A DNA stretch of 64,000 nucleotides from an uncultured Spirochaetaceae bacterium. GTDB lineage: Bacteria > Spirochaetota > Spirochaetia > SZUA-6 > RPPD01. The stretch covers positions 66-64,065 of the forward strand of contig CAZWKE010000015.1 in NCBI GenBank assembly GCA_964634205.1, in the 5' to 3' direction. A program made the translations under genes and the position numbers. Shown one piece after another: positions 1 to 64,000 of the stretch; the first letter of the stretch is position 1; the number at the start of each line of letters is the position of its first letter. The notes beneath the pieces are model-generated. The model was not told the origin of the DNA. It worked only from the letters and a program-made list of their open reading frames with translations, and did no database searches.

Positions 1-930
1 TTTTGCCGCCGGGATCTCGTTAAACTCGATTCTCACGGGCACCCGCTGGGTGGTTTTGGTGAACTCCCCGATGGAAAAGGGTGGGGGAAGAATACCCGCA
101 CCCACGCGGCTGACCGTTCCTTTGAAGGGATAGCCGGAATACGCATCTACGTTGATCTCGACGGGGGCACCCACCTTGATCCGGCTGATTTTGGTCTCCT
201 CAAAATTGGCGGTGACCCAGATGTTCGCAAGGTTGTTCAGGGTAAAGATCGTCTGTCCGGGCTGAACCACATCACCCACGGAAAATGACCGTTTGGCAAT
301 GGTACCGGAAACCGGTGCGGTAATACGGGTGTTCAGCAGCTGGGTTTCGATTACCCCAAGCTGCGCCGTGGCCGTATCCACCTGGGCCTGGGCCAGGGAA
401 AGCCGGACACGGGCGGTGTCCGCGGACTGTGACGCGTGCAGGTACTGTTCCCTCGTTGTGGCCCCCGCGTTATAGAGGCCTTTTATGCGGCGAAAGTCGT
501 CCTGCGCCCTGGTCAGCTCGATCCGGGCCAGTACCTGGTTTTGTTTGGCGTATTCGAGCGAAGCGGCCGCCTGTGCCTCCTGCGCTTTCAGATCCGCGTC
601 GTCAAGCAGCACCAGGACTTGCCCGGGTGATACCGTATCGCCTTCGGACACCGGCAGGCTTTTGATTCTTCCCAGCATCTTGGCGCTGATATTTACATGC
701 TCGCCGTCGATGGCCGCGTCATCGGTGCCGACAAAGGTAACGGCGTCGATGATCAGGTATGCCCCGACCGTGACGACCGCCAGGGCCAGCACGCCCAATA
801 CAATCGCCCCGATCATCACCGGTGCTTTACGGCCTTTGGTTTTGAACAGTGACTTTTCCTTTGTTTCTTCTATGGGGGAACCTGTTGTCTGCGGCTTGTT
901 ATTTTCCCCCGCGGTTTTTGCTTTTCTCAT
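1..930 (-). CDS. HlyD/EmrA-family membrane fusion (periplasmic adaptor) protein of an ABC efflux system; partial, C-terminus lies beyond the window start
   Basis: Minus-strand translation from ATG (complement of 928-930) gives MKRKAKTAGEN...KAPVMIGAIVLGVLALAVV, a single N-terminal TM. Coiled-coil Gln/Ala-rich stretches follow, then beta-barrel/lipoyl-like motifs (TAPVSGTIAKRSFSVGDVVQPGQ). It lies immediately downstream of the two ABC genes on the same strand. The six-frame track lists only spurious plus-strand ORFs here. Confidence 0.8.
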   Translation of the reverse strand, partial: MRKAKTAGENNKPQTTGSPIEETKEKSLFKTKGRKAPVMIGAIVLGVLALAVVTVGAYLIIDAVTFVGTDDAAIDGEHVNISAKMLGRIKSLPVSEGDTVSPGQVLVLLDDADLKAQEAQAAASLEYAKQNQVLARIELTRAQDDFRRIKGLYNAGATTREQYLHASQSADTARVRLSLAQAQVDTATAQLGVIETQLLNTRITAPVSGTIAKRSFSVGDVVQPGQTIFTLNNLANIWVTANFEETKISRIKVGAPVEINVDAYSGYPFKGTVSRVGAGILPPPFSIGEFTKTTQRVPVRIEFNEIPAAK

Positions 931-941
931 GGTATTACTCC

Positions 942-2867
942 TTAGCCGGCCACGCTGTCCTGGACATACGCGCCGGTAAACTGGCTGTTGTATAGGTCGG
1001 CGTAAAAGCCGCCGCGGGCAAGCAGTTCATCATGATTGCCCATTTCGATGATGCTCCCATTGTTCATTACCAGGATCATTTCCGCGTCACGGATGGTGGA
1101 AAGGCGGTGGGCAATTACAAAGCTCGTTCTGCCTTTCATCAACACCGCCATGGCCTTCTGGATGTACACTTCGGTCCTGGTGTCTACACTTGAGGTCGCC
1201 TCATCCAGAATAAGGATGGAGGGGTCGGAAAGAATGGCACGGGCAATGGTCAAAAGCTGTTTTTCCCCCTGTGAGATATTCGAAGCCTCTTCCGTCAGTT
1301 CCGTATCATACCCGTCCGGAAGTGCCCGGATAAAGTGATCGGCGTGCGCGGTCTTGGCGGCCTGGATAATCTGCCGCTCGGAGGCGTCGGGCCTGCCGTA
1401 GGCGATGTTTTCCTTTATAGTGCCGTTAAACAGCCATGTGTCCTGCAGGACCATACCGAACATGGTGCGCATCTGTCCGCGGCGCAGGTCGCGGATATCG
1501 ATCCCGTCCACGGTAATTTTTCCTCCCTGGATCTCGTAAAAACGCATCAGCAGGTTTACCAGGGTTGTTTTACCCGCGCCAGTGGGACCGACAATCGCGA
1601 TCATCTGACCCTGCTTCACGTCAATATTCATGTTTTCCATCAAAATGTTGTCGTCTTTATAGCCGAACCTGACCTTGTCGAAGCGCACGTCACCCCGCGG
1701 TTTGCGGATTACGAGGGCATCGGGCCGGTCGGGGATCTCCTCTTCCTCATCCAAAATCTCGAACACCCGCTCGGCACAGGCGATGGTGGACTGGAGGATG
1801 TTCGCGATATTGGCGGTTTGGGCAATGGGCATGGTAAAACGCCGCGAGTACTGGATAAACGCCTGGATATCGCCGAGGTTGAGCGCCTTTTGCGCGGCCA
1901 GGATTCCCCCGACTACGCAGATCAGGACATAGCCGAGATTATTGATAAAGTTCATCATGGGCATGATGATCCCGGATACGAACTGGGCCTTCCAGCTTGC
2001 CTTGTACAGCCGGTCATTGATCCGGTTGAACTCGGTGATGGATTTTTTCTCATGGCCGAAGGCCTTGACGATTTTATGTCCGGTGAACATTTCTTCCACG
2101 TGCCCGTTTAACTGCCCCAGGTGCTTTTGCTGGGCGGCGAAGTTCTTTTGCGACATCTTGGCGATTTTCATAGTGGCAAAAAAAGACAACGGCAGGGTGA
2201 CCAGGGTGATCAGCGTCAGCAGAGGACTGATGGTGAGCATCATGATCAGCACCCCGATGATGGTAAATACCGAGGTAATGACCTGGGTCAGGCTCTGCTG
2301 CAGGGTGGTGGAAATGGTGTCGATGTCATTGGTAACCCGACTCATGATATCCCCGTGTGCCCGCGAATCGAAGAATTTCAGGGGCAGGCGGGCCAGTTTC
2401 TTACTGACGTCGGAACGCAGGGCATAGACGATTTTCTGACTGATGCCGGCCATCTGGTACTGCTGGATATAGGTGAACAGGGAACTCAGGGCATACAGTC
2501 CGATTAAAATCAGAATGGTTCGTCCGATAAAGATAAAGTCAATCGAGGGCATGGGCTGCTTCACAAAAACCGAAACATACTTGGAAAGCAGGCCGTCGAA
2601 CAGTTTGGTGGTCACCTGACCCATAATCTTGGGGCCCACAATCGTAAAGACCGTACCCAATAGCGCGAAGACAAGAATAAGCATCAGTTTCACCGCATGG
2701 GGTCTTAGGTACAGGGTCATCCGCTTCATGGTCCCCTTGAAGTCCTTGGCCTTTTCCGCCGGCGCGCCGCCCATCATGCCGCGCATAAAGCGCGGGTTTT
2801 GTTGCCGCCTGCCGCCCAAGGCCCTGCCCTGCGGGGACGACGCCTGTGTTTGTTTTCCGTCACTCAT
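942..2867 (-). CDS. ABC transporter permease/ATP-binding protein (MsbA/MdlB-like half transporter, subunit 2 of a heterodimer)
   Basis: 641 aa. N-terminal 6-TM domain. Walker A GPTGAGKTT, ABC signature ISQGEKQLLTIARA, Walker B ILILDEAT. Overlaps the upstream ABC gene by 4 nt. Confidence 0.9.
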   Translation of the reverse strand: MSDGKQTQASSPQGRALGGRRQQNPRFMRGMMGGAPAEKAKDFKGTMKRMTLYLRPHAVKLMLILVFALLGTVFTIVGPKIMGQVTTKLFDGLLSKYVSVFVKQPMPSIDFIFIGRTILILIGLYALSSLFTYIQQYQMAGISQKIVYALRSDVSKKLARLPLKFFDSRAHGDIMSRVTNDIDTISTTLQQSLTQVITSVFTIIGVLIMMLTISPLLTLITLVTLPLSFFATMKIAKMSQKNFAAQQKHLGQLNGHVEEMFTGHKIVKAFGHEKKSITEFNRINDRLYKASWKAQFVSGIIMPMMNFINNLGYVLICVVGGILAAQKALNLGDIQAFIQYSRRFTMPIAQTANIANILQSTIACAERVFEILDEEEEIPDRPDALVIRKPRGDVRFDKVRFGYKDDNILMENMNIDVKQGQMIAIVGPTGAGKTTLVNLLMRFYEIQGGKITVDGIDIRDLRRGQMRTMFGMVLQDTWLFNGTIKENIAYGRPDASERQIIQAAKTAHADHFIRALPDGYDTELTEEASNISQGEKQLLTIARAILSDPSILILDEATSSVDTRTEVYIQKAMAVLMKGRTSFVIAHRLSTIRDAEMILVMNNGSIIEMGNHDELLARGGFYADLYNSQFTGAYVQDSVAG

Positions 2868-4594
2868 GCAATCTCCTCCTCCGAAAGCTGGGAGGCCACA
2901 ATCTCCTGATATACCTTGCAGGTTTTGTACAACTCCTTATGGGTCCCCATTCCGGCCACACGGCCCTCTTCAAGCACAATAATCCTTTCGGCGTCCATGA
3001 TGGTGGCCACCCGTTGTCCCACGATCAGTACCGTGGCGTTCGCGGTTTCACGGCGCAGGGCGGCCCGTAGTTTGGCGTCGGTTTTAAAATCCAGGGCGGA
3101 GAAACTGTCGTCAAACAGGTAGATCTCCGGTTTGCGGACCAGGGCGCGGGCGATGGAAATACGCTGTTTCTGCCCGCCGGAAACATTGGTGCCGCCCTGG
3201 GTGATATACGAATCATAGCCGTCGGGCATGTCCCGGATAAACTCCTCGGCCTGGGCAATGCGTGCAGCCTTTTTCAGCTCGGCCTCCGTCGCCTGCTCAC
3301 GGCCGTAGCGGATGTTTTCCGCGATGCTGCCGGAGAACAGTACGGCTTTCTGCGGTACCAACCCGATCTTGGCGCGCAGGTGGGAAAGGGGCAGCTCTCG
3401 TACGTCAACCCCGTCGATCAGGATACTGCCGTGCTCCACATCGTAAAAACGGGGGATAAGATTGATCAGGGTTGATTTTCCGGAACCGGTGGAGCCGATG
3501 ATCGCGGTCACCTCACCGGGGGCAGCGGAAAAGGAAATACCGGAAACCGCGGGTTCCTCGGCGCCGTGATAGCTGAAGGTCACGTCCCGAAACTCGATAT
3601 ACCCTTTCTTCCGTGTTCCCGTAAGCCGCGGCTGCGGTGGTTCCTTGATTTCGGGCTCGGTTGCCAGTACCTCGATAATCCGTTCGGCCGAAGCCTGGGC
3701 CCGCGGCAGCATGATCAGCATCAGGGCGGACATCAGCAGGGCGAACAGGATCTGCATAGCATACTGCAGGAAGGCCATCATGTCGCCGATATTCGTGGTG
3801 CCGTGGTTAATGCGGATGCTGCCGAACCAGATGATCCCGATGGTGGTAAGGTTCATCACCAGCATCATGATCGGCATAACCACGGCCATCAGTTTGTTCA
3901 CCCGGATAGAGATGGTGGTCAGGTCGAGGTTTGCCTCCCGGAAGCGCTTCTTTTCGTCGTCGATCCGGTTAAAGGCGCGGATCACCCGGATGCCGCTGAG
4001 GCGTTCGCGCATAACCATGTTTATTTTATCGATTTTTTTCTGGATAGAGCGGAACATGGGGAAGGCCTTGCCGGCGACAAGGATAATGGTGCCTACCAGG
4101 ACCGGGATGACCACGATGATTACCCATGACAGGCCGGCATCCTTTGATACCGCCATGATAATGCCGCCCACGCACATAATCGGGGCATAGATCATCATCC
4201 GCATGATAATCAGGGTCACCATCTGTACCTGGGTGACGTCATTGGTATTCCTGGTGACCAGCGACGGTTTCCCCAGTTTGTCGAATTCATGCAGGGAAAA
4301 TCTGGAAACATGGGTGAATATTTTTCGGCGGAGAATTTCTCCCAATCCCATGGAGGCGTGGGATGCCAGATAGCTGGCCAGGATCGCGCATATCGAGCCC
4401 CCCAGCGCCAGCAGCAGCATCAGGCCGCCGGTCTGCATAATGTAGTTCACATCACCGTTTGTAATACCGGTGTTTACGATATCGGACATCAGGGTGGGCA
4501 GGGCAAGGTCGGACATGGCCCGGAAAAAGACCAGCACGCAAACCGCCGCCACGGGGATTGCATATGGTTTTAAGTAACGAAACAGTCGAAGCAT
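2864..4594 (-). CDS. ABC transporter permease/ATP-binding protein (MdlA-like half transporter, subunit 1)
   Basis: 576 aa. 6-TM domain plus NBD. Walker A GSTGSGKST, signature VSGGQKQRISIARA, Walker B IYLFDDSFSALD. Confidence 0.9.
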   Translation of the reverse strand: MLRLFRYLKPYAIPVAAVCVLVFFRAMSDLALPTLMSDIVNTGITNGDVNYIMQTGGLMLLLALGGSICAILASYLASHASMGLGEILRRKIFTHVSRFSLHEFDKLGKPSLVTRNTNDVTQVQMVTLIIMRMMIYAPIMCVGGIIMAVSKDAGLSWVIIVVIPVLVGTIILVAGKAFPMFRSIQKKIDKINMVMRERLSGIRVIRAFNRIDDEKKRFREANLDLTTISIRVNKLMAVVMPIMMLVMNLTTIGIIWFGSIRINHGTTNIGDMMAFLQYAMQILFALLMSALMLIMLPRAQASAERIIEVLATEPEIKEPPQPRLTGTRKKGYIEFRDVTFSYHGAEEPAVSGISFSAAPGEVTAIIGSTGSGKSTLINLIPRFYDVEHGSILIDGVDVRELPLSHLRAKIGLVPQKAVLFSGSIAENIRYGREQATEAELKKAARIAQAEEFIRDMPDGYDSYITQGGTNVSGGQKQRISIARALVRKPEIYLFDDSFSALDFKTDAKLRAALRRETANATVLIVGQRVATIMDAERIIVLEEGRVAGMGTHKELYKTCKVYQEIVASQLSEEEIA

Positions 4595-4601
4595 ACGGCC
4601 T

Positions 4602-5978
4602 TTACCTTATTTCTTCCTGTGCCACGGCCCGTGCCAGATCGGCGGCGGCGATCTTCACATCGATCTCGTTGTTGGTCACCGCAAAGTTCGCCCGCAGCAG
4701 GGCAAGCTGTGCCCGCAGCAGATCCAGGTTGTTGGCCGAACCGGCTTTATGCCGTTCCTGTGTGACCCGCAGGTTTTCCTCGGCCTGGTCCACCATCCCT
4801 TTCACCAGGGAAAGATCAGCGCGTGCCCGCTTGAAATTGAGGATGCAGGTGCGTACGTCAAGTACCACGTTGTTTCTTTGCTTCTGCGCATCGGCCCTGA
4901 TTTTATCGAGCGTATTACTCCCCGCGCGTGTGTCCGCCAGGGTTGAGGGGAGACCACCCAGGTCGTAGCTGATAACAACACCCAGCGACCAGGTGCCGGT
5001 AAACAGCCACGGGTCGGTCTGAAAGGCCATGCGCTGATTGGGGTCGGCCAGGATATAATTCCCCGTAAGCATTACCGTCGGGTACAGACTCGCCTGGGCC
5101 AGGCGTAGACTGTGCTCGCCGGTCTCCATGCTGATTAGCGAGGCCCGGGTTTCCGGCCGCTGTTTCAGGGCGGCGGCGATCAGGTCGTTCTCATCCAGGT
5201 TTTCGTTGAAGGACGGGCCTTTTTCCCGGTCCGCTCCGGTGGAGAGGGTAAGCGACCCGGTTATATCGGCCGCGGTATTGTTTTCTCCGATAAGCGTAAG
5301 CAGGGTCAGATAGGCCCGCTTCTGCCGCGACACCGCGTCGCCCAGGTCGATCTCCGCCTGCTTTACCCGCATGTCCGCAGTCAGTACGTCCGCCTTGGTG
5401 GCCGTGCCCAACGACGCCTGTTTGTCTACCAGTTCACGATTGGTCTGCAGAAGCTCCAGATTTTTTTTCAGTGTTTCCACATTGGCGCCGGCGCGCACAC
5501 ATTCCCAGTAAGCCCGCCGTACCTCGAATACCAGGGAGCGTTTCACCATTTCCAGGGTAAGCTGTTTACCGTCCGCCTGCAGCGAGGCAATAGCGGCGCT
5601 TTCCCTGATGCGGAACCCCGCAAAGACGGGGTACTGCAGGTTGACACTGAAGGTGAAGATATTGGTAAGTGACGGCGGTATGGAAAAGGAAATCGTTCCC
5701 GGCCCCGAGGGATTGTCCACCTCCATGGAAGAGGACGGCAGATCACTTAAGTGCTGGTAGCCCGCAGACAGGGTCAGGGAGGGAAATAGTTTGAAGGAGG
5801 CCGCGTCCGCCTTGGCCTGCGCTGCCAGCCAGTCCCAGTTTGCGCTGCGGATTCCGGGATCATTGGCCAGGGCGTCGGCCACCGCCTGTTCAAGTGACAA
5901 CACACGGCCTTGCGCCGCCAGCGGGAGGGCCGTGAAAACAAAAACACTATATATGATAAAATACAATAGTTGTTTCAT
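4602..5978 (-). CDS. TolC-family outer-membrane efflux protein
   Basis: 458 aa with signal peptide MKQLLYFIIYSVFVFTALPLAAQG. Two tandem OEP repeats rich in Leu/Ala/Gln coiled coil. Operon position between marR and the ABC genes. Confidence 0.85.
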   Translation of the reverse strand: MKQLLYFIIYSVFVFTALPLAAQGRVLSLEQAVADALANDPGIRSANWDWLAAQAKADAASFKLFPSLTLSAGYQHLSDLPSSSMEVDNPSGPGTISFSIPPSLTNIFTFSVNLQYPVFAGFRIRESAAIASLQADGKQLTLEMVKRSLVFEVRRAYWECVRAGANVETLKKNLELLQTNRELVDKQASLGTATKADVLTADMRVKQAEIDLGDAVSRQKRAYLTLLTLIGENNTAADITGSLTLSTGADREKGPSFNENLDENDLIAAALKQRPETRASLISMETGEHSLRLAQASLYPTVMLTGNYILADPNQRMAFQTDPWLFTGTWSLGVVISYDLGGLPSTLADTRAGSNTLDKIRADAQKQRNNVVLDVRTCILNFKRARADLSLVKGMVDQAEENLRVTQERHKAGSANNLDLLRAQLALLRANFAVTNNEIDVKIAAADLARAVAQEEIR

Positions 5979-5991
5979 AGGTTACTCCGTT

Positions 5992-6453
5992 TTAGTTTTG
6001 CGTATGAGGATGACCATGGTCCGCCGAATATTCCTTGTCCAAAAGCTCCAACAGAAAGCGTAAGTCTCCGAGCATTCGCTCTATCCGGTCCGACGGCATG
6101 GAGAGAAATATCTGTTTCAGCCTGGATTCCATGGGTTTCATCCAGTTCCCGATAAAATTCTCCAGCGTGGGGGTCGCTGAGATAATAAAACTGCGGCGAT
6201 CCTCCGGATCCAGGCTGCGGGTCAAAAGCTCCTGGCTTTCCAACCTGTCGATGATCCCCGTCAGCGTACTGGCCGGAATACCGATCCTTTCGGCAAGTTC
6301 GGTCACTCGGCTTGTCTTGCGTTTTTTCATGCTCACCAGCACAAAAATCTCAGTCATTGAAAACCCGGCGTTCCTGAATACGTCCCCCATCATGTGCCTG
6401 ATTTTGTGGCTGATCTGGTGAAACAGTTCAAACAACTGGATTTCATAGTCCAA
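5992..6453 (-). CDS. MarR-family transcriptional regulator
   Basis: 153 aa. Winged HTH SRVTELAERIGIPASTLTGIIDRLESQELLTRSLDPEDRR. First gene of the efflux operon and divergent from osmC. Confidence 0.8.
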   Translation of the reverse strand: MDYEIQLFELFHQISHKIRHMMGDVFRNAGFSMTEIFVLVSMKKRKTSRVTELAERIGIPASTLTGIIDRLESQELLTRSLDPEDRRSFIISATPTLENFIGNWMKPMESRLKQIFLSMPSDRIERMLGDLRFLLELLDKEYSADHGHPHTQN

Positions 6454-6708
6454 GGCTTCCTCTTTTCACGGAATTGCTTCTGCCGGAATCGGCGGCGGAA
6501 AAAATTCCGAAAGCAAATATTTTGATCCCGAATATTTCGAAATCGTAATAATTGAAAAATAAATAGAGCCCCGCGGGAAGTCAAGTTTTTTTCGCATGAT
6601 CTTTGTATGAAACCGCGAGGTTTCGCGGCACCACATATTTTTTATAACCTGTTCACCCTCCGCCTGAAAGCAGATATAGTATTAAGAAAAGCCCAAGGAG
6701 GAAGTTCT

Positions 6709-7134
6709 ATGCAGCATCACACAACCGCTACTTACGCGGACGGATTGAGTTTTGATGTTGAGCTCGATAATCATCACTTCATGATTGACGGCGACGAAGA
6801 GTTCGGCGGAAAGGACAAGGGGCCCAAACCGAAAAAGCTGTTGCTCGCCGCGTTGGCCGGATGTACGGGGATGGATGTGGTTTCCATTCTGCACAAAATG
6901 AAAATGCCGTTCGACCGGTTCTGGCTTGAGGTGGGGGCGGAGGTTGACGAACAGGCCAAACCCATCGTTTATACCTCGTTTGTGGTCAGTTACTGTTTCT
7001 CCGGCAGCAACCTGGAGCCTGAGAAGATCGACAAGGCCATATCGCTTTCAAAGGAGAAGTACTGCAGTGTTTCGGCAATGTTTCGCGAGTTTGCGGAGGT
7101 GCGCACGGAGGTAAAACTCAATCCGCAGCGATAA
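6709..7134 (+). CDS. OsmC/Ohr-family peroxiredoxin-like protein
   Basis: The ATG at 6709 is preceded by AAGGAGGA. The OsmC core includes ALAGCTGMDV with the conserved Cys. The track ORF 6607-7134 is an upstream in-frame extension. Confidence 0.75.
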   Translation: MQHHTTATYADGLSFDVELDNHHFMIDGDEEFGGKDKGPKPKKLLLAALAGCTGMDVVSILHKMKMPFDRFWLEVGAEVDEQAKPIVYTSFVVSYCFSGSNLEPEKIDKAISLSKEKYCSVSAMFREFAEVRTEVKLNPQR

Positions 7135-7843
7135 TATGGGATTTCAGTAACCGGCGGTATTCTCTCCATTCAGGCATAATCGAACTTACCAGGGCCCAGT
7201 ACTTCTTTGAATGGTCCCGGTGTTTTATGTGACACAGCTCGTGTACCGCAACGTACGCCAGGATCTTCGGCGGAAACTCGCTGAGCCGCAGGTTGAAGTT
7301 GAGAATATTGGTTTTTCCGCAGCTTCCCCAGATTCGCTTTTGTTCTTTTATGCGGATACCGGCAGGGTGGAGCCCAAGCTTTTTGCCGTATTTTTTGGTT
7401 ATGCGCTCTATTTCACACAGCATATACTCTTTTAACCAGACTTTTAACGCCTTTTTAACGGTTTGCTCCCGCCGGGTGCCGGTTATGGATGAAGGGACCC
7501 TGACTAAAAAACCGTTATCATACAGAACCGCGGCTTTTTTTACCCCGTCCGCTTCCACGGCCAGGGGCACCATGGTCCCCAAAAACTGCAGTCTGGCACC
7601 GTCGACATACCGTTCGGGTTTACGTATTTTGGCCTGTTTTACCTTTTCCTTCAGTTTTTGATACGCGGCCAACACCCGCTGCTTTTTTTTCTCGATAAAA
7701 TTATCCACCATATACAATGGGGTCCCGTAGGGGATAACCACCTCCACCCCTTTTGGTCTGATAATGATATGCATATACCGCGCACGCGGGCTTTTCCGTA
7801 ATGTATACGGGATTCGTTTATTATCTACTAGTATCTCGTTCAT
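7118..7843 (-). CDS. YgjP-like (DUF45/M48-family) zinc metallopeptidase
   Basis: 241 aa. HEXXH motif VHELCHIKH near the C-terminus, typical of the YgjP/SprT-like family. Confidence 0.7.
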   Translation of the reverse strand: MNEILVDNKRIPYTLRKSPRARYMHIIIRPKGVEVVIPYGTPLYMVDNFIEKKKQRVLAAYQKLKEKVKQAKIRKPERYVDGARLQFLGTMVPLAVEADGVKKAAVLYDNGFLVRVPSSITGTRREQTVKKALKVWLKEYMLCEIERITKKYGKKLGLHPAGIRIKEQKRIWGSCGKTNILNFNLRLSEFPPKILAYVAVHELCHIKHRDHSKKYWALVSSIMPEWREYRRLLKSHIIAAD

Positions 7844-7900
7844 AAACTATGCGAATAATAGCAGATGAACGGCTTTCTTGTACAGGCTTGGTACGCGTAT

Positions 7901-8587
7901 TTAATGTTCGTCTATAACTTTCCAGTTGATGGAATAGCCGATTTTGGCCGCGAGCGCCTCCATGTCCGCGTCGGTATGGTATTTCATGGTACCCGGGCTG
8001 ACCACAATCTGCCCGTTTTCAGAGCTGAATACGGTTGCCAGGTGATGAGCGGCCTTTACCTCCTGGAGGTTGTCGCCGGATTCGTCCTTCAGGGAAATAA
8101 CACCATTGCAGTCGCAAATGTAGGTCGTATCCTTGTCCGCACGGATATAAAAAACCGTCCCGCGCACGCCCATAACGGCGACATTGGTCCTTACCTGGAA
8201 CGCATCCGCATTACTCAACCTGTTCAGGTTTTTCAGTACCGAGGCAAGACTACCCTGCGCCAAATCGAGTTTTTTTACCTGCCCCGAAAAATCAAGCGTC
8301 ACCCGGGTGTTTTCCGCTATCTTGATGATATTTTTCTTGTCAAAAACTATTTCACATTCGGAAGCCGGTCCGGTAGCCAGGGTAGCGGTGGCGGGGACAT
8401 CGTCTCCGATACTGACCTGTTTTTGGTTCATGGTAACGGTCCCTTCGATGTAGATGACCTGGCCGCTTTTCAGCGTGCCGCGTGCCGTATTACTGCCTGT
8501 TGTGGTGCCTTGTTTCTGGCAGGCTGCGAACATGGCAGCCAGTATGAAGACAAACATAACTCCCCCCGTTATTCTGAATCGGTCCAT
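7901..8587 (-). CDS. FecR-domain lipoprotein
   Basis: Start taken at MDRFRITGGVMFVFILAAMFAACQ (lipobox AAC) with an AGGAGG RBS. The FecR-like block is VAVMGVRGTVFYI. The longer track ORF to 8689 lacks an RBS. Confidence 0.55.
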   Translation of the reverse strand: MDRFRITGGVMFVFILAAMFAACQKQGTTTGSNTARGTLKSGQVIYIEGTVTMNQKQVSIGDDVPATATLATGPASECEIVFDKKNIIKIAENTRVTLDFSGQVKKLDLAQGSLASVLKNLNRLSNADAFQVRTNVAVMGVRGTVFYIRADKDTTYICDCNGVISLKDESGDNLQEVKAAHHLATVFSSENGQIVVSPGTMKYHTDADMEALAAKIGYSINWKVIDEH

Positions 8588-8780
8588 GATGATACTTCCT
8601 CCTTTTTTTGAACTGGATCCGGGTGCTTTATTTACCTGAAGGTAACAGCGCCTTAGATATAATATAATGACGTGAACCCGGGTTAGCAAGCCCGCAGCGA
8701 TTCCAAATGTAAAGATTTAGAATCGCCGGCAAGTTAATAAGTGAGTAGAACACATACCGTGAAAGGTGTATAATCACCGT

Positions 8781-11072
8781 ATGATAAAAACGCATGTTAT
8801 TGGTTTTCCGCGTATCGGCGGAAAACGCGAGTTAAAATGGGCGCTTGAAGCCTTTTGGGGCGGCGAACTCACCGAAAATGAACTCAACTATCGCGCGGTT
8901 TCCATCATGCGCCACAACTGGGTGTGCCAGAAAACGGCCGGGCTTGATTATATTACCGCCGGTGATTTTTCACTCTACGATCATGTGCTTGATATAACGG
9001 CGGCTATCGGAGCCGTTCCCCCGCGTTTCCGGCAAAACGACGCACCGACCGGCCTGGGTCTTTATTTCAGCATGGCACGCGGTGACGTAAGCCGCGGCAT
9101 ACCGGCTATGGAAATGACAAAATGGTTTGACACCAATTATCATTACCTGGTTCCCGAGTTTTACGCCGGGCAGCGCTTTAAAAAATCTTCCGCCTTTTTT
9201 GAAGATCAGGTAAAAGCGGCGCGGCGTTTCGGTCGTCCCGTAAAACTTTGTCTGTTGGGGCCGGTAAGTTATATCATGCTGGGCAAAGAGATAGACGCGT
9301 CGGTAAATCGCCTGGATTATCTTGACGCGGTTACCGATGTGTATATTGAAATTCTGCAGGCCGCCGCCAAGGACTGCGCACTTGTCCAGTTGGACGAACC
9401 GATACTGAACACGGATATCGATGCACCGGTAAAAGCCGCCCTGTCGCGGGCGTACGGAAAAATCAGTTCCCGGGTGAAGGACGTACCGCTGATGCTGGCC
9501 GCCTATTTCAGTGCCTTGGAGCCGAACCTGGATACTGCCGTTTCCCTGCCCGTCCAGGTGCTGCATGTGGACCTGTGCGCGGGTGAAAGCGATTTTGACC
9601 GGGTTCTGCAGAGCCTGCCGGACCGGATGAGTCTTTCTCTGGGAATTGTCAACGGCAGAAATATCTGGCGTACCGATATGACGCGGGCCCTCGCCATGAT
9701 CGATCGGGCGCGGGCCGTCCTGGGAAGCGGGCGGCTGCTGCTTTCCTCAAGCTGTTCACTGCTGCACGTGCCTGTAGACCTGGACCGGGAATCGGCCCTT
9801 GACCCTGTCGTAAAACAGTGGATGGCTTTTGCCGTGCAGAAATGCCGGGAGCTCAGTCGGCTTAAAAATTACGCGTTGAATGGTTTTCCGGAGGAGGCGC
9901 GCGATCGTGAAGAGAAGCTTTGGGCGGGCAGGGCCGGCCACCCTGCGCTCAATAACCGGTCGGTCAGAAAACGGATGCGGGACATTACCCCGCGTATGTT
10001 ACAGCGTGATCTGCCTTTCACCGAAAGAAATCCGCTGCAAAAGGCGGCCCTGGGATTACCGCCGCTGCCCACCACCACCATCGGATCATTCCCCCAGACG
10101 GGTGAAATCCGCAAAACACGCAGGGCACTCCGTAACGGTGCCATAACGGACGCTGACTATACGGAATTTATGCGTGAGCAGATAAAAATGATTTTGTCCT
10201 TCCAGGAAAACATCGGACTGGATGTGCTGGTGCACGGGGAGGTTGAGCGTAACGACATGGTGGAGTATTTCGGCCAGCAGCTTGACGGCTTCTGTTTTAC
10301 CGGCAACGGCTGGGTGCAGAGTTACGGCAGCCGGTGCGTAAAGCCCCCGGTCATCTACGGCGATGTTTCCCGGCCGCATCCCATGACCGTACCATGGATG
10401 GAGTATGCGCTGAAACAGACCAGAAAACCGGTTAAAGGGATGCTGACCGGACCGGTGACTATTTTGTGTTGGAGTTTTGTGCGCGATGATCTTGCGCCGG
10501 CCGATGTCTGCCGCCAGATTGCCCTGGCTGTCAGGGATGAGGCGGCGGACCTGGAAAAAAGCGGTATTTCCGTCATCCAGATCGACGAGCCGGCCTTCCG
10601 TGAGGGTATGCCCCTGCGTCGTGCGCGGCAGGATGAGTATTTAGGGTGGGCCGTGGAATGCTTTCATCTGGCAAGCTGCGGGGTGAAGGCCGAAACGCAG
10701 GTGCACACCCACATGTGCTATAGTGAGTTTAATTCGATCATCAAGTGGATTGCCGAGATGGACGCTGACGTCATCAGCATAGAGGCCAGCCGCAGCAGGA
10801 TGGAACTGCTTTCGGTATTTGATGATTTTAACTACCCCAATGAGATCGGGCCGGGTGTCTATGATATTCACAGCCCGCGGATCCCCGGGAAAGAGGAACT
10901 GAAGGAACTGATAAAAAAGGCATTGCGGTATATTCCGGCGGCAAAGCTGTGGATCAACCCGGACTGCGGCTTAAAGACCAGGACCTGGCCCCAGGTGGAA
11001 CAGGCCCTGACCAACATGGTGCGGGCGGCGGCAGAGATTCGGGCCGAAATTGACGCGGAGGCGGGTATATGA
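8781..11072 (+). CDS. metE: 5-methyltetrahydropteroyltriglutamate--homocysteine S-methyltransferase (cobalamin-independent methionine synthase)
   Basis: About 764 aa. MIKTHVIGFPRIGGKRELK N-terminus. Duplicated UroD-like halves. C-terminal zinc site motifs (HMCYSEF, DCGLKTR). Confidence 0.9.
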   Translation: MIKTHVIGFPRIGGKRELKWALEAFWGGELTENELNYRAVSIMRHNWVCQKTAGLDYITAGDFSLYDHVLDITAAIGAVPPRFRQNDAPTGLGLYFSMARGDVSRGIPAMEMTKWFDTNYHYLVPEFYAGQRFKKSSAFFEDQVKAARRFGRPVKLCLLGPVSYIMLGKEIDASVNRLDYLDAVTDVYIEILQAAAKDCALVQLDEPILNTDIDAPVKAALSRAYGKISSRVKDVPLMLAAYFSALEPNLDTAVSLPVQVLHVDLCAGESDFDRVLQSLPDRMSLSLGIVNGRNIWRTDMTRALAMIDRARAVLGSGRLLLSSSCSLLHVPVDLDRESALDPVVKQWMAFAVQKCRELSRLKNYALNGFPEEARDREEKLWAGRAGHPALNNRSVRKRMRDITPRMLQRDLPFTERNPLQKAALGLPPLPTTTIGSFPQTGEIRKTRRALRNGAITDADYTEFMREQIKMILSFQENIGLDVLVHGEVERNDMVEYFGQQLDGFCFTGNGWVQSYGSRCVKPPVIYGDVSRPHPMTVPWMEYALKQTRKPVKGMLTGPVTILCWSFVRDDLAPADVCRQIALAVRDEAADLEKSGISVIQIDEPAFREGMPLRRARQDEYLGWAVECFHLASCGVKAETQVHTHMCYSEFNSIIKWIAEMDADVISIEASRSRMELLSVFDDFNYPNEIGPGVYDIHSPRIPGKEELKELIKKALRYIPAAKLWINPDCGLKTRTWPQVEQALTNMVRAAAEIRAEIDAEAGI

Positions 11073-12456
11073 TGTCCGGTGTCGGCGAGATACGGGTCGG
11101 ACCGGGAGTACTCGGGAGTGTGCTGTGGAACTGAAATTTACTATTTTTGGGATCCCCGTACGTATTCATCTTTATTTTTTAATAATTGTCGTTTTCTTAA
11201 GCACCACCAGGATCGCCCATCCCGCGCTGATACTCTCGTGGACCATAGTGGTGGTGGTGTCGGTCATCCTGCATGAACTGGGACACGCCCTTGCCGCCCG
11301 GGCATTCGGTCACAGTCCCAGCATTGAGTTGAAGGGCATCGGAGGGGCGACCTATACGCAGAGGGATGACAGCAGGCTGTTGGAGAGCATTACTATTTCA
11401 CTGGCCGGTCCCCTGACGGGAATTATCATCGGCCTGGCCGCCCTGTGGATGGAATCAACCGTTTCGGTTTCTTCTCCTGTATTTGCCGTGATTATCGGTG
11501 ATATCGTCTGGGTGAACCTCTACTGGAGCCTGGCCAACCTGGCGCCCGTGCTGCCGCTTGACGGCGGGAATATCGTGTTGGCCTTGTTAAACCGGGTGTT
11601 CAAAAACAAGGGCAGGATGATCGCCTCAATAATCTCCTTAGGTCTGACCGTCCCGTTGATTGTCTATTGTCTTTTGCACAATTACCTATTCATCACGCTG
11701 TTGTTGGGCTTCTTTGCGGTGTATAATTTGGGGCAGTTTCGCTATTATCGCAGCAGGGGTGTTGATGCCCACAAACTCCAGGGGCTTCGGGACGGGTATG
11801 CGCTGCTGCAGACCAAAAAATATGATCAGGCCGTCGAGTTGGGGAACAGGCTGCTTGCACAAACGGAAAATCCGCGTGTCAGGGCGGATGTGCTGAATCT
11901 GCTGGGCTGGGCCTATTTTTTAAAGCAGGATTTTGACAGTGCCCTTTCCCTCTATCACGATTACCCCCCGGGGATCAAGCAGGACCAGCGGCTTTTGGCC
12001 TTTCTCTATTTTAATACCCATGATTTTGAGAAGGCGTGCCGGCATTTCCAGAATATTTTTTATGCCGCCAATGACAGGCAGGTCGCCGAATACTATATGC
12101 TTTCCCTGCTTGAGTGTGTGCGCCTGGATGAAGCCTATAAAGCGGCGGAATACGCTCATATGAATATCAGTACGCCGAGCCTGCAAAGCCTGGAAACCCT
12201 GTTGTATAAAAATGAGCAGTTTACCCGTTCTTTCCATATTGATACGTTGATTTATTCCCGTGACCGGTCCGCTGATGCCGCCTACAATGCGGCCTGCGCC
12301 CTGGCCCGCAGCGGGGATAAGAAACGGGCCTGTTTATGGTTAAAAAAGGCCCTGAAAACCGGTTTTAAAAATATCCAACACCTGCGGTCTGATCCGGATC
12401 TGGAGCCCCTGCGCTCCATGTCGTGTTTTGAAAAAATAATACGGGAAGCGGAATGA
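11050..12456 (+). CDS. M50-family (site-2-protease-like) zinc metallopeptidase fused to C-terminal TPR repeats; start uncertain (GTG at ~11125 plausible)
   Basis: HELGHALAA HExxH motif inside a TM helix. FGIPVRIH N-terminal motif typical of M50. The C-terminal ~230 aa has TPR-like helical repeats. The 5' end overlaps the metE stop. Confidence 0.7.
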   Translation: MTRRRVYDVRCRRDTGRTGSTRECAVELKFTIFGIPVRIHLYFLIIVVFLSTTRIAHPALILSWTIVVVVSVILHELGHALAARAFGHSPSIELKGIGGATYTQRDDSRLLESITISLAGPLTGIIIGLAALWMESTVSVSSPVFAVIIGDIVWVNLYWSLANLAPVLPLDGGNIVLALLNRVFKNKGRMIASIISLGLTVPLIVYCLLHNYLFITLLLGFFAVYNLGQFRYYRSRGVDAHKLQGLRDGYALLQTKKYDQAVELGNRLLAQTENPRVRADVLNLLGWAYFLKQDFDSALSLYHDYPPGIKQDQRLLAFLYFNTHDFEKACRHFQNIFYAANDRQVAEYYMLSLLECVRLDEAYKAAEYAHMNISTPSLQSLETLLYKNEQFTRSFHIDTLIYSRDRSADAAYNAACALARSGDKKRACLWLKKALKTGFKNIQHLRSDPDLEPLRSMSCFEKIIREAE

Positions 12457-14000
12457 AAAAACAGGTGGTACGGCAGCATAAGGCTATAAAAAAACTTGAA
12501 TCCCTGACGGGCTATGTACATTATACCGGACTGTTCCTTGCTTTTGCGGCCTTTATTGTAATCGGAATTCTCCTTTTTCTGATGAGTGAACATAACTATT
12601 TATTGTTCCACACCACTGCCGAGCTTTTCAGTATTATTATCGCCGCGGCCATATTCATTCTGGCCTGGAACACCAGAAACTATTCTGAAAACGCCAACCT
12701 GCTCTTTTTGGGAACCATCTACCTGTTTGTGGGGATACTCGACTTTTTTCATACCCTTACCTACAAGGGGATAAACCTGTTTGATACGGGGGTGTTCCAT
12801 GCCACTGAATTTTGGGTGGCCGCGCGCTATATGGAAAGCATCAGCCTGTTTGTTTTTATGCTTTTCTTTAACCGCTTCCGGCACCGGTTCTTTTCCCTGA
12901 TTGTGATTGCCTATACGCTCATCACCACATCATTGGTGCTCTCCATCCTGGTCTGGAAGATATTCCCGGTGTGTTATATCGATCTGCCGGGCAAGGGGCT
13001 GACCCCGTTTAAAATTATCAGTGAATATCTCATCATGGCCGTACTTGCCGTCTCGCTGGTTGTGCTGATCCTGCGCAGAAAGCAGTTCAAGGAACGCCTG
13101 CTGTTTTATTTGGTGTTATGTATCATTACCACCATAATCAGCGAGTTCTTTTTTACCCTTTATACGGACGTCTACGGGATGTGGAACTATCTCGGACATT
13201 TTTTTAAAATCATTTCTTTTTATCTGGTTTACAAGTCAATCATCCAGTTCGGTCTGCGCAATCCGTTTGAGGTTATTTTCAATGAATTAAAACAGAACGA
13301 GATCAAACTGGAACAGGCCAATACCACAAAAAACAAATTTTTTTCGATCATTGCGCATGATCTTAAAGGTCCGTTCAGCGGCATCCTGGGATTTTCCAAA
13401 CTGCTGGCCGAGAAATATGATGATATCAGTGAAGAAAACAGAAAGTATTTTGTGGGACTCATCCACAGCTCCTCGGAACAGGCCTTTAACCTGTTGGAAA
13501 ACCTGCTTCACTGGGCAAGGGTGCAGTCGAATAAACTGCAGGTAAACAAGGTCAAGGTGAATCTCGCTTCCTTGGTAAAGGATATTTTTATTTTATTTGA
13601 AAATTATGCAAAGAAAAAGGACATCGGGCTCGAGGCGGATGTCCCCGACAACATCACAATCCGGGCCGATAAATCAATGATTTTTACGGTGATCTCCAAC
13701 CTGGTAAACAACGGGATCAAATATACAAAACCCGGAGGGAGCATAACCGTTTCCGCGGAAATTTCCGAAAAGACCCTGCGGGTGAAGGTAGCCGATACGG
13801 GGGTGGGCATCGATAAAGAAAATCTTGATAAATTATTCAGAATAGATACCAGTTATAGTAAACCCGGTACGGAGCATGAAAACGGAACGGGATTGGGCCT
13901 GGTGTTATGCAAAGAGTTTGTGGAAATGCATCATGGAAAAATCCGGGCGGAGAGTACCGTCGGCAAGGGTTCCGTGTTCAGTTTCAGTATTCCGGTGTAA
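12453..14000 (+). CDS. Membrane sensor histidine kinase (multi-TM N-terminal sensor, HisKA, HATPase_c)
   Basis: About 7 predicted TM helices. H-box FFSIIAHDLKGPFSG, N-box NLVNNGIKYT, G1 DTGVGID, G2 GTGLGL. ATGA overlap with the upstream gene. Confidence 0.85.
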   Translation: MKKQVVRQHKAIKKLESLTGYVHYTGLFLAFAAFIVIGILLFLMSEHNYLLFHTTAELFSIIIAAAIFILAWNTRNYSENANLLFLGTIYLFVGILDFFHTLTYKGINLFDTGVFHATEFWVAARYMESISLFVFMLFFNRFRHRFFSLIVIAYTLITTSLVLSILVWKIFPVCYIDLPGKGLTPFKIISEYLIMAVLAVSLVVLILRRKQFKERLLFYLVLCIITTIISEFFFTLYTDVYGMWNYLGHFFKIISFYLVYKSIIQFGLRNPFEVIFNELKQNEIKLEQANTTKNKFFSIIAHDLKGPFSGILGFSKLLAEKYDDISEENRKYFVGLIHSSSEQAFNLLENLLHWARVQSNKLQVNKVKVNLASLVKDIFILFENYAKKKDIGLEADVPDNITIRADKSMIFTVISNLVNNGIKYTKPGGSITVSAEISEKTLRVKVADTGVGIDKENLDKLFRIDTSYSKPGTEHENGTGLGLVLCKEFVEMHHGKIRAESTVGKGSVFSFSIPV

Positions 14001-14019
14001 TAGTCGTCCGTTTCCGGTG

Positions 14020-14478
14020 TTATTGCAGCACCCTGATATGATATCCTTTCAACAGCCAGATCTTTTTCCCGTTATAGGTGGTGGTGGGAGATATAATCTT
14101 TGCCACTAAAATGACCGTGGAGTTTATTCCTATCTGCCGGGTACCGAACAACCGCTTGTACTCCGGTCCGCTGAACCGGATGAACGCCTGATAACTTTTT
14201 ACCTGCTCGGGACTTATCCATTCCCCTCCGGTCAAGGTCAGCTGCACGGTATAGGTGTTCGTGTTTTTGTCAAGAATGGCAATGTCGGAAATCGTCCCGC
14301 TCAGAATGATATACTTGTCGGTGGGAAGCGTGCCGCCGCGGCCCTGCTCCATAAGCTGGTTTAATGTTTTAAGGGTGATGGAAAAATCCACCTTTGCATC
14401 AAAAGCAGACCGGTCCTGGGGGAAAGCGGTCAGGCTTAATGCAAAAAGCAGAAGAGGTATAGTAATATATTTTTTCAT
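14020..14478 (-). CDS. Hypothetical secreted protein
   Basis: 152 aa. Signal peptide MKKYITIPLLLFALSLTAFPQ. No recognisable catalytic motifs. Confidence 0.5.
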   Translation of the reverse strand: MKKYITIPLLLFALSLTAFPQDRSAFDAKVDFSITLKTLNQLMEQGRGGTLPTDKYIILSGTISDIAILDKNTNTYTVQLTLTGGEWISPEQVKSYQAFIRFSGPEYKRLFGTRQIGINSTVILVAKIISPTTTYNGKKIWLLKGYHIRVLQ

Positions 14479-14561
14479 ACGGTTCCACTCCTTCCATAAA
14501 AATACTAATTGCTTTAAGGCGTTGGGTCAATAAAATTATTTTTGCCGCCTTGAGAGCTGTG

Positions 14562-15302
14562 TCAGGGAACAGATTTACTATTGCCGGTCCCGGACGTTAG
14601 AATCCCGTCTATCTGACCCAGAATTGACTCCAGGCGTGCGGCTTCTGCGTCGGACAGACCGGCGCGGCCCATGATGTCTTGAAAAAACACACCGATGTCA
14701 TGATACGGTGCCTGCTTGAAAATACCCATTTTTTTTAAAACCGCGGTGGTGGTCTTTGCCAGGGAATCTACACGTGATTTGGGGACAGGAGAAAAGGATA
14801 CGTCTTGGGCAGGTAATTCATGACGGTATAAAATATAGGTTATAATCTGTACGGCATGCGAAAGGTTTAAGGAGGGGAATAAAGGCGAAGACGGGATGTT
14901 GACGGCCACATGACAGTGGGAAAGCTCCGCATCGGAAAGTCCGTGTTTTTCAGTTCCGAACACCAGGGAAACCCTGCCGCCCGGAACGGCTGCAACACGT
15001 TCGGCAAGCTGCTCAGGAGTAAGGGTAACATACTTGCGGAACTTTCCCTGACGCCGGGTGATTCCCGCGATCAAGACCGAGTCTTGGAGCGCCTGCTTCA
15101 GGTTTGGTACCACCGTGCAGGCTTTTACAATATCCGCGGCATGGACCGCCGTAATTGCGGCGCGTTTAAAGTCAGGCCGCTTTTGTGCGATAATCTTGAG
15201 AGAGCTGATCCCCATTGTTTTCATGGCTCGAGCGGCCAGGCCGATATTCTTCTCTTCGGAAGGGTTTACCAATACTATTGTAATATTTTCCCGAATGCCC
15301 AT
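14562..15302 (-). CDS. SpoU/TrmH-family RNA 2'-O-methyltransferase (TrmJ-like)
   Basis: 246 aa. N-terminal ITIVLVNPSEEKNIGLAARAMKTMG, characteristic of TrmJ/LasT. Confidence 0.75.
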   Translation of the reverse strand: MGIRENITIVLVNPSEEKNIGLAARAMKTMGISSLKIIAQKRPDFKRAAITAVHAADIVKACTVVPNLKQALQDSVLIAGITRRQGKFRKYVTLTPEQLAERVAAVPGGRVSLVFGTEKHGLSDAELSHCHVAVNIPSSPLFPSLNLSHAVQIITYILYRHELPAQDVSFSPVPKSRVDSLAKTTTAVLKKMGIFKQAPYHDIGVFFQDIMGRAGLSDAEAARLESILGQIDGILTSGTGNSKSVP

Positions 15303-15438
15303 ACCATAAACTCCTCTATGGAAAAAACTGTAACGGGTATACCGGCTTTAGTCAAACCGCGATTTTACATTCGTTCCATATGAAAATCACCGTAGTCTAA
15401 CAGAAGGCCGATAACAGCAAATTTTTTTTTATTATTGT

Positions 15439-15466
15439 TTGACAAATATGTGAATGCTTATATAAT
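15439..15466 (+). promoter_or_regulatory. Near-consensus sigma-70 promoter (TTGACA - 16 nt - TATAAT) upstream of the STAS/YbjN/PspA genes
   Basis: The sequence tgTTGACAaatatgtgaatgcttaTATAATtaaag lies in an AT-rich 230-bp intergenic region, about 65 nt upstream of the 15533 start. Confidence 0.5.
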
Positions 15467-15532
15467 TAAAGAAGAAATCTCAAGCTATTTTCCCTCTTAA
15501 AAGTAGAGTGAGAATTATGTAAAAGGATTGAT

Positions 15533-16081
15533 ATGAACAATGAGATAATACCAGGATTTGACGATGAAAAAGATGAAAGCCTAAAAATACGTCTTCAGAA
15601 TGTAGATAATGTCGAGAACTGTCTGGTTCTGTATCTCAGTGGGTATATAGATACGTATAATTCGAACTTATTCCAGAAAAGAGTATCAAAAGCCATCGAT
15701 AAAGGTTTCATCAGACTGATATTTCATTGCGGGGGCCTTAATTATGTATCCAGTACGGGTATCGGGTCGTTTACCGCGTTTTTAAAGGCCGTAAAACCGC
15801 GCAGCGGTGATTTGGTTTTACTTGAAATCCAGCCGAAAGTATACGAGGTTTTTCAGCTGCTTGGATTTTCTCAGTTTTTTAATATCAAGGAAACGCTGGA
15901 GGACGCGGTTTCATTCTTTACACAGGCAAGCACAAAAGCCCCCAACGCCATTTTTCCGAAAATATTCAAATGCCCTATCTGTTCCAAGAAATTAAAGGCG
16001 ACCAGGGCCGGACGCTTCCGCTGTTCGGAGTGTAAGACAATCCTTGTCATTGATGACTCGGGTCAAGTATTTCTTGGGTAA
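15533..16081 (+). CDS. STAS-domain (anti-sigma-antagonist-like) protein with a C-terminal C4 zinc ribbon
   Basis: STAS-like core LVLYLSGYIDTYNSNLFQKRV...YVSSTGIGSFTAF...GDLVLLEIQPKVYEVFQLLGF. C-terminal CPICSKK...CSEC zinc ribbon. Confidence 0.6.
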   Translation: MNNEIIPGFDDEKDESLKIRLQNVDNVENCLVLYLSGYIDTYNSNLFQKRVSKAIDKGFIRLIFHCGGLNYVSSTGIGSFTAFLKAVKPRSGDLVLLEIQPKVYEVFQLLGFSQFFNIKETLEDAVSFFTQASTKAPNAIFPKIFKCPICSKKLKATRAGRFRCSECKTILVIDDSGQVFLG

Positions 16082-16118
16082 TCCGTTTTGATGTAACAAT
16101 TAAAAAATTAAGGAGGAG

Positions 16119-16511
16119 ATGATGATAAGCAAAGACAAGCTTGAAGGGTATATGATAAAACTTTCCCTCAATTTTGAAGAAATATCGGAAAACACCTGGC
16201 TGATCAACGATCTCGACAAGGGCCTGGAAAACGTTGTGGTCCTTGCCAATGACTCCGTGGTAGTAATAAGGGTCAAGGTAATGGAGGCCCCCGAGGTAAA
16301 CAGGGAGGCCTTTTTCGGTAAGTTGTTGAAATTAAACGCAACGGATATGGTTCACGGGGCCTATGCGCTGGAGGAGGACAATGTTATCATAATTGATTCA
16401 CTTGTCTCCGAAACGCTTGATTTGGAAGAGTTCCAGGCGTCGATTGACGCAATCGGGTTTGCCCTGTCTCAGCACTATGCCGTGCTTTCAAAATATAGAA
16501 AAAAGGACTAA
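16119..16511 (+). CDS. YbjN-like (T3SS-chaperone-like fold) hypothetical protein
   Basis: 130-aa acidic protein. Its alternating hydrophobic pattern resembles the YbjN/putative sensory-transduction-regulator family. Sits directly upstream of pspA. Confidence 0.45.
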   Translation: MMISKDKLEGYMIKLSLNFEEISENTWLINDLDKGLENVVVLANDSVVVIRVKVMEAPEVNREAFFGKLLKLNATDMVHGAYALEEDNVIIIDSLVSETLDLEEFQASIDAIGFALSQHYAVLSKYRKKD

Positions 16512-16524
16512 GGAGGCGATTAAT

Positions 16525-17235
16525 ATGGGTATTTTTAAACGCATGGGCGATGTTTTACGCGCCAATATAAATGATATGATAAGCAAGTCCGAAAATCCTG
16601 AAAAAATGTTAAACCAGATGGTTATGGACATGCAGGAGCATCTGATCGATTCAAAAAAGAGTGTGGCGTCCGCCATCGCGGATGAGAAGCGCCTGGAACG
16701 GCAGATGAAAGAGCAGATTGCCCAGGCCCAGGATTGGGAGAAAAAGGCCATGCTGGCGGTAAACGCGGGTAAGGATGATCTGGCAAAAGAGGCCCTCCTG
16801 CGGAAACAGGAATACGCGGGCCTGGCCACACAGTATAAAGAGCAGTGGCAGGCGCAGCATGTGTCCGTGCAAAAATTAAAAGAATCTTTACGCCTCCTGC
16901 AAAATAAAATTGAAGAGGCGCAGAGAAAGAAGAACCTGCTTATTGCCCGGGCCAAGCGGGCCGAAGCGCAGAAGCAGATACAGAAGACCATGGGTGGACT
17001 GTCCGATACTTCAGCCTTTGAGGTGTTCGACAGAATGGAGGCCAAGGTGGATCAAATCGAGGCTGAGGCCGATGCCATGCAGGAGCTGGAAGACTTCAGT
17101 GCCGATTCCGATCTTGATAAGCAGTTTAAACAGCTTGAGTCCGGAGATGCAAACGCGGATCTGATGTTGGAAGAATTGAAGCAGAAAATGGGACAAATCG
17201 AAGACAAGAGCGGAGATAAAGGCGCAGAAGCATAG
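16525..17235 (+). CDS. pspA: PspA/IM30-family envelope-stress protein
   Basis: AGGAGG RBS 9 nt upstream of the ATG. MGIFKRMGDVLRANINDMISKSENPEKMLNQ is the canonical PspA N-terminus. Coiled coil throughout. Confidence 0.85.
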   Translation: MGIFKRMGDVLRANINDMISKSENPEKMLNQMVMDMQEHLIDSKKSVASAIADEKRLERQMKEQIAQAQDWEKKAMLAVNAGKDDLAKEALLRKQEYAGLATQYKEQWQAQHVSVQKLKESLRLLQNKIEEAQRKKNLLIARAKRAEAQKQIQKTMGGLSDTSAFEVFDRMEAKVDQIEAEADAMQELEDFSADSDLDKQFKQLESGDANADLMLEELKQKMGQIEDKSGDKGAEA

Positions 17236-17338
17236 TTTTTTAATCAACCTTGTTTCACACAATCAAATTTTATTCGAGACGCTGAAACTACACAATAAAA
17301 AACAAAAACGTTATCAGTATGTTTATACCGCGAAACCC

Positions 17339-17866
17339 GTGGCGGAAAGTGAGACAGACGCCTATGTTGTGCCTGTGGAGTCGGTCCCCCTGTTGTTGAG
17401 CAGAAAGGGACTGCCGGATACCTGGCTGCCGGTCATAGCTTACGGAAAACCCGCGTCGCTTGCCAAAGCCTTTCTGGCGGGTTGTCAAGATTACCTGAAG
17501 GAGCCCTTTAACCTTATTGAACTGGAGTTCAGGTTAAACAAAATATTTACCACTGAGGATAACAGCTATCCATTGTACGGCCGGAAACTGGCACTGCAGG
17601 CCACGGAGTGTTCCACGGAAACGGACCATGTGCAGTTATCGTTGCAGGAGGGTGTTTTACTGCGGCTGCTCTTAAAGCAGCGCGGCAGAATCGTCCCCCG
17701 TGATGTATTATTCTACGCGCTGTGGGGAAAACCGCCGCGCAGGCACAGCCGCGTTGTGGACGTACATATTTCCTCACTGCGTAGAAAGCTTTCCCGGCTT
17801 TTCCCTGAGATGAAAAACGAACGCTTTATTTACAGTGCAAAGGGAAAAGGCTATATTCTGTTGTAG
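17339..17866 (+). CDS. OmpR/PhoB-type winged-helix regulator retaining only the C-terminal half (alpha4-beta5-alpha5) of a receiver domain
   Basis: GTG start. DYLKEPFNLIELEFRLNKI matches the receiver alpha4-beta5-alpha5 region. The Trans_reg_C wHTH follows (VVDVHISSLRRKL...GKGYIL). There is no room upstream for the phospho-acceptor half. Confidence 0.55.
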   Translation: MAESETDAYVVPVESVPLLLSRKGLPDTWLPVIAYGKPASLAKAFLAGCQDYLKEPFNLIELEFRLNKIFTTEDNSYPLYGRKLALQATECSTETDHVQLSLQEGVLLRLLLKQRGRIVPRDVLFYALWGKPPRRHSRVVDVHISSLRRKLSRLFPEMKNERFIYSAKGKGYILL

Positions 17867-17879
17867 AGATGAGAGAGAA

Positions 17880-18590
17880 ATGAAGATAAGCCTGACGGTT
17901 GTCATCGGTATAGGATGTTGTTTTATTTTATTTTCCCACCTATTATTGTACGCGGATGGGGCGGGTAACAGTTTTGCGGCGCAGAGAAAAAAACTCGCCT
18001 ATAATCATCTGCATGATATAGGCATACATAATCCAAAGGTGCTTGATGCCATCTATAAGGTAAAGCGCCACCTTTTCCTGCCGCGCAGGCTGTGGTCAAA
18101 GGCATATGAGGATGTTCCGCTTCCGCTTGGCAACGGCAATTTTGCGATTGAACCGTCTTTGGTGGCCTTGATCGCGGACAAACTCTCGCTGACGGGGAAT
18201 GAACGTATTCTGGTGATCGGCACCCATGAGGGGTATCTCTGCGCGGTGCTGGCCAAGCTGGCAAGGGCGGTGTTTGCCGTTGAAACGGATTACAAGGATT
18301 ACAAACAGTCCCAGGCCGGATTTTTCGCGCACCGGCTCTCGAATATCTGGGTAAGCTTCAGCTCCCGGTATTTTCAATGGAAACATGATATGACCTTCGA
18401 CCGGATTGTGGTAAACGGGGCGGTAAGTGAGCTGCCGCCGGAAATATTCGATCTGTTAAAGGACGGCGGTATTCTTATTGCGCCGGTCGGCGATCCGGCC
18501 GGGTTTCAAAAACTGGTTAAAATATCAACAAAAGGAAGCAAGCGGGAAAAACATGTTTTGGCTACGGTCATGTTTCCCCCGCTTAAGTAG
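17880..18590 (+). CDS. pcm: Protein-L-isoaspartate O-methyltransferase with an N-terminal hydrophobic segment
   Basis: VLDAIYKVKRHLFLP, AYEDVPLPLGNGNFAIEPSLVA and ILVIGTHEGYLCAVLA match the PIMT SAM-binding fold. The N-terminal segment is MKISLTVVIGIGCCFILF. Confidence 0.75.
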   Translation: MKISLTVVIGIGCCFILFSHLLLYADGAGNSFAAQRKKLAYNHLHDIGIHNPKVLDAIYKVKRHLFLPRRLWSKAYEDVPLPLGNGNFAIEPSLVALIADKLSLTGNERILVIGTHEGYLCAVLAKLARAVFAVETDYKDYKQSQAGFFAHRLSNIWVSFSSRYFQWKHDMTFDRIVVNGAVSELPPEIFDLLKDGGILIAPVGDPAGFQKLVKISTKGSKREKHVLATVMFPPLK

Positions 18591-18595
18591 AATGA

Positions 18596-19477
18596 ATGAG
18601 CACTGAGATAGTAATAATCATCGCTTTAGGCACGGCCGTGTTTCTCCTGCTTGTGGTCCTTGTCCTGCTTCTGACAAAAAGATCTTCCGGGGGGGTCACC
18701 TCCTCTTCGCTGTTCCTGAGTATCTCCCAAAGACTGGATGAGCTGGGTAAGGTGTCCGACCGGCTGCAGGAGCTGTCTCATATATTGTTTACCCCGCAAA
18801 CCCGGGGCGCCATTGGAGAGACCATGCTTGAGGAGTTGTTGAAGAATATGCTCCCCAAAGGTTCCTATGTTTTCCAGCACCAGTTTTCCAATGGGACGCG
18901 GGTGGATGCGCTGATCAAGATCGGCAACAATTATATTCCGGTTGACGCCAAATTTCCGGTACGGGGATTCAGGGACGAGCGGGAGACCGACCCGAACGGG
19001 AGCGGCGGCTCGAACGAGTTGAAACGGGTGTTTTTGAAGTATATGGCCGAGATTGCCGAGAAGTATATCCGCCCCCAGGAGCAGACCTCTCACTTTGCCC
19101 TGATGTATGTGCCTTCGGAAGCACTGTTTTATGAGGGTTTTGTAAAATACCAGGGAAATAAAGAAAAGGACCTGTTTTCCCAGGCCCTGGCTTTGCGGGT
19201 CATCCCGGTCAGTCCGTCAGGTCTTTTCCTGTATCTGCAGACCATTGCCTTCGGGGTTAAAAGTTTTGAGCTGGACAAGCATTACGATGAGCTGATCCGC
19301 CTGATCGCCGGATTGAAGAATGAGTTTTCGGCTTTTTCCCGCCTGTTTTCCACGGTGGGGACCCACCTGAAGAACATGAACAAGGCCTATGACGAGGCCC
19401 TTTCCCGCAGTAACCGCCTTGAGGTGACCATCGAACGCCTGGAAAGCCCGGGCCGGAAAAATATAACGCGCGGGTGA
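18596..19477 (+). CDS. rmuC: DNA recombination protein RmuC
   Basis: N-terminal TM, coiled coil. RmuC core IPVDAKFP plus FALMYVPSEALF. Confidence 0.75.
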   Translation: MSTEIVIIIALGTAVFLLLVVLVLLLTKRSSGGVTSSSLFLSISQRLDELGKVSDRLQELSHILFTPQTRGAIGETMLEELLKNMLPKGSYVFQHQFSNGTRVDALIKIGNNYIPVDAKFPVRGFRDERETDPNGSGGSNELKRVFLKYMAEIAEKYIRPQEQTSHFALMYVPSEALFYEGFVKYQGNKEKDLFSQALALRVIPVSPSGLFLYLQTIAFGVKSFELDKHYDELIRLIAGLKNEFSAFSRLFSTVGTHLKNMNKAYDEALSRSNRLEVTIERLESPGRKNITRG

Positions 19478-19514
19478 CATCCGGTGTGGCGCGGTTCCCT
19501 GATAAACCGGATAC

Positions 19515-20528
19515 TCAGCTTTGCAGACACGCCACGATCTCAAAAAGCGCCTTCAACGCCCTGATCCCTTCCGAAAGCGGTGAGACAAGCGGGGAAGTGC
19601 CGGCCAAAAAATCCACACAGTTTTGCACCATACCTGAAAAATATCCCGTAATCCGGGGGCGTCCTACCCCGCGCAATCGTTTCAGTGAATAAAACCCGCT
19701 GTAAAAGGGAGAGGGCGCGCGTGTATACTGCTTAAGATATCCGTTGCCGATGACGAGTTTGCCCTCCGAGCCGGTTACGGTAATTTCAAAATCGAATACC
19801 TTGCTCTGCCCATTGAACTCCAGGTACAGCAGTACATTCCGGGGCAAGTGGTAATGCAGGTTAAGTACGCGGACGGCCTTTTTCTTGTCTCTTATGATTC
19901 TGTCCGCCGCGGGGTCGGACAGGCGGGTGGAGAGCAAAAAATGCAATGTGTCCACCAAATGTGTGCCGTCATGGATAAGGGAGCAGTTGCCCGATTCAAC
20001 ACAGGTTTTTGACCAGACCGGGGCGCCGCTCCACAGGTGGGCATCGATCCGCTGCAGTGTGCCGAGCCCGCCGTTATCGATAATCCGCTTTGCCGTCAGG
20101 TAGTCCGCGGAAAAGCGCCGCTCATGGTTTACGCAGACGGGCACATGAAAGCGGGCGGCCGCTTTCCGGATTTTTTCTGCCGCCGCCGGCTCAGGAGCCA
20201 CGGGTTTTTCCAGGATGACAAGCCGGGGCTTGTACCTGATTACGGTCAGGGCCACCTCGGTATGCGCGCTTTCACTTACCGCCACCACTACCAGGTCCGG
20301 ATTTTCCGTTTGCATCAGGGTTTCCGCTGATGTGTAACAGGCGGTACGAGGGTAGTCTTTGCTCCAGGCAGTGAGTTTCTGTGGGTCGATATCACAGGCC
20401 GCGGCCAGACGGATACGCGGGTTCTTCGCCAGGGCGGCTGCATGCGAAGCGGGCTGTTCCCGTTTCTTATCTTTCTGCAGCAGATAACCGATTCTGCCGG
20501 TTCCGATGACGGCGGCTTTTAACTTCAT
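19515..20528 (-). CDS. Gfo/Idh/MocA-family NAD(P)-dependent oxidoreductase
   Basis: Rossmann motif MKLKAAVIGTGRIGY. Characteristic EKP motif (LVILEKPVA). Confidence 0.8.
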   Translation of the reverse strand: MKLKAAVIGTGRIGYLLQKDKKREQPASHAAALAKNPRIRLAAACDIDPQKLTAWSKDYPRTACYTSAETLMQTENPDLVVVAVSESAHTEVALTVIRYKPRLVILEKPVAPEPAAAEKIRKAAARFHVPVCVNHERRFSADYLTAKRIIDNGGLGTLQRIDAHLWSGAPVWSKTCVESGNCSLIHDGTHLVDTLHFLLSTRLSDPAADRIIRDKKKAVRVLNLHYHLPRNVLLYLEFNGQSKVFDFEITVTGSEGKLVIGNGYLKQYTRAPSPFYSGFYSLKRLRGVGRPRITGYFSGMVQNCVDFLAGTSPLVSPLSEGIRALKALFEIVACLQS

Positions 20529-20623
20529 AATTATATTGTCTCAAGATAGTTCGTTTAAATAAAGTGGTTTTTTAAAATTGTTTGCATTACATTTAATACC
20601 GTAACCATAAATGAGGAGGTTTT

Positions 20624-21652
20624 ATGAAACGATTAGTCTATATGGTTTTTATATTAATAATGTTCGGATTTACTCTGAGTCCACTTATGGCTCAAATTAA
20701 TTACAGTGATTTTGAAAATGATTTCCAGGCGTTTTCCGACGCCATAGCGTCAAGCCTTCCCTTTAACGCGGCCGTCGGCCTGCAGTGGTCGGACGCCTAC
20801 ATCGGAAACTTTCCGCATTTCGGGGTCGGGGCCACTCTGGGCGCCACCTTTATTCCCTGGGACGCGGCCAAGGATGTGGCCAATGAGTTTGGTATAGATT
20901 TTTCATCATTATACCCGGGACTGGTAGAAAATTTGGGAATGCCGCTCCCTGCCTGGTGTGTGGAAGGCAGAATCGGCGGATTGGGCTTTCCCTTTGATAT
21001 CGGCGTGAAGATCGGTTATCTGCCCAAAGATGCGGCCGTTCTGCTGCCCAAGGATATGACCTTCGATTACCTGCTGGTGGGTGCTGATTTTCGCTACGGT
21101 ATATTAGAGGACAGTGTTGCCACCCCTGCCCTGAGTGTGGGTGTGGGGGTGAATTATATGTCCGGGACGGTCACCTATAAAGGAGTAACCGGTGGAAATC
21201 AAATAATTAATACCGGTATAGCAGGTACACTCAATTATCTAAGATTAACCGATCCGGATGTCACCTTTTTCTGGCGGGCGTTATCAATCGATGTAAAAGC
21301 GCAATTGAGTAAAAACCTCTTGTTCATTACTCCCTATATCGGGGCGGCCGCTTCTTATTCGGTATATGCGGAGGCCGGCGGGGGGTTGAGTTCTTCCGTG
21401 CAGCATTCCGATAATAGCGGCGGCCCGTGGACCGATCTAGATTCTACTCAGATTTCCCAATTAGAATCTACCTTGGGAGCCGATGTATCCGGGACGGACA
21501 TCACCGTCACCAGCGCGGCCAACGGCTGGGGGCTGCGGGCGTTCGGCGGTGTGGCCTTCAATTTGCTTATTATCAAGATTGACCTGCATGCCATGTATAA
21601 TATCTTAAACAGTGCGCTCGGCTTTTCGGTGAACGTGCGTGCACAGTTATAA
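20624..21652 (+). CDS. Putative outer-membrane beta-barrel protein
   Basis: Signal peptide MKRLVYMVFILIMFGFTLSPLMAQ. Alternating Gly/aromatic beta-strand pattern. Followed by a strong terminator. Confidence 0.45.
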   Translation: MKRLVYMVFILIMFGFTLSPLMAQINYSDFENDFQAFSDAIASSLPFNAAVGLQWSDAYIGNFPHFGVGATLGATFIPWDAAKDVANEFGIDFSSLYPGLVENLGMPLPAWCVEGRIGGLGFPFDIGVKIGYLPKDAAVLLPKDMTFDYLLVGADFRYGILEDSVATPALSVGVGVNYMSGTVTYKGVTGGNQIINTGIAGTLNYLRLTDPDVTFFWRALSIDVKAQLSKNLLFITPYIGAAASYSVYAEAGGGLSSSVQHSDNSGGPWTDLDSTQISQLESTLGADVSGTDITVTSAANGWGLRAFGGVAFNLLIIKIDLHAMYNILNSALGFSVNVRAQL

Positions 21653-21683
21653 GCAACGCTGAAATTGAACTATCGTATGATAC

Positions 21684-21712
21684 GGGCCGCCCGCCGGGCG
21701 GCCTTTTTTTTC
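21684..21712 (+). terminator. Rho-independent terminator
   Basis: GGCCGCC-cgccg-GGCGGCC stem followed by TTTTTTTT. Confidence 0.6.
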
Positions 21713-21763
21713 GGCGCTCGGAGCACACTTGCCCCGAGAGGTTTTCCCTGGTAGGATTTCTGC

Positions 21764-22066
21764 GTGGAATTCAAGACAAGAGTGATTGAGCTGATCAAAT
21801 CCGTTCCCCGGGGCAGGGTGGCCACCTACGGGCAGATCGCCCGGATGGCGGGACATCCGCGCGGCGCCCGGTTGGTTTCGTATATACTGCATTCGCTTTC
21901 GGAAAAATATGATCTTCCCTGGCACCGTATTGTAAACCGCAAGGGCGGTATCTCACTGAAACCCGGCTACGGCTGCGAGTTACAGCGTACCATGCTTGAG
22001 GGAGAGGGGATCCGCTTTAAACCCTCCGACGAAATTGATCTGGCGAAATACGGTTGGAAAAGCTGA
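21764..22066 (+). CDS. MGMT-family DNA-binding protein lacking the alkyl-acceptor Cys (alkyltransferase-like, Atl/YbaZ type)
   Basis: 100 aa. VATYGQIARMAG...PWHRIVN, where PWHR replaces the PCHR active-site motif. Confidence 0.65.
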   Translation: MEFKTRVIELIKSVPRGRVATYGQIARMAGHPRGARLVSYILHSLSEKYDLPWHRIVNRKGGISLKPGYGCELQRTMLEGEGIRFKPSDEIDLAKYGWKS

Positions 22067-22176
22067 TTTTCCGGGACACATCGAGCTTAAGTAAAAAAGG
22101 GCTGCCTCTGCAGTGACGCCGGACAGCCCTGAGTACTCTTCCGGTTCCATTAATGATTGTATATCAAATTTTACAC

Positions 22177-23061
22177 TTAAAAATTGTCGAATGGATTGCC
22201 GTTATTATCGATGGTCCCGTTGTTGTTCCAGTGGGTTGTAGGAGGCGGAGTGATTACCGGCGGTGGTGTGTGTATCGGGTCCGGACCGGTCGGCATATGC
22301 GATGAATCGTCATTCATGAAATTATTACCGGCGTTCCGTATGGTGGAATCCTCGGTCAATTTTTTATTGACGTCCTGCAGCAGCACAAAGAGTACACACC
22401 AGGCGGCCACCTCATCCTTATGGTTCTTCAGAAACTCGTGGTCGGCTATGACATTAATTTTATTGTTGTTACTGTCGGACATATCATAATTCGCTATATA
22501 GGCCAGGACAGGGGTATCGTTATAATACAGCACATACTGCAGCCGGGATTTCAGGTTGGGAGAAAAACCCGCGGTCATCACGCTTTTGGAATAAAAATCA
22601 AAATGATAGGGCCGGCCGAAAAAATCTGCCTTGTTGGAATAACGTATGGTGACCGAACCAAACCCCAACTCAGGTTTGGAGGTCATCTCGATCATGCCTT
22701 TCTTTCCGTGACGGTCTTTGATATATACCCGAACGCTGTTTTGTTCCGTGTTGGGGACAAGTGTGTAAAGCAGTTTGCCCCGGTTTGAAAATACCTTGGC
22801 CGAAAGCACCGTATAGTTCGGATTGGGAATCCTTTGGTACTCGGCGATTTTTTCAGCCAGCTTCTGCCGGATGGGCAGGCGGTCATTCACCTCGAACGCG
22901 ATTGTGTCTATTTCAAGAATATCCTGGTTTTGGACGGTTTTTTCGGCGTTTTCCAATGTCTTGTTCCCCGGCATGGATGTGCCGATGCTCTGCATGGACA
23001 CCGCGCAGGAAAAAAAGAACGGCAGCAGACAGAAGAGTAAAAATAAATGTGTCAGTTTCAT
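22177..23061 (-). CDS. Hypothetical lipoprotein with Pro/Asn-rich C-terminal tail
   Basis: Start MKLTHLFLLFCLLPFFFSCAV (lipobox) with a GGAGGA RBS. The C-terminus is HTPPPVITPPPTTHWNNNGTIDNNGNPF. Confidence 0.5.
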   Translation of the reverse strand: MKLTHLFLLFCLLPFFFSCAVSMQSIGTSMPGNKTLENAEKTVQNQDILEIDTIAFEVNDRLPIRQKLAEKIAEYQRIPNPNYTVLSAKVFSNRGKLLYTLVPNTEQNSVRVYIKDRHGKKGMIEMTSKPELGFGSVTIRYSNKADFFGRPYHFDFYSKSVMTAGFSPNLKSRLQYVLYYNDTPVLAYIANYDMSDSNNNKINVIADHEFLKNHKDEVAAWCVLFVLLQDVNKKLTEDSTIRNAGNNFMNDDSSHMPTGPDPIHTPPPVITPPPTTHWNNNGTIDNNGNPFDNF

Positions 23062-23091
23062 GACTTCCTCCATATATTGTTGTGTTTCTAT

Positions 23092-24114
23092 TTATAATCC
23101 ATTCTTTGCGGTTTTGTTGCAGGAAAATTGCGTAATTTGTTTCAGCATTCTCATCACCAGACCCGGTCTTGCCAGCATTCTGGCGGTTCGCAAATTAAAA
23201 CCGTCATCTTCCGGGGTTTTTTTCGGCGTCTCCATGATTGCGGGCAGGCGCGAAAATACCGGTTTATGCAGAATTCGCTTAAAGCCGCGCCTGCCGATAC
23301 AGCCGCGGCCGATATGCCAGTGACGGTCATGACCGGAGCCCAACGCGGTGAGTGAGTCGTTCAGGTGAAGCAGAAAAAGCTTTTCCGGGCTGATACAGGC
23401 CGTAAACTCCCGAATCGCCTGCCGCAGGCCGCGCCGGGTGTGTATTTTATACCCCGCCTGGAACAGGTGGGCCGTGTCAAGACATATTCCGACGCGCCCG
23501 GCTGCTTCCGCCTTTTCCAATACCGCGGCCAGGTGCCGGAAACAATATCCCAGTTTCCCGCCGCCCCCGCTGGTGTTCTCCAGCAAGAGTGTTACCCCCG
23601 GTCCTGCGGCGGCCACAGAGTCCGCGCCGCCCGGTCCTGCGGCGTCGGATCCCGGGCGTGCTGCTGCCGGTTTCGTACCGGCCGACCTCGCGCCGGTCTG
23701 CCCCCCGGTGGACCCGAAACGCTCCAACACCCATTGAACGCTGCGGGCCATCAGGTCCAGGGCGGCACATTCCGTGTTGGATTTGCGTGAGCCCATGTGC
23801 ACAACGACAAAATCCGCGCCGATCAGTTCCCCGCGCCGCAGCTCCGCCAGCAGGGCTTCCCGGGACCGCTTCAGCAGTTTCCCGTCCTCGGCGCTGAGGT
23901 TCAGCAGGTAGGGCGCATGGATGACACAGGGCCGCAGGCCGTACCGGGACATACCCTCCCGGAACAAGCGGATCTCTTCTGCGGCCAACGGTTTGGTATC
24001 CCAGGAACGGGGGCTGCCGGAAAATATCTGCAGGCAGTCGCATCCCAGCTCGTGCGCCCGTTCCGGCGCCCGGTGCAGCCCCCCCTGAATCGATACATGA
24101 AATCCGAATCTCAT
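23092..24114 (-). CDS. nfo: Endonuclease IV (Nfo family AP endonuclease) with an internal Gly/Ala-rich insertion and a C-terminal extension
   Basis: Metal-site motifs IHAPYLLNL, VVVHMG, LLLEN, ICLDTAHLFQAGY, LLHLNDS and GSGHDRH align to E. coli Nfo. A roughly 38-aa low-complexity insert sits between them. Confidence 0.8.
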   Translation of the reverse strand: MRFGFHVSIQGGLHRAPERAHELGCDCLQIFSGSPRSWDTKPLAAEEIRLFREGMSRYGLRPCVIHAPYLLNLSAEDGKLLKRSREALLAELRRGELIGADFVVVHMGSRKSNTECAALDLMARSVQWVLERFGSTGGQTGARSAGTKPAAARPGSDAAGPGGADSVAAAGPGVTLLLENTSGGGGKLGYCFRHLAAVLEKAEAAGRVGICLDTAHLFQAGYKIHTRRGLRQAIREFTACISPEKLFLLHLNDSLTALGSGHDRHWHIGRGCIGRRGFKRILHKPVFSRLPAIMETPKKTPEDDGFNLRTARMLARPGLVMRMLKQITQFSCNKTAKNGL

Positions 24115-24137
24115 TTTACTCTCATGTTGCGTCTGTT

Positions 24138-25490
24138 TTACACCCCAAAAGCGAAGTGCGCTTCCTTCATTTCTTCCTGCGGGGGATTAAAGTAACCGAG
24201 CTTGACCCAGGGAAACGAGGTATGTATATGACTGATCCACTCCCGCATCCCGATGAAGGAGGGTTCCAATGCATCAAGCTCCAGTTCCTGCATATACCAG
24301 TCCGGGTCCATGTTAAGGTTGCGGGTCTGAAGCATATTGGGTTTTACCGAGCGGATAAGCATATCAAGCGCGGTTATTTCCTGTTTATGATCGGTAAAAC
24401 CGGGGAAAGCCAGGTAATTGACGGATGACCAACGCCGGTATTCGCGGGCCACGGCGAGAGATTCCACCGCGTCGGCGAAGGCATAGCCCCGCGGCCGGTA
24501 GTACGCCGTGTAATATTTTTCCTGCGCCGAGTTCAGGCTGACCCGGATACTGTCAAGGCCGGCTTTAAAGAGTGATTCCAAAGCACGGGGGAGGCTGCCG
24601 TTGGTATTGAGATTGATGATTCCCCTGTCGGTATGCCGGCGGATCTCCCTGATACTTTCGGCTATCAGGTCACTTTGAAGCAGCGGTTCTCCCTCACACC
24701 CCTGGCCGAAACTGATCACCGGCCGCGCCGCCTTTCCCAGGTGCGGGACCGTAAACTCGACAATTTCACGGACGGTCGGGGTAAAGGAGATACGCTCCTG
24801 TGAGGAAACGACCCCCGTTGTTTCGGGCTGCAGTGAGATACATCCGGCACAGCCCGCATTGCAGGCCGGGCTTGTGGGAACCGGGCACTCCCAACGTTCC
24901 AGCACAAAATTACGCGCGGCCGGACAGTCATAACAGTGAACACAGTTTTCCACCAGGTGTGCCGCCAGCCGGTTGCCGGGATAACGGCGCAGCATGCGCT
25001 CCGCCGCCTTGTTGATGCGGTCCTGCCGGAAGTTCCGCAGGTCCTGGCGTGAGTCATGATCGATTCTGGTCCCCGCCGCGTAGAACTCACCCTTGTACCA
25101 GCCCACGGCCGTATAAGCGTAAAGGGGAAGCCTTGCGGCGCCGGGCCGGGCACAGTAGGCCGGTCGGAGAAACTGCAGGTAGGCCGGGGCCATAAAGGCG
25201 GCGGCCGCCGTGACCTTTACCCCGCGGTACTGCTCGATAATGGTGAACCGCCCCAGTGATGTGTTGAAGCCCACGGCCGCCCGCCCGGGCAGCATGAACA
25301 GGTTGCTGCCGTGGGGCAGGGGAATCAGCTCCTCCTGTGCCGGGACGCGCATTTCCCCCAGGGCCATGCCGGCCATGTGCAGGTGGGGAATCTCAAACAT
25401 GTTTCCCTGGTCGTCACTGACAACCAGCAGGGGAGCTTCCATACTGCATTCGATAGTAACGGAAATGAACGGTTTTCTCAATACTCTCAT
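24138..25490 (-). CDS. Radical SAM domain protein (unknown subfamily) with an additional CxxCxxC cluster
   Basis: CNAGCAGC (Cx3Cx2C) radical SAM motif. Upstream CVHCYDC motif. 450 aa. Confidence 0.65.
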   Translation of the reverse strand: MRVLRKPFISVTIECSMEAPLLVVSDDQGNMFEIPHLHMAGMALGEMRVPAQEELIPLPHGSNLFMLPGRAAVGFNTSLGRFTIIEQYRGVKVTAAAAFMAPAYLQFLRPAYCARPGAARLPLYAYTAVGWYKGEFYAAGTRIDHDSRQDLRNFRQDRINKAAERMLRRYPGNRLAAHLVENCVHCYDCPAARNFVLERWECPVPTSPACNAGCAGCISLQPETTGVVSSQERISFTPTVREIVEFTVPHLGKAARPVISFGQGCEGEPLLQSDLIAESIREIRRHTDRGIINLNTNGSLPRALESLFKAGLDSIRVSLNSAQEKYYTAYYRPRGYAFADAVESLAVAREYRRWSSVNYLAFPGFTDHKQEITALDMLIRSVKPNMLQTRNLNMDPDWYMQELELDALEPSFIGMREWISHIHTSFPWVKLGYFNPPQEEMKEAHFAFGV

Positions 25491-25664
25491 AAACTATGCC
25501 AAAGTTTGATTGAGATGTTATTCTTCGAACATTAATACTTTTTTTCTGATGATATTTTCATTGGCTTGTGCTACACTAATGATAACAGTGGTATGCCGTG
25601 CTGCGGTCTGTTTCCCGATGCGCGGCTGACCGCCGGCGGCAGTTACGTGTAAAAAGGGGGAGAT

Positions 25665-27197
25665 ATGAAAAAAAGGTTTTGCTTCGCGGGTGCTTTATTA
25701 TTGACCGGACTGTTTCTGTTGTCCGCTTGCGGGTCCGGGGTTATAAAATCCGACCTGGGGTCGCTCTCCTGTCTGCCCGACAACTATACATCGTTTATCT
25801 ATATCAAGAACTTTCCGCATATAAAGGATGTTTTTGAGAAGTCGGAGTTCGCCGCTAAACTGAAAGATAACTATGTCTATCGGGATTTAAAGTACAAATA
25901 CTCACAGAGTATGGACCTGTTTTTTGTCAAGCTGGACTTTGATCCCGAAGCGCTGTTGGAACGGGTGAACAAAGATCTGCTGATCGGCTTTACCCCCGGC
26001 AGCTTTTTTGTGGCTGCCTCCCTGGATTATCAGTCACAGCTTGTGTATGCGCTTTTCAACCTGCTGCCCGATACCTACATCCAAAAAAGCAGGATTATGG
26101 GGCAGGAGATCAGCAGCTTTGCCCGGAACGGAAGGCAGATCTATTTCAGCTTCCAGAACAATTATCTGGTGGTAGCCGGAGACCGCAATACCATGTCCGC
26201 CCTGCTGGATTCCGACAGAAACAAAGACGTAGAGGGCAATGCATTGATAAACTCCTGTACGGATGAAGATGTTTATTTTCGCACCTCAATGCCCAAGGAT
26301 TACAACCAGTTCGATCTGCTGCCGCAGCTGGGGAAAATCTCCGTCAGGCTTAACCTGGCCACCTTTCATGCCCGGCTTGAGGCGGAACCGAAAAGCCACA
26401 GCTCATTTACCAAACCGGAAGAGGATTACCAGTATTTCCGCTTTTTAAAGTACCTTCCCCCGGATTTTACCCTGTGTTATTTTAACCGGGAATACGAAAC
26501 GGCCGCGGTCCTGCGCCAAATCTTTTCCAACTATGCCGAAGACCCCACGTATGCCTACCGGGCCGAGGAAAACATAAAAGAACTCTCCGTATTCGACAAC
26601 TTCAGCGATGGAGCCGTGTTTGCCTTTAAGACCCTGGGCTACAACCGCGGAGGTTCGGATGTGGAGCCCGGATTTGCTTTTGCCCTGCAGTTAAAAAAGA
26701 AGGTCCCGTCCTCCGGCCTGCCGTCGATATACGCCTCGGTTTTCCGTGTATTCAATTTCCTGTTCGGGTTCAGCGGTTGGGACAAGCAGGCGGGAAAAAA
26801 CTACACGGTTTATACCTGCAGAGACAATGATTTCCATATCATTGTTGCGGATCGCTTTTTCATTCTCTGCAGCAGCAAGGACATAACCGGGGACATAACC
26901 CAAAGGATCGAATCCGCCCAGGCATCGTTGTACGATACCCTGTTCGGCCGGTTCAAATCAGTAAAACAGGACAACCTGGTCTATTACATGGGAATTAATA
27001 TGAACAGCCTGGTGTCCGAGGTGGAGCCGTTTTTCTCCGATTATATCCGCGGGCGCCTGGGGATGAACAGGGGAGAGTATAATCACAGTTTCGGGGAGTT
27101 CATCAGTTTTTTGAAAGGTCGCCGACCGCTTTACATAACACTATCCAAAACCACAGACAGGGGAATGTATACGGGTGAAGTTACGTTTGTCAAATAA
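25665..27197 (+). CDS. Hypothetical lipoprotein, first gene of the alpha-2-macroglobulin cluster (possibly YfaA/DUF2138-like)
   Basis: Signal plus lipobox MKKRFCFAGALLLTGLFLLSACGSG. 510 aa. Overlaps the next gene. Confidence 0.45.
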   Translation: MKKRFCFAGALLLTGLFLLSACGSGVIKSDLGSLSCLPDNYTSFIYIKNFPHIKDVFEKSEFAAKLKDNYVYRDLKYKYSQSMDLFFVKLDFDPEALLERVNKDLLIGFTPGSFFVAASLDYQSQLVYALFNLLPDTYIQKSRIMGQEISSFARNGRQIYFSFQNNYLVVAGDRNTMSALLDSDRNKDVEGNALINSCTDEDVYFRTSMPKDYNQFDLLPQLGKISVRLNLATFHARLEAEPKSHSSFTKPEEDYQYFRFLKYLPPDFTLCYFNREYETAAVLRQIFSNYAEDPTYAYRAEENIKELSVFDNFSDGAVFAFKTLGYNRGGSDVEPGFAFALQLKKKVPSSGLPSIYASVFRVFNFLFGFSGWDKQAGKNYTVYTCRDNDFHIIVADRFFILCSSKDITGDITQRIESAQASLYDTLFGRFKSVKQDNLVYYMGINMNSLVSEVEPFFSDYIRGRLGMNRGEYNHSFGEFISFLKGRRPLYITLSKTTDRGMYTGEVTFVK

Positions 27198-28224
27198 ACG
27201 GGGAGTGTTCATATCGCTTCTCATCCTGTTTTGTCTATGTATTGTCGCTGCCGCCGGGCTGTTTTTCTCCGCCCTTGCGGACAATGCATTGATTATAAAT
27301 ACAAACGAGCGGTCGCTTCCCGCGGACCGCGGTTCGACCTGTTTTTATGCCATCAGCTATGCCAATCCCCTGCGTGCATTGTTTTTCCCCTTTAACGGAA
27401 ATTATTCACTTGAGTTCGAACAGGGGGGCGGATTGGTAACGACCGTTAAAAAGCAAGGCGGCTTTTTTATCCAAAGTACGGGCCAAAGCGGTACCGTGGT
27501 ATTCAGCGTAAATGTCGCCGGATTCAGACAGGGTTTCAACCTGCGCATCGATACGGATACCGCGGATACGGACGGCGACGGTTTTCCGGACGCGGTGGAG
27601 CTGGATTCGCCGGCGGACCGGGAAAGTTTTCGCCGCTGGTTTGTCAGTATTGCCGAAAGTCAGTTCTACGCGCCCTCGTATTCCTGGTATGACATACACC
27701 GGGACTGCGCCGGGTTGGTGGTATTTTCCTTTAAAGAGGCGCTGAAAAAGCACGGGACGGACTGGTTGAAAAATTTTCCCTACCTGGTAAAACAGGATAT
27801 CCCGGATGTGCGGAAATATCACTACCCGCGGGTGCCGCTTTTGGGAGACCGGATCTTTCGTACCGCCGGGGGAGGGTTCGCGGCGGGGGATGTAAAAAAC
27901 GGCGGTTTTGCCCCGGTTGCCGACGTAAATACCCTGATAAACCACAACCTGACGTTTATCGGCAAAGACCCCGGAGACTTTGCGGCGGGTGATATTTTGT
28001 TTTTCCTGCACACCGACAACCCGGACATGCCCTTTCATTCCATGATTTATACGGGAAGGGACGGGTGGCTGGTGTACCATACCGGCCCGTTGGACGACAA
28101 GCCGGAGGGAGAGGTGAGAAAAGTACGCCTGACGGATTTGTTGCTTCATCCGGACAGGAGTTGGGCGCCCGTGGCGGACAATCCCTGTTTTTTGGGTGCG
28201 TTTCGCTGGAATATTTTAATGTAG
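27175..28224 (+). CDS. A2M-associated secreted protein, putatively DUF1175 (YfaT/MagE-like), with an Asp-rich TSP3-like calcium-binding repeat
   Basis: GTG start overlapping the upstream gene. N-terminal TM/signal. DTDTADTDGDGFPDAVELD repeat. Position immediately 5' of the A2M gene. Confidence 0.45.
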   Translation: MKLRLSNKRGVFISLLILFCLCIVAAAGLFFSALADNALIINTNERSLPADRGSTCFYAISYANPLRALFFPFNGNYSLEFEQGGGLVTTVKKQGGFFIQSTGQSGTVVFSVNVAGFRQGFNLRIDTDTADTDGDGFPDAVELDSPADRESFRRWFVSIAESQFYAPSYSWYDIHRDCAGLVVFSFKEALKKHGTDWLKNFPYLVKQDIPDVRKYHYPRVPLLGDRIFRTAGGGFAAGDVKNGGFAPVADVNTLINHNLTFIGKDPGDFAAGDILFFLHTDNPDMPFHSMIYTGRDGWLVYHTGPLDDKPEGEVRKVRLTDLLLHPDRSWAPVADNPCFLGAFRWNILM

Positions 28225-28246
28225 CGATCATTAAGGAGGAGAAAGT

Positions 28247-31200
28247 ATGTTTACACAGAAGAAAGCCGGATTTTTGCTTTGGGTACTGTGTGTGGGCTGT
28301 ATCTTGTTTTTTAGCGGAGGCCCGCTGTTCGGCGAGCGTCCCTTTTACCTTTCCACGGACAGAAGTTTTACTCCGGGTGAAGGCATAAAAATCAGGGTTG
28401 AGTCCGCCCGCATTTCCACCCTGAAGATCAGGGTCTATAAAATAAAGGACCCCACCCAGTACTTTCTGACCCAGGATAATATCCACCGCCCCAAGGTCCG
28501 GGGGAGGTCAATGCGCTACTTTGCCCCGGAGGTTTTCAGCGGATTTGAGGACCACCTGCGCGTCTCCCTGCGGCATTGGGCCAGGCGGACCATCCCGGCG
28601 CTTAATCGCGGCAAGATCATGGAAACATACCCTGAGTTTGCGCGTAAATCGCGCGAGGGGCATTATAATCCGGAAAAGACTGTTGATTATATCAATGACG
28701 AAAACTTCAGCCTGGCACGGGAAGAGGAGTGTGTGCTGGAGGAGCGCGGCCATGACCTGAATGTCAATTATGTGTTTCTGAACAGTCTCTTACCGGGTAC
28801 CTATCTGATCGAGGGGATAAACGGGAGAAATGTGGCGTACACGGTCCTTAATATCGCGGAGTTCGGTTTTATCGTGAAAAAGGCCGGGGAGGACTGCCTT
28901 GTCTACACCGTAAACAACAAAACCGCGGAACCGTTGGCGGGGGTGGAGCTGACCGTATACAACCGTTTTAACCGCAAGGTGGGACAGCTGCGTTCGGACA
29001 ATAACGGCCTGGCCCGGGCGCGTTTGGCCGAAAATGATATATTTATCGTCGGCCGCAGCCCGCGGGGTGAGTACGCGTTTTATGATCCCAATTATTTCCC
29101 CTCCACGCTGCGCGACAATAATGTGTATATGTACACCGAACGGCCGGTGTATCGCGGCGGTGATACGGTATATTTCAAGGGAATTTACAGAAATTATAAA
29201 CAGGGCGTGTACAGCGCAACCGGCGCCGGAGAGATCGGGATGACCGTTATCGACGGCCGGGGGAACCGGGTACAGACGTTCACCGTGAACTCGGACAACC
29301 TGGGTATTTTTTCCGGAGAGTTCGCCCTGCCCAAGGACGCGGTTTCCGGGCGTTATACCCTTCTGGCGCGCATCGACGGAAAAGAGTACGAGGCTGAGTT
29401 CAAGGTGGAGTATTATAAAAAGCCGGAGTTCAAGGTAGAGGTCACCACACCGGAATCCGCCTATATCGGCGGGGCCGAACTGACCGCGAACGTCAGCGGG
29501 CTGTATTATTTCGGGGAGCCCCTGGCCGGGGCAACCGTGCATTACTCGGTCTACCGAACACGCTTTGCGGATACCCAATGGATGAACGACCAGGCCGGCG
29601 GGTTCTATGTCAGTGAGCAGGAGTATGTATACTCCCGACCGGAGTTGATCGAAAGCCGGGATGCCAGGCTTGACGGGAAAGGAAAGCTTTCGCTTCAGAT
29701 TAAAACACGCCATGAAAATGATCCCTTTACCTACCGGATTGAGGCTGCGGTTGTTTCCGACACCGGAACCAGGGTAACCGGCAGCACCCTGGTCAAGGTA
29801 TACCCTGCCGCCGTGCGCCTGGGCATCTCAACCGATAAGTTTGTGTACCTGGTGCGTGAAAAAGTGAACATAGAGGTAAGGCTGGCGGACATAAAAGGCA
29901 TGCCGCTGGCGGGCAAGGTAAAGGTGACGGCCACCTCAGGAAACCAGGTGATAGGGGACGGCTCGGTCAACACCTCCGCCAAGGGCGGGGGAGTGTTCCG
30001 GTTTTCCGCACGCAGCACGGGATTTGTGAAGGTCCTGGCCCAGGCACAGGACAAGGACGGCAATACGGTAAAAAGTGAAAAATACCTCTGGATTGGAGAA
30101 GAAGGCGCGAGTTACCAGTACAGCGGCGGGCTTATCAAGCTGGTCCTTGATAAATCCTCATATAAAACGGGCGAGCGGGCAAAGCTGCTTGTTATTTCCC
30201 CGGTGCCGGAGGTCAAATTCCTGCTGACGGTGGAGGGTGATGACATCTACAGCCATGAGGTGAAAAAACTCAGCGGCAACAGCGCTTTAATCGAGATTCC
30301 GTTATATGAAAAGTATATTCCGAATGTGTTTGTCGACGTCAGTTTTATTTTTAACAATCGCTTTTACAACAACAGCATAAAGATCAGTATTCCGCCTGAA
30401 CAACGGTTTTTAAATATCGATATTAAGCCGGAGAAAAAGGTGTATGAACCCGGGCAGACCGGCAGTATGCTGATAACGGTTACGGACAACAAGAACCGCC
30501 CGGTGGCGGGGGCGGACCTTTCCCTGTCCGTGGTGGATGAAGCCATCTACGGCATCTCCAACGAAATCGCGGTTGATATCCGGAAGTTTTTCTATCCCTT
30601 CCGGCGCAACAATGTCATGACCTGGTCTTCCATCGGGTTCAGGTTTTACGGATATGCCATGGACGTGTACAGCGAGCTTGCCCAGCGGTTTTACCGGGAC
30701 CCGACGGGGCTGGCCGCCTTCAAAGGAGGAGAGGCGGAACGCAAGGATTTTAAGGATACAATACTGTGGATCCCCTCCCTGAAAACAGACAGCCGGGGGC
30801 AGGCACGTGCCGAGGTCAAGTTTCCGGACAACATCACCCAATGGCGGGCCACGGTAGTGGGAATTACCGGGGACACCCTCGTGGGCAGGGCAACCGGGAG
30901 TGTCATCACCAAACTTGATTTTTTCACCGATATTTCCCTGCCTTCGTACCTGGATGAGAAGGACCGGTTCTCCATTTATAATAGCGTATACAACTATACG
31001 GATAAAAGCCTCAAGACAACCCTGACCATGAAAGCGGACAAGGCGGTCATAGCCGAACCGCTGCAGACCGTTACCGTGGAACCGCACAGCAGCACGCTGG
31101 TGCAATGGGACCTCACCGCCGCGGGACTGGGTGAGGCAAGCTTTACGCTGCAGGCCAATGCCGGCCGTTACAAGGACACCATCACCAAAAAAGTGACCAT

Positions 31201-32809
31201 CATCCCGCATTCCATTATGAAGGCTATCAATGTCAATGCCAAACTGGACAATCGGCACAACTCCATGAAATTTAGGATTCCGGAGAAGATGAAAAAGGGA
31301 AGTCAGACCCTGGAGGTAAACGTTTCCTATGGGTACGCTTCGGTTATCCTGGAATCGCTGGATTACCTTATAATGTATCCCTACGGCTGTGTTGAGCAGA
31401 CCACCAGCAGTTTTCTACCCAACCTGGTGGCGGTGAATGCCCTGAACAAAACCGGGCTGCATAATCCCCGTTACGAAAACCAGCTTGCCAAGAACATAGA
31501 ACACGGCCTGGCCAAGCTGTACGGGTTCCAGCTGCAGGACGGTTCCTGGGGTTGGTTCGGCGGAGGCGACAAAAACCTGTTTATGACCGCGTATGTGCTG
31601 TATGCCCTGACCCTTACCGGAAACCTGGGGTATGAGGTGGATACCGGCGTGTTGTCCCGTGGGCTTACCGCCCTGGGGAACAGGCTGGGAAATGCGCGCA
31701 ATGATACGGAAAAGGTGTACGCGCTTTATGTCCTGAGCCTGAACGCAAAAAAATATGAAAGCGTCTACTCCAGCCTGAAGAGCAGGGAAAAGGATTTGAA
31801 TCCCTACAGCCTGGCGCTGCTTGCCCTGACCGCGCTGAATTACAACAAAACCGCGGACGCACTGGACCTTGTGGGCCGGCTGAAGTACCAGGTAAAAAAG
31901 GACTCTGCCGGGAAGCTGGTGTACTGGGGAGACAGCCGCACAACCTCCTGGTATAAGGATGATGTGGAAACAACCGCCTGGGTACTGCGCGCCCTGATCA
32001 AAGTGGACCCCCGTGCGGACCTGATTCCCAGGGCCGTGGACTGGCTGTTTTTTCACAAGGACGGCAGCCGGTGGAAGTCTACGCGTGATACGGCGGCGGC
32101 AATTTTTGCCCTGTCCGATCTGCTTGCGGCCCGGGGTGAAAAAGAAAAGCAGGCCGGGTTTGACCTGAAGGTGAATAACACAAAACTGGGCAGGATCGAG
32201 TATACAAAAAACAGCTTTACCACCATGAAGCGTTTTTCGGCCGCGGAACTTGAGGGTGTCTTGCGCAAAGAGAACACGCTTTCCATTGAGGGGATCAACT
32301 CCGACCAGCCCCTGCTTGTCTCGCTTTCTTTTTCCTATTACACGGACGACAACCTGATTGCCGCGGATTCATCGGGCATCCGGATTACCCGGACATATTA
32401 TGAACTGAAGGAGAACCGCTCGTATTCGGGCAAAATAGAGTATGCCAAGGGCGAGGTGCTTTCAAGCTTTGAGACCGGTAAGAACGTCCTGGTGGAAATC
32501 GAGTTCGGATTAAACAACCGGGAGGATTATGTACTGATAGAGGATTATTTCCCCTCGGGCTGTACTCCGGTTAAGGACTTTAAACTGTCGTCAATCAGGG
32601 GATACTCCAATTCGGGACGGCCGGACTATGTTGATTTCCGTGATGACAAGGTAGCGTTCTTTTATTCGCGGGCCGGTTCTCATAAAATTTATTATGTGCT
32701 GCGTCCGGTGTTTGAGGGATCGTATGAGGTGATGCCCGCAACGGCTTCATTGATGTACTTTCCGTCTGTCAGGGGAAACTCCACCGACAGCCATGTTTCA
32801 ATTAAATAG
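28247..32809 (+). CDS. Alpha-2-macroglobulin family protein with intact thioester motif (bacterial A2M, 1520 aa)
   Basis: AAGGAGGA RBS. Signal peptide. Length and domain order typical of bacterial A2M. Thioester pentapeptide GCVEQ at about nt 31385-31399, with the characteristic downstream YALY/WGW region. Confidence 0.85.
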   Translation: MFTQKKAGFLLWVLCVGCILFFSGGPLFGERPFYLSTDRSFTPGEGIKIRVESARISTLKIRVYKIKDPTQYFLTQDNIHRPKVRGRSMRYFAPEVFSGFEDHLRVSLRHWARRTIPALNRGKIMETYPEFARKSREGHYNPEKTVDYINDENFSLAREEECVLEERGHDLNVNYVFLNSLLPGTYLIEGINGRNVAYTVLNIAEFGFIVKKAGEDCLVYTVNNKTAEPLAGVELTVYNRFNRKVGQLRSDNNGLARARLAENDIFIVGRSPRGEYAFYDPNYFPSTLRDNNVYMYTERPVYRGGDTVYFKGIYRNYKQGVYSATGAGEIGMTVIDGRGNRVQTFTVNSDNLGIFSGEFALPKDAVSGRYTLLARIDGKEYEAEFKVEYYKKPEFKVEVTTPESAYIGGAELTANVSGLYYFGEPLAGATVHYSVYRTRFADTQWMNDQAGGFYVSEQEYVYSRPELIESRDARLDGKGKLSLQIKTRHENDPFTYRIEAAVVSDTGTRVTGSTLVKVYPAAVRLGISTDKFVYLVREKVNIEVRLADIKGMPLAGKVKVTATSGNQVIGDGSVNTSAKGGGVFRFSARSTGFVKVLAQAQDKDGNTVKSEKYLWIGEEGASYQYSGGLIKLVLDKSSYKTGERAKLLVISPVPEVKFLLTVEGDDIYSHEVKKLSGNSALIEIPLYEKYIPNVFVDVSFIFNNRFYNNSIKISIPPEQRFLNIDIKPEKKVYEPGQTGSMLITVTDNKNRPVAGADLSLSVVDEAIYGISNEIAVDIRKFFYPFRRNNVMTWSSIGFRFYGYAMDVYSELAQRFYRDPTGLAAFKGGEAERKDFKDTILWIPSLKTDSRGQARAEVKFPDNITQWRATVVGITGDTLVGRATGSVITKLDFFTDISLPSYLDEKDRFSIYNSVYNYTDKSLKTTLTMKADKAVIAEPLQTVTVEPHSSTLVQWDLTAAGLGEASFTLQANAGRYKDTITKKVTIIPHSIMKAINVNAKLDNRHNSMKFRIPEKMKKGSQTLEVNVSYGYASVILESLDYLIMYPYGCVEQTTSSFLPNLVAVNALNKTGLHNPRYENQLAKNIEHGLAKLYGFQLQDGSWGWFGGGDKNLFMTAYVLYALTLTGNLGYEVDTGVLSRGLTALGNRLGNARNDTEKVYALYVLSLNAKKYESVYSSLKSREKDLNPYSLALLALTALNYNKTADALDLVGRLKYQVKKDSAGKLVYWGDSRTTSWYKDDVETTAWVLRALIKVDPRADLIPRAVDWLFFHKDGSRWKSTRDTAAAIFALSDLLAARGEKEKQAGFDLKVNNTKLGRIEYTKNSFTTMKRFSAAELEGVLRKENTLSIEGINSDQPLLVSLSFSYYTDDNLIAADSSGIRITRTYYELKENRSYSGKIEYAKGEVLSSFETGKNVLVEIEFGLNNREDYVLIEDYFPSGCTPVKDFKLSSIRGYSNSGRPDYVDFRDDKVAFFYSRAGSHKIYYVLRPVFEGSYEVMPATASLMYFPSVRGNSTDSHVSIK

Positions 32810-32821
32810 AAGGGGGCGGAT

Positions 32822-33496
32822 ATGAAGAAGATATGTTTGGGGTTGTTTTTACTGCTGTTTGCCGGGACCGTGACGTTGTGTGCCGATTATCTCCGTATTC
32901 TTTCACCGCGCGGCGGTTGGACCGATCAGCGCGTAATTACCATTTCCGGAGAGACGGACGCCCATGTGGACGCGGTCCGGGTGGTGTACAACAGTATTCC
33001 CCTGCGGCTGCCCGTACGAAGCGGGAGGTTCAGCCGCAATTTCGTCACCGCCCCGGGGCTGAACTCCATTTACGCGGAGGCCGAGTTCAAGGGGAAGGTA
33101 CTCTCGGATAATGTGTCCTTTTACGCGGAGGTACCCTCGAAGGCCATGAAGATCGTGATTATGTGGGACACGGACAAGACCGATGTGGATCTGCATGTGA
33201 AGGAGCCCACCGGTGAAGAGTGCTATTACGCCAATCCCCATACCAAGATCGGCGGGGCCCTGGATGTCGATATTACCACGGGGTACGGCCCCGAGGTGTA
33301 TACCCTGGCTTCGGCCACCAAGGGTACGTACAAGATCAGCGTTTACTACTACTCGGACCGCGGCAATCCCCAGACCCAGGTCAAGGTCTATGTGGTGCTG
33401 TATGAAGGCACTCCGAACGAGCGTATTCAGGAGTTCGAGACCATGCTGACCAAGACCGGGGTGGAAGTATATATCGATGCGGTCACGCTTGAATAA
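32822..33496 (+). CDS. Secreted protein, putatively DUF2135 (YfaP/MagA-like) A2M accessory protein
   Basis: Signal peptide. Conserved-looking block IVIMWDTDKTDVDLHVKEPTGEECYYANP...GGALDVDITTGYGPEVY. Confidence 0.45.
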   Translation: MKKICLGLFLLLFAGTVTLCADYLRILSPRGGWTDQRVITISGETDAHVDAVRVVYNSIPLRLPVRSGRFSRNFVTAPGLNSIYAEAEFKGKVLSDNVSFYAEVPSKAMKIVIMWDTDKTDVDLHVKEPTGEECYYANPHTKIGGALDVDITTGYGPEVYTLASATKGTYKISVYYYSDRGNPQTQVKVYVVLYEGTPNERIQEFETMLTKTGVEVYIDAVTLE

Positions 33497-34238
33497 GAAA
33501 GCACGCACGGCCTTACCCCTGCTCTTGCTGGGCCTGGTGCTTGCGGTGTCGCTTACGGGAGGTTCGTTTTCACGGGGGCGGTTTTATCTTCATGGAGACG
33601 GGTTTAGCGCGGATGAGGCCGGCCTGGTTATGGACACCCTGGAAAATGCGGAGCGGTTGTTAAGCGGTATCTATAATTATATTCCTGCTGAAAATCTGGA
33701 CATTATTGTGTTGTCCGGGGTATGGGAAATGAAAACTTCGTTTGGTGTAGGCCCCTGGGTGGGGGCGTATTATACCGGCTTTAAAACCTACCTGCAGCCC
33801 ATAGCGACCCTGAAAAAGCGCGAAGTACTTGCCAGGGTCCTGTTTATTGAGTACGCCCATTACTATCTGGACTCTTACACAAATCGGACCTGTCCGGCCT
33901 GGTTTAATGAGCTGTGCTCGTATTACCTTTTTCGCCTGTATACCGGTGCCCCGCCGGTTCCGGCCGCGCCGGCGGCCGGAGTTTCCTTCAGGCGCTATGC
34001 TGATTTTATCGATCTCTCCGCGAACATGAGGGATTATGACCGGCTGGAGTCATTTTACTATTACGCGGTGCGCTTTGTGCTGTTCTTACAGGAACGGCAC
34101 AGGCTGAACGCCTGCCTGGACCTGGTAAAAGCCATGCACCGCGGCATCTCGTTCAAGGATGCGGTAACACAGGCCGCGGGAAAATCCCCGGCCCGGTTGT
34201 TTGAAGAGGAGTTTTTGGCATGGCCCGCGGCAAAATAA
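33477..34238 (+). CDS. Hypothetical secreted protein in the A2M cluster
   Basis: 253 aa. Signal peptide MRSRLNKKARTALPLLLLGLVLAVS. Overlaps both neighbours. Confidence 0.45.
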   Translation: MRSRLNKKARTALPLLLLGLVLAVSLTGGSFSRGRFYLHGDGFSADEAGLVMDTLENAERLLSGIYNYIPAENLDIIVLSGVWEMKTSFGVGPWVGAYYTGFKTYLQPIATLKKREVLARVLFIEYAHYYLDSYTNRTCPAWFNELCSYYLFRLYTGAPPVPAAPAAGVSFRRYADFIDLSANMRDYDRLESFYYYAVRFVLFLQERHRLNACLDLVKAMHRGISFKDAVTQAAGKSPARLFEEEFLAWPAAK

Positions 34239-35185
34239 GCCCCGGCCTGCGTGCCGTAGTGCTGCTGGGGATGGCCTGCCTGGGATTTTTCGGACCGGAT
34301 GCCGTGGGGGCAAAGCGGGCAGCTGCCGAAAACAATACCGCCAGCAGTATGAGCGCGGTCTTACGGGACCTGGAGCGGCGCTATGGTGAGTTCGGCTGTA
34401 TTATCACCAATCCGCAGACCGGTGAGGTCCTGCTGATCTATAATGAGCCGCTGATTTCGCGCCGGCCCCTGTGCCCCGGATCACTGCTGAAGCCGTTCGG
34501 CCTGTTGGCCCTGGCCCGGTCCGCCTCCGTAGACCCGAAAACGGAAATTGTCTGTAAGGGCAAAACCCGGGGCGAGATCTCCTGCTGGCTGCAGGAAGGC
34601 CACGGCAGGATCAATCTGACCCAGGCCCTGGCCTATTCATGTAATTATTATTTTTATTATTTTTTTAAAGACCGCCTGCAAAAAGACGACTATGCATGGG
34701 TTCTTAAAAGTTTCGGCCTGCCCCCACTGCCCGGAATAACGGGTATGAGTAAGCAGGATTTTTATAAGGCGGCGGTCGGCCTTGACAGCGAATTGATGAT
34801 CACCCCCTTGCAGATGATCTATGCCTATAATGCGTTGTTCAACGGCGGAAAACTTTTCAATCCGGGGGGTGAGCGGACCCGCAGGATTTACGTTCCCGAT
34901 GACGTGCGGGACATCCTTGCCGGGGGAATGCGCGAATGCGCCCTCTACGGCACGGGAAAAAAAATCTATAAAAACAACCCGGGGATGGATATAATCATAA
35001 AAACCGGTACCGGGGCCAGCGTGAACATGGGAACCGAGGTATGGTATAAAAAGACCCGCTGGGTGGTGGTCCTGTCTCCGGGGCTTGATCCGGTATTCAG
35101 TATGCTGGTGGTCATGGAAAAGAAGGAATCGGAGGATATCCATGAGCTGACGATCGAACTGCTGCGTCAGCTTACCACCCGCTAA
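34220..35185 (+). CDS. Penicillin-binding-protein transpeptidase / class-D beta-lactamase-fold protein (standalone, secreted)
   Basis: SxxK (PGSLLKPF), SxN (YSCN) and KTG (IIKTGTG) motifs in the correct order and spacing. Signal peptide. Confidence 0.6.
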   Translation: MARGKISPGLRAVVLLGMACLGFFGPDAVGAKRAAAENNTASSMSAVLRDLERRYGEFGCIITNPQTGEVLLIYNEPLISRRPLCPGSLLKPFGLLALARSASVDPKTEIVCKGKTRGEISCWLQEGHGRINLTQALAYSCNYYFYYFFKDRLQKDDYAWVLKSFGLPPLPGITGMSKQDFYKAAVGLDSELMITPLQMIYAYNALFNGGKLFNPGGERTRRIYVPDDVRDILAGGMRECALYGTGKKIYKNNPGMDIIIKTGTGASVNMGTEVWYKKTRWVVVLSPGLDPVFSMLVVMEKKESEDIHELTIELLRQLTTR

Positions 35186-35223
35186 AACACGGGGATTATC
35201 CGCCGGCGGAGGGCGCGAGACGG

Positions 35224-36432
35224 TTGAGGAGTAAAAGGGTGCGCAGGATTTTTTTTCTGCTTGTTATGATAGGGACTGTTTGTGGAGTATCCGCCCAGGA
35301 CGGGTCCGACCTGGCCCGGGTGAATCTCAGCGGCTATGCCTATGTCCCTGAGTTTACGCTGACCTTTTCCCCGGGCTCACGCATAAACATCGACGGACGG
35401 CGGGTCTCCATGAGAAGCTGCCGCATTCTGCCCGCGCAAAAATCGCTGGTTACCGAAAAAAGCGGGCGCCTGATCTTTGAGCTGGTAACTATTCGACCCG
35501 CCAACGGTGATGTCACCGGGTTTACCACCCCGGTGGGTACGCAGCAGTTCAGGGGGCGTATTGAAATAAGGGCCGCCGATGAGGGGATTCTCATCATCAA
35601 CACCCTGCCCGTGCGGGACTACCTGGCTTCCGTACTGGGCGGTGAGATGGGAGAGAACTTCCGGGACGAGGCGCTGAAGGCCCAGGCCGTGGCCATCCGC
35701 AGTTACTACTACGCCAAGCGGCGGCTGAACCGGCGGCAGGCTTTTGATGTCAGTAATACCGACGGAGTGGACATGGTCTACCGCGGCAGCGGATTTGCCA
35801 CTGATAAAATGTATGAGATCATGAAACAGACCGCGGGCCTGTTTTTGGTCGGTCCGGACGAAAGGCCCGCCCTGGCCCTGTTCCATTCCACTTCGGGCGG
35901 CCTGATTCTCAAGGACAAGGTGTTTACCTCTGATTTTTACAACCCGCCGCAGGAGCCCGTGCTCCGCAAAGACACGGACGAAAAAGGCCGTCCCCTGGCC
36001 TCCTCTTCCCCGTACTTCACCTTTGACATTACCTTAAGCGGGGAGCAGTTGATCCGCGCGCTGTACCCGGTGGTCCGGCTCTCCCGGCTTACGGACATCA
36101 GGCTGCGCTATTTCCCGGGCACCGCATGTGTGGATTTTATCGGCCTGATCGACCAGGACGGCAATACCCACTGGATAAAGGGCTTCAACTTTGTTTCGCT
36201 GGTACAGCAGCATATTACCCTGGGCCTGGGGTCCATCGATTTCAGCGTACAGAAACAGGGGGGCCGTTTTCGCTTTACCGGCAGGGGATTCGGCCACCAA
36301 TGCGGTATGAGCCAGTACAGCGCGGAAAAACTGGCACAGGGTGGGTACGGCTTCAAACAGATTTTACGGCGCTATTACCCGCAGTATAAGCTGGTAGCTA
36401 TTCCGGCGGCTTCCGCACTGCTGCGCAAATAA
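35224..36432 (+). CDS. SpoIID/LytB-domain protein (peptidoglycan lytic enzyme / amidase activator family)
   Basis: EALKAQAVAIRSYYY, FHSTSGG and GRGFGHQCGMSQYSAEKLAQGG are hallmark SpoIID motifs. Signal peptide. Confidence 0.75.
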   Translation: MRSKRVRRIFFLLVMIGTVCGVSAQDGSDLARVNLSGYAYVPEFTLTFSPGSRINIDGRRVSMRSCRILPAQKSLVTEKSGRLIFELVTIRPANGDVTGFTTPVGTQQFRGRIEIRAADEGILIINTLPVRDYLASVLGGEMGENFRDEALKAQAVAIRSYYYAKRRLNRRQAFDVSNTDGVDMVYRGSGFATDKMYEIMKQTAGLFLVGPDERPALALFHSTSGGLILKDKVFTSDFYNPPQEPVLRKDTDEKGRPLASSSPYFTFDITLSGEQLIRALYPVVRLSRLTDIRLRYFPGTACVDFIGLIDQDGNTHWIKGFNFVSLVQQHITLGLGSIDFSVQKQGGRFRFTGRGFGHQCGMSQYSAEKLAQGGYGFKQILRRYYPQYKLVAIPAASALLRK

Positions 36433-36507
36433 GAAACCAAATGTAAAGAATAGTAGACATTCGGGAAATTCCTTAATATATTATAATTAATATATTAAGG
36501 AGAGCGT

Positions 36508-37059
36508 ATGAAACAATATTTATTGGCGTTTTTTTTTGCAAGTCTTCTTATCGTGGGAGCGTGCAGCTCCGCCAAGGAAAATACTTCGGTGACGGCACAG
36601 GCGACCGAGAGTAAGGGGGATCCCGATATGAGTAAAGCCGCGTTAAAGCAAAGGCTTACGCCTTTGCAGTACCATGTCACACAAGAAAACGGCACGGAAC
36701 GGCCCTTTATCAACAGGTACTGGAATAATGATGAACCCGGTATTTATGTGGATATTGTGTCCGGCGAGCCGCTGTTCAGTTCCCTGGACAAGTTCCATTC
36801 CGGTACGGGGTGGCCCAGCTTTACCAAGCCCCTGGTACCGGGCAATATCGTAGAGAAAACCGATTCCAGCAGTTTTATGGTCCGTACCGAGGTACGCAGT
36901 AAGCACGCCGATTCACATTTGGGACACGTATTCGATGACGGGCCGGCGCCCACGGGCCTGCGCTACTGTATAAACTCCGCGGCCCTGCGCTTTATTCCGG
37001 CGGCCGACCTGGAGAAAGAGGGCTACGGACAGTTTGCCAAGCTGTTTGCGAAGAAGTAA
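36508..37059 (+). CDS. msrB: Peptide-methionine (R)-S-oxide reductase MsrB, lipoprotein form
   Basis: Lipobox [24 protein letters not shown] and RYCINSAAL are the SelR catalytic motifs. Confidence 0.85.
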
Positions 37060-37065
37060 GGTCTG

Positions 37066-38454
37066 TTAAAACTCGGCGCTGGTGTAGGCCCGGGGAAAGG
37101 GAATGACATCGCGGATGTTCTGCATGCCCGTGATGAACTGTACCAGGCGTTCCAGGCCCAGGCCGAACCCCGAGTGGGGAACCGAGCCGTATTTACGCAG
37201 CTCCAGGTACCACCAGTAGTCCTTTTCGTTCAGTCCGAGCTCCCGGAGCCGCGCCAGTAGTCTGTTATAGTCCGCCTCACGCTCACTGCCCCCGATGATT
37301 TCTCCGATCTTGGGAACCAACACGTCCATGGCACGAACGGTTTTGTTGTCCTGGTTAATTTTCATGTAAAAGGCTTTTATCTCTTTGGGGTAATCGGTGA
37401 TGATTACGGGATTGTTATAAACCTGCTCGGTCAGGTACTTTTCGTGCTCGGACTGCAGGTCTATGCCCCACTTTACGGGAAACTCGAAATCCACGCCGGC
37501 CTTTTCCAGCTCGGTTACGGCTTGTGTATAGGTAATACGGGTGAAGGTGGAGTTCACGATGTTTTCCAGGGTCTCCAGGCGTCCTTTCTCAATCCATTTG
37601 TTGAAGAACTCCATGTCGGGCGCGCACTGTTTCAGCACGGAGGAAATGATGTATTTCAAAAACTCCTCGGCCGTGTCCATGTTCAGGTTGATGTCGCAGA
37701 AGGCCATCTCCGGCTCCACCATCCAAAACTCGGCCAGGTGCCGGCTTGTCAGTGAGTGCTCGGCGCGAAAGGTGGGGCCGAAGGTGTAGATGTTCCCCAG
37801 GGCACAGGCGTAGATCTCGCCCTCAAGCTGTCCGCTGACCGTGAGGTAGGTCTTTTTGCCGAAAAAATCCTTGCTGAAATCCACGTTCCCGGCCTCAAGC
37901 GGCGGTTTTTCCATGGGCAGGGTGGTAACCTGGAACATCCGGCCCGCGCCCTCACAGTCGCTGGCAGTGATGATGGGGGTGTGGATATATAAAAAACCGC
38001 GCTCCTGAAAAAAACGGTGAATGGCGAAGCTTAAGGCGTTCCTGACCCTGGTTACGGCGCCGAAGGTGTTGGTGCGCGGCCGCAGGTGGGCGATCTCGCG
38101 CAGGTACTCAAAGGAATGGTGCTTCTTCTGCAGGGGGTACTCATCGGCCGGGGACCTGCCCAGCATGGTGATACTTTCCGCGGCCAGCTCCATGTCCTGT
38201 TTGCCTCCGGGGGAAGCCTTGAGTGTGCCCCGGGCCTCGATACCGGCGCCCGTGGTCAGGTCGGGTATCAGCCGGGCCAGGGCGGGATTTGATTTATCGA
38301 TAAACACCTGCAGGTTGGTAATGATCGAACCGTCGTTAAGCTCAATAAAGCAGAAGCTCTTGGAATCCCGTGAAGTGCGGATCCAGCCGTACACCCGCAG
38401 GTCGGTATTAAGCGGCTTTTGGTCCAGGATGTCTTTGATGCGCATGGTCTGCAT
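37066..38454 (-). CDS. asnS: Asparagine--tRNA ligase
   Basis: 462 aa. N-terminal OB anticodon-binding domain. Class II motifs FRAEHSLTSRHLAEFWMVEPE and GFGLGLERL. Confidence 0.9.
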   Translation of the reverse strand: MQTMRIKDILDQKPLNTDLRVYGWIRTSRDSKSFCFIELNDGSIITNLQVFIDKSNPALARLIPDLTTGAGIEARGTLKASPGGKQDMELAAESITMLGRSPADEYPLQKKHHSFEYLREIAHLRPRTNTFGAVTRVRNALSFAIHRFFQERGFLYIHTPIITASDCEGAGRMFQVTTLPMEKPPLEAGNVDFSKDFFGKKTYLTVSGQLEGEIYACALGNIYTFGPTFRAEHSLTSRHLAEFWMVEPEMAFCDINLNMDTAEEFLKYIISSVLKQCAPDMEFFNKWIEKGRLETLENIVNSTFTRITYTQAVTELEKAGVDFEFPVKWGIDLQSEHEKYLTEQVYNNPVIITDYPKEIKAFYMKINQDNKTVRAMDVLVPKIGEIIGGSEREADYNRLLARLRELGLNEKDYWWYLELRKYGSVPHSGFGLGLERLVQFITGMQNIRDVIPFPRAYTSAEF

Positions 38455-38466
38455 GGCTGTTCCTCC

Positions 38467-39702
38467 TTAAAACAGGTACAGCGGGTGCGAGTCAGGGTTC
38501 TTGCCGAAAAAAGTGATGTCGTCAACCTTGCCTACTTTTTCCCCGCGCAGCAGGGCGAACAGGGTTCGTTCCACCCCGATGCCGCCGCCCATGGTTTCCG
38601 GGAACAGCGGGCTGCCGTCCTCGTCCTTTAAAGAAGTAAAATATAGAAAAGGCCCATACCCGCCCAGGCTTTCGATGTTTTCGATATTCCCGTCTTTTAT
38701 CACCGGTCTCACTCCGAGTACGCGATTGTCCAGAATCCTCTCTACAATGGGCTCAAACAGCCACTCACGGATGGCGCCCGAGAGGATCTCCCTGGCCGGA
38801 GTCTGTTTTCCCGTTTTGGCGTTAATGCTTTTGGCAATAATATCGAAGTTAAAGATGGAAGACGAGTCTACCTTGGCGAGGTCTATTGTACTCCCGTCCT
38901 CGAACAAATACGGAAATACCAGATCATAGTTTTCCCGGAACAGGCCCGTGATCCAGAAGAACTGGGAGGGGGTCTCCCGGCCGCAGTGCTCCTCATATGC
39001 TTTAGCCCCGTACTTTTGCACGCTCTTGTCCTTGGCAAAGCGGGGAAAGGGTATCTGCGGTACCTCCACGGCGATCCCCAGGTTTTTCAGATTTTCCGCG
39101 CACTTTGTAACCAGTGCCTCCATGGCGGCGGCCAGCATGCGCTCAAAAAAGTTAATCACCCGGTCAAAATCCTCGCGCAGAATTCCGGTGACCATCTTCG
39201 GTTTGTGGTAGTAATCTTCCAACGTTACGTACCGGTTGCGGCGCAGCTCCACGTCTATCTGAGAAAAGTCCGCCAAATACTTGCCCCTCTGGATGTTGTT
39301 GGGGCTTTCCAGCTCCAGCCTGATGTTGGGGGAGTCCACGTAGATGCCTTTGATCTTTTTATTGGCGCAGGCCATGAACTTGCTGTAGATCATGCTGTGT
39401 GTGGTAACATAGGTGTGTCCCTTGTAGGCAATTGTCGGCGTGTGTTCGATGTCATGTGCCAGGGGATCGGTAAGGATACTGAGCATGACCTTTTCGATGT
39501 TATGCAGCCCCTCGGCCGCCAAAAAATCCGTGCATGCCTGTACCAGCGCTGTGCGTACGGCCATAACATGGTACATCTCGTCCGAGATCCATTTTTTGCA
39601 GTAGTTCCGGCGGATAAACTCTTCCAGGCTGCTGCCTTCCTGTTTTAGCGCCGCCTGAAAGTTGCCCAGGCTCTGTCCGATGGTTTTCATACTGTCTTCC
39701 AT
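38467..39702 (-). CDS. Class II aminoacyl-tRNA-synthetase-like catalytic-domain protein lacking an anticodon-binding domain (AsnRS paralogue; AsnA-type asparagine synthetase or amino-acid ligase candidate)
   Basis: 411 aa. Motif 2-like IRLELESPNNIQRGKYLADFSQIDVEL. Motif 3 GGGIGVERTLFALL. No OB fold. Lies 13 nt from asnS on the same strand. Confidence 0.6.
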   Translation of the reverse strand: MEDSMKTIGQSLGNFQAALKQEGSSLEEFIRRNYCKKWISDEMYHVMAVRTALVQACTDFLAAEGLHNIEKVMLSILTDPLAHDIEHTPTIAYKGHTYVTTHSMIYSKFMACANKKIKGIYVDSPNIRLELESPNNIQRGKYLADFSQIDVELRRNRYVTLEDYYHKPKMVTGILREDFDRVINFFERMLAAAMEALVTKCAENLKNLGIAVEVPQIPFPRFAKDKSVQKYGAKAYEEHCGRETPSQFFWITGLFRENYDLVFPYLFEDGSTIDLAKVDSSSIFNFDIIAKSINAKTGKQTPAREILSGAIREWLFEPIVERILDNRVLGVRPVIKDGNIENIESLGGYGPFLYFTSLKDEDGSPLFPETMGGGIGVERTLFALLRGEKVGKVDDITFFGKNPDSHPLYLF

Positions 39703-39969
39703 AACGGCCTGCTCCTATTTCGGTTATAAATTTATCAATAATTTATTCTCCTGAAAGGAGATATAAGAAAAAAAATCACAAGCTTCGCAGCACTACATAA
39801 GAATTACCATAGAACACGGGGAAAGTCAAATAATAAAAAAGCGGCCGCTGTTTTTTCATAACGTATGATACCTTTTACCGTAAAATTTGTTTTAATTAAT
39901 GCAACAAAATGGGCGGCGATACATCATAAAAGGAGAGTGCCGGTAACTTCGGTCTTGAAGGAGTAATTT

Positions 39970-40959
39970 ATGTTGGATAAACAAACCCATTATACAATAG
40001 AAGAATTAAAGGCGCTGTTGAATTATTATATTGATAACAACGGTGCAATTCTGGGTAAAACATACTTCAAAAAGCATTTGTACAAAGGAAACAAACTGCT
40101 TCCACCGGGGATGGACAGCATCGGCCGGTTTTTGAATGATTTTGTGTATAATTGACGGAAACCCCGGCATGAGGGAATTTGGTTTGGCGATTCGGCCCGA
40201 ACTGGTATATAATTACCTATTACGGAACTGCAGAAATACACCGTTTTTGGGGGAAAACAGTCTGAAGATATCGTTAAAAATATACAGAGCCTCCGTACGG
40301 ATGTACTGCCGGCAAAGAATAATTTTATCGAGATCACCCCGGCCGATCCCCTGCGGCCCGGCAGCCGTTATATGGTGCGTTTTAATTACACGGACGGCAG
40401 CATCAGTTACAACTTTTTTACCGCGCCCTTAAACCCGGCCGAAACCGTAATCGGAGGCTTTGTCGGGAAGTTGCGCCGCAGTTTCGACCTGCGCGATCCT
40501 GATTTTGACGTGCGGGCGGCGCTAAAACTGGGGAAGAAAAAAGGGGAGCTGGAGGTGAAAAAAATCCGCGGGCAAAAGGTGGTGCTTGATAAAAAGTACT
40601 GCTTTTCCGTGGCCGTGCCCGAGGGCCGGGAGGTCGGCATGCAGAGGGACTGGCAGGAGATTCTTCTGAAGAGATCCTACTCCAGCATCAGCCTGTTTTT
40701 ATACGCCAAGGGCCGTGAGGACACCGCGCAGACCGTGATGCGGAACCTCGGCAAAAATGTCAAATACAAGCTGCTGGGGAAGACCGTGGTACACGGCAGC
40801 GAACTAAATGGCTATCGGGCGGAGTACGCATGGAAATACGACAATAAGGTGATTCATTACTATTGTGTTTTCGGGGATTATGCCCTGGGTATCTACGGGT
40901 ACGGGGTTACGGACGCCGAGATGCGCCGGGTATTCGAATCGTTTAAACGTACCGATTAA
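39970..40959 (+). pseudogene. Possible disrupted gene: a 61-aa ORF (39970-40155) and a 195-aa ORF (40372-40959) share a frame, separated by TGA and TAA stops
   Basis: Both ORFs are in frame 1. Sense-looking translation continues through 40213-40371 with no canonical start before the ATG at 40372. AT-rich context. Confidence 0.3.
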
Positions 40960-41049
40960 CGCCCCCCCGGAAAGAAAACCGGGCCTCCGCTTGACCTGTG
41001 GTATTACAATGTATTATATTAATACAAAGTATTACCGAGGATAGATACC

Positions 41050-41334
41050 ATGACGGAACATAAAAAAGAAGAGGTGATTACCTTCAAGGTGGACGAGTCC
41101 CTGGCCAAAGTGCTGAAGGGCATTCCCAACCGCAGCGAGTTTATCCGCAGCGCGGTATTAAACGCGCTGGACAACAGTTGCCCGTTGTGCCGCGGTTTGG
41201 GTACCTTTACCCCGGACCAATGGCGGCATTGGGAGGCGTTCAGCCGCGAACACCCGCTTGAAGAATGCGGGGACTGCCACTCCATGCATCTGGTGTGCAG
41301 GCATGAGCAGGAGGATACGCATGATAAGCGTTAA
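41050..41334 (+). CDS. Ribbon-helix-helix (CopG/NikR-N-like) regulator with C-terminal Cys4/His metal-binding tail
   Basis: RHH strand-helix-helix VITFKVDESLAKVLKGIPNRSEFIRSAVLNAL. C-terminal CPLCRG...CGDCHSMHLVCRHE. The stop overlaps the znuA start. Confidence 0.6.
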   Translation: MTEHKKEEVITFKVDESLAKVLKGIPNRSEFIRSAVLNALDNSCPLCRGLGTFTPDQWRHWEAFSREHPLEECGDCHSMHLVCRHEQEDTHDKR

Positions 41335-42220
41335 ACATCTTGCCGCCGTGTTTTTTATTGCCCTGCTCCTGCTTTTTTCCTGTGAAAGGGAGCGGTCGTC
41401 ACACAAGCCCCGGGTTGTGGTCGGCATTATGCCCCAGAAGTATCTCCTGGAGCGACTCGGCGGCGAATATCTTGATATAAGCGTATTGGTGCAGCCCGGG
41501 GAAAGCCCCCATACCTTCATCATCACGCCCCGCCAGGCAGACAGTCTTATCAGTGCCGGGGCCTTTTTTGTCAGCGGACTGGAGTTTGAGGATATACTCC
41601 TGACAAAACTCAGGTCACAGCTGCAGGGTGTACTGATCGTGAATACCGCACGCGATATTACCCTGCGTACCTTTCGCCGGCCGGTCGGGGAACAGGCCGT
41701 CAATGTGGACACGCGCGATCACGGTATTACAGATCCGCACACCTGGCTTAATCCGCTGTTTTTTATCACCCAGGCCCGGGCCATGCGTGACGCCTTGTGT
41801 GAGCTGGATCCACAGCACGCGTCCGCGTATAAACAAAACTTTAAGATTCTGGCCGATGAACTGCGGGACCTGGACAAACGAATAAGAGTACTGCTGGAAC
41901 CGGTTCGGGGCAGGGTGCTGTTGGTCTTCCACCCGGCTTTCGGTTATTTTGCCGATGCCTACGGCCTTGTCCAGGCAGCCGTAGAAGCCGAGGGGAAGGC
42001 GGCGGGTTCCTGGGATATGGAAAAAACCATTGAGTTTATTAAAAACAACAATATCAGGGTTCTTTTCACCCAACCGCAGGACCCCGGGTCCCATGTAAGT
42101 GCTTTGGCCGACGCCTTGAAATTACAGGTTGTGGTCCTTGATCCTTTGGCGTTTGATTATGAAAAAAACCTGCTTGCCATGGCGGATAAAATAAAACAGG
42201 CCCTGGAACAGGGGCGCTGA
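41321..42220 (+). CDS. znuA: Zinc/manganese ABC transporter substrate-binding lipoprotein (ZnuA/TroA family)
   Basis: Lipobox LLLLFSCE. Metal-coordinating His/Glu motifs (ESPHTF, DPHTWLNP). Start at M22 of the track ORF, with a GCAGGAGGA RBS. Confidence 0.8.
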   Translation: MISVKHLAAVFFIALLLLFSCERERSSHKPRVVVGIMPQKYLLERLGGEYLDISVLVQPGESPHTFIITPRQADSLISAGAFFVSGLEFEDILLTKLRSQLQGVLIVNTARDITLRTFRRPVGEQAVNVDTRDHGITDPHTWLNPLFFITQARAMRDALCELDPQHASAYKQNFKILADELRDLDKRIRVLLEPVRGRVLLVFHPAFGYFADAYGLVQAAVEAEGKAAGSWDMEKTIEFIKNNNIRVLFTQPQDPGSHVSALADALKLQVVVLDPLAFDYEKNLLAMADKIKQALEQGR

Positions 42221-42235
42221 AAAATAAGAACGGGT

Positions 42236-42988
42236 ATGAAAGAACAGATCGCGGTAGCGTTTGAAAAGGTAAGTTTCTCTTATAACAACCATCTGCTGTT
42301 TAAAGCGGTGGACCTTGCGGTGGAGGAGGGCGGTTTCGTTTCGGTGATCGGCCCCAATGGGGGGGGGAAGACTACTTTACTGAGGCTGATCCTGGGACTG
42401 CTGAAACCGCGGAGCGGCCGCATCCGGGTATTCGGGGAACACCCGAAGAATGCGCGTACCCGCATCGGGTATGTGGCCCAGTATTCCAGTTTTGACGAGC
42501 TTTTCCCCGTCACCGCCCTGGAGGTGGTGCTGATGGGAAGGATGGGGAACAGTCTTACGGGGAGTTATAACCGGCGGGACAGGCAGAAAGCGCTGGACAG
42601 CCTGGCTGAGGTCGGCCTGGCAAAGGCCGGGAGTATCGCTTTTTCCGAGCTTTCCGGCGGGCAAAGACAGCGGGTGCTCATAGCCAGGGCACTGGTAACC
42701 GAGCCCCGCCTGCTGCTGCTGGATGAGCCGAACTCCAATATCGATGTGGCCGTGGAGCGCAAGTTTGTCAACGTGCTGGAGGAACTGCACCGGAAAATGA
42801 CCATCATTATGGTTACCCATGATGTAGGTTTTGCCTCGCATTTGGTGCGGAACGTGATTTGTGTCAATAAAACACTCGCGGTTCATCCCACCAGCGGCCT
42901 GACAACCGAGGTGATCAATGATATGTACGGCCACAGAATGAATATTATTCAGCACGACAAAATATGTACCCCGGAGGAAGATGAGTGA
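42236..42988 (+). CDS. znuC: Zinc ABC transporter ATP-binding protein
   Basis: Walker A GPNGGGKTT, signature LSGGQRQRV, Walker B LLLLDEP. Confidence 0.85.
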   Translation: MKEQIAVAFEKVSFSYNNHLLFKAVDLAVEEGGFVSVIGPNGGGKTTLLRLILGLLKPRSGRIRVFGEHPKNARTRIGYVAQYSSFDELFPVTALEVVLMGRMGNSLTGSYNRRDRQKALDSLAEVGLAKAGSIAFSELSGGQRQRVLIARALVTEPRLLLLDEPNSNIDVAVERKFVNVLEELHRKMTIIMVTHDVGFASHLVRNVICVNKTLAVHPTSGLTTEVINDMYGHRMNIIQHDKICTPEEDE

Positions 42989-43845
42989 TCCTGGACGTAC
43001 TGTACGCGCTGTCGCCGTTTAAAAATCCGCTGATGACCCACGCGTTTATCGCCGCGATACTGTCCAGCATCTGTTTCGGGATTGTGGGCAGCTTTGTTGT
43101 GGTCAAGCGCATCAGCTCCATCGCCGGTTCTATTGCGCATTCATCTCTGGGCGGTATCGGCCTGGCGCTTTTTTTACAGTATAACCTGGGCATACTCTGG
43201 TTTTCTCCCCTGCTGGGCGCCCTGTTTTCCGCTTTGGTTTCGGCCCTGATCATCGGCCTGGTCAGCCTGTTTGCCTCACAGCGCGAGGACACGGTTATCG
43301 GTGTGGTATGGGCGGTGGGCATGGCAATCGGGCTGCTCTTTGTCACCCAAACCAAGCGGTACACCGATGCCATGAGTTACCTGTTCGGTGAAATCCTTTT
43401 TATTTCTCCTTCCGAGCTGTTGATCATAGTGGCGCTCGACGCCGTGATCATCAGTTTGTGTATGATATTCTACAATAAACTTCTGGCCGTCAGCTTTGAC
43501 CAGGAGTTTGCAAAACTCCGGGGGGTGCGGGTTGAGCTGTATTACCTGCTGTTACTGTTTCTGACCGCCCTTACCATTGTGTTGATGGCCATGATCGTCG
43601 GTATTTTGCTCGTGATTGCCCTACTCATTATCCCACAGGCCATTGCCGGGATGTTTTCCAAAAAACTGTGGCAGATGATGCTTGTTTCCACCCTGTTCTG
43701 TCTGGCCTTTACCACAGCCGGCCTCTATGTCAGTTATATCTATAATCTGTACGCCGGGCCCACCATTATTCTCTGTGCCGGGGGTGTTTACCTTCTGCTC
43801 TTGCTTTTCACCGTGTTTCGAAATAAACTGTTTCGGTCGGTGTAA
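42985..43845 (+). CDS. znuB: Zinc ABC transporter permease (ABC-3 family)
   Basis: 286 aa, 8-9 TM. 4-nt ATGA overlap with znuC. Confidence 0.85.
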   Translation: MILDVLYALSPFKNPLMTHAFIAAILSSICFGIVGSFVVVKRISSIAGSIAHSSLGGIGLALFLQYNLGILWFSPLLGALFSALVSALIIGLVSLFASQREDTVIGVVWAVGMAIGLLFVTQTKRYTDAMSYLFGEILFISPSELLIIVALDAVIISLCMIFYNKLLAVSFDQEFAKLRGVRVELYYLLLLFLTALTIVLMAMIVGILLVIALLIIPQAIAGMFSKKLWQMMLVSTLFCLAFTTAGLYVSYIYNLYAGPTIILCAGGVYLLLLLFTVFRNKLFRSV

Positions 43846-43876
43846 CTACGGACAATTTTGTGATATACTAGAACTT

Positions 43877-44536
43877 GTGAAGCGAACAATAACTGCCGTC
43901 ATTACCGTATGCCTTCTGATAACGGGGATACTCACCCTGGGGTACCTCTATGCCGTCGAGGCGGTGCATCCGGTTTACCGGGACGTCCCCAGTTCCGCGG
44001 AGCTGCCCTTTGACTCACGCTATAACCTGTTACAGACCTTCAATAATTGCGGCCCTTATAACTGCGCTATTGTGGTCCATGTGCTTACGGGCAGGAAGGT
44101 AAATGTGAAGGATTTTGTCAGAAAAATGGAGTGGCGGCTTCCCAATAAAACCACGCTTCCCTGGGGGCTGGAAAAAATACTTAATGAATACGGCGTAAAA
44201 ACGGAAGTGCCTTTTTTGGTCTTTTTTTCACCCGAACACCGCCTGGATTACCTCCGCGCGCAGCTTGCCCATGGCAAGCCGGTCATCCTTTTGGGATTAA
44301 AAAAGGGGATCGGGCATTATCTTACGCTGCTGGGATACAGCGGCAGTTTTTTCTATGTATACGATTCATGGCACGCAAAAAATCCCTTAAGAACCGGACA
44401 TTATACCTACGATGATAATGGTTCACTGCCGGGGAACATGACGCTTTCCGCGGATCAAATCCTGGACTTCTGGAAAGGCAGTGAAAAGTTTCTCTTTTTT
44501 GCCTGGTATGCCCTGGTGGCAGGGCCCGCTTCTTAA
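43877..44536 (+). CDS. Membrane-anchored papain-like cysteine peptidase (Peptidase_C39-like domain protein)
   Basis: GTG start after the znuB stop. N-terminal TM. Gln...Cys block LLQTFNNCGPYNCAIVVHVL and His block GIGHYLTLLGY as in C39-like peptidases. Confidence 0.5.
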   Translation: MKRTITAVITVCLLITGILTLGYLYAVEAVHPVYRDVPSSAELPFDSRYNLLQTFNNCGPYNCAIVVHVLTGRKVNVKDFVRKMEWRLPNKTTLPWGLEKILNEYGVKTEVPFLVFFSPEHRLDYLRAQLAHGKPVILLGLKKGIGHYLTLLGYSGSFFYVYDSWHAKNPLRTGHYTYDDNGSLPGNMTLSADQILDFWKGSEKFLFFAWYALVAGPAS

Positions 44537-44537
44537 G

Positions 44538-44705
44538 ATTTCCTGGGAATGACACTCAACTCACGTTTTTGGCCGGCGTGAATTACCTTCATGATAATAC
44601 GCTGCCCCGGTTTCCAGCGCGCCAGAATACGGTGGATATCATCTACCGTGCCGACCTCATATTCATCCAATCCATAAATAAGGTCGCCGCCGGTTGACGT
44701 GAGGG
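44538..44705 (-). pseudogene. Remnant encoding the C-terminal part of a PDZ domain (HtrA/periplasmic-protease-like); no start codon or upstream domain
   Basis: Minus-strand translation TSTGGDLIYGLDEYEVGTVDDIHRILARWKPGQRIIMKVIHAGQKRELSVIPRKS* is PDZ-like. It is preceded directly by an in-frame TAA. Confidence 0.3.
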
Positions 44706-44761
44706 AATAAAGAATTATTTACACTTGCAATTCTCCGCCTTTTTTGTCTAGAGTAGTAGCT

Positions 44762-44956
44762 ATGAACTGTCAGAATCAGAAACAAAACCAGGCACAGTGT
44801 AACTGTACCTACGAGGGCTGCCCGCGGTACGGTGTGTGTTGTGAGTGCATTACCTATCACCGCAGGATGAATGAGCTTCCGGCCTGTTATTTTAATAAAG
44901 AAGAAGAGCGGACCTATAACCGCAGTATCAGCTATTTTATCCGAAACCGGAGTTAG
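44762..44956 (+). CDS. Small cysteine-rich protein (8 Cys in 35 residues), unknown function
   Basis: MNCQNQKQNQAQCNCTYEGCPRYGVCCECITYHRRMNELPACYF... from the ATG at 44762. The track ORF starts at an upstream TTG. Confidence 0.4.
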   Translation: MNCQNQKQNQAQCNCTYEGCPRYGVCCECITYHRRMNELPACYFNKEEERTYNRSISYFIRNRS

Positions 44957-45837
44957 GCTTTTTCGGTATCGGTATCCGTGGCCACGGCCGGCTTCCCGCC
45001 GGCTGCGGGTGTAACCGCCGCGGAGGCTGTCTCCCGCTTAAAAAACCAGGATGCCGCGTCTTGCATAATCTGGGAAAGCATGAGTGCTTCTATATTATGT
45101 TTCCTGGTTTTCTCCAGTATTTTATTCCATCTGCCTTCCGAGTATTCTGCTTTTAAGCTGCGGACGGTCCGGGTTACCTGCTCTTTGACCTCCGGATCCC
45201 GCGCCGAATACGAGTCCAGCAGGTAGAGCGTCAAAACCAGGAGCACGATATCCTTGGTAATGTGTAACACTGAAATCAGGGTGTTTTTGCCGTCTTCCTC
45301 TTTGTTCTGCTGCAGCAGGGAAAAGGCGTAGTTCCATCGTATCCAGTCCCGGTGATGCGTACCGGCCATCTCCAGCAGGGAGTTGAAAAATGATTCGGCC
45401 TCTTCCGGATTATCGGAAAGCAGGTAGGGCAGGCTGAACTGGATGGAATACTTCTGAATGCGTGTGGGGCTTTTGTCCCGCAGGTGCTTCTCCAACTTCT
45501 TGATTTCTTCCAGGTTTGAAGTGACAATATAAGAGTTTATCAGGATCTTGATATAACTGCTCCTGGTGGAGCCCTTGTTGTATATGTTGTTTTCAAGAAA
45601 GCTGATCAACCCCTTCCAGTCTTCCCTTTCCAAATATGAGTAAAAACGCAGGTTCAGGAGAAAATAGATGTTAAAAACCGAGAGGAACACCAGAAAAACA
45701 ATTATGATGAGTAGATTCTGTCTGGCAACAAGCAGAAAACTCTCTTCTCCCATAAAAAAAAGCGGGGCAAAAAAAATCAAGATAAATGATAAGATCAGGA
45801 CAAGGTTAAAGGTGATAAAAAGCGCTTTAAATTTCAT
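44953..45837 (-). CDS. Hypothetical membrane protein (2 N-terminal TM helices plus helical cytoplasmic domain)
   Basis: 294 aa. Hydrophobic N-terminus FITFNLVLILSFILIFFAPLFF, a second TM, then a charged helical region. Confidence 0.45.
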   Translation of the reverse strand: MKFKALFITFNLVLILSFILIFFAPLFFMGEESFLLVARQNLLIIIVFLVFLSVFNIYFLLNLRFYSYLEREDWKGLISFLENNIYNKGSTRSSYIKILINSYIVTSNLEEIKKLEKHLRDKSPTRIQKYSIQFSLPYLLSDNPEEAESFFNSLLEMAGTHHRDWIRWNYAFSLLQQNKEEDGKNTLISVLHITKDIVLLVLTLYLLDSYSARDPEVKEQVTRTVRSLKAEYSEGRWNKILEKTRKHNIEALMLSQIMQDAASWFFKRETASAAVTPAAGGKPAVATDTDTEKA

Positions 45838-45904
45838 TGAACATCCTCTATACTAAGGGGTAATGTTATAATATAATCACACCCAGGTCAACAGGAGCCG
45901 GAGA

Positions 45905-47071
45905 ATGAAAAGTATCAGCGTAGACAACCTGTCACCGAACTCTTATTTCAGCGAACCCGTTTTTCTGGATAATAAATATATCCTGCTCTCGCCTGATGTT
46001 CCGGTGGACGATTCCCTGATACAGCGGCTTAAGAAATGGAATATCGAAAAGATACACACCGCCGGCGTCTATATCGGCAAGTCGGAGTATACCACCACCG
46101 CGGACAAAGAGACAATCGAGTTCAACCTTGAACAGGACGTAAAGAACCAGACAGCGCAGGAAGAGACCGTAAAATTTTATTTTGACCTGCTGACGTTCTG
46201 TAAGGACATGTTCGCGGAATATACCCAGAAGAACCAGATAAACATCGAAATTATCAGTGAAAAAATCAAAGGTGCCATCGAACAAATAAAGCAGCACCGG
46301 GATCTGATCCTTAAATTCCACGAGTTAAAGTATCCCACCGAAAATTACCTTTATAATCACAGCGTGAATACGGCATTGCTCTCGCTTGCCATCGGTTCCA
46401 TCCTGAAAATGCCGCCCCACAAACTGATTGAGTTGGGGATCGCCGCGTTACTGCACGATATCGGTATGATTAAACTTCCCCCCCAGGTGTATTTAAAAAG
46501 CGGGCCGCTTGAGCCGCAGGAAAAAAAGACCATCATGGCCCATACCATTCTTGGGTATAAGATTTTAAAAGGCTTTTCCGTGGCCGAGAACATTGCATTG
46601 ACCGCTATCGAACACCACGAACGCCTGGACGGCAGCGGATATCCCCGCGCGTTAAAAGGCGAAAATGCCGTCTCCATATACGGCCGTATTGTGGCCGTGG
46701 CCTGTTCTTTCGACGGCTGTACCTCCGACCGCCCCTATAAGGAGGGAATGGAGGGGTATAAAGGGATTGTGGACCTGATAAAAACCAACAAACACCGTTA
46801 TGATGAAAACGTGCTGAAAGCCCTGATTTTTGCCATATCGCTTTATCCGATCGGTACCACGGTACTGCTTTCCGATCACGCCGTCGGTGTGGTGGTAAAA
46901 ACAAACCCCAAAAATCCCAAGTGTCCGATTGTCCGCGTTCTCATAGACAAAGGCGGCAAACGTCTGACCGAACCCGTACTGATCCAGACATCGGAGGAGT
47001 CGGTCGGCATTTCAATCTGGCGTGTGCTGGAAGATTATGAGAAACCAAAATTGGAAAGTGATAAAGTATAG
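45905..47071 (+). CDS. HD-GYP domain cyclic-di-GMP phosphodiesterase
   Basis: HD motif LLHDIGMIKLP. HHERLDGSGYP GYP motif. The N-terminal ~170 aa is shared with the paralogue at 60105. Confidence 0.85.
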   Translation: MKSISVDNLSPNSYFSEPVFLDNKYILLSPDVPVDDSLIQRLKKWNIEKIHTAGVYIGKSEYTTTADKETIEFNLEQDVKNQTAQEETVKFYFDLLTFCKDMFAEYTQKNQINIEIISEKIKGAIEQIKQHRDLILKFHELKYPTENYLYNHSVNTALLSLAIGSILKMPPHKLIELGIAALLHDIGMIKLPPQVYLKSGPLEPQEKKTIMAHTILGYKILKGFSVAENIALTAIEHHERLDGSGYPRALKGENAVSIYGRIVAVACSFDGCTSDRPYKEGMEGYKGIVDLIKTNKHRYDENVLKALIFAISLYPIGTTVLLSDHAVGVVVKTNPKNPKCPIVRVLIDKGGKRLTEPVLIQTSEESVGISIWRVLEDYEKPKLESDKV

Positions 47072-47102
47072 AACGTAGAGGACCCCCCGCAAAGGTATTA
47101 AT

Positions 47103-48761
47103 ATGAAAATCAGTGTAGTGCTTCCCTCGGGTAAAGAAACCATTGTTGACGCCGGGACAACAACCGAACAGATCTTGTCCGCTCCCGAGTTTGCGGATGA
47201 CCGGCCGTCCATTATTGCCGCCTTGGTGAACAATGAGATCGTCAGCCTGTCGTATAATCCGGAGGTAAACTGTTCGTTTCAGCCCATCCTGCTGCATTCA
47301 CGGGACGGCATGATCATTTACCGCCGCTCGCTCTGTTATCTGCTGGCCAATGCCGGGAAACGCCTGTTTAAGAAAAGAAGGCTTGTCATCGGGCACTCCC
47401 TGGGTAAGGGATATTACTTTTACTTTGACGGAATGGACAGTGTGCCCGAGGAGGATCTGTATAAACTGCATGAAGAAATGCGCAGGATTGTCGCTTTGGA
47501 CCTGCCGATTACCCGGTATAAGATGTCATATACCGAGGCCCTGGCTTATTTTAAAGAGAACAATCAACCGGACACGGTGCTCCTGATAAAAAACAGCAAC
47601 GCGCCCAGGGTGCCGGTAAACCGCTGTGGTGATTTTATCGATATCTCCCATGGTCCGCTGATACCCCGGACCGGAATGTTGGATATTTTTCAGATTAAGA
47701 ATTATCCTCCCGGATTCATTCTGCGCTATCCCCCCCTGGCTTCGCCCGGCCGCATCAAACCGTTTGAAGATAATCCCATTTTGTTTTCTGTTTACCAGGA
47801 GTACAAACATTGGGGCAAGATATTAAAAATCAACTGTATCGGGCTTTTGAATGAGAAGATAAAGGCCGGGGAGATAAAGGAGTTTATTGAGATTGCGGAA
47901 GCCCTGCATAACAGCAAAATCGTGGAGATAGCCGAAAGCATTCGCCGCAAGAACGGCGGCGGGAACCTTGTGTTGATTGCCGGTCCTTCTTCCTCGGGCA
48001 AAACCACCTTTATGAAGAAACTGTCCATACAGTTAAAGGTGTTCGGGATTACGCCCGTGGCTATTTCGATCGACGATTATTTTCTTCCGCGTGAGCAGAC
48101 CCCGCGGGACAAGCACGGGAACTATAATTTTGAAACCCTGGAAGCGGTGAATGTTGATCTGTTGAATACCCACTTAAACCAGCTTTTGGACGGAAAGCAG
48201 GTGCTGATTCCCATTTATGATTTTACGGCAGGGAAGCCCAAGACGCAGGGAAAAAAGGTAAAACTTGATGAAAATTCAATCGTCATTCTGGAAGGGATCC
48301 ACGGCCTCAACGACAACCTGACCCCGCGTATCAGCGTGGACAAAAAGATAAAGATCTACGTATCCGCACTGACCCAGCTGAACCTGGATGATCATAACCG
48401 CATCCCCACCACCGACGTGCGCCTGCTGCGGAGAATGGTACGGGACTACCGGTTCCGCGGGCACAGTGCCCTGACCACATTCAAGATGTGGCCGTCGGTA
48501 CGCCGCGGCGAAGATAAATATATCTTTCCCTTTCAAAACAATGCGGACATGGCTTTTAATTCCAGCCTGGATTATGAGCTTGCCGTGTTAAAGGTGTATG
48601 CCGAGCCCCTGCTGAAAACAATCGAGCCGTCACACCGGGAATACAGTGAGGTGAAACGCATGCTGGCCTTTCTGGAGAATGTGATTCCCGTGCCCGCGCT
48701 TTGGGTGCCCCCCCAATCGATTTTACGGGAGTTTATCGGAGAGAGCAGCTTTTCCTACTAA
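47103..48761 (+). CDS. Uridine/cytidine kinase-family nucleoside kinase with N-terminal TGS-like domain
   Basis: P-loop LIAGPSSSGKTTFMKKL. Udk motifs AISIDDYFLPRE, YNFETLEAVNVDLL, PIYDFTAGK. Confidence 0.7.
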   Translation: MKISVVLPSGKETIVDAGTTTEQILSAPEFADDRPSIIAALVNNEIVSLSYNPEVNCSFQPILLHSRDGMIIYRRSLCYLLANAGKRLFKKRRLVIGHSLGKGYYFYFDGMDSVPEEDLYKLHEEMRRIVALDLPITRYKMSYTEALAYFKENNQPDTVLLIKNSNAPRVPVNRCGDFIDISHGPLIPRTGMLDIFQIKNYPPGFILRYPPLASPGRIKPFEDNPILFSVYQEYKHWGKILKINCIGLLNEKIKAGEIKEFIEIAEALHNSKIVEIAESIRRKNGGGNLVLIAGPSSSGKTTFMKKLSIQLKVFGITPVAISIDDYFLPREQTPRDKHGNYNFETLEAVNVDLLNTHLNQLLDGKQVLIPIYDFTAGKPKTQGKKVKLDENSIVILEGIHGLNDNLTPRISVDKKIKIYVSALTQLNLDDHNRIPTTDVRLLRRMVRDYRFRGHSALTTFKMWPSVRRGEDKYIFPFQNNADMAFNSSLDYELAVLKVYAEPLLKTIEPSHREYSEVKRMLAFLENVIPVPALWVPPQSILREFIGESSFSY

Positions 48762-49123
48762 ATGATGATGGACTCGGATTTCATAATGGTTTTTTCTATC
48801 ATGGAGATGAACTCCTTGTCGGGTTTAAGAAACATCAGTCCGAATCCGCTGTCCGCGGAGTCCTTGTCCGGCCCGAAAATCCTGGCCGATCGCACCACCC
48901 GTACCTGGCCTTCGTAATAACGCCTGCCGTGGTCATCCACAAGGATATCAAGCTCTTCTCCAAGCTCAAACAGGGAAAGGTCCTCGGTGGAGATAAAAAT
49001 CCCCCCCAGTGACAGATTGGTGGTCCTGAATTCCATAATGGAAAACACGTTATCCGGTGTGGCCTTCTTTATGATAGTCGTTAAATTGTACTGTCGCCTG
49101 TCGGCTCTGCGTTTTTCAACCAT
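48758..49123 (-). CDS. PilZ-domain protein (c-di-GMP receptor)
   Basis: RRADRRQY and NLSLGGIFIST match the PilZ RxxxR / DxSxxG motifs. Confidence 0.7.
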   Translation of the reverse strand: MVEKRRADRRQYNLTTIIKKATPDNVFSIMEFRTTNLSLGGIFISTEDLSLFELGEELDILVDDHGRRYYEGQVRVVRSARIFGPDKDSADSGFGLMFLKPDKEFISMIEKTIMKSESIII

Positions 49124-49181
49124 GGGAAAAATCTCTACTACTGACTAGTATATGCAATGAAATATGCTCTGTAAAGAATAA

Positions 49182-49419
49182 TTAGTGGTACGAAGCCTGC
49201 GCCTAAGTTATGGAATTCAGATATAGGCATATTGCGGCACATAATGCTTCTCCGGGTAAGGGGTAAACACCTTTTTCAACCAAAGATCGTCAAGGAAGCC
49301 CCACAAAAAGCTAAGTTTGGGAAATCCTGTCGATTCGATTTTGGATGGTGTTTCGGTTCAACTTAATACAGACAAAAGGTATGTTTTGCTTTGTTTAGGC
49401 GCAGGCTTTGTGCCACTAA
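49182..49419 (+). ncRNA. Candidate structured RNA or MITE: 188 nt bracketed by a perfect 25-bp long-range helix (with 2 G-U pairs on the plus strand)
   Basis: 49182-49206 (ttagtggtacgaagcctgcgcctaa) pairs base-for-base with 49395-49419 (ttaggcgcaggctttgtgccactaa). Both non-Watson-Crick positions are G-U on the plus-strand transcript and C-A on the minus strand. Intergenic between pilZ and the ykgJ-like gene. Confidence 0.35.
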
Positions 49420-49721
49420 CCACCTTTTATCGTGGGAAGGAACCGCCGCCAGGGGCGGTATTTTTTTACATACCCGCAGCTTTCCGGGAGATAGCGGGAG
49501 AATAATGCGTGAAACATGGTAACCTTTTCACAGTTTTTACAGATAATAAATCTTTCATTGTATACGGAACATGTTTTTTGATCGATATTTAAAAAATCGC
49601 ACGGTTTGTCCAGGTTGATGGTGACGGACAGCCCGTGGTGCTCTTTTTCATAACAGCAGATCCCGCAGCGTAAGCATAATTCTTCCCAGGCCTGCCGCTT
49701 TTTTGCAAAGAACCCGCTCAT
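49416..49721 (-). CDS. YkgJ-family (CxxCxxCC) putative Fe-S/zinc cluster protein
   Basis: CLRCGICC motif plus further Cys (CSVYNERFIICKNC). 101 aa. Confidence 0.6.
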   Translation of the reverse strand: MSGFFAKKRQAWEELCLRCGICCYEKEHHGLSVTINLDKPCDFLNIDQKTCSVYNERFIICKNCEKVTMFHALFSRYLPESCGYVKKYRPWRRFLPTIKGG

Positions 49722-50416
49722 GGCGTATCGGCTTCTTTTTTCAGGAGTCTTTTATTGAGTATCAAAAATGTCAGAGGGACCGATATCCCCACAATTATGA
49801 GAAGAATAGCCCAGAACAGGATGAATTTGGAAAATAAAATGACAAAATAGTAGATAAACGCGCAAAACACAATAATGGCCCCCGCGTAAAGGCTGAAGCG
49901 CATTTTGTGTTTTTGTACGGAAAACAGGTACACCGCCAGAAATGACAACCCTATGCTGAGTACCAGGAACACCGGATGAAATCCTATCTCGGGCTGCAGC
50001 ATACTCATCCAGATCCAGAGGCTCAATCCATACAGTGAACCCGCAGGCAGTAATGCCCACCACTGCGCCCTTTGCAGAAGAAAAATGATCAGAAAGGTCG
50101 TGCCGAAGCCGAAGGACAGGAGCGCCGCCGCCAGGGTGCCGATTATTTCGGCAAAGCCGAAAATAAGAATAACAATGCCGAAGCTGAAGGACACGCCGGC
50201 AGGGATAATAAACCAGAACAGCCCGCCGCCCCTGCCCTGAAAAAAGGCAAACACGATCCCGGTGACAAATAAAAGGATCCCAATTACCCTTTCGGTGGCC
50301 TGACCGACCGGGGGGATGATGCTGAAGTTCGTCAGGAGAAAGAATATACCGCTTAAGATCAGGGCCGTGCCCACAAAACCTGTTCGCCAGAAAAAGAAAT
50401 TATCATTCGCTTTCAT
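49718..50416 (-). CDS. Hypothetical polytopic membrane protein
   Basis: Start taken at MKANDNFFFWRTGFVGTALIL. At least 7 TM helices. ATGA overlap with the ykgJ-like gene. Confidence 0.45.
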   Translation of the reverse strand: MKANDNFFFWRTGFVGTALILSGIFFLLTNFSIIPPVGQATERVIGILLFVTGIVFAFFQGRGGGLFWFIIPAGVSFSFGIVILIFGFAEIIGTLAAALLSFGFGTTFLIIFLLQRAQWWALLPAGSLYGLSLWIWMSMLQPEIGFHPVFLVLSIGLSFLAVYLFSVQKHKMRFSLYAGAIIVFCAFIYYFVILFSKFILFWAILLIIVGISVPLTFLILNKRLLKKEADTP

Positions 50417-50498
50417 TCTACATATCACTATACCACTTTGTTTTTTTTTATGATAGGGTAGAGAACAAATATTCCGTTGGGTGGACAAAGGAGCGGTG

Positions 50499-51404
50499 AT
50501 GGATGTGTTTAAAGGGGTGATTGTCGGAGTTGTCGGATTTTTCATCTGTATTTTTCTATTGGCGATTAGTATGGTGTATGTGGTTGATGTCACGATCGGT
50601 GACGCGGATTTTATGGTGCGTAATGCGGCGGCCGTCGATTACAGCCTGCTGCTGGAAGATATTATGCGGGGGGCCCAACCCAACGAACTGCCGGAAAATT
50701 TTTTGAACGGCAAGGCGGGTGAAATAAACCGCTCGGTCCGTGGGTTTGTCGCCAGGATCATCCAATCGGTGTATGGATACCTTGACGGGAAGATCGGGCC
50801 CGAAGAGATCAAGGTCCCGCTCTGGCAGCTGTTCGATGAGCTGCGGCCCTTGCTGGCTGAAGCGGAATATAATTCGCTGCGGAAACAGGGACAAAACGTA
50901 CCTAAAAAGAGCTTTGATAAAAGATTCGACATCATCTGGAGGGAGCTGATGAGTGAAATCCCCGATACGCTGGAGTTCGATGAAAAATCTCTTACGCCGG
51001 AAGACCTGCGCACCCTGTATGGAATTCGCGACGGGTACCGGAATTTTCATTACGCCTATCTGGGTTTTATCCTGTTTTGTGTGGTGTTCTGCGCAATCAT
51101 CTTTTTTGTGGACCGCAATATACCGCTTTCACTTCGGCATGTGGGCATAATGCTGGTGATAACGGGCCTGCTGCAGGTCCTGCTTATCATTTTACTGCAC
51201 AACATGGGAACCTGGACGTTTGTGCTGGACAAAATCCCCAAGTACCTTAAAAGTTATGAGGGGGTTCTGCTGGCCGCGCTGGGAGACTCATTTTTCCTGA
51301 CCACGATACTCTACCTGGTAACAGGCGGTGTGTTTATCGGCGCGTCCGTGTTCTTGCCGCGGATTTTCCCCCCGCCTGAATCAGAAGAAAAGCTCCAGCC
51401 GTAA
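50499..51404 (+). CDS. Hypothetical membrane protein
   Basis: AAGGAG RBS. N-terminal TM, ~170-aa soluble region, then 3 C-terminal TM helices. Confidence 0.45.
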   Translation: MDVFKGVIVGVVGFFICIFLLAISMVYVVDVTIGDADFMVRNAAAVDYSLLLEDIMRGAQPNELPENFLNGKAGEINRSVRGFVARIIQSVYGYLDGKIGPEEIKVPLWQLFDELRPLLAEAEYNSLRKQGQNVPKKSFDKRFDIIWRELMSEIPDTLEFDEKSLTPEDLRTLYGIRDGYRNFHYAYLGFILFCVVFCAIIFFVDRNIPLSLRHVGIMLVITGLLQVLLIILLHNMGTWTFVLDKIPKYLKSYEGVLLAALGDSFFLTTILYLVTGGVFIGASVFLPRIFPPPESEEKLQP

Positions 51405-53969
51405 CGGCAGAACGTGCTTTTTCAGCGTCAGTTCGCACCAGTTATCAGAGTCCTGCCGGGAGCCGGGCGCAGGGGATCTGCCCTGTACGGTGATTTTTTT
51501 CAACGGGGCGCGAAGCGTTTTTGTATAAATCCTCAGACAAACTTCTTTGAATGCGGAGAGTTCCGGTTTCAGCCTGCCCGCAATGCGGGTGATCGAGAGG
51601 GAAAGCTTTCCCCGGCCGGATTGTCCTTCAATTCTCAGGAGTGAGAAGTCGCCGTCAAGATATTTCAGGGTCTGCCCGTCATCGATATACCAGTGCCCCC
51701 GTATCCGCTCTGCCGGGTATACCTGTAATATCGGTGTCTGTTTCAGGGCCTCCTCCGTTACCTCTCCGGGGACGCAGACCGGGATTACGGCCCCGGTACG
51801 GACAAACAGGGGGATTTTGTCCGGCGGGGTCTCCACGATAATACCGGTTCCGCCCTGATACGGAGCGGATCCGGGCCAGGCCAGCCAGTCGCTTCCGGCG
51901 GGCAGGTAGACGCGGCGCCGCGCGGCGCCGGCCGTTAATACCGGGCAGACCATGAGGTCGGGACCGATCATAAACTGACCGGCCGCCGTCTCCTCCTGCA
52001 GACAGGCCGGGTCGTCCGGAAACTCCAGGAACAGCGGGCGCATCAACGGGAGCCCCTCCTCGCAGGCCTGGCGCAGAGAGGTATAAAAATAGGGAAGCAG
52101 GCGGTAGCGCAGTTTCAGGGCCTCCGTGCACAGGCGTTGGATTCTTTCCGGGAAATACCAGAGTTCACGGGGAGGTGTGGCATGCGAGGAGTGGTTGCGG
52201 CAGAAGGGATAAAACGCTCCCAACTGCATCCAGCGCAAAAAAAGCTCCGGGGTGGGTTTACCCCAGAATCCGCCGATATCCGGACCCACCAGCACCTGGC
52301 CCGAAAGTCCCATATTCAGGAGCATGGGCACGGACATGCGCAGGTGTGACCACTTGCTTTTGTTGTCTCCGGTCCAGCTTGAGGCGTAGCGCTGGATGCC
52401 GGCAAAGGCCGAGCGCGTGAACAGGAAATTGCGCAGCCCTCCCCGCAGGCGGGCAAGGCCCCGGGAGGTAGCCCGGGCCATCAGCAGGCCGTAGCAGTTG
52501 TGCACCGTACGGTGGGGCAGGGGGCCCTGCGGTTTTTGGGACGCGTGCATAACATCGCCCGGCATGGTACGGAGCGGGGTAAACAGGGACGGCTCATTCA
52601 TATCGATCCAAAACCCGTCGATGCCGTGTTTCACGTACTCCTGATAAAGGGAACCCCACCATTCCCGTACTTGCTCCGAGGTATAATCCGGAAAGGCCGC
52701 GTCGCCCGGCCAGACCGGCGCGTGAAACACCGAGCCGTCCTGCCTGGTACAGAAGAACCCCCGGCTTACCCCCCGGGCATACACCTCCCACTGCGGGTCC
52801 GCCTTCAGGCCCGGGTCGGACATGATCACAACCTTAAAGCGTTTTTCATGCAGGGCCTTGATCGCGGCCGTCGGATCAGGGAAACGCTCCCGGTTCCAGG
52901 TAAAGGAGCGGTACCCGTTCATGTGCCCGATATCGATATGCAGGGTATCGCAGGGGATCCCGTGTTCCCGGAAGCCCCGGGCAATGGAGAGCAGGCGGGC
53001 GGCGGATTCATTCTCTTCCCAGCGTGAATGATGGTGGCCCAAAACCCAGCGCGGGGGCAGGGGGTACCTGCCGCAGAGCAGGGTAAAGTTGCGTAACACC
53101 TCTTTCAGACCCGGACCGGCTATCACGTAGTAACAGAGCGGGCCCTCTTCGGCCGCGTAAAAAGCGGGCCGCGGGGTCTTTCCCGGGGCCTGATGCTTGG
53201 CCTGATGCGGGCCCTTTCGCGGCGCTTTTCGCAAGCCGCTCCCCGCCGGCAGGATGAACCGGCTGAAGTGGGGGTTGTCGAAAAACAGGGCATGGGAAAA
53301 CCCGTCTCTGCGTATACAGATCTGCAGGGGGCAGGACTGCCACATGGGGTCCGAACGCGGGCCCAAATCCGAATTGTCCGTGTTCCACATGGAAAGGCGT
53401 TGCCCGTTTTTAAAAAGCCCTCCGGTCTTTTCCCCGAATCCGCAATAATATTCTCCCTCCGGCGCCTGCTTTTCACAACCGACCCAGTGACGGCGGAAAA
53501 ACGGGGCCCGCGGCTCACGGTGCAGCAAGCGGCCGCCCAGGCGGAACTCCAGGGTCGCCGTGCCGGTATGAAAAAGGGCCTCCAGCCCCGGTTCGTCCTT
53601 GCCGCCTTTCCGGTTTTGGATAAAAAGGGTATTCTCATCCTGCTTCTGTACCGTCAGTTCATCTGACCCCGTAAGTTCGATGCTCCAGGTCAGGTAATCC
53701 TTCTTGGGAAACGGATCGGTGACCCCGGACGCAGCGGCGGGGCCGTTCACCATGACCCTCCAGATTCCGGGGGTAAGGCAGTGCAGGCTGATGTCCGCGT
53801 TCGCGCATTCAAGCGCAACCGTGGATTTGTCCTTGTCGAACCGAAATCCCTTATAGCCGCGGACCCGTGTGCCCCCGCGGGGTACACGCCGCCGGTTTAA
53901 GAGCGGCTGCAGGACATTAGATACTATTTTTTGCTTGAAAACTTCCGAAAGCCGGGAAAGTAAGTTCAT
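51381..53969 (-). CDS. Glycoside hydrolase family 31 (alpha-glucosidase/alpha-xylosidase)
   Basis: 862 aa. Catalytic-nucleophile motif GFWIDMNEPS. The acid/base region follows. Confidence 0.85.
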   Translation of the reverse strand: MNLLSRLSEVFKQKIVSNVLQPLLNRRRVPRGGTRVRGYKGFRFDKDKSTVALECANADISLHCLTPGIWRVMVNGPAAASGVTDPFPKKDYLTWSIELTGSDELTVQKQDENTLFIQNRKGGKDEPGLEALFHTGTATLEFRLGGRLLHREPRAPFFRRHWVGCEKQAPEGEYYCGFGEKTGGLFKNGQRLSMWNTDNSDLGPRSDPMWQSCPLQICIRRDGFSHALFFDNPHFSRFILPAGSGLRKAPRKGPHQAKHQAPGKTPRPAFYAAEEGPLCYYVIAGPGLKEVLRNFTLLCGRYPLPPRWVLGHHHSRWEENESAARLLSIARGFREHGIPCDTLHIDIGHMNGYRSFTWNRERFPDPTAAIKALHEKRFKVVIMSDPGLKADPQWEVYARGVSRGFFCTRQDGSVFHAPVWPGDAAFPDYTSEQVREWWGSLYQEYVKHGIDGFWIDMNEPSLFTPLRTMPGDVMHASQKPQGPLPHRTVHNCYGLLMARATSRGLARLRGGLRNFLFTRSAFAGIQRYASSWTGDNKSKWSHLRMSVPMLLNMGLSGQVLVGPDIGGFWGKPTPELFLRWMQLGAFYPFCRNHSSHATPPRELWYFPERIQRLCTEALKLRYRLLPYFYTSLRQACEEGLPLMRPLFLEFPDDPACLQEETAAGQFMIGPDLMVCPVLTAGAARRRVYLPAGSDWLAWPGSAPYQGGTGIIVETPPDKIPLFVRTGAVIPVCVPGEVTEEALKQTPILQVYPAERIRGHWYIDDGQTLKYLDGDFSLLRIEGQSGRGKLSLSITRIAGRLKPELSAFKEVCLRIYTKTLRAPLKKITVQGRSPAPGSRQDSDNWCELTLKKHVLPLRLELFF

Positions 53970-56197
53970 GCCTCACCTTTGGCTTTGTGCGCCCCCTCTT
54001 TTACCTGTTTGGATGGGTAGCGCATAAAAATAAACACGCCCAGGATGCCGATGATGCTGACAAAGATGCATGAAATGCGCACACCCAGCGGATTGGCGAT
54101 GTCCTTCCCGAACACCGAGTAAAAAAACGACATCAGCGCGAACGCGATCCCCAGGTTTAACTTCATAAAAAATCCGTGTACCCCGAAGTAGATGCCCTCA
54201 CGGCGTTCTCCCGTGATTTTATAATCATAGTCGCACAGGTCGGAAATAAATACATTGGGGATGATCAGCAGCACGGCCACGGAAAAGCCGAACAGGGCAA
54301 AGATGATCAATGTCCAGATAAGCGGCCCGATATTGACAAAGTTCACCCATTTCCCATTTGTAAAATGGGATACGCCGGTATGCGTGCCGAACCAGATATC
54401 ATGTTCCCCGCTGATCACCACGGCCGACACATAATCGTTTACCAGCCCTTGTGCGGTGGTATAGGTTTGCCATACGGATCCGTTGAAAAACGAGACGCCG
54501 TCCTTGGTCCCGGCATACAATCCCCCGTCGGGAGCGGCGGTAAGGGATGTTATGCGGTCGTTCACCAGGCCGTCCGCCTTTTTAACGGTGGTCCAGGTCC
54601 CGTTTTTGTAGCGGGAAAGGCCCACCTTGGTGCCGCACCAGAGTGAACCGTCCGTACCGGCCGCCAGCGCGGTGATCAGATTGTCCGCCAACCCGTCATT
54701 CACGGTAAAAGACCGCCAGGTCCCGCCGGAAAAGCGGGAGAGTCCCCGCTCGGTGCCGATCCAGACCGTACCCGTTTCATCAACCGTCAGCGCGGTAATT
54801 TGGTCGGCAATCAGGCCGCTTTGTTCATTATAACGCGCCCAGTTGTCCCCGTTATAGGAGGCCAGCCCGGTTTTTGTTCCCACCCAGACGGTCCCGTCCG
54901 GGGCCGCGGCCAGCGCGGTGACGGTACTCTCCGCCAGATCGCGGTCCGTGTTTCCCGCTGACCAGGCGCCGTCTTTATACACCGAAATGCCGGTTTTGGT
55001 GCCGAACCAAACGCCGCCGTCCGGTCCGCGTACCGATGACGTGATACTGTTGTCGGTCAGTCCGGAATCGCTGGTGTAATACCGCCAGTTTGTTCCGTCG
55101 AATGACGATACGCCGCGTGCCGTGCCGAACCAGGCCGTCCCATTATCAACGGTGACCGCGGTCACGTAATTGCAGGTGATACCGTCCGGGTTGCTGCCCA
55201 GGCCGGTGAAGGAAATCAGCACGGAGAAAAAGGCGAACAGGGCCATGCCGCTCATCATCACCTTCTTTTTCCCGATTTTACGGGACAAAAACAGGGCCAG
55301 GGGAAAGAACAGGGCCGCGCCCACAAAGATGATGATGGAGGCCAGGCCGATGGTTTCCTCGTTCATTACCATCATGGTTTCCCCGATATGGTTTACCGAA
55401 CCGCGGATTGTATTGAACATGAACCAGAAACACATGTTCGTCAGCAGAAAGATAATAAACGGTTTGTTTTTCAGGGTCAGTTTCAGCGATTCAAAAAAGG
55501 GTATGGCACAGGGCTTGGCGTTGGAATATTTCTTTTCGTTTACCGCGAATACGGCCATATAAACAAGTACGGCCCCCACGGCGCACAAAATGACGGCCAT
55601 CATCTGAAAGGCGCTGACGGGGTTGGAGGTTTTCAAAAATGTATCGTAGAGCATGGGGCCGCCGATCATAACCAGGCCCGCGCCGATAAGCGCAAAATAC
55701 CCCTGGGCGGTGGTAATGTTCAACCGCTCCTTCTCTGAATGCCCCAGCTCCGGAATCAGCGCAATATAGGGCGCCACGTACATCGTATAGAACAGGAAAT
55801 ACAGGCCGAATACCAGGGCCATGTAAATGACATTCAGGTAGGTGGTAAACTGAAACGGGGGAAAGAAGATCAGGGCGGTACAGGCCGCCAAAGGAAGCCC
55901 GCTGATCACCAGAAAAAACCTGCGCCGCCCCAGGGGAGAGCGGGACCGGTCCGACCAGGCGGCCACCGGAGGATCGGTGACGGCATCCACAATCCTGCCG
56001 AACACCATCAGAAGCCCCAGGACGGGGATGACCCCCCAGATCAGCTCCGGTACGAATTGGATCATTCCTTCTTCGATATTTTCGGCGGTAGGCAGAAAGA
56101 ACTTGGCGGAATAGAACAACAGCATGGTGTCGAACAGGGCATGCCCCGCCGTAGAAAGGTTATAAAGAAAAAGACGCGGTCCTTTAAAACGCTCCAT
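53966..56197 (-). CDS. MFS glycoside-pentoside-hexuronide (GPH/MelB-like) cation symporter with a ~300-aa two-component-regulator-propeller (Reg_prop) beta-propeller inserted between TM9 and TM10
   Basis: ATG at 56197 with a GGGAGG RBS. TM1-9 are GPH-like. Six and a half ~41-aa repeats of the form W[FVIC]GT..G[LIV]S.[FY]..G.W follow. Then 3 more TM helices. ATGA overlap with the GH31 gene. Confidence 0.75.
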   Translation of the reverse strand: MERFKGPRLFLYNLSTAGHALFDTMLLFYSAKFFLPTAENIEEGMIQFVPELIWGVIPVLGLLMVFGRIVDAVTDPPVAAWSDRSRSPLGRRRFFLVISGLPLAACTALIFFPPFQFTTYLNVIYMALVFGLYFLFYTMYVAPYIALIPELGHSEKERLNITTAQGYFALIGAGLVMIGGPMLYDTFLKTSNPVSAFQMMAVILCAVGAVLVYMAVFAVNEKKYSNAKPCAIPFFESLKLTLKNKPFIIFLLTNMCFWFMFNTIRGSVNHIGETMMVMNEETIGLASIIIFVGAALFFPLALFLSRKIGKKKVMMSGMALFAFFSVLISFTGLGSNPDGITCNYVTAVTVDNGTAWFGTARGVSSFDGTNWRYYTSDSGLTDNSITSSVRGPDGGVWFGTKTGISVYKDGAWSAGNTDRDLAESTVTALAAAPDGTVWVGTKTGLASYNGDNWARYNEQSGLIADQITALTVDETGTVWIGTERGLSRFSGGTWRSFTVNDGLADNLITALAAGTDGSLWCGTKVGLSRYKNGTWTTVKKADGLVNDRITSLTAAPDGGLYAGTKDGVSFFNGSVWQTYTTAQGLVNDYVSAVVISGEHDIWFGTHTGVSHFTNGKWVNFVNIGPLIWTLIIFALFGFSVAVLLIIPNVFISDLCDYDYKITGERREGIYFGVHGFFMKLNLGIAFALMSFFYSVFGKDIANPLGVRISCIFVSIIGILGVFIFMRYPSKQVKEGAHKAKGEA

Positions 56198-56303
56198 GGT
56201 ATGACCTCCCAACACAGCATAGAGGGAATCACTGAAAGAATCAAGCCAATTTTGGGGTTGCCCAGAAACGTTTTACATTATAGAATGTACCGTATAACAT
56301 AAA

Positions 56304-56375
56304 GCCAGAATAGCTCAGGGGTAGAGCAACGCTCTCGTAAAGCGTGGGTCGTGGGTTCAATTCCCACTTCTGGCT
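56304..56375 (+). tRNA. tRNA-Thr (anticodon CGU)
   Basis: Cloverleaf: acceptor GCCAGAA/TTCTGGC. Anticodon loop CTCGTAA. T-arm GTGGGTTCAATTCCCAC. No encoded CCA. Confidence 0.85.
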
Positions 56376-56408
56376 TTCCCCCAAAACATCATAACGGAGA
56401 CTTGAAAC

Positions 56409-56810
56409 ATGCAAAGGATTATGTGGCTTAAATACAAAGGCAAGAAAGTCTTATTTGCCGATTATTCCGGTGCTCCCGTCCGGGAAATCCTGGAATTATT
56501 TGATAAATTCAATAAATTCGTGGCGGGCTTGAACGAAAAAATATTGGTGCTGACGGATTTCAACAACATTAAGATCGATAAAATCATCATCCAGCGGTTA
56601 AAGGACGCTGATTCCAAAATGTCGGCCAAAAAATTCAAGAAGGCCGCGGTTCTGGGAATAGAGGGCGTAAAAAAGACCCTCCTGAACTTCTATAATGCCG
56701 CCACCGGAAGCAAGGTAAAGGCCTGCACCAATAAACAGGAAGCATTGGACTGGCTGGTTAAATCCGTAGGCAAGTCAGACCTGGCGGATGAAAGCTTTCT
56801 TGAGCAATAG
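56409..56810 (+). CDS. Hypothetical protein, possibly STAS/SpoIIAA-like fold
   Basis: 133 aa. Alternating beta/alpha pattern KVLFADYSGAP...ILVLTDFNNIK...AAVLGIEGVKK. No catalytic motifs. Confidence 0.35.
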   Translation: MQRIMWLKYKGKKVLFADYSGAPVREILELFDKFNKFVAGLNEKILVLTDFNNIKIDKIIIQRLKDADSKMSAKKFKKAAVLGIEGVKKTLLNFYNAATGSKVKACTNKQEALDWLVKSVGKSDLADESFLEQ

Positions 56811-56832
56811 CGAGCGGGCAGGGGCGGCCCGG

Positions 56833-57477
56833 TTATTCTTTGGATTTTCTGCGGCTTTTGACAAAGCGGTCGAAATCATTGATGTTTCTGATGACGATGC
56901 GGTCGTTGTACAACTCCACGCGGTGCTGCTGTGAGAAGTGGTTGATTACGTTTCTGCATTCCGCGGGCTGGATTCCCGCCCAGTGGGCGATGTCGTCCAC
57001 CGTGGCTTTGAACTCTATGGTATCGTTCTCTCTGTCGGCCGGCAGTTCTTTTTCGGCGAGCATCAGAAAAACATCCGCCACCTTGGCCTGGGTATCATCA
57101 AGAGTAAGAATCATAAAGCGGCGTTTCTGGTCATAAATGCGTTTGATGAACAGTTTCATCAGTTTCAGGGCGATCTGCGGGTTACCGCGCATCAGGATCT
57201 CAAAGTTGGCGCGGTTGAACTCCAGGGCCTGTACCCGGTCCATGGCAATGGCCGTGGCCGAGCGGGGGGCCTCCTCCAGAATGGCCATCTCTCCGAAGAT
57301 TTCACCGGGATTGAGAATATCCAGGGTCTTTTCGATATTTCCGATAATCTTGACGATCTTTACCCTGCCGGATTGGATCAGGTAGAAGTTATCACCCGGT
57401 TCGTACTCGCAGAAGATGATGCTGCCCTTGGGAAAGCCCTTGCTGAAACGCTGGAACATCTGGTCAAAAGAACTCAT
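56833..57477 (-). CDS. Crp/Fnr-family transcriptional regulator
   Basis: cNMP-binding GEIFGEMAILEEAPRSATAIA. C-terminal HTH. Confidence 0.8.
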   Translation of the reverse strand: MSSFDQMFQRFSKGFPKGSIIFCEYEPGDNFYLIQSGRVKIVKIIGNIEKTLDILNPGEIFGEMAILEEAPRSATAIAMDRVQALEFNRANFEILMRGNPQIALKLMKLFIKRIYDQKRRFMILTLDDTQAKVADVFLMLAEKELPADRENDTIEFKATVDDIAHWAGIQPAECRNVINHFSQQHRVELYNDRIVIRNINDFDRFVKSRRKSKE

Positions 57478-58487
57478 ACCTTCTCTCCTTCCAGTTTCCG
57501 CAGCGCCTTGCGTGCTTTCTGATACAGACTCTCGGTCTCGGGCGTAAGGGCCAGCACCTTTTTGAAGATGCTGATCGCCTTGTCACCATTGTTCATCGCG
57601 TTATGTGAGCTGGCGATAAAATAGAGGGCGTCCTTTACATCCGGGTGTTTGGGGTACTTCTGGATCCAGGTGGTAAAAAGCCGTATGCAGTTGTCGTATT
57701 TTTTTACATAGAACAGGCAGCGCCCCATCTCGTACTGTGATTTGGAAATGTACTCCTCATCATTCGATGAGTTGACGATCGCCTTGAATTCGTTATAGGC
57801 GTCATCGTATTTCTCCTGGCTGATCAGGCTGACCGCCTTATAGTAGGTTTGGGCCACGTCGGAGAGCTGCTTTGTTTCCTGCGGTTTTCCCGCGGGCGCC
57901 GGCTGTGCGGCCTGGGGTGCCGCATCCGGACCTTTTCCCTGGCCGTACCGGTTTAAATAGCTTTCGGCCGTTTCAATATTTTTGATGGCGTCCGAGGCCC
58001 GTGAACCCGATGGGTAATACACCAGGTAGCGTTTAAAGGCGTAGATGGCCTGGTCGTAGGCCTTGTTGGAAAGATAATACTCCCCGATACTGAACAGCCC
58101 CTTTTCGGGATTGATGTGTTCTTCGGCATGGATAAGGTTCTGTACCTGTTTTTGAATGCGGCGCAGCTGGTTGGAAAATACCTTCAGCATCTTTAAGACC
58201 ACGCGGCCGTGTTTGCCGACAAGCTGTTCGAACTCCGGCACGGAAAAGGCAACCACGGTGGAATCGGCCAGCACCACCGCCGTCTCCTCGCGTCTGAACC
58301 TGCCCAGGGCGGATTTTACGCCGAAAAACTCACCGGTCTTTACCAGGTCGTGGATCTCCTGTCCGGTTTCAATATCCTCGTAATTCAGGCTGACCTTGCC
58401 GGCATTGAGAATGAATACCTTGTCACCGATATCTCCCTGAAAATAGATAATGGAATTGGCTTTATAGAACACGGACTTTGGCGACAC
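57474..58487 (-). CDS. Cyclic-nucleotide-binding domain protein with C-terminal TPR repeats
   Basis: N-terminal cNMP-binding FFGVKSALGRFRREETAVVLADSTV. Then 3-4 TPR-like repeats (AYDQAIYAFKRYLVYYP...). ATGA overlap with crp. Confidence 0.65.
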   Translation of the reverse strand: MSPKSVFYKANSIIYFQGDIGDKVFILNAGKVSLNYEDIETGQEIHDLVKTGEFFGVKSALGRFRREETAVVLADSTVVAFSVPEFEQLVGKHGRVVLKMLKVFSNQLRRIQKQVQNLIHAEEHINPEKGLFSIGEYYLSNKAYDQAIYAFKRYLVYYPSGSRASDAIKNIETAESYLNRYGQGKGPDAAPQAAQPAPAGKPQETKQLSDVAQTYYKAVSLISQEKYDDAYNEFKAIVNSSNDEEYISKSQYEMGRCLFYVKKYDNCIRLFTTWIQKYPKHPDVKDALYFIASSHNAMNNGDKAISIFKKVLALTPETESLYQKARKALRKLEGEKV

Positions 58488-58530
58488 TCTTTTACAAACC
58501 CCTTACATAATACTATATGTTATCATTATA

Positions 58531-59763
58531 CTAGAGGTCAAGGGGCATAAATTCAAGCACTTTTTTGTACCCGACCGCCTTGCGTATTTTCTTCAACAGG
58601 TTTACCGGATCTCCCTTGACCAGCATTTCCTGACCCCCCACCCGTATGCGCGTGTAATCGACCTCCTGCAGTTTGAAGAACTCCTCCATGTCAGTGGAGC
58701 CCAGGACCGGTTTTCCCTCGGTTACAAGCAGCGCGATGTGATGCAGTTCGGTCTGCAGCAATGACTCATAGGGATCATCGTGCTGTGCCTTGATCACCAG
58801 GATGTCGGCGTATTTCCCGGCTTCCAGCGTCCCCAGGTCCTTCTCGATTTTCAGCGCAGCCGCCGGGTTTACGGTGACCATATCGGTCAGCAGCGCGTCC
58901 GGAATATCCTCGCCGTACATTGTGCGATAGATCCGTTTGGCAAACCTCATTTCTTCAAGCAGGTTCAACGAACCGGTGGCCGTGGAATCCGTGCCCAGTG
59001 AAACATTGATTCCGGTCTGCAATATCTTTTTTATTTTACAGGTCAGGTTGTACATAAAGACGTTCGACGCCGGGCACCACACGATGTTGCAGCCGGCCTT
59101 TTTGGTTTTCTTTATGTCCTGTTCGGAAAAGCCGATGCAGTGGATGTTCAGGTTGTACTTGTCGTACGCGTTATGACTTTCCAGAAGCTCCACCCCGCCC
59201 TGGTAATCCGCGTCGAACCCTTCTTCCAGGTGCACAATAAAGGGGCAGTTTTCTTTTTTGGCCCTGGTATGTTCTTCCGTGATACTGTCGCCCCAGTGCA
59301 GCGAATGTGAACTGGCCTCATGGTACAGGGTGTATTTGGAAATCACGCGGATGGGGAGCTTGGGAATATAGAGGTCGTTGATTTTATGCGGATAATGGTC
59401 CTGTACGGTGGTGGCGCCGGAAAAAAGGTTTTTGTACGCCCCCAGGAAATAGCAGTCTTCCTCGGAGATCTTTGCCCGTTCCTTGACCACGGAGGAGACA
59501 CGCAGGTCGGTCTCCCAGTCGTGACACTTGGTGTAAAAGGTTCCGTCGGGCGGGCCGATTTTGGGCAGGTAATCCCCCCTCAGGTGATCGTGCACATTAA
59601 TCAACGCGGGGAAGATAAACGTATCGTCCGGCAGGGTGATATGGTGTTCCGCCTGTGTCCCGATATCTTCGATATGTTTGTTATTGATTTTTATTATGCC
59701 CTTATTTATGACTTTTTTAGGTGTAATTAAGGCATTTCCCTTTAATGAATATTTTTCCAGCAT
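58531..59763 (-). CDS. Amidohydrolase-family metal-dependent hydrolase (deaminase/chlorohydrolase-like)
   Basis: N-terminal metal motif LINVHDHL. HxH plus downstream His/Asp ligands. 410 aa. Confidence 0.7.
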   Translation of the reverse strand: MLEKYSLKGNALITPKKVINKGIIKINNKHIEDIGTQAEHHITLPDDTFIFPALINVHDHLRGDYLPKIGPPDGTFYTKCHDWETDLRVSSVVKERAKISEEDCYFLGAYKNLFSGATTVQDHYPHKINDLYIPKLPIRVISKYTLYHEASSHSLHWGDSITEEHTRAKKENCPFIVHLEEGFDADYQGGVELLESHNAYDKYNLNIHCIGFSEQDIKKTKKAGCNIVWCPASNVFMYNLTCKIKKILQTGINVSLGTDSTATGSLNLLEEMRFAKRIYRTMYGEDIPDALLTDMVTVNPAAALKIEKDLGTLEAGKYADILVIKAQHDDPYESLLQTELHHIALLVTEGKPVLGSTDMEEFFKLQEVDYTRIRVGGQEMLVKGDPVNLLKKIRKAVGYKKVLEFMPLDL

Positions 59764-60104
59764 TCATTCACCTTTCAGCTCATCATCAGTCTAAAACGTT
59801 TTCACGTAATTATTATCGGAATATGTATTATATCCTACATACAATAAAATCAATATTATAAATATACAATAAAATCGTGGAATTTCTCAATAAATTTACC
59901 GGTACATTTTTTTATACCCGGGGTGGTGTACCTTGGTGACAAAAAGTTATACTTTTGTATACTATTATTTTTTCCGCGCAATCATACCTTGGAAGGTCCT
60001 GTTTTATAATTCCATACAATATATAAACTTACATAAATGCCTGATAAGTGGCATGCTTTTTGCTAATTAATAGATGAAGAATATTATACAATGAGGTGAA
60101 TACA

Positions 60105-61271
60105 ATGAATGTGGTGGAAAAAAACAAAAAAAACACAATTTTGCAGATTAATGTTGATAACCTCAGCCCGGGAATGAAATTCAGCGAGGCGGTATACTTT
60201 GCGGACAACTGCATGTTTTTACCACCCGGACTGCCGGTAAGAGAAAAAGACATAAGGAAACTGAAGAAGATGTCCATTACGAACGTGTATACCGCGGGCG
60301 GACTGGTGGAGCATAACGCGGTTTTTGTAAACAGGAGAAAAAGCCTGGAGGTATCGTACATCCAGCAGGGTGAAAAAGAATGCCTAAAGATTTACAACGC
60401 TATCTTTAAGAAGATGTGCAACATATTCCATAACCTGGCACACCGGGAGCCCGTTGATCCCCGCTCCATCGATAACGTCATCAACGAACTGTATATGATC
60501 GTCAAACACGACGCCAATCACATGGTACAGCTAATTCTGAATATCGATAACAGCAGCGATGATCTTGTGTTAAGCTCGATCAACTGCGCCATTATCTCGA
60601 TGGTAACGGGATTTGGGCTGAAGCTTTCGGGCCATAAAATAATCCAACTGGCAACCGGGGCCCTGCTGCACGATGTAGGCATGCTGCGCATTCCCGCGCA
60701 AATTCTTGGGAAGCAGAACAAGCTTTCCGCCAGAGAGACCGAGCTTGTTAAAACACATACGCTCCATTCATATAATATTATTTTCAAGGAACTGCATTAC
60801 GCCCAGGAGATTGCCCAGACCGGCCTGTACCATCACGAACACTGGGACGGCAAGGGATACCCCAAAAAGCTGCAGGGGCATAAAATTCCGGTCTACGCCA
60901 TGATTGTGGCCGTGGTGGATTCATTCGTGGCCATGATCAACAAGCGGCCGTACCGAAAACACATCCTGGGATACGACGCCGTCAAAAGTATTATGCGGGA
61001 TACGTTTACCCGGTTTAACTCCGAGATCGTCAAGGTATTTCTCAAAAGCATCGGTATCTACCCGGTGGGCAGCATGGTCTTGTTGAACGACTACCGCATC
61101 GGCAGGGTGATCGACGTTCAGGTGGGCTCCCCCTTACGGCCCAAGCTGGAGATTGTGGTTGATGAGATCGGCAGGAAACTGTCCGCTCCCCAGGTCCTGG
61201 ACCTGATGACCAACGATCGGGTATACATTTTAAAACCTCTTGATGCGCGAAAAGTGGTAAACTCCTGGTAA
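60105..61271 (+). CDS. HD-GYP domain cyclic-di-GMP phosphodiesterase (paralogue of 45905-47071)
   Basis: LLHDVGMLRIP and HHEHWDGKGYP. The N-terminal domain aligns with the first HD-GYP protein. ATG at 60105 with GAGGTG upstream. Confidence 0.85.
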   Translation: MNVVEKNKKNTILQINVDNLSPGMKFSEAVYFADNCMFLPPGLPVREKDIRKLKKMSITNVYTAGGLVEHNAVFVNRRKSLEVSYIQQGEKECLKIYNAIFKKMCNIFHNLAHREPVDPRSIDNVINELYMIVKHDANHMVQLILNIDNSSDDLVLSSINCAIISMVTGFGLKLSGHKIIQLATGALLHDVGMLRIPAQILGKQNKLSARETELVKTHTLHSYNIIFKELHYAQEIAQTGLYHHEHWDGKGYPKKLQGHKIPVYAMIVAVVDSFVAMINKRPYRKHILGYDAVKSIMRDTFTRFNSEIVKVFLKSIGIYPVGSMVLLNDYRIGRVIDVQVGSPLRPKLEIVVDEIGRKLSAPQVLDLMTNDRVYILKPLDARKVVNSW

Positions 61272-61390
61272 AACAAAGCAATATATTATGGTTTAACAAG
61301 GCCCCCGGTTCCTCCTTACGAGGGCCTTGTCTTATGTTATTCAACAATTGACAGTATGCGGCGCTTTTAGTACTATTTTATTAGAGGACA

Positions 61391-61894
61391 ATGGAAGCAA
61401 AGACAAAATTACATATTGTTACCCTCGGAGACCCGCTGTTAAACGAGAAATCGCTGGGTATCGACGATTTCAGTAATGGCCTGCATGACCTGGTGCGGGA
61501 TATGTTTCAGTGCATGTATAACGGCAAGGGAGTGGGGCTGGCGGCCGTACAGGTGGGAAAACTCCTGCGGGTGTTTATTACCCACCTGCCCAAGGACGAG
61601 CCCCGGGTATTCGTAAATCCCGAGATCATTACCACCTCCATCAACGAAAACACGTACGAAGAGGGCTGTTTAAGCATTCCCGCGGTTTATTCCGATGTCA
61701 AAAGGCCGTCAACCGTCAAGGTGCAGGCTATGGATCTGAAAGGAAAATACTTTACCCTGGACGCTGACGAGTTTTTGGCGCGGGTGGTGCAGCATGAGCT
61801 GGATCACCTGGAAGGGGTCCTCTTTGTCGACAGGGTTTCAAAAAACAAAAAAAAGCAGCTGTTAAAAACATATCAAAGGAAAGCAAACGCATAA
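61391..61894 (+). CDS. def: Peptide deformylase
   Basis: GVGLAAVQVG, EGCLSIP and HELDHLEG motifs. Confidence 0.9.
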   Translation: MEAKTKLHIVTLGDPLLNEKSLGIDDFSNGLHDLVRDMFQCMYNGKGVGLAAVQVGKLLRVFITHLPKDEPRVFVNPEIITTSINENTYEEGCLSIPAVYSDVKRPSTVKVQAMDLKGKYFTLDADEFLARVVQHELDHLEGVLFVDRVSKNKKKQLLKTYQRKANA

Positions 61895-62835
61895 TGCGCC
61901 TTGTATTCGCGGGTACTCCTCAGTTTGCGGTTCCTTCGCTTCATGCGGCAGTAAAGGAGCATGAGGTCTGCGCCGTGCTGACCGCGCCCGACCGCGCGGC
62001 GGGAAGGGGCAAAAAAGTGAGCTCCTCCGCCGTAAAACAGGCCGCGGCGGAACTGGGGACAGCCGTGCTTCAGCCCGAAAGGTTCGATGAAGCCTTTATT
62101 TCACGGATAAGAGAGCTGGGTCCCGAGCTGCTGGTGGTGGCGGCCTACGGGGTGATCTTCAAAAAAGCGTTTCTTGACGTGTTTCCCCTGGGCGCCGTAA
62201 ACGTGCACCCTTCGCTCCTGCCGCGCTTTCGGGGGCCTTCGCCCATTCCGGCGGCAATCCTGGCCGGGGATGCCGAAACCGGGGTTACCATCCAGCGCCT
62301 GGCGCTGAAAATGGACAGCGGCGATATTCTGGCGCAGGAGCGCCGTCCCCTTACCGGAAAGGAAACCACGGCCGGGCTGACCCCGGAACTGTCTGTTATG
62401 GGGGCAAAGCTGCTGCAAGACGTACTGACGGCGCTGGCAAACCGTACGGCGACCCCGCGCCCGCAGGATGAGGAGAATGCCTCTTACTGCAAATTGGTGC
62501 ATAAGGAAGACGGCCGTATAGACTGGAGCAAAGGCGCCGCTTACATCGGCCGTATGATGCGGGCATATGATCCGTGGCCCGGTGCATTTACCACGTATAA
62601 TGGAACAATCCTGTTTCTCCGGAGCGGCTATACGCATCCGCAGCCGATTTTCGACGCGGAAAACGCTCCCGGAACGGTTTTGGGAGTAGACAAACAGCAT
62701 GGAATTCTGATACACACTAATAATGGTGTTTTATGTGTGCAGAGCTTGCAGCTTCAGTTTAAAAAGCCCTGTTTGTGGAGGGATTTCTTGAACGGCCATA
62801 AGGATTTTATTGGAACGATACTTGGAGGAAGTTGA
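61894..62835 (+). CDS. fmt: Methionyl-tRNA formyltransferase
   Basis: MRLVFAGTPQFAVPSL N-terminus. NVHPSLLPRFRG formyltransferase motif. Adjacent to def. Confidence 0.9.
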   Translation: MRLVFAGTPQFAVPSLHAAVKEHEVCAVLTAPDRAAGRGKKVSSSAVKQAAAELGTAVLQPERFDEAFISRIRELGPELLVVAAYGVIFKKAFLDVFPLGAVNVHPSLLPRFRGPSPIPAAILAGDAETGVTIQRLALKMDSGDILAQERRPLTGKETTAGLTPELSVMGAKLLQDVLTALANRTATPRPQDEENASYCKLVHKEDGRIDWSKGAAYIGRMMRAYDPWPGAFTTYNGTILFLRSGYTHPQPIFDAENAPGTVLGVDKQHGILIHTNNGVLCVQSLQLQFKKPCLWRDFLNGHKDFIGTILGGS

Positions 62836-63869
62836 TGTTTTCATTATTCGATAAGATTAAACAGATCATACCCGGCGCTGCGGACGCCCCCGAAACAAGG
62901 GATTTTAAGGTAGGGGTGTTCCTGCTGTCGGGACTTTTGGTGCTTATTCTGCTGGTGGGATTTTTTGCCTTCTTTATTGTGTTCCAGGGCGGACACATCA
63001 CCACGGTTCCGGACCTTATGGGTAAAGACCTGGTAACGGGTCTGAAAATGCTGCAGGCAAAAAACCTGATTGCCGAGGTGGACGATAAGTTCACCGACGC
63101 GCCGGAAGACAAGGGCAAGATTGTCAGCCAGGACCCGGCGTACCGTACCGAGGTGCGTGAGGGCCAGGTGATCAAACTGATGGTGAGCAAGGGGGCCCCC
63201 GTAGACCGCGTGGGCAACTACATCGGCAAGACCCTGACCCAGGTAAAGGCCATATTGAATACACAGTTTGCCACTTCGGACAAGCAACTGATAACGATTA
63301 TCGACAGCCTGATCTCGTACAAGAATGACCCATCTGCCGCCGGCACCGTGCTTGCCCAGAAACCGGAACCGGACACCCCCCTGACCGACGAGCCGGTCAA
63401 GCTTGAGCTTGTAATCAGCAAGGGACCGGGAAAGAAAATGATAACGATCAGCAAGTACGTGGGAAAGAACTTCATGCAGGTGGTAAATGAGCTGAACCAG
63501 GCCGGCATCCCCTATATTTTTCTCGTTAAGAACGCATCCGGCGCCGAACAACAGGGTGTGGTGATCTCTCAGAGTCCGGCCGCGGGCAAAAGCGTTCCCG
63601 AGGGCTTGATCCTGGACCTGACGATGACCAAGCCCGCCAATGTTCCGTCCGGCAACGTCTTCGGGGTATTCCAGGCCCAGGTCCCCAACTTCGATACCAT
63701 GAGCAAGGTTGAGGTGGTGGCCGTATCCGGCCAATCACGCACCGTATTGATGTCCATGATGCATCCCGGCGGCAGCATTTCCATTCCCTATATTCTGGAT
63801 AAAGACAGCGAGATTTCGTTATATGTAAACGGTGACAGAATAGTAAAAAAGGCTGTAGCGCCGTATTAG
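62832..63869 (+). CDS. PASTA-domain membrane protein (single TM plus tandem extracellular PASTA repeats)
   Basis: TM GVFLLSGLLVLILLVGFFAFFIV. Then repeated VPDLMGKDL...G.V..Q.P PASTA modules. Confidence 0.65.
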   Translation: MMFSLFDKIKQIIPGAADAPETRDFKVGVFLLSGLLVLILLVGFFAFFIVFQGGHITTVPDLMGKDLVTGLKMLQAKNLIAEVDDKFTDAPEDKGKIVSQDPAYRTEVREGQVIKLMVSKGAPVDRVGNYIGKTLTQVKAILNTQFATSDKQLITIIDSLISYKNDPSAAGTVLAQKPEPDTPLTDEPVKLELVISKGPGKKMITISKYVGKNFMQVVNELNQAGIPYIFLVKNASGAEQQGVVISQSPAAGKSVPEGLILDLTMTKPANVPSGNVFGVFQAQVPNFDTMSKVEVVAVSGQSRTVLMSMMHPGGSISIPYILDKDSEISLYVNGDRIVKKAVAPY

Positions 63870-63895
63870 ATTTTACGATATACTTTATGTAACCT

Positions 63896-63967
63896 GCGAG
63901 CGTCGTATAATGGTTATTACCCGAGCTTCCCAAGCTCGTGACGAGGGTTCGATTCCCTTCGCTCGCT
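63896..63967 (+). tRNA. tRNA-Gly (anticodon CCC)
   Basis: GCGAGCG acceptor. Anticodon loop TTCCCAA. T-arm GAGGGTTCGATTCCCTT. Near-identical to the E. coli tRNA-Gly(CCC) core. Confidence 0.85.
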
Positions 63968-64000
63968 AAAAAAAAGACCCCAGGCCCAGCGCCGGGGGTT

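Follow-up and report, generated by a model that had tools for sequence, protein, structure and literature searches.

In the genome of an uncultured Spirochaetaceae bacterium (GCA_964634205.1, contig CAZWKE010000015.1), of which a stretch of 64,000 nt (the window) was analysed, we found a gene for a GPH-type MFS symporter that carries a complete seven-bladed Reg_prop beta-propeller in the periplasmic loop between TM9 and TM10, and that overlaps the gene for a GH31 glycosidase. The design is rare, conserved and apparently undescribed. Tentatively, we regard as likeliest a symporter that still works and would use its propeller to capture, or to present, a periplasmic alpha-glucoside oligosaccharide. 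The features on which the analysis is based are the following.

53966..56197, minus strand: symporter-propeller coding sequence, 743 aa plus stop (ORF list, translation, Pfam MFS_2 and Reg_prop)
56205..56209, minus strand: Shine-Dalgarno-like GGAGG, 7 nt 5' of the ATG at 56197 (read from the sequence)
55211..56197, minus strand: MFS N-domain and TM7-TM9, residues 1-329, nine TM helices (AF2 helices H7-34 to H310-329, MFS_2, Foldseek)
55970..55999, minus strand: TM2 motif GRIVDAVTDP, residues 67-76, with Asp71 and Asp75, a cation-site motif of the GPH/MFSD2A type
55166..55210, minus strand: N-side linker, residues 330-344 (FTGLGSNPDGITCNY), pLDDT ~66; within the insert, conservation is highest here
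54338..55165, minus strand: seven-bladed Reg_prop beta-propeller, residues 345-620 (AF2, Pfam, PDB matches, Foldseek; pN 0.35)
55046-55165, 54923-55045, 54800-54922, 54677-54799, 54554-54676, 54431-54553 and 54338-54430, minus strand: the propeller blades
53969..54337, minus strand: three-residue C-side linker, TM10-TM12 and short cytoplasmic tail, residues 621-743 (AF2 H624-662, H667-696, H704-724)
53966..53969, minus strand: ATGA stop/start overlap of the symporter and GH31 genes (in the sequence: ...GGTGAGGCATGAACTTA...)
51381..53969, minus strand: gene for the GH31 alpha-glucosidase of 862 aa (Pfam matches to Glyco_hydro_31_2nd, 3.6e-120, and to the N- and C-terminal domains)

The symporter frame was uninterrupted over its 743 aa, with 0 internal stops in the translation and an alternative GTG start at 56215. 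Since an identical protein (P0001, 100% identity, annotated merely as 'MFS transporter') is present in an independent NCBI MAG record, the ORF is not a frameshift specific to the window. The same architecture and junction recurred in ~16 clusters (90% identity) from independent Spirochaetales MAGs, drawn from JGI, ENA, NCBI and Logan assemblies, and in the genomes of three GTDB species. The open frame, the identical record and this recurrence rule out a chimera as well as the frameshift that a preceding sequence-only reading had raised as an objection, and an artefact of any kind, including a mis-called fusion of two or three genes, is vanishingly improbable: no point in its support was found, and the TM10-12 part is required for a complete 12-TM MFS fold.

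The membrane core matched Pfam MFS_2 at 1.1e-46 (159.7 bits; cutoff 27) in two stretches that flank the insert, the first of which (residues 59-336) corresponds to positions 34-310 of the 427 in the profile. Hydropathy and AF2 both placed nine TM helices before the insert and three after it, with TM9 at H310-329 and TM10 at H624-662. When compared with the PDB by Foldseek, the core superposed on MelB (7L16, TMt 0.78) and MFSD2A (7OIX, TMt 0.82), with both halves covered in each case. GPH symporters (TC 2.A.2 / MFS_2) such as MelB share with the window protein the 12-TM fold, the MFS_2 match, 'GRxxDAxxDP' in TM2 and a charged TM10-11 block; the conserved block past the insert reads 'NVFISDLCDYD...GERRE...K679'. 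Unlike them, the window protein has a 290-aa propeller in the TM9-TM10 loop and stays below the curated cutoff of NCBIfam TIGR00792 'gph' (130.4 bits against 231.35). Because the insertion-free sister P0010 also fails this cutoff (141.3 bits), the low score is not due to the insert; as judged from such profile scores, the subfamily in its entirety forms a GPH-like but divergent branch. Asp124, the sugar-site residue of MelB, appears not to be conserved here.

The closest solved relative of the core, also by profile (1.7e-17), was MFSD2A, a Na+-dependent lysophosphatidylcholine symporter that shares the TM2 Asp-pair motif: the profile of the insertion-free relatives ('GrivDavadP') aligns with 'GRAWDAITDP' of MFSD2A. 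That protein differs in being eukaryotic, in its lipid substrate and in having no large extracytoplasmic domain, whereas the gene context here points to glycosides. Of 80 positions at which 13 insertion-free relatives do not vary, clade A, to which the window protein belongs, retains 91%, with D23, R68, D71, E150, K679 and D699 among them. D71 is invariant in the insertion-free relatives, present in 5 of 6 clade A sequences and absent from clade B, the sister clade. The transport motifs of the window protein are intact, and cation-coupled transport is predicted for it.

Alignment with insertion-free relatives (~58% identity over the membrane part) showed that the insert, ~290 aa at residues ~333-623, stands in place of a loop of ~5 residues ('TGL|LPVNP'). 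It contains seven 'W.GT' repeats, which the AF2 model (pLDDT 87) folds into 28 strands arranged as 7x4. Pfam Reg_prop matched it at 2.8e-22 (76.3 bits against a cutoff of 20.4), between the two MFS_2 stretches; the best PDB sequence matches were the HTCS sensor domains 4A2L (1e-30), 3V9F and 3OTT, and Foldseek superposed the propeller on 3V9F with an rmsd of 2.6 A over 304 columns. No chain with MFS and propeller folds together was returned by the PDB Foldseek search. K+R numbered 17 among the 73 residues of the cytoplasmic loops and 2 among the 49 of the periplasmic loops, which by the positive-inside rule puts the insert in the periplasm and both termini, including the 19-residue C-terminal tail, in the cytoplasm. 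The sequence-only reading had described a GPH-type core with about 300 aa of Reg_prop repeats in a periplasmic TM9-TM10 loop, and in family, site, sidedness and repeat type it was correct; the size was close, while the 'six and a half' repeats that it counted proved to be seven full blades.

In the AF2 model just three residues separate the last strand of the propeller from TM10, and on the TM9 side the connection is a conserved linker of 15 residues; among nine clade A sequences this N-side linker had a mean conservation of 0.87, with 8 of 15 positions invariant. Because the chain of a propeller with four-stranded blades enters and leaves on the entry face, this face should point to the membrane. 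The C-domain would carry the propeller on its periplasmic side, in an orientation over the vestibule that is deduced from topology. The insert had a pN of 0.32-0.37 while pS was saturated at 0.69-0.81, and the frame is open in all homologues; on these substitution data the insert is under purifying selection. Its best-conserved parts were the BC turns of the entry face and the N-linker (0.84-0.87, against 0.63-0.65 for the exit-face loops). Nearly every invariant residue of the insert is one that Reg_prop scaffolds have in general (W.GT..G, GL), and the surface of the propeller changes quickly, with 47% identity where the core has 79%. Zero specific residues were common to the BC turns of clades A and B, and no ligand site was identified in the propeller by conservation analysis.

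Beyond the query's own cluster, the search of representatives returned only P0206 at scores above ~437 bits; this exhaustive search was dominated by multi-propeller proteins, and distant MFS+propeller proteins below that score may escape it. We considered independent insertions in clades A and B, as the clade A propeller is nearer to free Reg_prop proteins (<=42% identity) than to the clade B propeller. A core-only NJ tree groups the two clades together (bootstrap 86%), and for this reason a single origin of the insertion is favoured, though not proven. Clade B retains only 41% of the subfamily-invariant residues, the 59% lost including both TM2 Asp, E150 and K679, and in this clade the propeller is the best-conserved part of the protein (0.58 against 0.45 for the core). 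Within clade A, the member P0009 has lost D23, R68 and D71.

GH31 lies directly downstream of the symporter-propeller gene at every clade A and clade B locus; the operon partner first proposed from the window is conserved in both clades. In clade B the surroundings are unrelated, yet GH31 is retained there. When the neighbourhoods of both clades were searched, no conserved partner gene besides GH31 and no regulator gene common to the two were found. The insertion-free sisters P0010 and P0015 are also paired with GH31, which argues that the propeller was added to a pre-existing symporter-GH31 cassette for uptake and hydrolysis. The nearest solved relatives of the GH31 protein are alpha-glucosidases, and NCBIfam gave MalA at 5e-118 against alpha-xylosidase at 2e-79; on both counts a YicI-like alpha-xylosidase is less likely than an alpha-glucosidase. 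The motifs WIDMNEP (nucleophile) and WTGD (acid/base) were present in 7/7 partners examined, and with no evident signal peptide the window's GH31 protein appears to be cytoplasmic. The pair resembles yicJ-yicI of E. coli, also a GPH transporter-GH31 gene pair, and differs from it in that the GH31 is nearer to alpha-glucosidases than to the YicI alpha-xylosidase.

We found no description of this architecture in the literature searched for MFS proteins with a propeller or Reg_prop and for bacterial transceptors, in line with what had been supposed at the outset. Secondary transporters served by an extracytoplasmic substrate-binding module are known in the TRAP and TTT families; there, unlike here, a separate protein of the SBP fold provides the module and the membrane parts are not MFS, and binding by the propeller of the window protein is putative. 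A Reg_prop propeller in an extracytoplasmic loop of an importer membrane subunit also occurs in Dpp/Opp-type ABC permeases, where more than 80 clusters (P0383-P0471) carry it in the first outer loop; these belong to another superfamily and other phyla (e.g. Anaerolineae) and are of independent origin. The literature searches, directed at MFS proteins and transceptors, brought up no account of them. Bacterial MFS fusions (LacS-IIA, CBS, CNBD, PAS, UspA) likewise join a 'plug-on' domain to an MFS/GPH transporter, but their domains are cytoplasmic, usually C-terminal and regulatory, whereas the window's domain is periplasmic and inside the fold; neither a propeller nor a loop insertion is mentioned in that review (PMC10710835). 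As for the propeller itself, the periplasmic HTCS sensors (BT4663, BT3049, BT4673), PorZ and BguR have seven-bladed, extracytoplasmic Reg_prop domains as well, and known members bind glycans. Those proteins combine two propellers in tandem with Y_Y_Y and a single TM helix, and act through kinase/regulator or DNA-binding outputs. In the window protein one propeller is set into a 12-TM transporter; Pfam and NCBIfam gave no match to Y_Y_Y, HATPase, HisKA or Response_reg, and the protein is not an HTCS.

How, then, might such a protein work? The substrate imported by a divergent, cation-coupled GPH/MFS_2 symporter would be an alpha-glucoside, probably of two or more sugar units, and its hydrolysis in the cytoplasm would fall to the co-translated GH31 alpha-glucosidase. 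Into the short periplasmic TM9-TM10 loop of this symporter-GH31 cassette one seven-bladed propeller would have been inserted, once, in a Spirochaetales ancestor. As a built-in glycan-binding module, the propeller may bind the oligosaccharide in the periplasm and either raise its local concentration at the outward-facing vestibule or hand it over to the vestibule, so that the net effect would be a binding-protein-like function within a single polypeptide. The identity of the sugar, its binding by the propeller and its hand-off to the transporter are what we infer here. Glycan-binding Reg_prop propellers offer an analogy that makes capture of an oligosaccharide plausible: the propeller entry faces of BT4663 bind a disaccharide, and PorZ has been discussed likewise (PMC5121618). 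The ABC permeases count as an independent precedent. The propeller is not needed for transport as such, since the sisters without an insertion evidently function alongside the same GH31.

Several findings count against capture. Glycan-sensing HTCS proteins use two propellers plus Y_Y_Y as dimers, and here there is one propeller without Y_Y_Y; the conservation pattern (scaffold-only invariance, a fast surface, unlike BC turns in the two clades, no ligand site) does not favour it, and the closest solved relative of the core transports a lipid. In addition, PepT1/PepT2 (SLC15) carry a folded extracytoplasmic domain at the same place, between TM9 and TM10, and this domain binds a protein, trypsin, instead of the substrate and can be removed without loss of transport (PMC4597091). 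Because theirs are two Ig-like domains in the eukaryotic POT family, the window protein is no member of this type and the analogy is one of position only.

A bolder version of the capture reading is possible, although we consider it rather unlikely. In it, the MFS transporter would have its own extracytoplasmic glycan receptor, with the propeller binding the oligosaccharide and delivering it to the transport pathway, or gating that pathway, through the rigid TM10 link, and clade B would be drifting from cation-coupled transport to a propeller-centred receptor or uniport role.

It is unlikely that the propeller serves instead as a docking platform for another protein or for a component of the envelope (for instance peptidoglycan, a porin, or a glycanase of the periplasm or outer membrane), by which the production or entry of oligosaccharide would be clustered near the transporter, in the way suggested for the PepT1/2 domain and trypsin. 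Beta-propellers are common scaffolds for protein interactions, the trypsin-binding, dispensable domain of PepT1/2 occupies the same site, and a fast-evolving surface with invariance confined to scaffold residues would suit such a role. Against it stand the neighbourhoods, in which zero genes besides the apparently cytoplasmic GH31 are conserved beside the cassette in both clades, and the cited ligands of Reg_prop domains, which are glycans.

More doubtful still is a transceptor-like sensor or gate, in which a ligand of the propeller would allosterically open, close or regulate the MFS part through the rigid TM10 link, or the protein would signal substrate availability instead of, or besides, transport. 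The three-residue link from the last strand to the cavity-lining TM10 would couple movements of the propeller and the C-domain, and the losses of invariant residues in clade B, with its better-conserved propeller, and in P0009 fit a functional shift from transport towards the propeller. The window protein itself, however, retains its transport residues and lacks an output domain in the cytoplasm, no regulator is conserved across the clades, and clade B keeps directly downstream a GH31 with intact catalytic motifs that needs an imported substrate. Loss of the Asp pair could moreover mean uniport instead of loss of transport, as in the behaviour of MelB mutants. Because of the 19-residue tail without an output domain, the 91% of invariant residues kept and the lack of a shared regulator, a transceptor appears to be the weaker of the capture and transceptor options for the window protein.

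A purely structural role, in which the propeller would help the protein to oligomerise, to stay stable or to localise within the spirochaete periplasm but would bind no substrate, is improbable. HTCS propeller domains do dimerise (PMC5121618), and invariance limited to scaffold residues is what such a role would leave behind, but a 290-aa domain kept under purifying selection across deep divergence, always with GH31, and best conserved of all parts in clade B argues against it.

Oligosaccharide capture by a working symporter thus remains our preferred, if tentative, reading. The usual picture of an MFS transporter is a 12-helix machine complete in itself, which its substrate reaches by diffusion; where a folded extracytoplasmic domain does lie inside the MFS fold, the known cases are mainly animal carriers such as PepT1/2. 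What sets the present case apart is a bacterial symporter with a whole propeller of the glycan-sensor type in an outer loop, conserved together with a glycosidase partner. An insertion-free sister is available as a natural control, and in the sister clade B the transport motifs decay while the propeller stays. Taken together, these features make a tractable system in which to ask if a secondary transporter can exploit a receptor of its own, how the rocker-switch cycle is coupled via TM10 to an inserted domain, and by what steps a transporter becomes a receptor; ABC permeases, as a parallel family, suggest a general principle. If the built-in glycan receptor is real, the protein would be a single-polypeptide counterpart of binding-protein-dependent uptake, and with the independent insertions in ABC permeases it would point to a general, overlooked class of 'receptor-in-loop' importers.

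The symporter-propeller gene of the window is a single, uninterrupted open reading frame:

53966..56197, minus strand, symporter-propeller ORF of 743 aa

A GGAGG lies 7 nt 5' of its ATG, and the ATGA overlap with the downstream GH31 gene, reported in the sequence-only reading, is present. Pfam matched MFS_2 in two stretches (1.1e-46) with Reg_prop in between (2.8e-22), which is the order expected for the proposed GPH-type MFS protein with Reg_prop repeats between its MFS_2 halves. Hydropathy placed nine hydrophobic segments upstream of residue 336 and the rest beyond residue 617. The insert was said to hold six and a half repeats; these are of the Reg_prop type, but seven 'W.GT' repeats were found, giving seven complete blades. 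Blade number aside, the sequence-only reading was correct on every point that the bare sequence can show. Since the protein is 100% identical to a MAG protein at NCBI (P0001, named 'MFS transporter [Spirochaetia bacterium]') and the same architecture recurs in eight more 90%-identity clusters (P0002-P0009; 55-74% identity, 737-753 aa), an artefact caused by a frameshift or chimera is ruled out for all practical purposes. The nearest other relatives (P0010 onward) are ordinary symporters of ~452 aa that are ~58% identical over the membrane part; they have ~5 residues between TM9 and TM10 ('TGL|LPVNP'), precisely the place that the ~290-aa insert occupies in the window protein. A codon analysis of four orthologues showed saturated synonymous sites (pS 0.69-0.81) together with a pN of 0.32-0.37 and zero stops in the insert, so this segment evolves under purifying selection. 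Amino-acid identity in these orthologues was 47% for the insert vs 79% for the core, with the insert evolving about three times faster.

An AlphaFold2 model built on a 65-sequence alignment (mean pLDDT 87, pTM 0.77) bore out the anticipated fold, with twelve TM helices (TM9, H310-329; TM10, H624-662) and, in residues 345-620, 28 beta-strands forming seven four-stranded blades. The propeller is connected by a linker of 15 residues on the N side and by three residues between its last strand and TM10. In Foldseek comparisons with the PDB, the propeller matched the sensor propellers of the hybrid two-component proteins BT3049 (3V9F, rmsd 2.6 A over 304 columns), BT4663 and BT4673, and the membrane part, superposed across the insert, matched MelB (TMt 0.78) and MFSD2A (TMt 0.82); no chain joining MFS and propeller folds was found among PDB structures. 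Lysine and arginine were concentrated in the predicted cytoplasmic loops (17 in 73 residues, versus 2 in 49 for the periplasmic loops with the insert excluded), so the propeller is periplasmic, as the sequence-only reading had it. The window protein belongs to the MFS_2/GPH-like symporters, and its propeller is a genuine Reg_prop domain. When the insertion-free relatives were made into a profile, this matched MFSD2A (1.7e-17) and MelB (1.5e-9), and aligned the GRIVDAVTDP motif of the window protein with GRAWDAITDP of MFSD2A; the acidic pair of this motif makes up the cation site of both MelB (D55/D59) and MFSD2A. The TIGR00792 cutoff of 231 was reached neither by the window protein (130 bits) nor by insertion-free P0010 (141 bits), and the whole subfamily is, to judge by its sequences, a divergent GPH-like branch.

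When 1.84 billion representatives were searched exhaustively with a profile, the query's own cluster was joined by a single, more divergent member, P0206 (35% identity), with the same junctions as the window protein. Seeding with P0206 yielded a sister clade, clade B (P0269-P0274; 740-750 aa, Spirochaetales), so that homologues sharing the insertion were recovered in this clade and, as P0002-P0009, in the window protein's own clade A. A scan of 185,579 species-representative genomes with clade A-derived patterns, clade B being left out of the count, found the clade A junction with a full-coverage propeller in only 3, all uncultured Spirochaetaceae/Spirochaetales MAGs. In an NJ tree of core columns only (propeller excluded), clades A and B grouped together (86% bootstrap) and were nested within insertion-free symporters, with clade B on a very long branch. 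This topology favours a single insertion event, which would have given rise to both clades. Some free multi-propeller 'sensor' proteins resemble the clade A propeller more closely (up to 42% identity) than the clade B propeller does, which may be a mere effect of consensus-like repeats.

The two clades differ in the positions shared with ordinary symporters. Clade A retained 91% of the 80 positions that do not vary among 13 insertion-free relatives, so that the window protein has the appearance of a competent symporter. Clade B retained 41%; the 59% lost include, among others, D23, R68, the TM2 Asp pair (to which D71 belongs), E150, K679, K698 and D699. Its loci are as follows:

L012, 8001-10232; L014, 8001-10238; L011, 163-2067: clade B loci (proteins P0269-P0274 and P0206)

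Identity in clade A was higher in the core (74%) than in the propeller (50%), and this was reversed in clade B (45% and 58%). A modelled clade B member again had 12 TM helices and seven blades (pLDDT 87.6, pTM 0.87). P0009 (L006, 4808-7057), the most divergent member of clade A, carries I, I and H at D23, R68 and D71 but keeps most other motifs, replacements that evidently arose independently of clade B. It looks as if clade B changed coupling or abandoned transport with the propeller and GH31 retained, and it may represent a transporter becoming a receptor or uniporter.

The next gene downstream of the symporter encodes a three-domain GH31 glycosidase (Pfam). The suggested co-occurrence holds: all clade A loci examined (L001-L007, L015, L017) have GH31 as the immediate downstream neighbour, and so do the clade B loci, in otherwise unrelated surroundings (PadR, GH3, a periplasmic-binding-protein/HD protein and CsgG, versus an amidohydrolase and two cNMP-binding proteins); the same N-terminal GH31 motif opens the gene 3' of P0206. 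Identity between partners from different clades is 39-46%; the partners have the N-terminal 'QPLLNRR' motif in common, and show no evident signal peptide in either clade. All partners examined keep both the nucleophile motif WIDMNEP and the acid/base motif WTGD. Among solved structures, the closest to these enzymes are alpha-glucosidases (BT_3299-type 5DJW, ER glucosidase II, MalA); the alpha-xylosidase YicI lies much further away. Because the insertion-free sisters P0010 and P0015 have the same GH31 immediately downstream (4-bp overlap), the propeller joined a pre-existing uptake and hydrolysis cassette; the pairing is absent at the more distant insertion-free relatives P0011 and P0054. The window GH31 also carries a ~20-residue basic low-complexity insertion, GSGLRKAPRKGPHQAKHQAP, at residues ~243-262 (window ~53190-53250, minus strand), shared with its closest relative (L015) and missing in the remaining partners of both clades. 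GC around it (52-54 kb) reaches the window maximum of 0.608.

The cassette is flanked in the window by the following features:

56303-56376, plus strand, tRNA-Thr(CGT) gene, directly upstream of the symporter gene
56409-56810, plus strand, 133-aa ORF upstream of the symporter, with a weak, below-cutoff SpoIIAA-like match
56833-58487, minus strand, upstream, two cyclic-nucleotide-binding proteins, one Crp-like with HTH, the other fused to TPR repeats
50481-51404, plus strand, hydrophobic ORF adjoining GH31, no Pfam match
49718-50593, minus strand, hydrophobic ORF adjoining GH31, no Pfam match

The upstream position is taken in orthologous loci by a radical-SAM gene (L001, L006, L015) or two phage-type integrases (L003-L005, L017), which marks this flank as a variable and possibly integration-prone spot. 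The cyclic-nucleotide-binding pair, followed by an amidohydrolase, is syntenic with the cassette in the window and in clade A loci L001 and L006, a synteny lacking at the P0008 loci and in clade B, and the compared clade A and B loci gave no evidence of a link to the transporter. Of the two hydrophobic ORFs, the ~300-aa one (298-331 aa across loci) is conserved 3' of GH31 on the opposite strand in all clade A loci and is missing in clade B.

The architecture had been put forward as undescribed, and a full-text literature search for MFS proteins or transporters with Reg_prop or beta-propellers gave nothing relevant. Databases label these sequences plainly 'MFS transporter' or 'GPH family symporter'. 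The fusions in a review of bacterial MFS proteins are cytoplasmic and usually C-terminal (CBS, CNBD, PAS, UspA, LacS-IIA), with no mention of a propeller or loop insertion (PMC10710835). Identity with the Bacteroides hybrid two-component sensors (HTCS) is ruled out: these have two propellers plus Y_Y_Y, as opposed to the single propeller of the window protein, which lacks Y_Y_Y and kinase or regulator modules. BguR-type regulators have a similar tandem-propeller sensor architecture.

As the best-supported reading, which we hold tentatively, the protein would be a symporter with a built-in periplasmic glycan-binding module: the propeller would supply a working cation:glycoside symporter, which would import substrate for the cytoplasmic GH31. 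The intact transport motifs, the conserved GH31 operon and the glycan binding of characterised Reg_prop propellers at the entry face (BT4663; PorZ as discussed in PMC5121618) favour this, as does conservation within the insert, which peaks at the N-linker (0.87) and at the B strands and BC turns of the entry face (0.84) and is lowest at exit-face loops (0.63-0.65). In A-B-C-D blades the chain both comes in and goes out on the entry face, and the three-residue link to TM10 would direct this face at the transporter. Real weaknesses are that HTCS sensors use two propellers and Y_Y_Y, and that insertion-free sisters manage without a propeller; a search for a specific binding pocket in the propeller identified none, the invariant residues being generic scaffold. 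A docking platform for a partner protein is an unlikely alternative, suggested by the PepT1/2 domain that binds trypsin at the same TM9-TM10 site and has a proposed docking role (PMC4597091), a likeness confined to insert position. Somewhat less probable still is a transceptor or a gate under ligand control; clade B, with its transport residues lost and its propeller and GH31 kept, lends this some colour. A purely structural or oligomerisation role seems improbable. Architecture, location, operon and novelty thus stand from the sequence-only reading, and for function, which we infer, capture is preferred over 'transceptor'.

Reg_prop repeats also occur in Dpp/Opp-type ABC permeases (P0383-P0471; >80 clusters at 90% identity, 727-801 aa, e.g. 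Anaerolineae), N-terminal to BPD_transp_1 and apparently in extracytoplasmic loop 1; in P0383 they directly precede the loop-1 motif and next TM helix. At this position the shorter relatives (P0486-P0497) carry SH3_3 instead. These permeases appear to be a case independent of the symporter, and since MFS and ABC are unrelated superfamilies, a Reg_prop propeller in an importer's outer loop would have arisen at least twice. This parallel strengthens the case that such loop inserts serve substrate handling at the outer face of the transporter.
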